This document shows, piece by piece, positions 1 to 64,000 of a stretch of 64,000 nt of DNA. The translations under genes were made by a program, and so were the position numbers. Where the stretch lies: positions 2,790,001-2,854,000 of the forward strand of contig OZ218953.1 of the NCBI GenBank assembly GCA_965112735.1, given 5' to 3'. Source of the stretch: Phaeosaccion multiseriatum. Lineage: Eukaryota; Protista; Ochrophyta, other classes. The first letter of the stretch is position 1, and every line of letters begins with the position of its first letter. The notes beneath the pieces are model-generated. The model saw only the letters and a program-made list of their open reading frames with translations, searched no databases and was not told the DNA's origin.

Positions 1-346
1 TTACTGAAATGGGGCTCGTCCTCGGTACTGGCGGCTATCGGAGACAATTCTACCAGGGTTGCTGAAACGTTGGGATCCCTTTGTCTTCTGCATCTTTGCC
101 TTCTTCATCTCCCGCCCTCTGCTTCTCTCCCTTAGATACTTTCCCTCCCCCTCTTGCCTCCCTCTTCCCGCCTCTCCCCTCCCTTCCTCCAGTCCCGCCC
201 TTTCAACCAGCCAATATGCGCTCAACCTTGCCTACTCTCTCGTGCAATGCATTGTCCCAGTGATCACTGCTCTAAGTTTGGCTCTTCTTCTCCTTCTTCC
301 TTGCGCACCCTCGTCTCTGCTCAATCCACACTCACGTGCCCTACAG

Positions 347-1514
347 TGAGTGTGACGGGCAATAAGGGCGTGGGGATGCCCATCATCCTGCTGCATGACG
401 CAGAGGGTGCTGTGTGCACGGTAGAGACCAAGTCGGGGGAGATTTATAGAGGCATCATCCAAGAAACAGAGGACAACATGAACCTGCAAATGGCGGTAAG
501 AGGAAAGGAATGCACGTCGACGTAAGAGGAGAGGGAAAGAGGAGAGTGTGTATCATGCACGTAGCAAAGACGTATCGATGCGTCAAAGTACCCTTCCTTT
601 GAGGAAGGACTTCCATCCCCGTCCTCCTGAGCATCGTGTTCTCTGCTGTCCCACTCTCACTCGTGTCCCCTGTCATGCGCTGCCTCAGGATGTACAACGT
701 ACGAACATTCATGGCAAAGTAGCGAACATGTCAAGCGTGTTTATTCGGGGAGGGCAAATCTTGTTGGTGGTGGTGCCGGACATCTTGAAGCACGGGCCAA
801 TGTTCCAGCGGATTGCGGATTGGAGGAAATATAAGGGTAACCCGCCTTCTCGGGCAGTCAAGGTAAGAGGGGAGGGGCTGCTGCTGCTGCTCTTTCTGCT
901 GCTGCTGCTGCTGCTCTTGCTGCTGTTGTTGTTGTTGTTGTTTCTACTGCTGCTGCGGTGGCAGCTGTTACTGCTTCTGCTGCTGTTGTTGTTACTGCTA
1001 CTGCTGCTACTCCCTCCAGTTCTACGTAGCTCCTAGGCAATCACACCGTACTTAGATTATCGATGTCTGTGTTGGCCCCTCAATTAGGGGGGGGGAGAGA
1101 GAGAAGCCGCTGCAACAGACCTTGTCGCCTCCCTCACACCTCTTGCTCTCCTCCTACCCTTGTACTGTCTTCCACAACCACTAGGTTGGAGAGCAGAGAG
1201 CAATTCTACGGAAAGAGGGATTCCGGGGGGGGAGGGGGGGAGGCAGAGGCGGATTTGGAGGCGGCAGAGGGATGCCAGGCAGGGGCGAAGGGGGAGGGGG
1301 TGGTTTTGGAGGAGGGAGAGGAGGGGATGGAGGCGGCTACGGGGGGGGGGGAGGGCGAGGAGGAGGAGGAGGCTACGGAGGTGGGGGGGGGGGGGGTTAC
1401 GGAGGTGGGGGGGGGGGGGGTTACGGAGGTGGAGGAGGAGGGTACCAGGGAGGAGGAGGAGGGAGAGGGGGCGGAGGAGGATACGGTCCACCAGGAGGAG
1501 GCGGTGGCTATTGA
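347..1514 (+). CDS. SNRPD3: Small nuclear ribonucleoprotein Sm D3 with long RG/GY-rich tail
   Basis: Exons 347-495, 689-862 and 1185-1514 join in frame via GT-AG introns: GMPIILLHDAEGAVCTVETKSGEIYRG (Sm1) ... VFIRGGQILLVVVPDILKHGPMF (Sm2), then an RGG/GGY tail. 5' end uncertain: ATG at 376, or an upstream exon spliced to the CAG acceptor at 346. Confidence 0.92.
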
Positions 1515-1854
1515 CACCCTTAAAGCATCTTTTAAACTCTATAGAACCACCACCAAGCGACGGGTCCCGACGACAGCGCCGACCGACACGCCATGCAAAG
1601 CATCTTTCTCTCTCACTCTCTCTTCAGTATGGCCCATTTCATCATCCTGTGCTGTGCTCCCAGTCTGCTCTTGATGAAGGAAGGCTCGGCCATCTGCCGC
1701 TGGGGAATGAATGCTCTTGAGCGTTGATTCTTGTGCTTGTGGGTGTGTGACAGTGACGCAAGACCCAGTGGTGTGGCGTGGTGTGGTGTGATGTGGTGTG
1801 GTGTGGTGTGGTCGTCAGTGGATAAGTGGAAGTGTACGTGGTCATGACGCGCTG

Positions 1855-2445
1855 TCACCCAAGGCCGCCATCCGCCCGTCCAGCGCGGTGAGGTTGTCCT
1901 TGACTTGCTGCAGATTGCCCTCCATGGCCCCCTCTACCTCCCGTAGGCACTCCGTCGTCTCCTTCAGAGTGGCGTCCAACTTCACCTGACCAGGCGAAAG
2001 GGGAGAGATGGAGAGGGAGGAAGGGAGAGAGAGAGAGGAAGGCGGAGAGAAAGAGCGAGATGATGCCGCAGGTCGTGAGAGAGGTCACATTCCCTCTCTG
2101 CCTCCTGAAGTGGCAGGAGTATGCGCGTGGGTGTGGGTGTGTGTGTGCGCGTGCTCTGTTTACGCACCACCGCGCCCCTCCCTCTTCGCCATTGCCCCCT
2201 TCACCACACACACACACACTTCCCACCCACCCATACAAAACACACACACACACACGCACACACACACTTCCCACCCACCCATACAAAACACACACACACA
2301 CACACACATACACACACACACACACTTCCCACCCACCCATACAAAACACACACGCACACACACACACACACACACTTCCCACCCACCCATACAAAACACA
2401 CACACACACACACACACACACTTCCCACCCACCCATACAAAACAC

Positions 2446-2483
<38 letters not shown>

Positions 2484-2552
2484 CCCACCCACCCATACAA
2501 CACACACACACGCACACACACACACACACACACACTTCCCACCCACCCATAC

Positions 2553-2590
<38 letters not shown>

Positions 2591-5128
2591 CACATACACA
2601 CACACCTGCATGACCTCCACGTCTCCAAGGCGTGCGGCGAAGCTTGCGCTGTCCTGGTGCAGAGCTGCGAGGGTGGACAGGCGCTCTGCCAGCAGGGGAA
2701 GCTCCGCGGACTGCGCCTCCCACTGCTGCATCATTGCATAGGTCTGGGGAGAGACGGATGGGACACAGCAAGGAGGGGGGGCGGGGGGGGGTCGCGACCA
2801 CGAAGAGAGAGTCAGGCTTGAGAAGCCCCAGGGAAGGAAGGAGGGAGGGAGGGAGGGAGAAGGTGTGGGGCAGTGCTTAGCACAATCCACAGATCATTCT
2901 TCCCTCACTGCAAAACATCAACTCGGCAGCTTCGAAGACACCACAAGCGGGAGAAGGTCCGCCGTAACAGGCTAGCTCATAGGCTGGCTCACAGGCTGGC
3001 GTACCTCGTCAACTTGTTTCGCATACTCCGCCGTCCCGGAGGCGGCAGCGGCAGCAGCACCACCACCCTCGGCGCCCCCCTTGCCCGTCCCCAGAAGCTT
3101 GCTCTTGCGGTCCCTCAGCCCCTCTAGCTCTGCCCTGGCCAGCCTCGCTCGATGCTGCAGAGTACCGAGGTTGTCAGAGAGAGCAAGCTTGCCTGCGAGC
3201 TCCTGCACTGCCCCCACCAGGCCCAGACTGCCCCTACCCACAGTCACAGCGGCTTCTACTGTCCCTCCTCCTCCTCCTCCTCCTCCTCCTCCTCCTCCTC
3301 CTCCTCCTCCTCCGAACACGTCAAGCGGACCTGGCGGGCGGGCAGGTGAGGGAGGGAGGTGAGGGGAGGGGAGGCATGTTGACAGGGGGAGAAGGGGAAA
3401 GGCGATTGTGAGTGTGATTGAAGTTAAGGGGCGCTAGTAGGAGAGAGGAGGGGTGTAAGACGCACGGGCTGGGTTGACGCACCCCATCTATCTGCCAGTC
3501 TCACCTGTCTCGCTGCTGCTGCCCACCGCCGCCTCGAGCTGCGCTAGGCGAGCCTCAACGGCTTGCACGACGCCGCTTGACACACCGCTTTCTCTCCCTC
3601 CTCCTTCTCCCGCAAGGCCGAGTGTCTTTCCCTCCTCTCCTGCCCCTGACTCCTTCGAAGCTGACACCTCCACCTCCTTCAGTCGTGCGGAGAGGGCTGC
3701 TTGTAGGTCCGCTACCTCCCCTCTCGCCCCCCCCCCGGTGGTCGAGGAGCGGTACAGAGGGTCTGCAGCGAGGCTGTTGAGCTGCGTCTGAAGAGTGAGG
3801 GTTTCGGTGGAGAGGAGGGACCACAGCTCATTGGGGCGGAGCGCCTCTGCCTCCCTCTCTTCCCTCGTGGCCGCGTCCTCTTCGTCACCCTTCCCAGAGC
3901 GAGCGGCAAGAGGCAAGGACAGGGAGGAGAGGAGCAGGAGGAGGGGCCCGTCGACAAAGGCATAGGGCATAGGAGGAGGCGCGCGGGGGGTTCGGCAGCG
4001 GCAGTGGTGTGGGCGAGATGTGTGTGGGGAGAGGGGGTGGGGTGGGGCAAAGGTGAGCAAACGGAGCTTGGCATAGCATAGCAGTGTGAAGGTGCCCGCC
4101 CTGGTCGGCTGAACAGCGTGAACATAGGAGGTAGCAAGGTGTGGGACCAAGGAAAGAGATGTAGCCCCTTCTTTGACTGACTGACTGACTGACTGACTGA
4201 CTGAACAAACTAACCGCTGTGTGGGCCATGTAGCTGAGATCTTCCTGCAACTGGGCAGTCTCTGCCTTGAGCCTGTGGGATCGATAGAATGGGAGGGGAT
4301 GGGCGGGGGTACTTCCGGGAGTGAGAGAAGGAAGGATGACCGCAGATTGGGGAGGGGGGGGGGAAGGGTGGGTTGGGGGACTGATCCTGAAGTGAGCCTC
4401 AATTGCACCCTTTTCAACTGTTGGAGGGCACAGCAGTAAGGTCCGTTCGGAAGCTGAGGTAAGAGGTACATATGTGGGCGATACTATGATGGCGTCTCTC
4501 TTTCGCTCAGCGGAAAGACGCAGAGGCAAACTCGTGTGGTCACACCCGCGTGAGTGAAAATCAGTGGATACATGCTCCGACTCACCTCAGCAGCCTCTCC
4601 ATGGGCGACTCCAGAACCTTCCCAGCCCCCGGGGCTCCTCCTCCCTCCGCGCCTCCCATAATCAGCTCCCTCTGTCTGTGGACGGCGCTGGACGACCCAC
4701 GGGCAGCCAGCGAACCGGACATATCTGAACCCAGCCGTGAAAGTGGAGAGGAGGAGGAGAAAGAGGATGCATGAATGGTGGGTCCAAGGAAGTCTTGGAT
4801 TCGCTGGAGACAGGCATTACACATCATCTCAGAGAGGGGCTTGGGCGGGTAGTTCAAGGCGTTCGGAAAGATTGGTGGGAGCCAAAACAAACAGACCTGC
4901 GGGTGCTGAGGTGAGGAAGGACTTCCCTGCGAAGACCTCAAAAGCCGCAGAAGCATTGACACTATCGCGCAACACCTCTCCATCAGTGACTGAGCTAGAT
5001 TGCTGCTGCTGCAGGTGCGGGAGGTCCTGGGGCGCGCTGGTGTCCAGCCCCTCCGGCTCCTCCTCCTCGTCTGGAGTTTCAAATACTTCTTCCAGCGTTG
5101 CTCTTGATGCCGTCGTTGCAGACGCCAT
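1855..5128 (-). CDS. DCTN2: Dynactin subunit 2 (p50, dynamitin)
   Basis: Spliced product shows dynamitin landmarks: [78 protein letters not shown], and a C-terminal [22 protein letters not shown] at 5128. Confidence 0.85.
2207..2605. repeat. Intronic compound tandem repeat: about 7 copies of CTTCCCACCCACCCATACAA(AA) separated by variable (CA)n
   Basis: Read directly from the last DCTN2 intron. Confidence 0.9.
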
Positions 5129-5374
5129 TGCACCCCCCAAAAGACCAATTTCAACCGATAGAGTTGTTCCCTGAAGAGACTTTGGCCTTGCTTCGAATCA
5201 AACGAAGCTCACCAAGCTTGGAAATAGACGAGTTGGTGGTACGATGGATTCACAAATTTGATTATCCTATCATTATCATTTATGCAGCCCATTTTCCTTT
5301 GACGGAAGTGCCTCAGAAGGCCAATGAATCAATAAATAAATCTTAATGAATCGCATCTGAATTCTTCCTCTCGA

Positions 5375-6782
5375 TCAGATGTGTGCCCGGTCTGCAATCT
5401 CCCTGTCTCTGGTCTTGCTCGCCCCTGACCCCCCAGGGCTCTGCCCATCCCGCCCCCCTTCTCCTCCTCCTCCTCCTCCTGCCTGCTGCCCCTCCTCCTC
5501 CAGCCCACACGACGTGTCTCCCTCCAGCCCGGCAGCGAGGTCCTCCAGGGACTCATTGCTCTCCTCGTCGCTCTCGCCCACAACATGGCCTGAGGGAGTG
5601 GAGTGGGCACATGAGGAGGGAAGGAGAGGGTATAGATGGATGGATGCATCGGGTTGAGGGGAGAGAGGGAGGAGGGGGTCAAATATTAGCACGAGAATGG
5701 GGGATGTTGAATCACGAGGGGACGACGAGGCAGCATGTCGAGAGACAGAGAGAGAGGCGGAGACGCATACACACTGAGAGTAAGAGAAGGGGGGGGGGTG
5801 GGGGGCTGGAGAGAGACACACCCACAGAGAGAGACACACACAGAGACACAGACAGACAACGCAAGACCGACAGAGACATGGAGAAGCATGCAAGCAACAA
5901 GAGGTTAGTCCACTCCACCAACCATGAGCCCGCCTACACACAAACACAAAACAGCACACGCTCACACACACACACAGCACACGCACCGGTCTCTATGTAC
6001 TCGTCGAAGGTCCTCCCCATGTACGTGGCTACCCAGATAAGGAAGGCGCTCACTCCCATGGCCACGAAGCCGCCGTAGGTGATCAGGCTGCTTACGCTGT
6101 CCGAGAACTGGTTGGTGACCAGAGAGGCAGTCGCCTTTGAGCCTCGGGCTAGGAGGAGAGGAAGGGTCAGAGTCAGGTGGGTGTGGAGGAGAGGGGAGAG
6201 AGCACAGGAAGATCGAAGGCAGGCACTGGTGAGGTGAGGGGACGGAGAGAGAGAGGGAGGTGCTGCTTGCCCATCTGTCTCCATATGTCTTTCGCACAAC
6301 TAAGTCAATCTATTCTCTGTCGATCTGTCGTATCGTATCTCTTTACACACATGTAAAAATACGTACGCACCTCCAAAAATGTCGATCCAACTCTTGGACT
6401 TGAACTTGATGGCAGTCGAGGTGGGCTGATACAGCATCTCCTTGCAGGGGTTGTTGAGCGAGTACGAGAAGCCCTTGAGCACAATCATGCCCACAAACAC
6501 GGTGGTCAGACGGGGCATCATGATGACGGTGGCCACCACGCACAGGCAGATGGTGGGGAAGAGGACGATGGTCTTGCGCAGCCCCACCGTGCGGATGACA
6601 ATGGAGGTCCCGAGCAGGCTAAACATGAAGGATATCGTGTTGGTGACCTGTTGTGGGGAGGAGCGTGTGCAGCAGTGGCAAGTGGGTGGGTACATCCGTG
6701 GGTTGGGAGGGGGGTGCGTTGGAGAGAGACGAGAGAAAGGGGTAGAGTAGAGTGCCGTGCCAAACATTGCCTGTGCCTTGCC

Positions 6783-6821
<39 letters not shown>

Positions 6822-7859
6822 CTCTGCGCGGTGCCCCCCCCGCCCCCCCCCCCCCCTTCACCCCTCAGCCCCACGCCCTTCCCTCTCACCTGTCCGAAGG
6901 TCCCCATGAAGGCCGCAAAGTGCTTAGTGGCTGCCACAGGGTCGTCAGGGAACTGTGCGCGGAATGTGGCAGTGGCCAGCACCTTCCCGATTATAAGAAG
7001 GAGAAGAAAAAGAATCGGAGTCGGAGTCGTCGTCGTCGTCGGAGGAGGAGTTGGTAAGAGGGGACAGAGGGAGACAGAAGGGAAATGGTTAGAAAAGCAA
7101 CAACCACGAAAGGAGAGCCATAGAAACAAAGGAGTGGACGAGAAGACCGCTCGTGTGCACCAGCTGTGAGCCAAGGCTGGACATCCATTCCATCCAGCTT
7201 CCAGCTGACTCTACCTGCCCTTCCTGCCTGGCTGTCTTCCTGCCCTTCTCGCTGCTCTCGCTCTCACCTTCATCATGTAGTCCAGAATGGTCACCTCGAC
7301 CATGAACAGACACGATATGGCAAAGATGCCCTTGACATAGTGGTACTTCATAAAGAGCGTAAAGCCCTGTTTGATTTGAGCACCAAGCAAGTGATAGACA
7401 GGATGGAAGGGGGGGGGGTGGAGGGGGTCACAGGCGAGAAAGGGTCAGAGATCGAGAGCGTTGAGAGAGTCAGAGTGGAGACAAACAACATCTGGCCAAG
7501 GACTAAACCCCCATGTCGATGCTAGTTTTTCACGTCGGTATGAGTGAACCTCGAAATATGGAAAATCGATGTCGACATCAGCAAAATCGAAACCGATATC
7601 CAGCTTCTTCACCGGCCACCACCTACCTCCATGACCCCAGGCTTCTCCTTCTTGGGCTGCCCCTCCTTGTGCTGCGTGTCTCTGTCCTTGTCCGGCGGCA
7701 CCCCAAAGATGCGCACGTAGGCGAACACCATCAGCACCATCATGGCCATGCAGAAGCTGCCCACGCTGTACAGCTTCGGCACCCCTGTTGAATGGGGTGG
7801 GTGGATTGGGTGAGGGGGGTCAGGGAGGTGAGTGAGGGTGAGTAGGGTGAGTGAGTGCA

Positions 7860-7891
<32 letters not shown>

Positions 7892-9186
7892 CACATTGCA
7901 TCACATCATCAGATCACCATCAGAGGAAATGACAGGGTAGGGCAGTTGGTGATATGTGGCCATGACAGGACAGGACTGGACAGGACAGGAGGCACACGCT
8001 TAGAACGCACCGATCTTCGTGGCTTGAGAAGCAGCGATGGTGGGCCCGAGGATGGAGCCCATGTTCGCCCCGGCGATGATTAGACCGTACGCGCTCTTGG
8101 CCCCCTCGAAGGACATGGTGTTGTTGGTGAAGGCCCAGAACAGGGACACGCAGATGCTGCCAAAGCTCTCGATGGCGCAGTACGACACCCAGCTGGACAT
8201 GGGGCATGTGTGGCGTGTGTGCGTGTGTGCGTGCGATTGGGGCGTAGGGTAAGGGCGTGGGAGGCCCGAGTCGAGCAGGAATTCACTCACTAATATCCAC
8301 TCACTCGCGCACGCACTCACTCCCTCTCTCACCCACTCACTCACTCACTCACTCACTCACTCACTCACTCACTCACTCGCCCCTCACTCACTCACTCACT
8401 CACTCACTCACCCCAGGTATCTATCCGGAGACGATTTCGTGTTGTATATCCCGATCTCCGGGTCGTTGAGCAGGTATGCTACCGACCCAAACACACACAC
8501 GTAAAAGCCCCCCACCACATAGAAGAGTTGGTGTTTGGGCATAAGGTCAATGAGGTGGTTGTACACAAACACAAGAGCAAAGACGACCACCAAAGAGGCC
8601 ATCTTGCACTTGGGGATGTACTCCACACCCACAATGGTGGCCACGATGGGGTCTTTGAGAGAGCGCAGGAGCCAGTAGCCGCCAATGATGAAGAACAACG
8701 TGCCTGGGGGGGGGGGGGGGGCGGCACGGCAGAACGGCAGGAGGGAGAACGAGCTAGAGATGAGAGAGAGGAGAGAGAGAGGTAGAGCACGGGTGAAAAG
8801 CCGAGCAAGTATCAGGATGTGTGTGTCTATGCATGAATCACAACCATCAACCTCTCTCTTTCTCTCTTAGAGGGAACCAGCAGCTCACCTGCTAGCCACA
8901 GCACGCGAAAGCGCTCTGTCTTGGGCAGGTCTCCGTACAGCTTGGTAAACACGAGGTCCAGAATGCCCTCGGCAGAGTCTTGAGGCTGCTGATGGGAAGG
9001 CGTCTGGACGCTGTTAGACATCTTCTGCCACTTCTCCTGGGCCAGATACTCCCTCCCTTCCTCGTCCACCTCCGCATTTTGCTCCTTTACAGGTGCAGAG
9101 GGAGGGAGAGGCTGAGAAGAGTTACTCTCGCCCCCCCCCTCTCCCCCTCCTCCTCCCGAGGTTCTGCTGCCTTCATGCCTCGCCAT
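5375..9186 (-). CDS. TLC/NTT (AAA family) ATP/ADP or nucleotide transporter
   Basis: Multi-exon membrane protein with family motifs [65 protein letters not shown]|ARGSKA. Confidence 0.88.
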
Positions 9187-9641
9187 CCTTCCCGCGTCGA
9201 CCGTTGAGAGCGAGGACGCCCCTCGGAGGCGCTCTCTCCTCCTTCGTCGTGCGCTGGCCTGTTTTCAGTGTGGACAGGGGGATAAGGAAAACACTGGTAC
9301 CTTAGCTACTGGAATACACATCCAAAGACTGCGCCATGGAGAGGAAGGGGCGAACATAAAAGAAAAAAAGTGGTGTGTGGTATACGGAGAGTTCTTTCCT
9401 CCTGACATTTTTCTATACAGAATCTTTCTGGCGGATTGCAGCACTGGCTCTTCCCATGAGTACACACCAGCCCCTTCCCCCACTCTCGTGTGATACCTGA
9501 GTAGGATAGAAGTCGTCGAAGGGGGGGGGGGGAGGGGGAAAATGAAGGGTGTTTCCGCGTTGAGATTTGTGCTACACTATCTTCCACTCCTCACTCCCCC
9601 TCCTCCCCTCTTCCTCTTCCCCTCCCCCCCCCTCCTTCCTC

Positions 9642-16647
<7,006 letters not shown>

Positions 16648-16925
16648 TCGGGGGAGGAAGGAAGGAAGGGAAGGAAGGGAAGGAGAAAAGGAAGGAAGGA
16701 AGGGTGGGGACCAAGGCTTTGGGAGGGAACATGCTCTCCACCCCCCACGGTCTTTTTGTGATGGTCATTCCCCACCGACGTGCATGCATTCAATGCATGC
16801 ATGAATGCATACATGCATGTACTCTCCGTGTGTGGGGTTGTTCGGTCATTAAGTTGGCGTCGAAGCTTCTATAAACACACACAATTTCTCTCTGTTGTCC
16901 TATTACAAACTACTCCTCTGATTCT

Positions 16926-19225
16926 CTACTTGGACTCGACCGAGGAGGAGGAGGGGGGGGAACAGACGACACTAAAGTCAACGACGATAGTGGCCTTCTC
17001 CGGCACATGTTGCCGGCAGCTCACGCCGGCCATGTCCAACAGACGCCTGCTGGCGGTCATGGAGGTCGTGTCGTGATATTTGTCGGACAGATACACCACC
17101 TCACGTATGCCGCTCTGGGGGGAGGGGAGGGGGTGGAGGGAGACAGAAAACAATAGAAGAGGAACATTATAAGGACGGCCGTCCGAGACTGAGTGAGTGA
17201 CCTCCTTGTTGTTCGAGCAAAGCATGACAGTTACAGGCAGTGCTGCACCTGTCTCTGGCAGCTGTGCACCCTCATGTACCACCACCTAATGTGTCACCTG
17301 TACTTACCTGAATGATGAGCTTGGCGCACTCATTGCAGGGAAAGAGCGCCACGTATATGGAGCAGCCACGCACATCAGCGGAGTTTTTGTTGAGGATAGC
17401 GTTCATCTCAGCATGACACACGTACTGCAACCAACATGCGCAGCGCCAACACACAAGGGAACATACACCATGGGGCACACAAAGGGAAAGGTACACGGCC
17501 ATACAGTCGTGCGAGCAAAGGAGGTGCGGGTGAGAGACAAGGAGGGGCGGGGAGGGGAGGGCTTGTGGCGCTTTCGTTGCGTTGCCAAAAGCAGGCTGCA
17601 GGGGAGCAGGGGGCGTCTTGTCTTCTCTCCTCTCCCTCCCCTCGCCACCTGTCCTCACCGGGTACTTGGTGTCAAGCTCGCAGTCCGCGTGTCGGCTCCA
17701 AGGCAGCTCGTCATCGCTGCATCCCATGGGGAAGCCGTTGTAGCCGATGCCCACGATGCGCCTCTCGGCATTCACAATGCACGCCCCCACCTGCAGCAAT
17801 GGACGAGGGGAGGATGGCAGTGGATGGCAGTGGATAAGGAGGAAGGAGAAGACACAGCAGCAGAAGCAGAGGAGGACGGTGGGGTGTGTTTCGCTGTCTG
17901 TTGACTTGAAAGATTGGGGCTAGGCTGGAGAGCAAGTGGGTGCATTCGCACGCTGCGTTTGCTAGCATTGGATGGAAGCACGAGGCCAGAGGTGAGGGGA
18001 AGGGGTTGTTGTGCGAGAAAGGGAAGTTGGCATGACCTCCACTCCTACCTCCTCTACGTACCTGTGTGCTGGGGTCCTTGCTCCTCATGGCACTGAGGAA
18101 GGCCACGGCCATGAAGTAGTCGTCCCAGGACAGGAAGTCCGCCCTCTTCTTCAGAGGGGCAGGGGCAGAGGAGGAGGAGGAGGAGGAGGAGGAGGAGGAG
18201 GAGGAGGAGGAGGAGGAGGGGGAGGGGGAGGAGGTGGTGGTGGTGGAGGAGGAGACAGGCAACGACGAAGCCGATCCCTTCTTCCCCCCTACCGACTCCG
18301 CGGCCTCTCGCTGTTCTTGCTGCTTTGGTTGCGCCTTTCCAGAGGCTGCGTTTACGCCCCCTAACGAATGTGTCGCTGCCGTATCTGACTGCGTGGTTGA
18401 CGAAGAACAGCACGAACAAGAGGAAGATGGCACCGTATCCGATGGAGCCGCTACCAACAATGACGGCGACGAGGGGGGGGAGGAAGACAAGGAGGAGGTA
18501 GTCGCCAGCGAGGAAGGGGAGGCTCCGACGAGCTGGGGCGGCGGAGACAGCACCTGCCTCTTGGGAGGAGGCGGGGATGGACCCTTAGGATTGGTGCTGC
18601 TGACTTTGACTTGGCTCTCCTCGCGTTTGGCCTGTGGATGCTTCCGTTTACGTGGTGTTGCAGAGTGTGCCGTGGTGCCCGTCGCACCCCCTTCTGCTGC
18701 GCTTTCACTGCTCGTACTGCTGCTACTCAAGGCTATACAGGGATCAGCCAGAGCATCCCCCCCACTTATCCCTCGAAGGCTGCTGCAACTCACGCTGCTG
18801 CCACTTGCACCTTTGCTATGCTCCTCCCCTGTGGCCTGAGAAGCCGCTAGGAATGCAGAGCACGCCACGCCGCCCTGCTCGGCTCCAATAGTCACACTCA
18901 TACTATCGCCCCTGCTGCTATCGCTGCTACTGCTGTGCTCCAGTTGATGACCACTGTCTTGATCAGTTGCTTCTCCTGACGTCCTCCAACTGATGGCCCC
19001 GTCAAGTGGCACGGTGTGGTCCCCTCCAAGTGAAGCGATGTTGTCCCCTCCTTTAAGATCCTGCGGCGTTCCCGCTAACTTCCTCAGACCAGCGCCAAAT
19101 GAAAGGGCGGGCGACTTCGAAGAAGACGAAGCGCTACAGCCCGGCGAAAGCAGCAGCAGGAGCAAGGTCCGTGCCAGGAAGGCTGAGAAGTGAAAAAAAT
19201 TGTTAAATATATGTGACTCTGGCAT
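16926..19225 (-). CDS. DCTD: dCMP deaminase with long N-terminal extension
   Basis: [24 protein letters not shown]|VGACIVN..GYNGFP..KYP|[25 protein letters not shown]|SGIREVVY, containing the HAE and PCxxC zinc motifs. Start codon uncertain. Confidence 0.93.
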
Positions 19226-19502
19226 ACAGATTCGTCACTTTCCTGTCAGTGTGAGCTCATTTCACTATCCACACATAGGATGTGTCTTACTGTGGTGCTG
19301 CTGGTGCTGGTGGGTGTGCTGCTCTGCCTGGACAAATTTGTTCTCTTTTTCTGCTTTTTTTTTTTTTTTTTTTTTGAACAGTATTGCACTTGCTTGGGTA
19401 TCCTCTTCGGGCCCAACTTTAGGTACCAGTTCCAGCTTCTTCTCCGTCACCCCACGCCCCTCCTTTTCTTCACACAGCTTTTCACGACGAGAAGAGAAGG
19501 AT

Positions 19503-22500
19503 ATGCTCGGGGGAAGTAGAGCAAAGGCAGCTACAGCGGTAGGAGAGAGGAGTGGTCACTTAAAATTCTATGTGTCGTCTACCAAGAGCCGAAAGCGGCC
19601 GTACAGCAGCGCAGGCCAAAGGTGGGGCTTTGGACGTGGTTTGTCCCCACGCTTGCTCTCGTCAAGGGGACTATCCCTTTGCCTGGTGCTTGGTTGGCAC
19701 CTCGCGACCTCCTCGTCCCTGAGGTATGAAGAGGACGCGGGTTTGTGGAGGAGGGCACACGTTTGCAGGGCAGTGGCACCTCACCACTGTGGAACACATT
19801 CTTTCTCCTCACACGTACAGCATGACCCCGACACCGAGTTCCCGATCCAGCTCTTCAACAGCGGCGATGCCGTCATCATCATCATCAGTCCCAGTCTCAA
19901 CTGCCTCGCCATCAGCATCAAGGACTGAGGCTTTTCCTCGTGGAGAGGGGCCACTGTCCAGCGTAGAAAACAATCTGCGCTTCCACCCGCCAACCTTACC
20001 CGGAGACGAGGCTGGTGATGAAGAAAGTGCACCAACGTTCAAGGAGGTAAACACCAGGCACGGTGACACGTATAGACGTGTGCTTCCGCTAGCTTGTACA
20101 CCATTGAGACTTCTGTCAACCCCATGACTTGTGTCCCTCTGTCTCCATGACCACTGCTGCACCGAAGGCCCTTGCTGCAACTGTTGAGGGGACCCCGGCT
20201 TTTACTCTCCTAGCGTACAGAATGTCAATTCAGTACCTAGCTACCTGCCTACCTTCCTACGTACCTAGCCACCTGCCTACCTAGCTGTCCCTTCACAAGT
20301 CCTGACGCTCCTTTGCCTTTGCCCGCTCTTGCGCTTCGTCCACAGCTGTCCTCCAAGCTGGGACTGAGGCACTATACGGCGGAGGGGCAGGAGGGAGGCA
20401 GCAGTGTCTGTACCAGTGAGGGAGGCGACCCACTGCCCTCCTCTTCGGCCCCCCTCATCTTCCTGGTGCGCCACGGCCAAACCGCCTTGAACAAGGAGGG
20501 CAGGTACGTCAGTCAGTGCGACGCGTGCATAAGCAGATAGAAATGGACAATAGTAATCGTCAAACCTGCGTCTCTGCCTCTGTCTGCCATCTGTTGCCAT
20601 CCTGTGGCCTCAGGATCCAGGGTCGAGGCCTCAACCCCATGCTCAACGCTCAGGGGCGCTCGCAGGGGCTGGCGCTGGGAGAGTTTCTCAAATCGGTACG
20701 GGCTTCCATCGGATCTTCCTCTCACCTCGCGCTTGCAAGCCCTTTCCACCTCGCCTCACCCCTTTCGATCCAAAGCCCCCTCTCAACCCCTACCCAAGCG
20801 TACCCTCACACCTCATATACCCCAAGCCCCCCTCTTACTCTCTCTTTCGCCTCTCTATCCTTCACAACCCATGCCCTCTCTTCCTTAGCCTCGTCCCTCC
20901 TGTCTGCAGTTACCTCCTCACTCTCCCCAAGCTGCATCGTCTCACTGTGGTAAGCCTCATCCCCATCCCCACCCCCCCAACCCCGCCCTCCACTCCACCC
21001 CACGCCAATCAATCAGGTGAAGTTCGACTCTGTGACGAGCAGCTCGCTGCATAGAGCCCACGAGACGGCTCAGCTCATTGTGTCTAGGAGCCTCACTTCG
21101 TCCGATATGCACGTCGAGCAGGACGCAGGTGAGAGGAGGGAGAGGAAGCAGCAGGGGAAACAGGCGCAGCAGGGGTAGCCTCTCAACTGCTGACTGTTGG
21201 CTCTCTTGGCCTCGGCCGGCAAGTCCCTCGGGCAGGTCAATCGGTACATATTTTGTGGGGTTTGTGGCCCCTGCTTTGCGTGCTTTGCAGTGCCTTGGTG
21301 GCTTAGACTCCTCGCTCCAACTCGTCCTTCCTTTCTTCCTTCCTTTCTTCCTTCCTTCCTTCCTTCCTTCCTTCCTTCCTTCCTTCTTTCCTTCCTTCCT
21401 TCCTTCCTTCCTTCCTTCCTTCCTTCCTTCCTTCCTTCCCTCCCCCAGGGCTGGATGAGCTTTCGTGGGGTGTGATGGAGGGACAGCTGAAGGACTGCGA
21501 GCCAGGCCTATCCCTGCTCCAGGGGGTGCTGGAGGAGTGGAAGGAAGGGAATGTGGACAAAGCAATCGAGAAAGGCGAGAGTCCTGTGGAGGTGAGGAGG
21601 GAGGATGAGATTACGCGAGAATGATGTAGTACGATGTGTATCACGTTGTCTCTCCGTCTTGTGGGTGGGCGGTTCAACTCTGCTAACCGACAGCACACAC
21701 ACACACACGCACACACACACACACACACACATGCATACACACACACACCTTCACACCCATGCCGCTCCCGTGTGGCTCTCTCCCTCCCTCCGGTCTTTCC
21801 TTGCCTGGCCGGTGCTTGGGCGCAGGTGTTGGCGAGGGGTCAAGAGGCGCTCCGTAGGATCGTCGCCAGGGGGCATCGCACCAACTTGGTTGTGTCTCAC
21901 GGCCGCACCATCCGAGTCCTCCTGGCCGGCCTGCCGGGGCGTCATCTCGTTGGTGCGTTTGTCTCCGTCCCCATCCCCATCCCTAAGAAAAGCATGTGTA
22001 TGCACACCGCACCCGCCCCCCTCCTCACTACCCCACTACACTACACAACCCTACCTTACCCTACCCTACCCTACCCTACCCTACCCTACCCTACCCTACA
22101 CTACACAACCCTACCTTACCCTACCCTACACTACACAACCCTACCTTACCCTACCCTACCCTACCCTACCCTACCCTACCCTACCCTCCCCCACCCTACC
22201 CTACCCTACACTACACAACCCTACCTTACCCTACCCTACCCTACCCTACCCTACACTACACAACCCTACCTTACCCTACCCTACCCTACCCTACCCTACC
22301 CTACACTACACAACGCCACCTTACCCTACCCTACCCTACCCTACCCTACCCTACCCTACCCTCCCCCACCCTGCCCTTACCCTAACCCCACCTTACCCAA
22401 CCCCACTCTATCCTACCAATGGCAGTCATGAAGCATCTGGGAGCGGTGCCGAACTGCGGCCTTTATGTGCTGCAGTGGAACGAGGAGAAGCAAATCTTCG

Positions 22501-22544
22501 ACCTCCTGCGCCCTCCGGGAGACGTGATCGACGACTTGGAGTGA
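19503..22544 (+). CDS. Histidine phosphatase (phosphoglycerate mutase-like) family protein
   Basis: IFLVRHGQTALN..|IQG..LNAQGRSQ, SSSLHRAHETA, GLDELSWGVMEG, GESP, VVSHGRTIR, VPNCG. N-terminal exons 19503-19723 and 19821-20046 splice in frame. Confidence 0.88.
22045..22400. repeat. (CCCTA)n pentanucleotide satellite with interspersed ACACTACACAA units
   Basis: Read directly from the last intron of the histidine phosphatase gene. Confidence 0.9.
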
Positions 22545-22825
22545 AGTGGAAAGAACGTCCGAACGAACGAACCGGCTGGTTGGTTCGCTGATCTAGAGCC
22601 TTTGGCCGTTCTTCTCCTAGCTGAGACTCGCATTCACAGTTTTTTTTTGAGGATGTTCAGGATATACTCAGGGATTATAGCGTCAGTGAACGGTCGCTTT
22701 AGCGTCAGTGAACCGTCGCTGTCTGCTGTGACTCCGATGCTTGTCTCGTCTTACTCTAGTCTAGATAGAGAGAAGGGGACACGAAGTTGGTGTAGAGGAT
22801 AATGAGTGGGTGACTTTGATACGGT

Positions 22826-23096
22826 CGGCGGCGCTCCAAGGCATGCACTCAGCGGCTCTACAACAACGGGTGTGGGAGGAGAAGGAGACGATTCGCCAGT
22901 TCGCAGATGACTTACTCAACCACTTTCGCGAGTCCCACCACCTGAATTACTCACTCCCCAGGAGCAACAACACGATTCAGGTGGTGGGACTCGCGAAAGT
23001 GGTTGAGTAAGTCATCTGCGAACTGGCGAATCGTCTCCTTCTCCTCCCACACCCGTTGTTGTAGAGCCGCTGAGTGCATGCCTTGGAGCGCCGCCG
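22826..23096. repeat. Perfect inverted repeat, 122-bp arms with 27-nt loop
   Basis: 22826-22947 is the reverse complement of 22975-23096. Pairing extends with gaps to 22797/23155. The same peptide AALQGMHSAALQQRVWEEKETIRQFADDLLNHFRESHHLN appears on both strands. Confidence 0.95.
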
Positions 23097-23320
23097 CCGG
23101 AAACCGTATCAAGAAATCGTTGATCATACGCCCCAAAGTCACCCACTCATTATCCCCGCTGGTCTTCTCTATCTCCAGTTGCACCCACCCCCGAGCATCG
23201 TGGCCCACCATCAAGTATTGGAACAGTGCCTGGACGCTGTAGGGGTTGGGAAACCCCGTCGCCTGGAGCTGCTTCCGAGTGATATTATTTCATCGCCTGA
23301 TGAGTGTTTCCGTCTTGAGA
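22951..23320 (-). pseudogene. Unidentified coding-like fragment with an in-frame stop
   Basis: Non-repetitive protein-like frame LKTETLIRR*NNITRKQLQATGFPNPYSVQALFQYLMVGHDARGWVQLEIEKTSGDNEWVTLGRMINDFLIRFP...; no family recognised. Confidence 0.35.
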
Positions 23321-23745
23321 TGTACGGAAGGCTCACTACTCCCAATCATTCATAGAAGAAGAAGAAGAAGGAGGATGGAGGAGAGCAAGAGCAGACACGG
23401 GTCCGACGAACAGGTGTCGGAGAGGAGCTTCGTTCATATATGGCTCCTGTTTGTCCCCACACTTTGAACTTCTTGGAGAGAGAGGGAGTCCGACACGTGG
23501 ACAAACCCCGCTCTTGCGTACGCCAAGCAGCCCCCCCCCTTGCTTGGGTGTCCGGCAGTGCTTGTTGGGGGGGCGTCTGACAAGCTGACGAGATGGCGAC
23601 GAGTATTGTGCTTACAACAATACGTGCACCACGCACCCACCCACCCTCGAGTGTGTAGAAACACCACACCCACTACAAAATACGTGACCTGTGATCCGTT
23701 GACCTATGCCGCTGACCTCTCTTTCATTTGTTAAATTCAATACAG

Positions 23746-26010
23746 TCAAAAGTATATTGCGCCCGCCGTTCGGCGAGCCATCCAAACGCCAAACTCGTCT
23801 CGATTGTAATTGCACACCGCCCGGGCATGGGTCTTGAAGCAGGGCACCACCCCATAAGCCCTCAGCAGCCTCAGGCGGGGCAGGATGGTCCTCTTGACGC
23901 TGTTACCCTTGAGCAGTCCCGGCAGGCCGAGCCCCACCTCTCTGTGTGTTGCGCCCTCCATCTCGCGCGTAAGCAAGCGCCCCAAGGCCTGCAGTTTGGA
24001 CAGGCCCGTACTGGCGATCTTCCTTGCTGCGGGCGGGTGCTGCAGAAGCGCGCCCCACTCCTCCGCAGAAAGCCCCATCTCTCCCTGGAACCACTCTCTC
24101 TTGGCCTCCAGCGCAGCCTCAGGGCTCTTCTTCCGCTGCGTCTCGCACCACGCCGCAAAGGCCGCCTTGGAGTATTTGAACACGGGTGTGGCGTGCCTGT
24201 CAAAGTCCGGCTGGACGCACCACGCGCTATCCCGTAACAGCGCAAGGCGGGGGCGGAGGGTCTTCTCTACGCTGTACTGCACGAGGCGAGGAAGGGACAG
24301 CCCCACCTTCTTCGGTGTCGCACCCTCCATCTCGTTCAATATCAGATCAGCGGTGGTCTGGAGGGAGCGTAGGCTGGCGGTCTCGAGCCGATACGCCCAG
24401 TAGCCGCGGTGATTGACCATCCCTTCCCACTCGTCCCTTGACAGGCCGAATTCTGCCATGAACCATTCTCTCTTCTCCTCCAGAGTGGCTCTTCTCTGAA
24501 CCCTTATGGGGGGCTCTCCCAGAGACGCTAGCCACGTGGTAAAGTGCGCTCTTCCAAAGGTGCACACGGGCTTTGCATACTCGGCAAAGTCCGGGCGGGC
24601 CACGCCATAGGCCCGGAGAACCCCCAGTCGGGGTCGGATAGACTTGTCTACACTGCCATGCAGCAACCGGGGCAACGCCAACCCCACCGTCCTCGGAGTG
24701 GCCCCCTCCATACTCTCCATCAGCACGGAGGCCACCGCCCGGATCTTGGGCAGAGTCGTCTTGTGCAGCGCCGCCGCACTGGCCCGGTGGTGGCAGTGCT
24801 CATCCCAATCCCGGTCGTCCAAGCCAAGCTCCTCCGTGAAAAACACCTTCTTCTCACGCAGCACGGCCTCCGGGCTCCTCCCCTCCTTGTGCCTCTCTCG
24901 CCAGGCGGCGAACTGTGCGCTGGTGTGCCGGCACACGACACGGGCATGCTCCCTGAAATTCAGTTTCACCCCCTGGCGCCTCAATAGCTCCATTCGAGGC
25001 TTGACGGTGGCCCGCAAGCTCGAGCGGGCCAATCGAGGGAGCAGCAGCCCCACCTCCCGGGGCGTTGCTCCCTCAAACTCCGAGAGAAGCAGCTTGCTCA
25101 GAGCTTGCATCTTGTCCACGCTCAGCCGCCTCAGGACCTCCCCGTGCTGTCTGTGCCCCGAGAGAGCCTCCCACTCTGCCTCTGTCAGGCCCAGCTTGTG
25201 CGTGAACCACTCGTGTTTCTCTGCCCCCGCCCGGTCTTTGCGCTGCTCCAGACACCAGGCTCGGAAATCTCTCTCCGAGGAGGTGCACAGCACGTGTGCG
25301 TGGTCGGGAAACTGTGGTGTGACGAGGACCAGCTCGCGCAGCAGCTTACAGCGGCGCGTGAGGGTCTTGTCGATGCTGAAGCGCGACTCCAGCAAGCTCG
25401 GCAACGCCAGCCCCACCTCCCTCGGCGTGGCACCGTCCATCTCCCTCTCCAGAAACGAGGCCATCTGCTGCATCTTGTGCAGCCTGGCTCTCCGCAAAGC
25501 CCCCCCGCTTGGCTCCTGGTGTCCCTCCGTTCCGCCGTCGTCATCGCCCAGCATTAACAAACCCTCCCACTCCTCCTGCGTCAGCCCAAGGTCTCGCATG
25601 AACCACTCGCGCTTCTTCTCCATGCTGCCTTTCCGCTTGGCACCGCTATTGACTCTCTTCTGGCCCTTGCTGGCAGATGGCCCTTGCCGTCGAGCACCAC
25701 CCCCAGTACTTGCAGCAGCAGGAACAGTAGCAGCAGAGCTGGGACTTTCCGCGGATATTGGACTACCGGCCCACAAGCAACTGCTGCTTCGACTAACGCT
25801 CGTGCCACCCATGCTGTCCCTCCCACGCTTTCGGCGCGCCCTATTACCACCATCTGGGGTGATACTGCGGTCTTCATCCCTACCAGATCGAGGGCCGACA
25901 GCTGTAGCCCGTGGGGCAACGGTAAAGCTCACAGAGTCCCAATTAAAGCAAAATAAAACCGGGGGGAGGAGGAAGGAGAGTCCTACCAATGAAGACGCAG
26001 GAGCCCGCAT
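23746..26010 (-). CDS. Intronless protein with 5 tandem ~120-130-aa modules (mTERF-like), probably plastid-targeted
   Basis: Uninterrupted ORF (open to 26382). Likely start M125 at 26010 (MRAPASSLVGLSFLLPPVLFCFNWDSVSF). Five copies of KxxWFxxxLGLxxxEW...EGATPREVGLxLPxL..S...PRLxLLR..F..HA..VC......F..W. Confidence 0.85.
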   Translation of the reverse strand: MRAPASSLVGLSFLLPPVLFCFNWDSVSFTVAPRATAVGPRSGRDEDRSITPDGGNRARRKRGRDSMGGTSVSRSSSCLWAGSPISAESPSSAATVPAAASTGGGARRQGPSASKGQKRVNSGAKRKGSMEKKREWFMRDLGLTQEEWEGLLMLGDDDGGTEGHQEPSGGALRRARLHKMQQMASFLEREMDGATPREVGLALPSLLESRFSIDKTLTRRCKLLRELVLVTPQFPDHAHVLCTSSERDFRAWCLEQRKDRAGAEKHEWFTHKLGLTEAEWEALSGHRQHGEVLRRLSVDKMQALSKLLLSEFEGATPREVGLLLPRLARSSLRATVKPRMELLRRQGVKLNFREHARVVCRHTSAQFAAWRERHKEGRSPEAVLREKKVFFTEELGLDDRDWDEHCHHRASAAALHKTTLPKIRAVASVLMESMEGATPRTVGLALPRLLHGSVDKSIRPRLGVLRAYGVARPDFAEYAKPVCTFGRAHFTTWLASLGEPPIRVQRRATLEEKREWFMAEFGLSRDEWEGMVNHRGYWAYRLETASLRSLQTTADLILNEMEGATPKKVGLSLPRLVQYSVEKTLRPRLALLRDSAWCVQPDFDRHATPVFKYSKAAFAAWCETQRKKSPEAALEAKREWFQGEMGLSAEEWGALLQHPPAARKIASTGLSKLQALGRLLTREMEGATHREVGLGLPGLLKGNSVKRTILPRLRLLRAYGVVPCFKTHARAVCNYNRDEFGVWMARRTAGAIYF

Positions 26011-26248
26011 CTTTCCCTCCCCCTTCCCAGCACTACTCCCACCTGCGTCCAAGTAAGAAAGTAAAGAGGATGATGAGGTGGGAGGGTTTGGTGAGGTCAG
26101 CTGGGAGGGAGAGAAGCGGGAGAGAGGGGAGGAAAGGAAAGGAAGCGGATTTGAAGGGGGATCAACGGGGGGGGGGGGGGATAGGCCTAAAAGTAAAAGC
26201 GCGCCAAGGCAAAAGGAACAAAACAGAACTCTCTCCACCCTTCCTATC

Positions 26249-28228
26249 ATGTCCTCAGGTCCTTCGACCTGTGTGCTTCTGGCATGGTGTTTGTACTGGT
26301 GCGCCTTGCCTACTGCGCTGGGCTTCTGCAGTCCTCTGAGCAGCAATGGACTGGTATCCTCCAGCCGCCGCTCCACAGCCATGTGAGAATCATGTAGTGG
26401 CTCCCTTTAAAAGCACGCAACAGGAGAAATTTCTGTGTGCATGTTCCACAGTCATGGTAGTGATTCGCTATCTACGTGCCTCCCTTACAGCAGCAGATGT
26501 GATGGCTGCCTCTTCTGACTTCTGAAAACCCTCGCCCCCCTCCCTCCCTCCACCCTATTACCATCAGGCACGCAGAAGGAGCGCTGCGCACCAACCCCTT
26601 GGGGAGCAGCGATATCGTGGTCCCGGAGGTATGCCTGGGGACCATGACCTGGGGACAGCAGAACTCAGAGGAAGAGGTGAGGCAAAGGTGGACGTTGCTT
26701 GTTCTTTGAGCAGTGAATGCCCCAGGCCGCTCCTTCTCCTCATCCCTCCCCTCCCTCCCTCCCTCCCTTGCATGGCCCCTCTCGGGACTACGGACTCTCT
26801 CCAATCCCACAGGCGGTGGAGCAACTGGATTACGCCATGGAGAGGGGCCTCAACTTTTTTGACACCGCAGAGATTTATCCGGGTAAGTGTCCAATGTGTG
26901 TGAGAGGGAGCCTCACCGCCTTGACCCACTCTGACTTTCCTTCCCCCTGTCCTTTCGTACATTGCGCGTAGTGCCACCGCGGAAAGAAACCCAGGGACAT
27001 ACGGAAGACTTCATGGGGCGATGGTTAGCAAAGCAGGCAAGTGCGAGCAGCAGCATCAACCGAAACCAGCTCACGTTTTCGCCCTAATCGTCGTGTGCAA
27101 CTTAAACACACCTTGCCTCTCTCGATCCCGAACCCCGCTGCTCCACCCCAACAGGATAGGTCCAAGGTGACAATAGCGTCGAAGGTAACGGGCTACATTG
27201 GAATGCCCTCCTTCAACTACTGCTACGAGCGCCGCCCCGGCTTCGACCCCGCCAAGCCGCCTGAGGTGGAGATGTCCGATCGAAAGTCCTTTCTGAACGC
27301 GTGCGAAGGGAGTCTGCAGCGGCTCCAGACGGACTACATTGACCTCTATCAGATTCATTGGCCTGCTCGGTACTCCGCCCTCTTCGACCAGGTGCGTGCC
27401 TGTCTTGCGAGTACCGGAGCAGCACCAACCAAACGCGACGCTCCGCTCATTCCTTGTCACTCACTCACTTCCTCTCATTCCCTTCCTTCCCTCTCACTCC
27501 ATCTCCCTCTCTTCTTCTTCTTCTTCTTGCAGCCCTCTTACGATTACGACAAGGAGCGGGAGGGCATGACTTCCTTCGACGAGCAGGTGGCTGCCATGGG
27601 AGAGCTTCATGCGCAGGGCAAGATCAAGGCATGGGGCGTGTCTAACGAGAACGCCTACGGGGTGGCCATGATGTCGGAGGCAGCCAAGCGGCTCGGTGTG
27701 CCGCCCCCCGTGTCCATCCAGAACGACTACAGCCTCGTGCAGCGCCAGTTCGAGGACACGGGCACCGCAGAGGCCTGCTCCGCGCTTCACTGCAACCTCG
27801 GCCTCCTCGCGTACGGGGCGATGGCAGGGGGCTTCTTGAGCGGCAAGTACCTCCCTTCCTCTGGAAAGAAGGTCGGCGAAGGGAAGAGAGGGCGCCACGA
27901 TCTGTACCCCCAATTCCAGCCTCGCTACTACAACGAAGCGTCCACGGAAGCCTGCATCCAGTACGCAGAGCTAGCGGCGGAGCTGGGCATTAGCACGGCG
28001 CAGCTTGCCTTGGCGTGGACGGGGGCGACCAATCCCTTCGTGGCGTCCACCATCATCGGCGCCACCTCCATAGAGCAGCTCAAGGAGAACATTGACGCCT
28101 TTTCCGTCAAGCTGGAGCCGGAGGTGCTGCAGAAGATCGATGCCATCCACGCGCAGAACAGGCGGCCTTGCCAGACCACCCCCAAGGGCCGGGCTGTATC
28201 TAAACCAATCGCCTTCGGCACCGATTAA
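26249..28228 (+). CDS. Aldo-keto reductase, Tas-like, probably plastid-targeted
   Basis: LGSSDIVVPEVCLGTMTWG, GLNFFDTAEIYP|VPP, TIASKV, SLQRLQTDYIDLYQIHWP, GKIKAWGVSNE, SIQNDYSL, GFLSGKY, STIIGATSIEQLKENI. N-terminal signal-like peptide ending TALGF. Confidence 0.93.
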
Positions 28229-28448
28229 ATTTTAAAAATTTCCTTTCATTGTGTTGTTTGCTCTTCTTGGGACCTACTTACTCAGAGTATGTACAACGCT
28301 TCAGACAAAGCCACACGAAGAGGAGGAGCGCGTGACGCATGTATCGATTTTTCATGATTGGAAACTCAAACGCAAACCTCCTCGCCTGCTCCTTGTCGAT
28401 CATCATCATTGGGGATCGGTTGTTTCTCGCCTACTGCCGCAGCAGCAG

Positions 28449-29867
28449 CTACTGCCGCAGCAGCAGGCGCTCAAGCCACTCTGAGTACCTCTTATGGGTA
28501 AACTCGCACACCGCCGGTACGTGCTCCTCCAAGCTCGGCTCAATGCCCTCCCGCCACAGACCCTGTAGCCTGGGGCGTATGGTGCCTTCCACACTCATGC
28601 CTCCTCGTATCAGCTGAGGCAGCTTCAGCCCCACCTCCCTCGCATCTGCCCCGGGCACCTCCTCGAGCAGCATCCTTACTAGGTGCTGCAGTTTGGGAAG
28701 GCTGACGGACTGGAGTCGCTTCCACCTGCTCTCGTCTCGGACCATGGCTTCCCATTCTGCCTCCGACACGCCGAGCTGCTGCACAAACCACACCCGCTTC
28801 TCCTCTACCCAGACCGACGGGCAGAAGACCAGATTCTCCACCCAGCGGTCCCAGTTCTTTTTGGAAAGAGTGCAAATGGCCGAGGCGTGCTCGGAAAAGT
28901 CTGGCGTGAAGCCATTGTCCCGGAGCTGCTGCAGCCTTGGGATGATGGTGCCATCAATGCTATAGCCCGCCACCAAGCGCGGAAGCTCCAGCCCTAATTG
29001 AGCAGTGTTGTCCACCCCGGTCATCTCCTCCATGAGGAGCTTGGCCATGGCCTGCATCTTGGGCAACTTGGTGCTCGTGATGCGTTTGCCGCTCGTCTCT
29101 TCATTGACCAGGCGCTGCCAGTCCTCCGGTGACACACCCAGCTCCTCCACAAAAAAAACTCTCTTGTGCTCCACCCGCATCTCGGGAGTGTCGAGCTGCT
29201 TCACCAGCCAGCGCACGAACGCACCATCCGTCGCCCCGCACACTGCCTTGACGTGGTCCTTAAACACGGGCTTGATACCCTTCTCCCTCAACATTTCCAG
29301 ACGCGGCAAGACGGCCCGCTTGATGCTGGCCCGGAAAAGATTGGGAATCTCCACTCCCACCGCTCTCGATGTCGCCCCCTCCATCCCCTCCATCAACACT
29401 GAGGCGAGCGCCTTCATCTTGGGCAGCTTTGCTCGTTTCAGCCTCTTCCACTTCTTCTCGTCCTTCACAAGACGGTTCCAGTCTGTCTTCGTCAAGCCCA
29501 TTTGATCCACCAACCAAGCCGCCTTCGCATCATCTTCCTTCGCCTCTTTCTCCTCGTCTGTCTCAACAACTAAAAACACACCCTTCTTTTCCTGTACCCG
29601 AAGTGGCCGCTTCCCTCCTGCAGCAGCAGTAACAATCACGCCCTCCTGCTTCTCCTCTTCCTCCTCGTCATCCCCCTTGCCTCCCGTCAAATACGCCGCT
29701 GCCCCAGCACCGCCCACCCCCAGCCGGCCAGCTTGCCTCCTGCTACTCCAGCGCATCTCCGTGCCGCGCGAGCGAAGTCCCCCCTGGAAGGCCAGGACAG
29801 GAGAGGGTGACATCTCCACCAGCCTCACCCCCAGGCTCATCATCATGACCACTCGGCTTCGCTTCAT
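28449..29867 (-). CDS. Intronless paralog with 3 tandem ~120-aa modules (mTERF-like), possibly plastid-targeted
   Basis: Uninterrupted ORF (open to 29966). Candidate start MKRSRVVMMMSLGVRLVEMSPSPVLAF. Three modules with the same consensus as 23746-26010, starting at about 29525, 29165 and 28799. Confidence 0.85.
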   Translation of the reverse strand: MKRSRVVMMMSLGVRLVEMSPSPVLAFQGGLRSRGTEMRWSSRRQAGRLGVGGAGAAAYLTGGKGDDEEEEEKQEGVIVTAAAGGKRPLRVQEKKGVFLVVETDEEKEAKEDDAKAAWLVDQMGLTKTDWNRLVKDEKKWKRLKRAKLPKMKALASVLMEGMEGATSRAVGVEIPNLFRASIKRAVLPRLEMLREKGIKPVFKDHVKAVCGATDGAFVRWLVKQLDTPEMRVEHKRVFFVEELGVSPEDWQRLVNEETSGKRITSTKLPKMQAMAKLLMEEMTGVDNTAQLGLELPRLVAGYSIDGTIIPRLQQLRDNGFTPDFSEHASAICTLSKKNWDRWVENLVFCPSVWVEEKRVWFVQQLGVSEAEWEAMVRDESRWKRLQSVSLPKLQHLVRMLLEEVPGADAREVGLKLPQLIRGGMSVEGTIRPRLQGLWREGIEPSLEEHVPAVCEFTHKRYSEWLERLLLRQ

Positions 29868-30068
29868 GCTTGCTTCGCCGTGACAAGAGGACACACATGA
29901 AGGAATGAAAGAGGAACAAACCATCTGGTGCCATCCATCCCCCTCCTTCACGTCGGCAGCTGCCATCGAGCTGCCAGAAAATCAAACGACCGAGGGAGGA
30001 CAGCAATGGAGATTGGGCAATGGAGCAGGTAGTCAGGACTGTACGATGGACGGCATAGAAGCCCACCG

Positions 30069-33000
30069 ATGCAAGAGGGAGACGAGGAGGGGGGGGAGAG
30101 GGATTTCCCCGCGCCCCCCGCTCTTCAGGGATCAGGTGGCAGCAAGACAGTTCATCCTTGGGGGGCCGATCCTGCTGCCGAAGCCATTCGATTTCTGAAC
30201 GGTGGGGATGAAGAGGAAGTCAGATACAGCGCGACGTGGACTTGTGATGGGGATGTCAAGGAGCCGGAGGGTGAAGGAGAAGGAGGAGGAGCAGATCGCT
30301 TTGGCGGGCAGGAGAGTGGCAACGACGAGAAGAAGCAAGACAAGAAGACGGCAGACGATAACCGCCGCCTGCGGCTTGTGCTCGCTGACATGCAGCACCA
30401 GCTGCAGCAGCGAGAAGAGGAAAACCGATTCCTCAGAGAGAAAGTGACGACATTGGTCGATGTCATCAGAGGCAATGACATTGCTGCGATTCCGGCAACT
30501 TTCACGTCTTCCTCTCCTCTTGCTGATGGAGAAAACGTTTCCTCGGCTCTCTCCACGGCCGTCGGTGGGCAAACCCCTCTCCATCTCTCCCTAAGGAAGG
30601 AGCTGCAGCAGCGAGAGCTTCACCGCACGAGTAGCGGCGCCGACATTGCCCTCAAGCTGCCCACCCATCTCCTCATCAGCAAAGACGCGATACAGCTACA
30701 TGGCATCGTCGGCCAGGGCAGCTTTGGACAAGTATGGAAGGCCTCGTGCCGGGGCGCCACCGTGGCCGTGAAGATGTTTATCATTCATGACGAGAAGGAC
30801 GTTGTGCACGAGATTCTTCTCATGGAGAAGGTCCGCGGGGCGCCACACGTGCTCGAGTTTGAGGGCTGTGTGATCGAGCAGAGTGATCCTTACAAGAGAC
30901 CACAAGTGGCGGTGGTGTCCAAGTTTATGGCCAATGGATCCCTGCGAGACGTGCTCATCGACAGGACCAAGGCCACCTACCGCCACTCCGTGCCCCTGCC
31001 TACCTTGCTCAAGATGGTGATGCAGGCGGCAGAAGGGGTTCGGCAGCTGCACAAGAGGGGTATCATACACCGTGATCTCGCCAGTCGCAATCGTGAGTCA
31101 ATATCCACCCATGATCATTTCTTTGTTGCTGTACGTACGTCGCCCCCCCCACCCTGCCTTCTGAACGCACTTGTCAACCTTCCCTCTCCTGCCTTGCGGT
31201 GCCTGGTGCCTTGCCTTACGTTACGCTGACGCTGACGCTGCCTTGTGCTGTGCTTGGTCTACACAGTCTTGCTCGACGAGCACTTGAACTGCTGTGTGGC
31301 CGACTACGGCATGGCTCGCATCAAACACGCCTACCGAGAAGAGACTTGGGCAAGCGGAGGAGGAGGAGGAGGAGGAGGAGGAGGAGGAGGAGGTGGTAGA
31401 GGTGGAGGCGGGGGCAGCGGAAGCATAAAGGTGTGGTCTGACTGGGGACTTACTTGGAGCTGCCCCGTCTGCTCTCCTGTGCCACTTTGCCCTGACGTAT
31501 GTGAATCCTTCCCTGACCCTCTTTCCCCCCACCACTCCCACTACGCTCTCTTCCAGGACAATACGGCAACGCCTTTCGGGCCAGTGAAGTGGGAGGCACC
31601 CGGTTAGTGCTCCTTTGTCGCCCCTTCCTCCCTCCCTCCCCCCTTCCCTCCCTCTCTCCCTCCCTCCCTCCCTCCCTCCCTCCCTCCCTCCCTCCCTCCC
31701 TCCCTCCCTCCCACCCTCCCTCCCTCCCTCCCTCCCTCCCCCTCTCCCTCCTCCCTCACTGAGCGTGTGCGTGTGCGCATTGGGATTCCCTGCCCAACAA
31801 GTCACGCCCTTCGCGTCCTCCTCTCTCGCTTGTTCCCTGGTCTCGGCCTCTGACTTGTCCTTCTGTCTTCTTCGCTGCACCCACAGAGAGTCTCCGACAG
31901 AAGGAATACTCTGAAGCGACGGATGCCTTCAGGTGAGTGAGTTCCTCCTCCTTTGTGTAAGAGGGATTGCACCATCAAGGGCCGTCCGCTGCCTTACTCC
32001 TTCCCCTCTCCTTCTCCCTATCCCCACACCTCCCTTAAGTCTTCATTCTATCTATCTTACACCTCTCTCTCTCTCTCTCAAACTCTTGTTCCCAATCTCT
32101 CCCTCTTGTTTTCTCCGCTTCTTTTATCCCTCCTCCGCCTCCCTCTGCTCAGCTTTGGAGTGGTGCTGTACGAGGTCTTTTGTCGTCGCGAGCCGTGGGA
32201 GGGTCTGGGGCTCTCCTTCGTGTCGTACAAGGTCATTAACGGCGAGCGCATGCTCATTCCCCCTCCCACAGACTCTGTAGCGGGTGAGTTGGAATTTGAG
32301 CTCGTGGGGGGGGGTCTATCTCTCTACGTTAGGCAGAGGTGCTGAGGTAGTGCCTGTCTACTGTTTGGGGCAGACTCTGCAGAGGAAGTGGGCGGGCGCC
32401 TCATTGTGTGTCATCCTCGCTTGACGAGACAGACGCAAGGACGGAGTCCAAATGATAGAGAAGGGCTTGAGGAGCGTGCATTCGGGCAAGCGAGGATCCA
32501 CCCCCCGCCCCTCTTTCCCACCTCTCTTTCACTCCACAACCTGACCGACTGCCTCTTCATCACCCATGGAACAACACACGACCAGGCGAGCTCATGCTCG
32601 CATGCTGGAATGGGAACCCAACCAGGAGGCCCAAGTTCGGGGAGATACACGACGCGCTCCGTGCCAGACACGACGAGGTTAGTGTGCGAGGCCCACTGAG
32701 ACCCACTGAGACCCATTGAGACCGATTGAGGCCTACTGTGACCCACTGAGGCCTACTGAGGCCTCCGACCTTGAGTCTGGTGGACCTTGGGCCCAAGCAG
32801 AACGGGCTTCATATCGTGATGATGATTTGAACTTTCTCTCTCTTTGACAAACAGATTCTCGATGAGCAGCGAGAAGCCAAAGCCTCGGTGCGTACTGTCT
32901 CTCAGTTGTGCCATGGCACGAAGCTGCTCAAGCTGCCGTACCACAGCGGTGGCGGTGGCGTGACTGGTGGAGGCGTGGCCACGACAGGTGGGGCTGCCGC

Positions 33001-34629
33001 CTCAGCTGCAGCGGTAGGGGGGGCAGCAGGAGGAGGAGGTGCCGCCGCAGCAGGAGAAGCAGGAGGAGCAGCGAGAGAAGGCGAAGGCGGAGGCGGAGGG
33101 GGAGGAGGGGGGGGGGGAGGGGGCTGGGGCATCCTGGGCAGGCGAAGACCGAACGTGCTGCCCAAAGAGAAGGTCTTCAAGGTGAGCGCCGACCTCCGGC
33201 GGCTCGGATGGGTCACCGTGCACACCCTGCCTAAGCCCATGACAGTACTGCCCTCGAGATGGCAGTGGTGGGGCGATAAGAGAGGGAGTACGGACGGTGG
33301 GGCGGAGGCAGGAGGGGGTGGGGCCGCGGCAGCAGCAGTTGGTGATACAGCAGGAGGAGCAGGAGGAGGAGGAAGAGCGCAAGGGATGGAGGGAGGTGAG
33401 CCCCGGGTCTTGTCCGAAGTTCGAGCAGGGGCGTTTCGAGAAACAGAGGGAGAGGGAGAGGCAGAGGCAGACGAACATGGAGAAAGCGAGGGGTTTGGAG
33501 AGCCGGGGCGAGCTGCCAAGACCCCCCGGGGCCCGGAGGGGAGGGAAGAGGGAGACGGGGATGGCAGTCTCGGTCATGCCCACAGTCGGGGTGGCGAAGG
33601 CGGTGCTGCTGATACAGGCAGCGGTGTGGCGGGCGTGCTTGGTGACGCAGTCGGATGGGGCGCCTCAAAGGTCAGGAGGGCCAGCGCTGGACCCGCTCAG
33701 AGCTCTGCTGCTGCTGCCGCCGCTGCTGTGCGTGGGGGAGGAGGAGGAGGAGGAGGAGGAGGAGGAGGAGGAGGGAGCAGCGTTCCTACTTCCGGTGGTC
33801 GTCCGCGCTCCTGGGCATACTCCTCCCCTTCCGGAGGGAGTGGAGCAGGCGAGGGTGGTGGCGGCTCAGGGGGGAAGGCAGCGGCTCTGGCCCAAGCATT
33901 GAAGCCCACGTGGGTGGACATGAAAGACATCGTCGGGGTGGAGCGGGGCTGGGTGGGTGAGTGCCTAATAGAGTGATGAAAGTAGGGGTGGAGCGGGGTT
34001 GGGTTGGTGAGTGCCTAATAGAATGATGAAAGTAGGGGTGGAGCAGGGCTGGGTTGGTGAGTGCCTAATAGAATGATGGAAGTAGGGGTGGAGCAGGGCT
34101 GGGTTGGTGGGAGCCAAATGAACCAGAGGGGGGGTGAAGTCTGTTTTCCTCGCGTTGTCCGAAATCATGCCATGCCCCCCTCGCCCGTCAAATGTGGAAC
34201 CGCCTACACTCTTACTCCCCGCCATCTGCTGCCATCTGCGGCCTTCTCCTCAAGGCCCGACCTTCGAGCGCTTCTCTCAAGAGCCTGCGCGAGTGCTGGA
34301 GCCCTATTTGAACATGTTCGCGCTGTGCGTGCACCTGCCCACGCGTACCCTGGACCTGCTCTTTCCCAGCGAGGAACTGCTCGAGCTGTGGGAAACGGGC
34401 CTGCTTGAGCTGTCCGGGAGACTGCGCTCAGGTGTGGACTCTTTCCGTGTGGTTTGAGTTGAGGTTGAGGTTCGGGTTGGGGTTGGTGGTGGTGGTGGTG
34501 GGGGGGGGGGGATCGTGTTGTTGACATGTGCTGCCTTCCTCTCCTGCGTGCCTCTTCCATCTTCTGACCGGGTTGTCTATCCGTGTGCCCATCCGCCTCG
34601 GCCCTGCTCTCCTCCTCATCCTACTACTG

Positions 34630-34678
<49 letters not shown>

Positions 34679-34681
34679 CAC

Positions 34682-34725
<44 letters not shown>

Positions 34726-34768
34726 CTCCTCCTCCCTACTACTGCTACTACTACTGCTAATACTACTG

Positions 34769-34816
<48 letters not shown>

Positions 34817-35596
34817 CTCCCTACTACTGCTACTGCTAATACTACTGCTAATACTACTGCTGCTACTACTACTACTACTTCTGCTGCTACTACTACTGCT
34901 ACTACTTTACTATTCCCAGGAAACGCGATGCGCTCCCCTCCCCTTCACATCAACCCCGAGCTTCCCCTGCACGGACTTCAGCAGCAGGAGTGGGCGTGCC
35001 TGGGTCAGCTAAGGAGGGGGTGGCACCTCCTCAAATACTCACACGCAGGCCCTCCGCACGAGCGCTTCTTCTACTTGCGGGTGCGTAGGCGTGTATGTAT
35101 GTATGCATATATGTATGCATGTGTGTATGCAGGCATGTATGTATGTATGTATGTATGTATGTATGAATGTATGTATGTATGTATGTATGTATGTATGCAT
35201 GTATGTATGCAGGCATGTATGTATGTATGTATGTATGTATGCAGGCATGTATGTATGTATGTATGTATGTATGTATGTATGTATGTATGTATTTTTGAGT
35301 GTGTCTGAGTAGGGTGGGTGTGAATGTGCGCGTGTATGTGTGTGCGTGTGTGAGTGCGTTCGTGTGTGCCCGTGCGGGTGTGTGTGGGGTGGTGGGTGGG
35401 TGATAGGTGTCTGCGTGTGTGTACATGGGCGGGCAGAGGAAGGAGGAGGGCGGCATGAGTGCATTTTTGTGAAGAGGATTTTATCGCGACTCGGCTGAAG
35501 TACGTTCGCCTCATCATTCCCGTTGTTCCGACACCCCGCTCTACCTCTACTATCCTCTGTGCTGCCTCGCGCCCCTCCCCGCCCTCCCTCTCTCTC

Positions 35597-35668
<72 letters not shown>

Positions 35669-35672
35669 TCTC

Positions 35673-35703
<31 letters not shown>

Positions 35704-35719
35704 CCCTCTCTCTCTCTCT

Positions 35720-35752
<33 letters not shown>

Positions 35753-36936
35753 ATCGTCTCTCAGTTGGACAAGGAGGTAGCTCAGCTGCAGTGGATGACC
35801 CGCGAGAAGAGCAATGACGCACCAAAGCTCAAGAGCATCAGCCTGGCCAAGATCCGCTTCGTTGTGTCTCCAGGTACGTGCGGAAGCGCAAGGAAGGCGT
35901 GGCCTCCCAATGTCTTACGTAACGATTACATGGGTATGCAGGAGTGTAAATCATCGGAAGGAGGAAAGATGATGTGCACCGTGTGGTGTGCTTCAAAACC
36001 CTATCAACCTCATTATGGCGCCCTCCTCCTCCCTTCTCTGACTCTCTGTTCTGCCTTGCTCTCCTCCTTCCTTCTCTGACTTCTCACCCCTCTTCTTCTT
36101 TGCTGCACTACTTTGCTGCACTACAGGCATCGCGGGAGGCGACCGCTGGAGCACTGACGGGGTCCTCAGCCCCGGAGTGGAGACGGCGGCCGACCTGCTC
36201 ACCTTCAGTCTGCTCGACGAGAGCGGCAATGTTAGGATCTCTCTGCAGGCGCCAAATCGAGGTGCGTTTGGGTGTGTGGGTGTGTGGGTGTGTGCGTGTG
36301 TGGGCGTGTGGGTGTGTGGGTGTGTGGGTGTGTGGGTGTGTGGGTGTGTGGGTGTGTGGGTTTGTGGGCGTGTGGGTGTGTGGGTGTGTGGGTGTGTGGG
36401 TGTGTGGGTGTGTGGGTGTGTGGGTATGTGCGTATGTGCGCCAGAGAGGAGGGAGGGCGGGAGAAATGGAGAGGGCGGGGGGGGGGGGGGAATAGGGAGA
36501 GAGAGAGAGCGTATGTAACCACCCACGTTCAAAGGCTGATCCGGACTCTACGTGCACGTACCGAAACACGAAACTCGAAACCCGACTTTTGCATGCCTCT
36601 CCTCTTTGATTCTCTGACGATTGACTCGATTGACCGATGTACCATTTGACTGATTGACTCGGTTGACCGATGCACCAATTGACTGATTGACCGACTGACC
36701 GATGATTATGCCCTTGACCAATATTGACTTTCGCCTTAGGCATCTTGGACATGTGGGTGTACGGCTTGGGCATCGTGGTGCAGTGGCTGCACTCGTGCGA
36801 AACGCACGGAGACACGTTCTATGTGCAGAGCCGCCGCCACGAGCCTCCGAGGCATGAGTCTCCACAGCCGCAGCCCATGAGGGAGAGGCAGAGGCAGCAG
36901 CATGCCCACGGCTTTGAGCTGCTCATTGCTGAGGGT

Positions 36937-36985
<49 letters not shown>

Positions 36986-37811
36986 GGCGGTATAGGCAGG
37001 GGGGCAGCGCCAGTGAGCACGAGAGGGCGGCTGTGGGCGCGGAAGAGGCAGGGGCAGGGGCAGAAGGAGCCGAATCAGCAGATTCGCCACGCGGCTTGGA
37101 CATCTTTCTACCCAGCGATGTCCGCAGGAGCTCGCTCTCTTCCCAGTCTCCCCTCTCTCAGAACAGCTCTCTCTTGGCTCTGCAGCAGCATCAGCCGCAG
37201 CAGTTGGTGATACAGCAGGGTCGACGCCGCCAATCCGCCTCGCGCCGCTCGTGGGTTGGCAGTGCCACATCCTCACTCTCTGCCGCCACACCGACTTCGC
37301 TGAGTCCGACTGCCTACCAACACCAGCAGATACATCAGTTGGTGATACAGCAGCAGCCGCTGCACCAGCAACAGCCGCACCAGCAGTTGGTGATACAGCA
37401 GCAGCAGCAGCAGCAGCAGCTCCGACCGTGGAGCCTGCGGAGCTTTGCCGGACTGACGAGCACTGCAGCCAAACTCTCTCAAGCGGCCTCGCTGCTGGAG
37501 GCCAGGAATCAGGTACGATGGAAAGGTGGGCCCGCTAGACGTGGTCTCTAGTGGTTTCTAGTGCGGTTTGGTTTTTATATCTTATTATCTTTTTGTACCC
37601 GCTTTAGAGGGTTCAGCGAGCGGGGAGAGTCTTCGGTCAGAATCTTTGGGTAGGGTAGGATGCCACGTCTTTTTTGCCTGCTCTCACGCTTCTTGTTTGT
37701 GGCCTTTTGCTCCCTCCAACTTTTCGCTTCTCAACGTGGCCTCTCTCTCTCTCTCTCGCTCCTCTCTCTCTCTCTCTCTCTCTCTCCCTCTCCCTCTCTC
37801 TCTCTCTCTCT

Positions 37812-37856
<45 letters not shown>

Positions 37857-37869
37857 TCTCTCTCCCCCC

Positions 37870-37902
<33 letters not shown>

Positions 37903-38409
37903 ATCCCATAGCTCCAAGACAGGGACCGTAGCCCCTCCCCGACCCTCTCCCCTGACGGTGATGAGTGGGTCAAGGTCAGCGTCGGAGATAGAGTCGGCAA
38001 GGCTCAGGCTGAGGGCCAGGGCCAGGGCCAGGACCAGGGGCAGGGGCAGGATCAGGATCAGAGTCAGAGTCCGGGCCAGGGTCAGGGTCAGGGTCAGGGT
38101 GAAGGCGACAGCTCTGGGGATGGTCGGGTGTCGATGGAGGGAGAGCGCCCCGCTGGCGAGGAGGGCAGAGAGAGCGCGGCCGTGGCCGTGGTCATGGCCG
38201 GGGGGATGGAGAGGATCAGGGAGGCGGTGTCAGGACCTTCGGTGGTGGGAGAAGGCAGCTCCCCAACCCCCCGGAGGGATGGACAGGCGTGGGGCGTAGG
38301 GGGGGCCGGTGTGGCTCACTACAGTGATGGGGCGGAACTCTCCCACTACGACAACGCCATGGCCACCATCGCCTCAGAGGGGGAGGAGGAGGGCGGCGAT
38401 GCGAGCTGA
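30069..38409 (+). CDS. Protein kinase (TKL/tyrosine-kinase-like) with N-terminal coiled coil and two C-terminal PH domains
   Basis: GQGSFGQV, VAVK, HRDLASRN|VLL, DYGMAR, GPVKWEAP|E, TDAF|SFGVVLYE, CW..RRP. PH-like segments: GTKLLK..KEKVFKVSAD..RTLDLLF..LELWETGL and RGWHLLKYSHAGPPHERFFYL..LDMWVYGL. Confidence 0.88.
33935..34109. repeat. 50-bp tandem repeat (about 3.5 copies) spanning an exon/intron donor junction
   Basis: Units begin at 33935, 33985, 34035 and 34085. Confidence 0.9.
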
Positions 38410-39168
38410 GTTAGAGAGGAGAGGGGTGGAGGGGAGTTGGCGTTGAGCTGCACTGCACGTACTTGATGGATGCACGTTTTGAGTTTGCTGCTGCGGCAGT
38501 TGAGGTTGTAGAGGGTGGAATGGAAGGCTCTGGGAACGAGGGGGGCTGGCTGGGGTCGACGGCCGAGAAGGGCTGTCGGCGGTCGCGAGGGAGGGAAGGA
38601 AGGAAGGAGGGAGGGAGGGAGGGAGGGAGGGAGGAGGGGTGATGAGGCTTATTGCCAATTGTGGTGTAAAGTGCGACACCCAAGACGTACAAGCAGAGAG
38701 GTGTAAGTACCTATTTAACGAGCAAGGGGACGGCGCCGTCGAGGGGATTGGATTCCCTCCCCGGTGCCAACACGAGCGGCGGAGGCATATACTTATTGAC
38801 TTAATAGGAGAGGGGCGGAGGCATGGAGTGAGGGGCGTGGAGCGTCTCACCAACCAACTTCGACTGCCGAAGGGGCGTTAAGAAATGCTCCTATATTACA
38901 CCCTTAAGTGCAATCTATGATTGTCTAAAAGTACTCTCCGAGTATCCTCCGATGCGTACTGTAAGAAATGCCCAAATTGTGCTGTGAGTCCGCTCCGTCG
39001 TATCACCAACGGCAGAGGCAGTCGCCACAAGGATCGGCCCAGGCCACAAGTGATCCACAACTTCTCGTGCTTTTTCTTCTCTCTCCCTCAACCTCCCCAC
39101 CTCCCGAATCAACCATCGCTGTCAGCACAGTAGCAGCAGTATAAGGAGGATCGGCTCAACTGAGCGCC

Positions 39169-41782
39169 ATGGTTGGGAACGGCGTGGGTTGCAGCTCCTC
39201 CCATCTCCTTGGAGGAGCCTTCATTGGAGTGAGCCCTCAGTGGCAAGGGCACCACGGGCTTTCGGCGGATGGCAGAACCAAGGCCGGTGCGGAAGGCTGT
39301 TCTGGTGCACGTTATGTGCACCGCTTCTTGAGGAAGAGGAAGAGGCCGTCTCTGTCGGTATTCTCGAATAGGGGTCTCTTCCCTAGCTCTCGAGGCCAGC
39401 AGTATGGCGTGAGGGACAGGGAGGCAGGGGTGCTTTCAGGACGAGCACAGGGAGTCGGCAGGACCCAAGCAAGAGAAGTAGGTAGACAGAAAGGGAGGCC
39501 TAGAAGAAGCACGAGAGGGTTGGTCTTCAAGGGTAGTGCCACCGGTCTGGAAGAGCCGTCCACAGGGGACAAACAACAGGAGGAGCAGCTGCAGGAGAAG
39601 GACGGACGGGTAACGCAGCGCCAGATGAAGCTCACGAGCGAGATCCAGAAGCTGGGCAGGCAGAAGAAGTGGAGGCAAGTGGTGGGCGCCATTCAGGCCG
39701 CCAAGGGCTCCTGTCTTCCACCGGGACTGTTTGCGTACAGCGCCGCCATCAACGCCGTGGGCCGCTGCGGGCAGTGGGAGGAAGCCCTGGCACTACTTAC
39801 CGACATGCAGGTGTGTGCACAGAAAGAGAGAGAGGGAGAGGGAGAGGGAGGGAAGGGAACAGCGACATTTTGAAGACACCCTTCCTTCTCCCTCTCACAA
39901 TTCACACTTGAATAGGACAGTGTGCAAAGTTTTCATTGTACGATAGAGGCCGGCTCTGCTGCTAGAGGGGAAGCGAGCCTGTCGCCCCTCTCACTGCTGC
40001 TGCGGCTTGCCTTCAATGTCCCGATGCTCTTCAATGTCCCGATGCTCTGCTCTCGTCCCTGCACATCGTATCGTCTTGTGTTCGGGTCCTTGCTCCCTCC
40101 CTCCCTCAATCTGTCCTGCCCTCCCTCCCTCCCTCCCTCCCTCCCTCCTCCCTTCCTCATTTCCTCCCTCCTCCCTCCCTCCTTCCCTCCCTCCCTCACC
40201 CCTTTACACTGCAAAGGCCGATGGAGTGGAGCCCAACGTCGTGTGTTTCGACGCGGCCATTGCGGCTTGTGGCAGTGCCGGCCAGCTGGACAAAGCCCTC
40301 GATCTGCTCAAGGAGATGCAGCGTAAGGGCGTGATTCCCGACGCCCGAAACTACACGGCTGCAATTTCTGCGTGCGGGCAGGCGGGCCAGCATGGCAAGG
40401 CTCTGGAGCTGCTCCGCGGCATGTCGGCAGCGAGCGGAATCGAACCCACGGCCAAGAACTACGGTTCTGCCATACATGCCTGCGGTGAGTGTAGTGAGAG
40501 AGGGGGCGGATGGGCGGGCAAGCAGCGCTGTGCGTTCCCTCCTCTGTATCAGAACTCCGCCCCCCCCCCTCACACACACATACGTAATTCTTAGGTTGAT
40601 TCCTTTGAGTCAATATATTAACCCCTCCGCTCTCTCTCCTCTCTCTCTCTTTCTCTTTCGTATCCCTTGGTCGCTGTCCCTGGCTCTATCTTCTTCTCTT
40701 TCTCTCTTCTCTCTCTTTCTCCCCCTCGCACTCAACTCTCCCCCCCCCCCCTTCCCCCCCCCCACTCGCTGTGTGTGTTTGTCAACGCGCAGGGCAAGCG
40801 GGCAAGGCGGACCTGGCGCTTGGTCTCTTACGCGAAATGGAGCAGAAAAAGCTCCGGCCTGACGTCATCTGCTACAGCGCAATCATCACTGCTTGCGGCA
40901 GGGCCGGGCAGGTGCAGAAGGCACTGGATGTGCTGACCATGATGAAGGCCAAGGGGGTGGCGCCCAACGTCAGGACCTACACCGCCGCCATTATGGCTTG
41001 TGGCAAGGCCAAGGCCAGCGAGGATCAACGGGGTGGGGCTGCGGCTGCAGCAGGCCGTCAGGCGGTGAGTGTCTCTCTGCTGTTGCTGTGTCAGAGCGTC
41101 AGTGCGTTGGTGCGGTGTGTGCGTCTGCTTTTGTTGGGGAGCGTGTGTGCGTGTGAGGGGAGCGGGGGAGGATCAACTCTGGTGCGTGGGTATGGGAGGG
41201 AGGGCGAGAGAGAGGGAGATAAGGCCAAGTCTAATGTATACTTCTCGACCACCTCGTGCGCACCCTTCCCTCCCTCCCTCCCTCCCTCCCTCCCTCCCTC
41301 CCTCCTTCCCTCCCTCCTTCCCTCCCTCCGTCCCTCCCTCCCTCCCTCCCTCCGTCCCTCCCTCCCTCCCTCCCTCCGTCCCTCCCTCCCTCCCTCCCTC
41401 CCTCCCTCCCTCCCTCCCTCCCTCCCTCCCTCCCTCCCTCCCTCCCTCCCCCTCTCTCTCTCTCTTGTTGCCACTGAAGGACACGGCTGTGCGGCTTCTC
41501 CAGGAGATGGCAGCTTGTGGTGTAGAGCCCAACGAACTCAGCTACAGCGCGGCCATTGCGGCGTGTGGCAGGGGCGGCCAGGCAGACAGGGCACTCGGCC
41601 TCCTCGCAGACATGAAGCAAGCAGGCCTCATGCCGAGCCTGCGCAGCTTCAGTGCCGCCATCGCAGCGTGTGAGCGCGTAGGAGATAACGTACGCGTCGC
41701 GGCGCTGATGCGGGAGATGGAAGCGAGGGGCATGCAGCACGGGGAGCTGTCCGGCGGCAAGGGAGGATGGGACTCCGTGTAG
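39169..41782 (+). CDS. Pentatricopeptide repeat protein (about 9 P-type motifs)
   Basis: Repeats such as YSAAINAVGRCGQWEEALALLTDMQ|ADGVEPN and YSAIITACGRAGQVQKALDVLTMMKAKGVAPN over four exons. 5' end may be incomplete. Confidence 0.93.
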
Positions 41783-41948
41783 GGATGGCTGGATAGGAGG
41801 GACGGGGCTCGGCTTGGCTGGGTTTAATTGGGTGTGATTGGGTGTGGCTGTGTGGGTGGGTGGGTGGGTGGGTGGGTGGTATTGGACTCGGTCAACTGAC
41901 TGGGTGGGTAGGACTCCGTGTAGGGATGACTGAATTCCTGGGTGGTAC

Positions 41949-42245
41949 CTGCAATACATCAAACATGAACAATCTTCCATGCACATCCCCGCACATATGT
42001 TATATATGTGTTTATATATACATACACATATATAACATATGTGCGAGAATGTGGATGGAAGATTGTTCATGTTTGATTTTTTTTCCCCCCTTTTTTGAAT
42101 GGGTGGTACTGCAATACATCAAACATGAAAATCTTCCATGCACATCCCCGCACATATGTTATATATGTGTTTATATATACATACACATATATAACATATG
42201 TGCGAGAATGTGGATGGAAGATTGTTCATGTTTGATGTATTGCAG
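41949..42245. repeat. Two tandem copies of an AT-rich ~137-nt fold-back element (MITE-like or pre-miRNA-like)
   Basis: CTGCAATACATCAAACATGAA..TATATGTGT pairs with ACACATATA..TTCATGTTTGATGTATTGCAG. Copies at 41949-42077 (3'-truncated) and 42109-42245. Confidence 0.85.
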
Positions 42246-42863
42246 GGGGACTCCGTGTAGGGATGACTGGGTGGTATTGGACTTGGTCCGGCCGGAGAGC
42301 TCCATCAGCCCCTCCAGGGCTTCCATTGACTCCGGCCTATTCAGTTGTTGTGTAGTAGTACTTGATCATGATAATTTTGGCACAAAGAGCAAAGAGCAAG
42401 AGGAAAGGCCCTGAAGGGGGCTGACGGCGGAGAGGATTCGAGGGTGTGTGTGTGGTGTATGTCATCCAGTTAATAAGATGGCTTAGCTGCGATGGTATCA
42501 CGAGAGAGAAAGAGCTGGTGTGCGGGGAGAGGGCGAATGGCCTTTCGTCGCCGTTTGCTTCGCGGCCTCTCTTCTCTCTCCTCTCTCCTCTCCTCCTCCC
42601 CCCCTGATCGTCAGTGAGGGAAAAGCGACTCCCTCTGGGCATCAGCTGTCTCTGTCTGTCTATCGGTCGGTCTGTCTGTCTGTCCATCTCGCTTTGTCTG
42701 TCCCCCCACCGCCACAAGAAGGCCGGAAGGCCGGAGCTACGAGACCGCTGCTGCTGCTCTTGCTGCCATTACTGCTGCTGCTGATGTTGCTGCTGCTGCC
42801 GCTGCCGCTGCCGCTGCCTCTGCCGCCCTACAAACAAAAGCTCTAGCCCCGCCGGTCTATCAA

Positions 42864-58089
<15,226 letters not shown>

Positions 58090-59011
58090 ATTAATCACTA
58101 ATCACCTTCTTGAGCCGTTAATGAATCTCCAGCTGGCGATTTTAGTAGACAGTTGGTGCTCCAGGAGGTTTCCGCGTTTCCGCGGTCGCGTGCTTCGTAG
58201 ATTTGGAGAGAGAGAGAGAAGACGCAGATCGCAAAGCAAATCTGGCTGCATCTGTTACCAGCTATTTCTCCTTAGGATCCATCAACAGGAGTCTGGCTGC
58301 ACCTTCCTTGGAAAAGGATCGGAGCAGACCCAAACTGACTGACTTTTGTTGGCCCTTGCCCGCACCACCGCTCTCACGATCAACAGGAGCGGTACTCTGT
58401 CCTGAAGAACGAGAGCGAAAGTGGACCGAACCCTCAATCTCAAGGCCTGTTCATGCGTACGGGTGGGGCGTGGTGCCGGTATTAGTATGATAGCAGAGCG
58501 TCCACCGTGGATCTTCTTGTGGTGAGGCGGTCCGAGTGGGCGCTGGTGCTTGTGGTGCTGCTACTACTGCTGCTGCTCGTGCTCTATCTCTTGCTACTTA
58601 CAGCAACCTGCTGCGCCTTCCTGGCGCTATTGGCGCTCGTGCTCAACTAGTATCGGCATCAGCTGGAGGCAAGCTTCCGTGGAGAATCTCGTGGGGGGCG
58701 AGGGCGGGGAACTAGTCTTGGAGCAGCAGCAGCAGCAGCAGCAGTAGCAGTAGTATTTGGAGGACGCCGTCGGCACTGAGGGGAAGGAAGGGACGAAGGG
58801 GGGTGGGGGTGTGCTGTAAAATCGACAGGTCCATACGCCTGGCCTTCGTCTTGGAGCGAAAGATGATGCAGGCTGGCTGAGCGAATTCGACTCGGCCGAG
58901 GCGGAGGGGGGGGGGGGGGGGAGGAGGAGGAGGAGGAGGGTAAGGCGCGCGTGTGTGTGGGGGGGGGAGGTCATTCAGAAAGAGGCCAGTAGAGAGTAGG
59001 ACGAAGGAAGC

Positions 59012-59662
59012 ATGACCGCGCCACCGGGAGGTAACGCGAGTAAGAACAACAGACGTGGGCCCTTCCCCCCTCGGCAGCAGCAGCAGCAGTACACCTCCGA
59101 TTTCCTCGGCGCGGACTTCGAGCGCCGTCTCGGTTTGGGGGCGGGGAGGGGCGGTGGCAGAGGGCAAGGCCTTGGTGTGGGGGTGGGGGTTGGCAATGGG
59201 AGTGGCAGGTCCGCCCCCCCCTACCCCATTAGTACGGGCGTCGTCCCTCCTCAGCTGCGGCGGTACGGCTCGCACGATGTGTCTCCGGGGGGTAGAGGGT
59301 AAGTTCGAAAGTTTGTGTGTGTGTACCTTTGAACTGTTAAAAGGTTTGCTTCTCTTACGCTCATACAGAGTGAGTGAGTGTACCGTAGCTTTGTAGGGTT
59401 GTTGGCTTGGGGGTCTCCTCTGCCGTGCACAAGTACGCGCAGATCAGACGGGAAGCATGCTCTACTTAGCAACGCTTTGCAGCACCTTCTGTCCTGCCCT
59501 CCCTCACCCACCACCCCTCCCCCTCAATGTATCTTCCTGCCTTGATGCAATTGGGACCCAATCGGCCAATCGGAACCCAATCACGAATATAATTGACATC
59601 GGGGGTCCATCCATCGCTTGACGTACAAACATACGCACACGTATGTACACACGCACACGTAT

Positions 59663-59710
<48 letters not shown>

Positions 59711-62460
59711 CCCAATGGTGGCAGGCAGCAAGGGGTCGGTAGGAGAGACGGGCTCTGGAGTGCGAGAGAGGGGTAACAGCCTGCACTATACCGGCGGCAG
59801 CAGCAGTCAGGGAGGAGGAGGAGGAGGAGGAGGAGGGGGAGGAGGGGGAGGAGAAGGAGAAGGATCAGAGGGCGGGGGCGGCGAGACACGGGGGGGGGAA
59901 GGATCAGATGGTTCCTCAAGCAGCGGTATGGGGCTTCTCAATGGCGCCGAGCAGAGGAAGGCAGAGTTACAGAGGAAGCGTCTCAGGACTGAAGGGGACT
60001 TGGAGGACGGGGAGAGAGATAAGGGACACGGCAGCCCACCGAGGGGCGTCCCTAGGGGAGGTGTGGGCGGTAGACATGTCATGAGGGAGCGCGACTGCTT
60101 TGCCAGAGCGGCCTCGCACGCCCTTTGCTGCTGCAGGTGAGTAGAGAGGAGAGGGGAGGGGAGCGGGACGGTTGGGGGGGAGAGGAGAGGAGGGGAGGGA
60201 GAGAGGAGGGGAGGGGAGGGGAGGGGAGGGAAAGAGACCGGAAGAGAGGATTTTTGTCTGTCTAATCTGTCTGTCCCGGGCTCCAAATTTCTCGTGCGCT
60301 TGCCTTTCTGCTTGCTGTCCCATTTTTTGCCTCCCCTCGCTCTGCCCTTGCCTTCCCGCTTCCTTCTCTCCCCCTCGCTCTCCCCCTCCCTCCCTCTCTC
60401 TCCCCCTCTCTTACCCTCTTTCCCTCCCTTCCTCCCTTCTTCCCTCCCTCCCTAACCCTCCCTCCTCCGCCCCTCCCTCCCTTCCCTCTTCACAGCTGGG
60501 TCTCTCGGCGAGGCGTCCACGTGTACAGGAGCTGCCTATCCAAGGCGAGGGCCGTGCGTGGAGTCAAACCGTACGGGCTCGGGATCGGAGAGGGAGGGGC
60601 AGGGATTCTGGGACAAGCAGGAGGAGGAGGAGGAGGAGGGGGAGGAGGAGGAGGAGGAGGGGCAGGACCAGGGACGGGGGGGCAGGGGGGGGCAGGGGGG
60701 CAACTGCAAGGAGGAGGAGGTGGTGGAGGAGGAGGTGGAGGAGGAGGGGCGCGCAAGTGGAGAAAGCGGTCATGGGCGCTGCTCTCGGCGACGTTTGTGC
60801 TCTGCCTGGGGTCCATGTTGGGTGCATGGGCGGTGACGGCAAGGCAGTCCTTCAGGAGCTCTGCAGGTGCGGGGGAGGGGATGGGATGGGAGAGGAGGGC
60901 ATGAGGGAGGGAGGGAGGGGAGGGGAGGGGAGGGAAGAAGGGATGGAGGGTGGTCCTCTGGGAAGGGGCCCGGGGCAGAGGGAGGGGGGGGGAGGGGAGG
61001 GGGCAATATGTTGCCCCCCTTCCTTTTGACGTGTCGTCTTGTCCCTCAGTGTATCACATATCTCTTGACGCTCTGCTTCGCGCTGCCTCTCTCGCCCTTC
61101 ACCTCGCCCCCGGCCTCCCCCACTCCCCTCTCACTCTCCCGCTCTTTCTCCCTATTCCGCCCCCGCCCCTCCCCTCTCCCCCTCTCCCTCCTCAGCGTCG
61201 GAAGCTCTAGTGAAGTACAGTACTATGGGTACACCTGCCGCCGCCGCCGCCACGTGCCAGTGGAACCCGGGGGGTGCCGTCATGTACAAGGTCGGTTTCA
61301 CTTTCAGTTTCAGTTGTTTCAGTTGGTTTCGCTGCTGGCTGGCTGGCTGGCTGGCTGGCTGTTGCCCCCCCCCACTCATTCAATCAGTCAACTGACCTTG
61401 TCTTGTCTTCCCTTGCCTTGCCTTGCCTTGCCTTGCTTTTTTACCCCATGGCTATGTATGCTACACCCACTACTCTGCTCTCTCTCTCACTCACTCACTC
61501 ACTCACTCACTCACAGGTTGGCATGAACGCCGGACACACTTACAACGCCAACCACTGGTTCCATATCGCTGAGTGCTTTACAGCCTTCCACATGCGCTGG
61601 AAGCGGCAGAGGGACGAGCTGGTGCAGGCCAACGGAGGCATCCCCTCTACAGTGGTCTACGTTCAGGTGTGCAGCGTACACAAGAGCCCAGCTCATATAC
61701 AGCTTGCTTAGCAAACAAACCTCTTGTCTCTCTCTCTCCCTATCCCTTGTCTCTCTCATATCTCCCCTCTTCTCTCCCTCTCTTTTGACAGCCATAGTGA
61801 CTCTTTTCGTGAACCCCCTTTTTTCTCCCTTCTCTCTCTCCCTCCCTCCCTCCCCTCCTCCCTCCCCCCTTTACCCTCCGCCATTTGCTGCCCTGGCTGC
61901 GGGTCTGGTCTGACTGCCCCCGCCTCTCCCTCCCTCTGACCCACTTCTCCATCTACCCACCCACCCACCCACCCACCCACCCACCCCCCCCCACACACAG
62001 CTCATGAGCAACGGGTTTGCCGCCGAACTCACTCCCATGACTCGGCTCTTTCTGTCGTTGGGCATGACCGACGAGCACGTCAAGACGATCCACTTTGTCT
62101 CTCCAAGGTCTACTCTGCACCTCCTCAGTACCAGCGCCTCTGCTGCAGCGGCGGCGGCAGCGGGGGAAGGAGGGGTGGGGGGAGGGGGGGAAGACAACGT
62201 GTTGCAGGCACCAAGGAGACCTATGACGGAGCAGGAGACGGCACTGCTGGAGTTGCAAGGGAGACAGGTGAGAGGGAGAGGGGCGAGAGAGAGGGCGAGT
62301 CGGGGGAGGGGAAGGGCGGGGTGAGAGAGGGACGGGCGAGAGAGGGGTGAGGGTGAGGGAGGGGCGAGAGAGGGTGAGAGAGCCTCTCGGGTTCCGCTTC
62401 CACATTGTACCTACGCATATGCACCCACGCATAAGCACCTCACGCACGCACGCACGCACC

Positions 62461-62492
<32 letters not shown>

Positions 62493-63789
62493 CCCACAGG
62501 ACGTGAATGTAGGCGTGCTGAGCTTCAATCGGGCCCACGATTGGATCCTCGACGAAGAGCAGCGCCTGCCCGAGAGGCTCACGGTGTCTGCAGAGCCCGG
62601 AGAGGAGGGCAAGCAGCTGCTGTTGGTACGTACGCGTGCTAGTTCGTGGCACCGGGTCTGTCTGTCTGTCTGTCTGTCTGTCTTTCTGTTGCCTCTCGAG
62701 CTGTTTGTGAGTGGATCATGGCTGGGTCAGTGACTTTTGAGTTAGCCTGGCCGTACTACTACTTGGTGTCCAGCACCTTGTCATGCACAATGTCAATCAT
62801 GATGTTTAAGTCAGAGACCCCGGGGTACAAGCCGTATTTTGCATTTGCATGACGATGAGACACTGAGTCAGCATGAACTGATCTGTTCTGTGATGTGACT
62901 CGCCTCATCTCTCCGCAGCAGAAGGGGGGAGGGGGGGGGGTCGCGAGCGATTCTCTGGTGGCCGTGTCAGCCATGTCGGCAGAAGGGGGCTACTCTCAAG
63001 AGGAGCGTGTGTGCGTGCGCTACATGGGGGAGGCAGGCTCCGGGGCCGTTCAGCGCACTGATTGGTTTAAGAACAGGGTGAGTCAACGGTGTTTGCTCCC
63101 CCCCTCCTCCTCCCCTCCCCTCCTTTTTCTCGGTGATGAATCCTTCAAAACATCTCTGCCCCTCACGCATCTTCCCCTCCTCTTCCTCCCTCTTCGGTTT
63201 GGCAGGGTGACCTTGCTAGTCTGAAGCGGACCCTCCACAGCATGTGTCCCATCATCGACATCCCCGACTTCAATGGAGAGAGGACCCCTCGCCCTGTCAA
63301 GAATGTGCTGATTTACAACCGGGTGAGTGGGAGAGAGGGGAGGGGAGGGCGAGAGAGAGAACAGAGAATCATTCACCCCCACCCCAGGGAGGGTGCCCAT
63401 CATGCCCATCAAGTGATTTTTATCTTAGCCCTAGAGCCTCGAGAGCGTCGATCGATCGCGACCGCTGCACTTGACACCAGCGGCCATCTTTCTCCGCTCA
63501 TTTCTCTCTCAGTCCACTGCAATCCTCCCCCCCTTCCCCTCTCCTGTCCCGCCCTGCCCTTCTCTCTCCCTCTCTCTCTCTCCGTCTCCCTTCTCGCTCT
63601 GTCCTTTGCCTTCCCCTCCTCCTCCTCCTCCTCCTCCTCCTCCTCCTCCTCCTCCTCCTCCTCACAGGACAAGTCTCGGATGCTTCTCAACGCTGACGAG
63701 CTGAAAGCGGAGCTGCAGTACCGCCTCTCCCGGGGGGCAGGGGGCAGCTTCGACTGGGAAGTAGAAATCATGACGCACAGCAACGACAG
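59012..63789 (+). CDS. Type II membrane protein, probable glycosyltransferase family 61-like; 3' end beyond the window
   Basis: Exons splice in frame from MTAPPGG through a TM segment (WALLSATFVLCLGSMLGAWAV), NANHWFHIAE and NVLIYNR|DKSRMLLNADELKAEL..WEVEIM, which resemble GT61 motifs. The diagnostic HGA motif is not reached within the window. Confidence 0.6.
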
Positions 63790-64000
63790 GTGCAATACGA
63801 CTTTTCTGTCCTTCTCCCTTCCTCCCCACCTACTTACCTGCCTACCCACCTTCCTCCGTCTTCCTACCTACCTACTTACCTACTTGCCTGCCTACCCAGC
63901 TACCTTCCTGCCTACTTCCTCCCTACCCTACTTACCCGCCTACCTACCTACCTTCCTACCTACCTACCTACCTGCGTACCTACCTGCCTACCTACCCATG

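Follow-up and report, generated by a model that had tools for sequence, protein, structure and literature searches.

Locus and module structure of ORF A and ORF B

The window (the whole 64,000-nucleotide stretch of Phaeosaccion multiseriatum DNA analyzed here) contains two minus-strand open reading frames, ORF A and ORF B, on either side of an aldo/keto reductase (AKR) gene. The open frames span 886 and 510 codons and carry five and three copies, respectively, of a module of about 120 aa; both ORFs and all eight modules were located where the initial annotation had placed them (Table 1). That annotation also called the genes intronless, of which the part that stands is that both arrays are uninterrupted open frames in genomic DNA. 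Contigs of four runs from one sample, DNA-like and without joints, reproduce both arrays with 0 differences. One run departs in length by 1 base at 26167, within a homopolymer that lies upstream of Met125 of ORF A. A 470-aa antisense ORF (24644-26056, plus strand) overlaps the ORF A region.

Table 1. Coordinates of the ORFs, modules, and candidate N-terminal elements
Feature	Position	Strand	Description
ORF A	23746..26382	minus	878 aa from first ATG; low-complexity N-terminal region, then 5 modules; divergent mTERF-family protein
Candidate start of A, Met125 (26008-26010), and signal-peptide-like MRAPASSLVGLSFLLPPVLFC, then Phe146	25948..26010	minus	putative
A module 1	25219..25614	minus	aa 257-388; 11-aa insertion in first variable loop
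A module 2	24853..25218	minus	aa 389-510
A module 3	24475..24852	minus	aa 511-636
A module 4	24103..24474	minus	aa 637-760; top single-module Pfam mTERF match, E 0.0013, profile 222-291 of 314
A module 5	23749..24102	minus	aa 761-878; array stops ~10 aa past F..W end piece
AKR ORF	27041-28228	plus	between A and B; PF00248, E 2.3e-46
ORF B	28449..29966	minus	505 aa from first ATG; presequence, acidic stretch, 3 modules; divergent mTERF-family protein
Candidate signal peptide of B, MKRSRVVMMMSLGVRLVEMSPSPVLA (Met34-Ala59), then Phe60 and R/S/G-rich stretch	29790..29867	minus	putative ASAFAP-like bipartite plastid presequence
B module 1	29166..29525	minus	aa 148-267; Pfam profile 225-302 of 314
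B module 2	28800..29165	minus	aa 268-389; Pfam profile 219-298 of 314
B module 3	28452..28799	minus	aa 390-505; Pfam profile 219-304 of 314; protein stops ~7 aa past F..W

The real product of ORF B is probably a 472-aa protein starting at Met34; GC3 is 0.52 in codons 1 to 33 and 0.75 in codons 34 to 100. The end coordinate of the initial annotation, 29867, coincides with this Met34. The true start of ORF A is uncertain, since codons 1 to 256 have a GC3 of about 0.5, which is not coding-type. In the modules GC3 is 0.75 to 0.82, similar to that of the AKR exon (0.825).

The eight modules share 30 to 43% pairwise identity and 11 invariant columns, and BLASTP matches the B array to the A array in three registers (E 3e-76, 7e-66, and 1e-56), far beyond chance. 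Their alignment agrees with the consensus proposed earlier and resolves into three motifs: KR.WF..ELG-LS..EW..L, L.KMQALA.LL.EEMEG-ATPREVGL.L, and P.L...S.E.TI.PRL..LR..G-..P.F..HA..VC......F..W. Together these measure 121 aa, a mean of about 40 aa per motif, with a rough by-eye split of 32, 40, and 49 aa. Hypervariable stretches lie at module positions of about 20 to 27, 64 to 67, and 98 to 103. A tree of the modules has a star shape and terminal branches about 1 change per site long, yet the frames are still open with their core residues retained, a pattern that fits real genes under constraint. The earlier view that this is an old protein-level repeat is supported. About 12 ORFs in the genome belong to the family and carry 1 to 8 modules each, so the variable copy number that had been predicted is indeed found. 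Array pI is 9.7 for A and 9.3 for B, and pI exceeds 8 in 34 of the 44 good modules of the family.

Could these frames be unexpressed relics, either pseudogenes or chance openings in GC-rich DNA? The antisense ORF indicates that long open frames do arise in GC-rich DNA here, and the N-terminal part of A is without a coding signature. Against this, frames of such length hold eight modules with 11 invariant and many further conserved positions at the identity given above, module GC3 resembles that of the neighboring AKR exon, and the 44 good modules in the 12 ORFs are all open, which makes relics extremely improbable.

Relationship to the mTERF family

The mTERF family includes human MTERF1-4, plant mTERF1-35, and Chlamydomonas MOC1, and in the solved human MTERF structures three-helix motifs are stacked into a left-handed superhelix. 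Both ORFs pass the gathering cutoff of the Pfam mTERF profile PF02536 (23.1 bits), A with 30.2 bits (E 2.8e-07) and B with 35.6 bits (E 6.5e-09, in 3 stretches). Across the genome family, the cutoff is passed by 7 of the 12 ORFs and failed by 5. Scanned singly, five of the eight modules match at E ≤ 1 (best, 0.0013) and three give nothing; four of the five matches fall on profile positions 219 to 304 of 314. Searching A and B against Pfam at E ≤ 1 brought up no PPR model and, besides mTERF, no other helical-repeat family. The scan of ORF B at this threshold also listed three chance-level non-repeat matches. PPR, OPR, HPR, and TALE proteins resemble A and B in idea only, as tandem units of variable copy number (organelle-directed in PPR, OPR, and HPR). 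Their unit is 34 to 38 aa, compared with about 120 aa in A and B, for which no recognition code is known. With that unit size and no repeat-model match at E ≤ 1, these identities were rejected.

A search of 1.84 billion representatives with an eight-module profile yielded 92 matches at E ≤ 1e-3. The best 10 of the 92 (P0001 to P0010; module-profile E, 1.6e-23 to 1.2e-9) are all strong Pfam mTERF proteins (E, 1e-29 to 1e-73), and among 10 matches whose records were looked up, the 6 with an organism name all come from ochrophytes (Choristocarpus, Phaeothamnion twice, Chrysoparadoxa, Cyclotella, and Ectocarpus). P0008 connects to the solved human MTERFD1 (PDB 3m66; E 4e-6), an indirect link for the module profile; in a direct search of the PDB, the module profile matched no solved mTERF chain. 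The initial annotation had proposed a new family, but both ORFs exceed the PF02536 cutoff and the module profile matches undoubted mTERF proteins. By sequence, then, A and B are an unusual layout of the known mTERF family, not a new family.

Aligned with canonical ochrophyte mTERFs by hhalign, a 44-module profile finds its best placement in their C-terminal third (score, 120.7; E 1.3e-18), covering the whole module including F..W, and its interior placements score 62 and 59 (E 4e-9) without the end piece. Of 62 outside proteins in which the end piece is matched once, 36 have the match ending within 30 aa of the C terminus. Each module aligns as three consecutive mTERF motifs, with the P.LL..S element clear in the second only; in the last, the aromatic F..W helix occupies the place of this element. 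Judged from these alignments, the super-repeat equals the three-motif end piece found at the C terminus of ordinary ochrophyte mTERF domains. The suggestion that a capped unit of about three motifs became the repeat is supported, because what the module matches is the last three motifs together with the aromatic end piece. The EGATPREVGL segment, earlier assigned to no repeat family, lines up with the glycine turn and second helix of canonical mTERF motifs ("..g.s..elr..v").

In profile alignments, A and B share with ordinary mTERF proteins the motif grammar helix - G - helix - P.LL..S.E..L.P[KR], and both kinds are basic helical-repeat proteins with an apparent organelle-type presequence. The layout differs: an ordinary mTERF has one motif run and one C-terminal end piece, whereas in A and B the end piece itself is repeated (five and three copies, and up to eight in paralogues), with nothing else after the presequence. 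Their motifs are also longer (about 40 aa), the first is without the P.LL..S signature, and the Pfam model barely detects single modules.

The best outside match, P0001 from the brown alga Choristocarpus tenellus (CAM9431374.1; 538 aa; E 1.6e-23), has three end pieces; since these finish at residues 262, 395, and 530, its second and third units are three-motif units of ~134 aa. Both end in ...PR...L..VGI.PSF.DHW......E..F.RW. P0001 differs from A and B in opening with a longer unit, an ordinary run of motifs, and in having at most three units, which retain the canonical P.L...S and are matched by the module profile in their second half only. Two or three end-piece matches occur in 14 of the 92 outside proteins, which means that the P. 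multiseriatum genome is not alone in having internal "caps." P0002 to P0010, P0013, and P0028 are large (~1000 to 1250 aa) multi-part mTERFs of diatom-like organisms that, like A and B, contain at least two internal end-piece-like elements. In these proteins a long ordinary domain comes first, then one or two short capped units and further degenerate motifs, in contrast to the homogeneous arrays of equal modules in A and B.

Continuity of the arrays

Beads on a string had been the initial picture of these proteins. A two-module profile, however, aligns with the canonical mTERF domain unbroken across the junction (216 columns; E 3.5e-24), and a three-module profile aligns over 319 columns (2 to 340 of 345) with a canonical nine-motif domain (E 1e-24). 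At the sequence and profile level, the whole B array thus aligns end to end with one ordinary nine-motif domain and has its length, an outcome that the initial annotation had itself named as evidence against its beads picture. The 28 junctions between modules have a median length of 18 aa (22 of them within 15 to 25 aa), are charged rather than Gly/Ser-rich, and, against canonical domains, align like a regular mTERF motif with some alteration. The 9 motifs of B or 15 of A are more likely to form a continuous basic alpha-helical solenoid than a flexibly jointed chain.

Each ~120-aa module might instead be an autonomous capped mini-mTERF domain in a jointed chain, each reading its own stretch of nucleic acid. 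Such a chain would fit the terminal-type F..W kept in every module and the preference of the modules for the C-terminal third when placed on ordinary domains. The aromatic core residues are the same in first, last, and inner modules, which makes the set of conserved hydrophobic residues look self-contained. Two single-module ORFs without another mTERF match, L035 (285 aa) and L038 (362 aa), suggest that a module is able to stand alone. The Atlas model of P0001, the brown-alga three-unit relative, has a pTM of 0.39, and the segments in which it structurally matches ordinary mTERF models run from residue 28 to 266 and from 42 to 268, ending near the first end piece; this is a hint that the units form separate bodies and not a single rigid solenoid. 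Weighed against the short, fairly constant junctions, their alignment as an mTERF motif, and the one-domain length of the B array, autonomous modules seem to us possible but unlikely.

N termini, predicted function, and implications

Read by eye, the N termini of 9 of the 12 family ORFs show a Met followed by a hydrophobic stretch and a Phe, with a small residue before the Phe in 7 of those 9 (a script flagged 6). A hydrophobic signal-peptide-like stretch followed by Phe is untypical for mitochondrial presequences. LHC proteins, with 46 matches in the genome, served as a positive control, and their N termini at the 4 loci examined have ASAF-type motifs (e.g., ...LGCASAFVAP...). The presequence-like N termini noted earlier were found, resembling the ASAF motif of these LHC proteins, and would be in keeping with the ASAFAP rule for plastid presequences as given in excerpts of PMC4329603.

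We think it probable that A and B are real, expressed nuclear genes encoding divergent mTERF end-piece arrays, imported into the plastid as solenoids that bind plastid DNA or RNA. The three-motif end unit would have undergone an ancient tandem duplication, and later whole-gene duplications would have produced the present family of about 12 ORFs with 1 to 8 units. Import into the complex plastid may proceed via a signal peptide and a Phe-initiated transit peptide, and the basic solenoid may then act in organelle gene expression, like other mTERF proteins. A single property, the basic pI of 9.3 to 9.7, points to nucleic-acid binding by A and B. In excerpts of PMC4005652 and PMC7826268, mTERF proteins are described as nucleic-acid binders made of degenerate ~30-aa helical repeats that act in mitochondria or chloroplasts.

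These mTERF-type proteins might act elsewhere or differently, after mitochondrial import or as protein scaffolds instead of nucleic-acid binders. Family members are found in both mitochondria and chloroplasts (PMC4005652), and direct contact of mTERF with mRNA is still unproven according to a passage of a 2026 paper (PMC13126933). The hydrophobic N termini followed by Phe, like those of LHC proteins from the same genome, and the basic arrays speak against either role, which we regard as very improbable.

A further reading takes the modules as autonomous readers of fixed plastid DNA or RNA words through their hypervariable stretches, with the 1- to 8-module proteins as a lineage-specific combinatorial toolkit. 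We hold this to be improbable. If modules do read independently, copy number would set target length and module order target sequence, an mTERF counterpart of the PPR and TALE codes at the super-repeat level, and the modules would be possible parts for designed organelle nucleic-acid binders. If they do not, the family is a lineage-specific expansion of a known one, of value chiefly for annotation, where a Pfam search by itself overlooks 5 of the 12 members.

mTERF proteins are major yet poorly understood regulators of organelle gene expression, and to our knowledge almost nothing is known of them in complex-plastid algae. The arrays described here indicate that the mTERF domain can expand when a defined end unit of three motifs is copied; the resulting proteins have 3 to 24 motifs. 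They offer a natural series for asking how motif number relates to target length and whether a terminal "cap" ends the solenoid or stacks through.

Two module arrays flanking an aldo/keto reductase gene

An ORF survey at window positions 22000-32000 recovered the two ORFs of the initial annotation, with five and three tandem modules, on either side of an aldo/keto reductase (AKR) gene. With boundaries set at a recurring K[RK].[WF][FL] start, the modules are 116 to 132 aa long and share 11 invariant columns across all eight. The A array aligns to the B array in three registers (BLASTP E values of 3e-76, 7e-66, and 1e-56). Pairwise identity between modules is 30 to 43% at the protein level, which excludes a DNA minisatellite and agrees with the old protein-level repeat that had been proposed.

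Open reading frames and repeats at the locus (window coordinates)
Feature	Position	Strand	Description
ORF A	23746-26382	minus	878 aa, five modules
AKR ORF, between A and B	27041-28228	plus	PF00248, E = 2.3e-46
ORF B	28449-29966	minus	505 aa, three modules
Repeat just downstream of ORF A	21605-22591	plus	simple-sequence DNA; tandem repeat read by three overlapping frames as repeated PYPTL/TLPYP peptides and, from a (CA)n-like stretch, HTHTHT
Open frame antisense to A	24644-26056	plus	470 aa; GC by codon position 0.52/0.63/0.73
ORF directly upstream of B	30069-31229	plus	protein-kinase-like motifs (…HRDLASRN…), by eye
ORF through a repeat	31221-31880	minus	10-residue-type peptide unit

GC3 is 0.75 to 0.82 in all eight modules and 0.825 in the AKR exon. 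In B it is 0.52 over codons 1 to 33 and 0.75 over codons 34 to 100, a step consistent with translation beginning at Met34 (29865-29867), the codon on which the end coordinate of the initial annotation, 29867, falls. In A, GC3 is about 0.5 throughout codons 1 to 256, and a homopolymer at 26167 differs by 1 base in length in one sequencing run, making the 5' end of this ORF uncertain; Met125 is a candidate start. Four sequencing runs of a single sample and study, none recorded as RNA, have contigs that match both arrays with 0 differences. These contigs cover 24100-30099 evenly and contain neither joints nor a spliced AKR, indicating that the runs are DNA-like and uninformative on transcription.

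The run contigs break and differ most at 27300-28200, in the AKR gene, which suggests paralogous copies elsewhere. The AKR open frame crosses a stretch that is not AKR-like, …SLSLHLPLFFFFFLQ…, probably an unspliced intron. No homology evidence was found for the open frame antisense to A, which we attribute to codon bias on the opposite strand.

Relation of the module to mTERF proteins

Both ORFs exceed the Pfam cut-off for mTERF (PF02536), with 30.2 bits for A and 35.6 for B against a cut-off of 23.1. Single modules match this model weakly: five of the eight do so at E ≤ 1 (best, 0.0013), four of these at profile positions 219 to 304 of 314 and one at 17 to 52, and three have no match. An exhaustive search of the eight-module profile against 1.84 billion representative proteins returned 92 proteins at E ≤ 1e-3, of which eight reach 1e-10 and not one reaches 1e-30, indicating that the host's own proteins are absent from this collection and that close relatives are rare. 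All ten best matches are strong Pfam mTERF proteins (E values of 1e-29 to 1e-73); organism names are attached to six of the ten that were looked up, all of them ochrophytes (Choristocarpus, Phaeothamnion twice, Chrysoparadoxa, Cyclotella, and Ectocarpus). The sole route to a solved mTERF runs through one outside match, P0008, which matches human MTERFD1 (chain 3m66_A) at an E value of 4e-6. Searches of PDB sequences with B alone or with the eight-module profile gave chance-level matches and nothing meaningful, and a word-seeded homologue search with the whole of B found no protein at E ≤ 1e-3. On the Pfam and profile evidence, we rejected the new repeat family that had been proposed as a candidate, and a PPR/OPR-like reading was rejected with zero model matches.

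To place the module within the mTERF domain, we compared a profile of 44 good modules from the host genome with 33 aligned mTERF proteins from outside it, each having one end piece (the aromatic F..W element closing the domain) near the C terminus. The best placement lies in the C-terminal third (template columns 318 to 430 of 438) and covers 110 columns and the entire module, including F..W, with a score of 120.7 and an E value of 1.3e-18. The next placements are interior, score 62 and 59, and take in module positions 1 to 81 or 2 to 100 without the end piece. An end-piece match occurs once in 62 of the 92 outside proteins and two or three times in 14, and the other 16 lack one; the single matches end within 30 aa of the C terminus in 36 proteins and within 60 aa in 51. 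These placement scores and end-piece positions indicate that the unit comprises the last three mTERF motifs and the terminal aromatic piece, the origin first suggested for it. The conserved loop EMEGATPREVGL, initially placed outside known repeat families, aligns onto the '..g.s..elr..v' turn and helix of ordinary mTERF proteins; by this alignment, it is a well-conserved form of a canonical mTERF feature and no foreign loop.

The array family in the host genome

In the 67.1-Mb, 22-contig assembly, the module profile has 48 matches at E ≤ 0.01. Searching the matched loci again with hmmsearch on stop-to-stop frames yielded 12 family ORFs with 8, 7, 5, 5, 5, 3, 3, 3, 3, 1, 1, and 1 modules, seven of them on the window's contig, and two ordinary mTERF loci with weak partial matches. 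The Pfam mTERF cut-off is passed by seven of the 12; when the genome was searched in six frames with Pfam, ordinary mTERF genes were recovered from contigs C1, C3, C7, and C11, but just a single family member. Every array whose last end piece was located closes at a module end; the tail beyond it spans 7 to 28 aa in six of these eight arrays, and about 100 aa in the remaining two.

At one locus (L034; host assembly G000:C4:1534710-1537198), overlapping open frames of 749 and 475 aa carry three modules each and probably represent a single gene of six modules, interrupted by a frameshift or short intron. At another (L039; G000:C1:3310463-3314099), the genome's canonical mTERF genes are two adjacent ORFs of 911 and 984 aa with strong ordinary mTERF matches, reaching 135 bits; the module profile matches them weakly.

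A tree was built from 42 of the 44 modules, the second modules in the C2 and C6 genes being truncated and left out. It is star-like and nearly unresolved (support under 80 on 27 of 39 inner branches), and its end branches are close to one change per site in length. Position-by-position orthology is seen for the C2 and C6 genes only. The tree gives no sign of recent in-gene expansion and does not support A and B as sisters or closest relatives. Its star-like shape and end branches indicate old arrays, whose frames have stayed open since.

Read from Met34, B begins with MKRSRVVMMMSLGVRLVEMSPSPVLA followed by FQGG, and A from Met125 with MRAPASSLVGLSFLLPPVLFC followed by FNWD. By eye, nine of the 12 family ORFs have a Met followed by a hydrophobic stretch and a Phe, a count made up of six script-flagged ORFs and three read from their N termini. 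The genome has 46 LHC matches. Among N termini taken from eight LHC loci, in three of which the wrong frame was picked, MKTACIAAMATLGCASAFVAP is found in three, ...SGVSGFMVP in a fourth, and ...GGASAFMAPS, lacking a clear start, in a fifth. The family N termini would fit an ASAFAP-type bipartite plastid signal (PMC4329603). The arrays are basic (pI 9.7 for A and 9.3 for B), as are the modules in general, 34 of 44 having a pI above 8. Near-identical LHC genes with equal scores form large tandem arrays at C9:474910-521083 and C15:1683723-1700707 of G000; those on C9 are spaced about 4.5 kb apart in two opposed blocks.

Form of the arrays and their place in the mTERF family

Aligned with canonical domains, 31 two-module rows cover 216 columns (query 1 to 228, template 115 to 340 of 351; E = 3.5e-24), and 21 three-module rows, with B first, cover 319 columns (query 2 to 340 of 345, template 97 to 429 of 438; E = 1e-24). 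In both alignments the internal end piece and the next linker overlie an ordinary interior motif, with 'F..W' on '.vl.ls' and 'E.KR.WF' on 'nL..Ki..L'. In length and alignment, the B array matches a single nine-motif domain, and A corresponds to 15 motifs. Such end-to-end alignment with an ordinary solenoid, found here at the profile level, is the result named beforehand in the initial annotation as refuting its beads-on-a-string protein, a jointed chain of separate modules. The junctions likewise speak against a jointed chain: the distance between the Trp of an end piece and the first aromatic residue of the following module has a median of 18 aa over 28 junctions (range, 8 to 35 aa; 22 within 15 to 25 aa), and these short stretches are charged and not rich in Gly or Ser. 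However, a repeat-domain alignment is expected for any run of mTERF-like motifs. The same core aromatics are present in first, last, and single modules, and in two ORFs a lone module stands with no other mTERF match. Separate modules may also be suggested by P0001, a protein of three units from the brown alga Choristocarpus tenellus: its Atlas model has a pTM of 0.39, and its matches to models of ordinary mTERF proteins (residues 28 to 266 and 42 to 268) end at about the first end piece. On balance, these sequence comparisons favor a continuous solenoid as the likelier form, with the jointed chain a serious but less probable alternative.

Literature searches on mTERF proteins in stramenopiles, diatoms, and brown algae yielded no description of tandem end-piece arrays; the excerpted text of PMC13126933 deals with Archaeplastida only. 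Among the outside matches, P0001 alone has regularly spaced end pieces, with a period of about 134 aa. ORFs A and B represent a new architecture within the known mTERF family.
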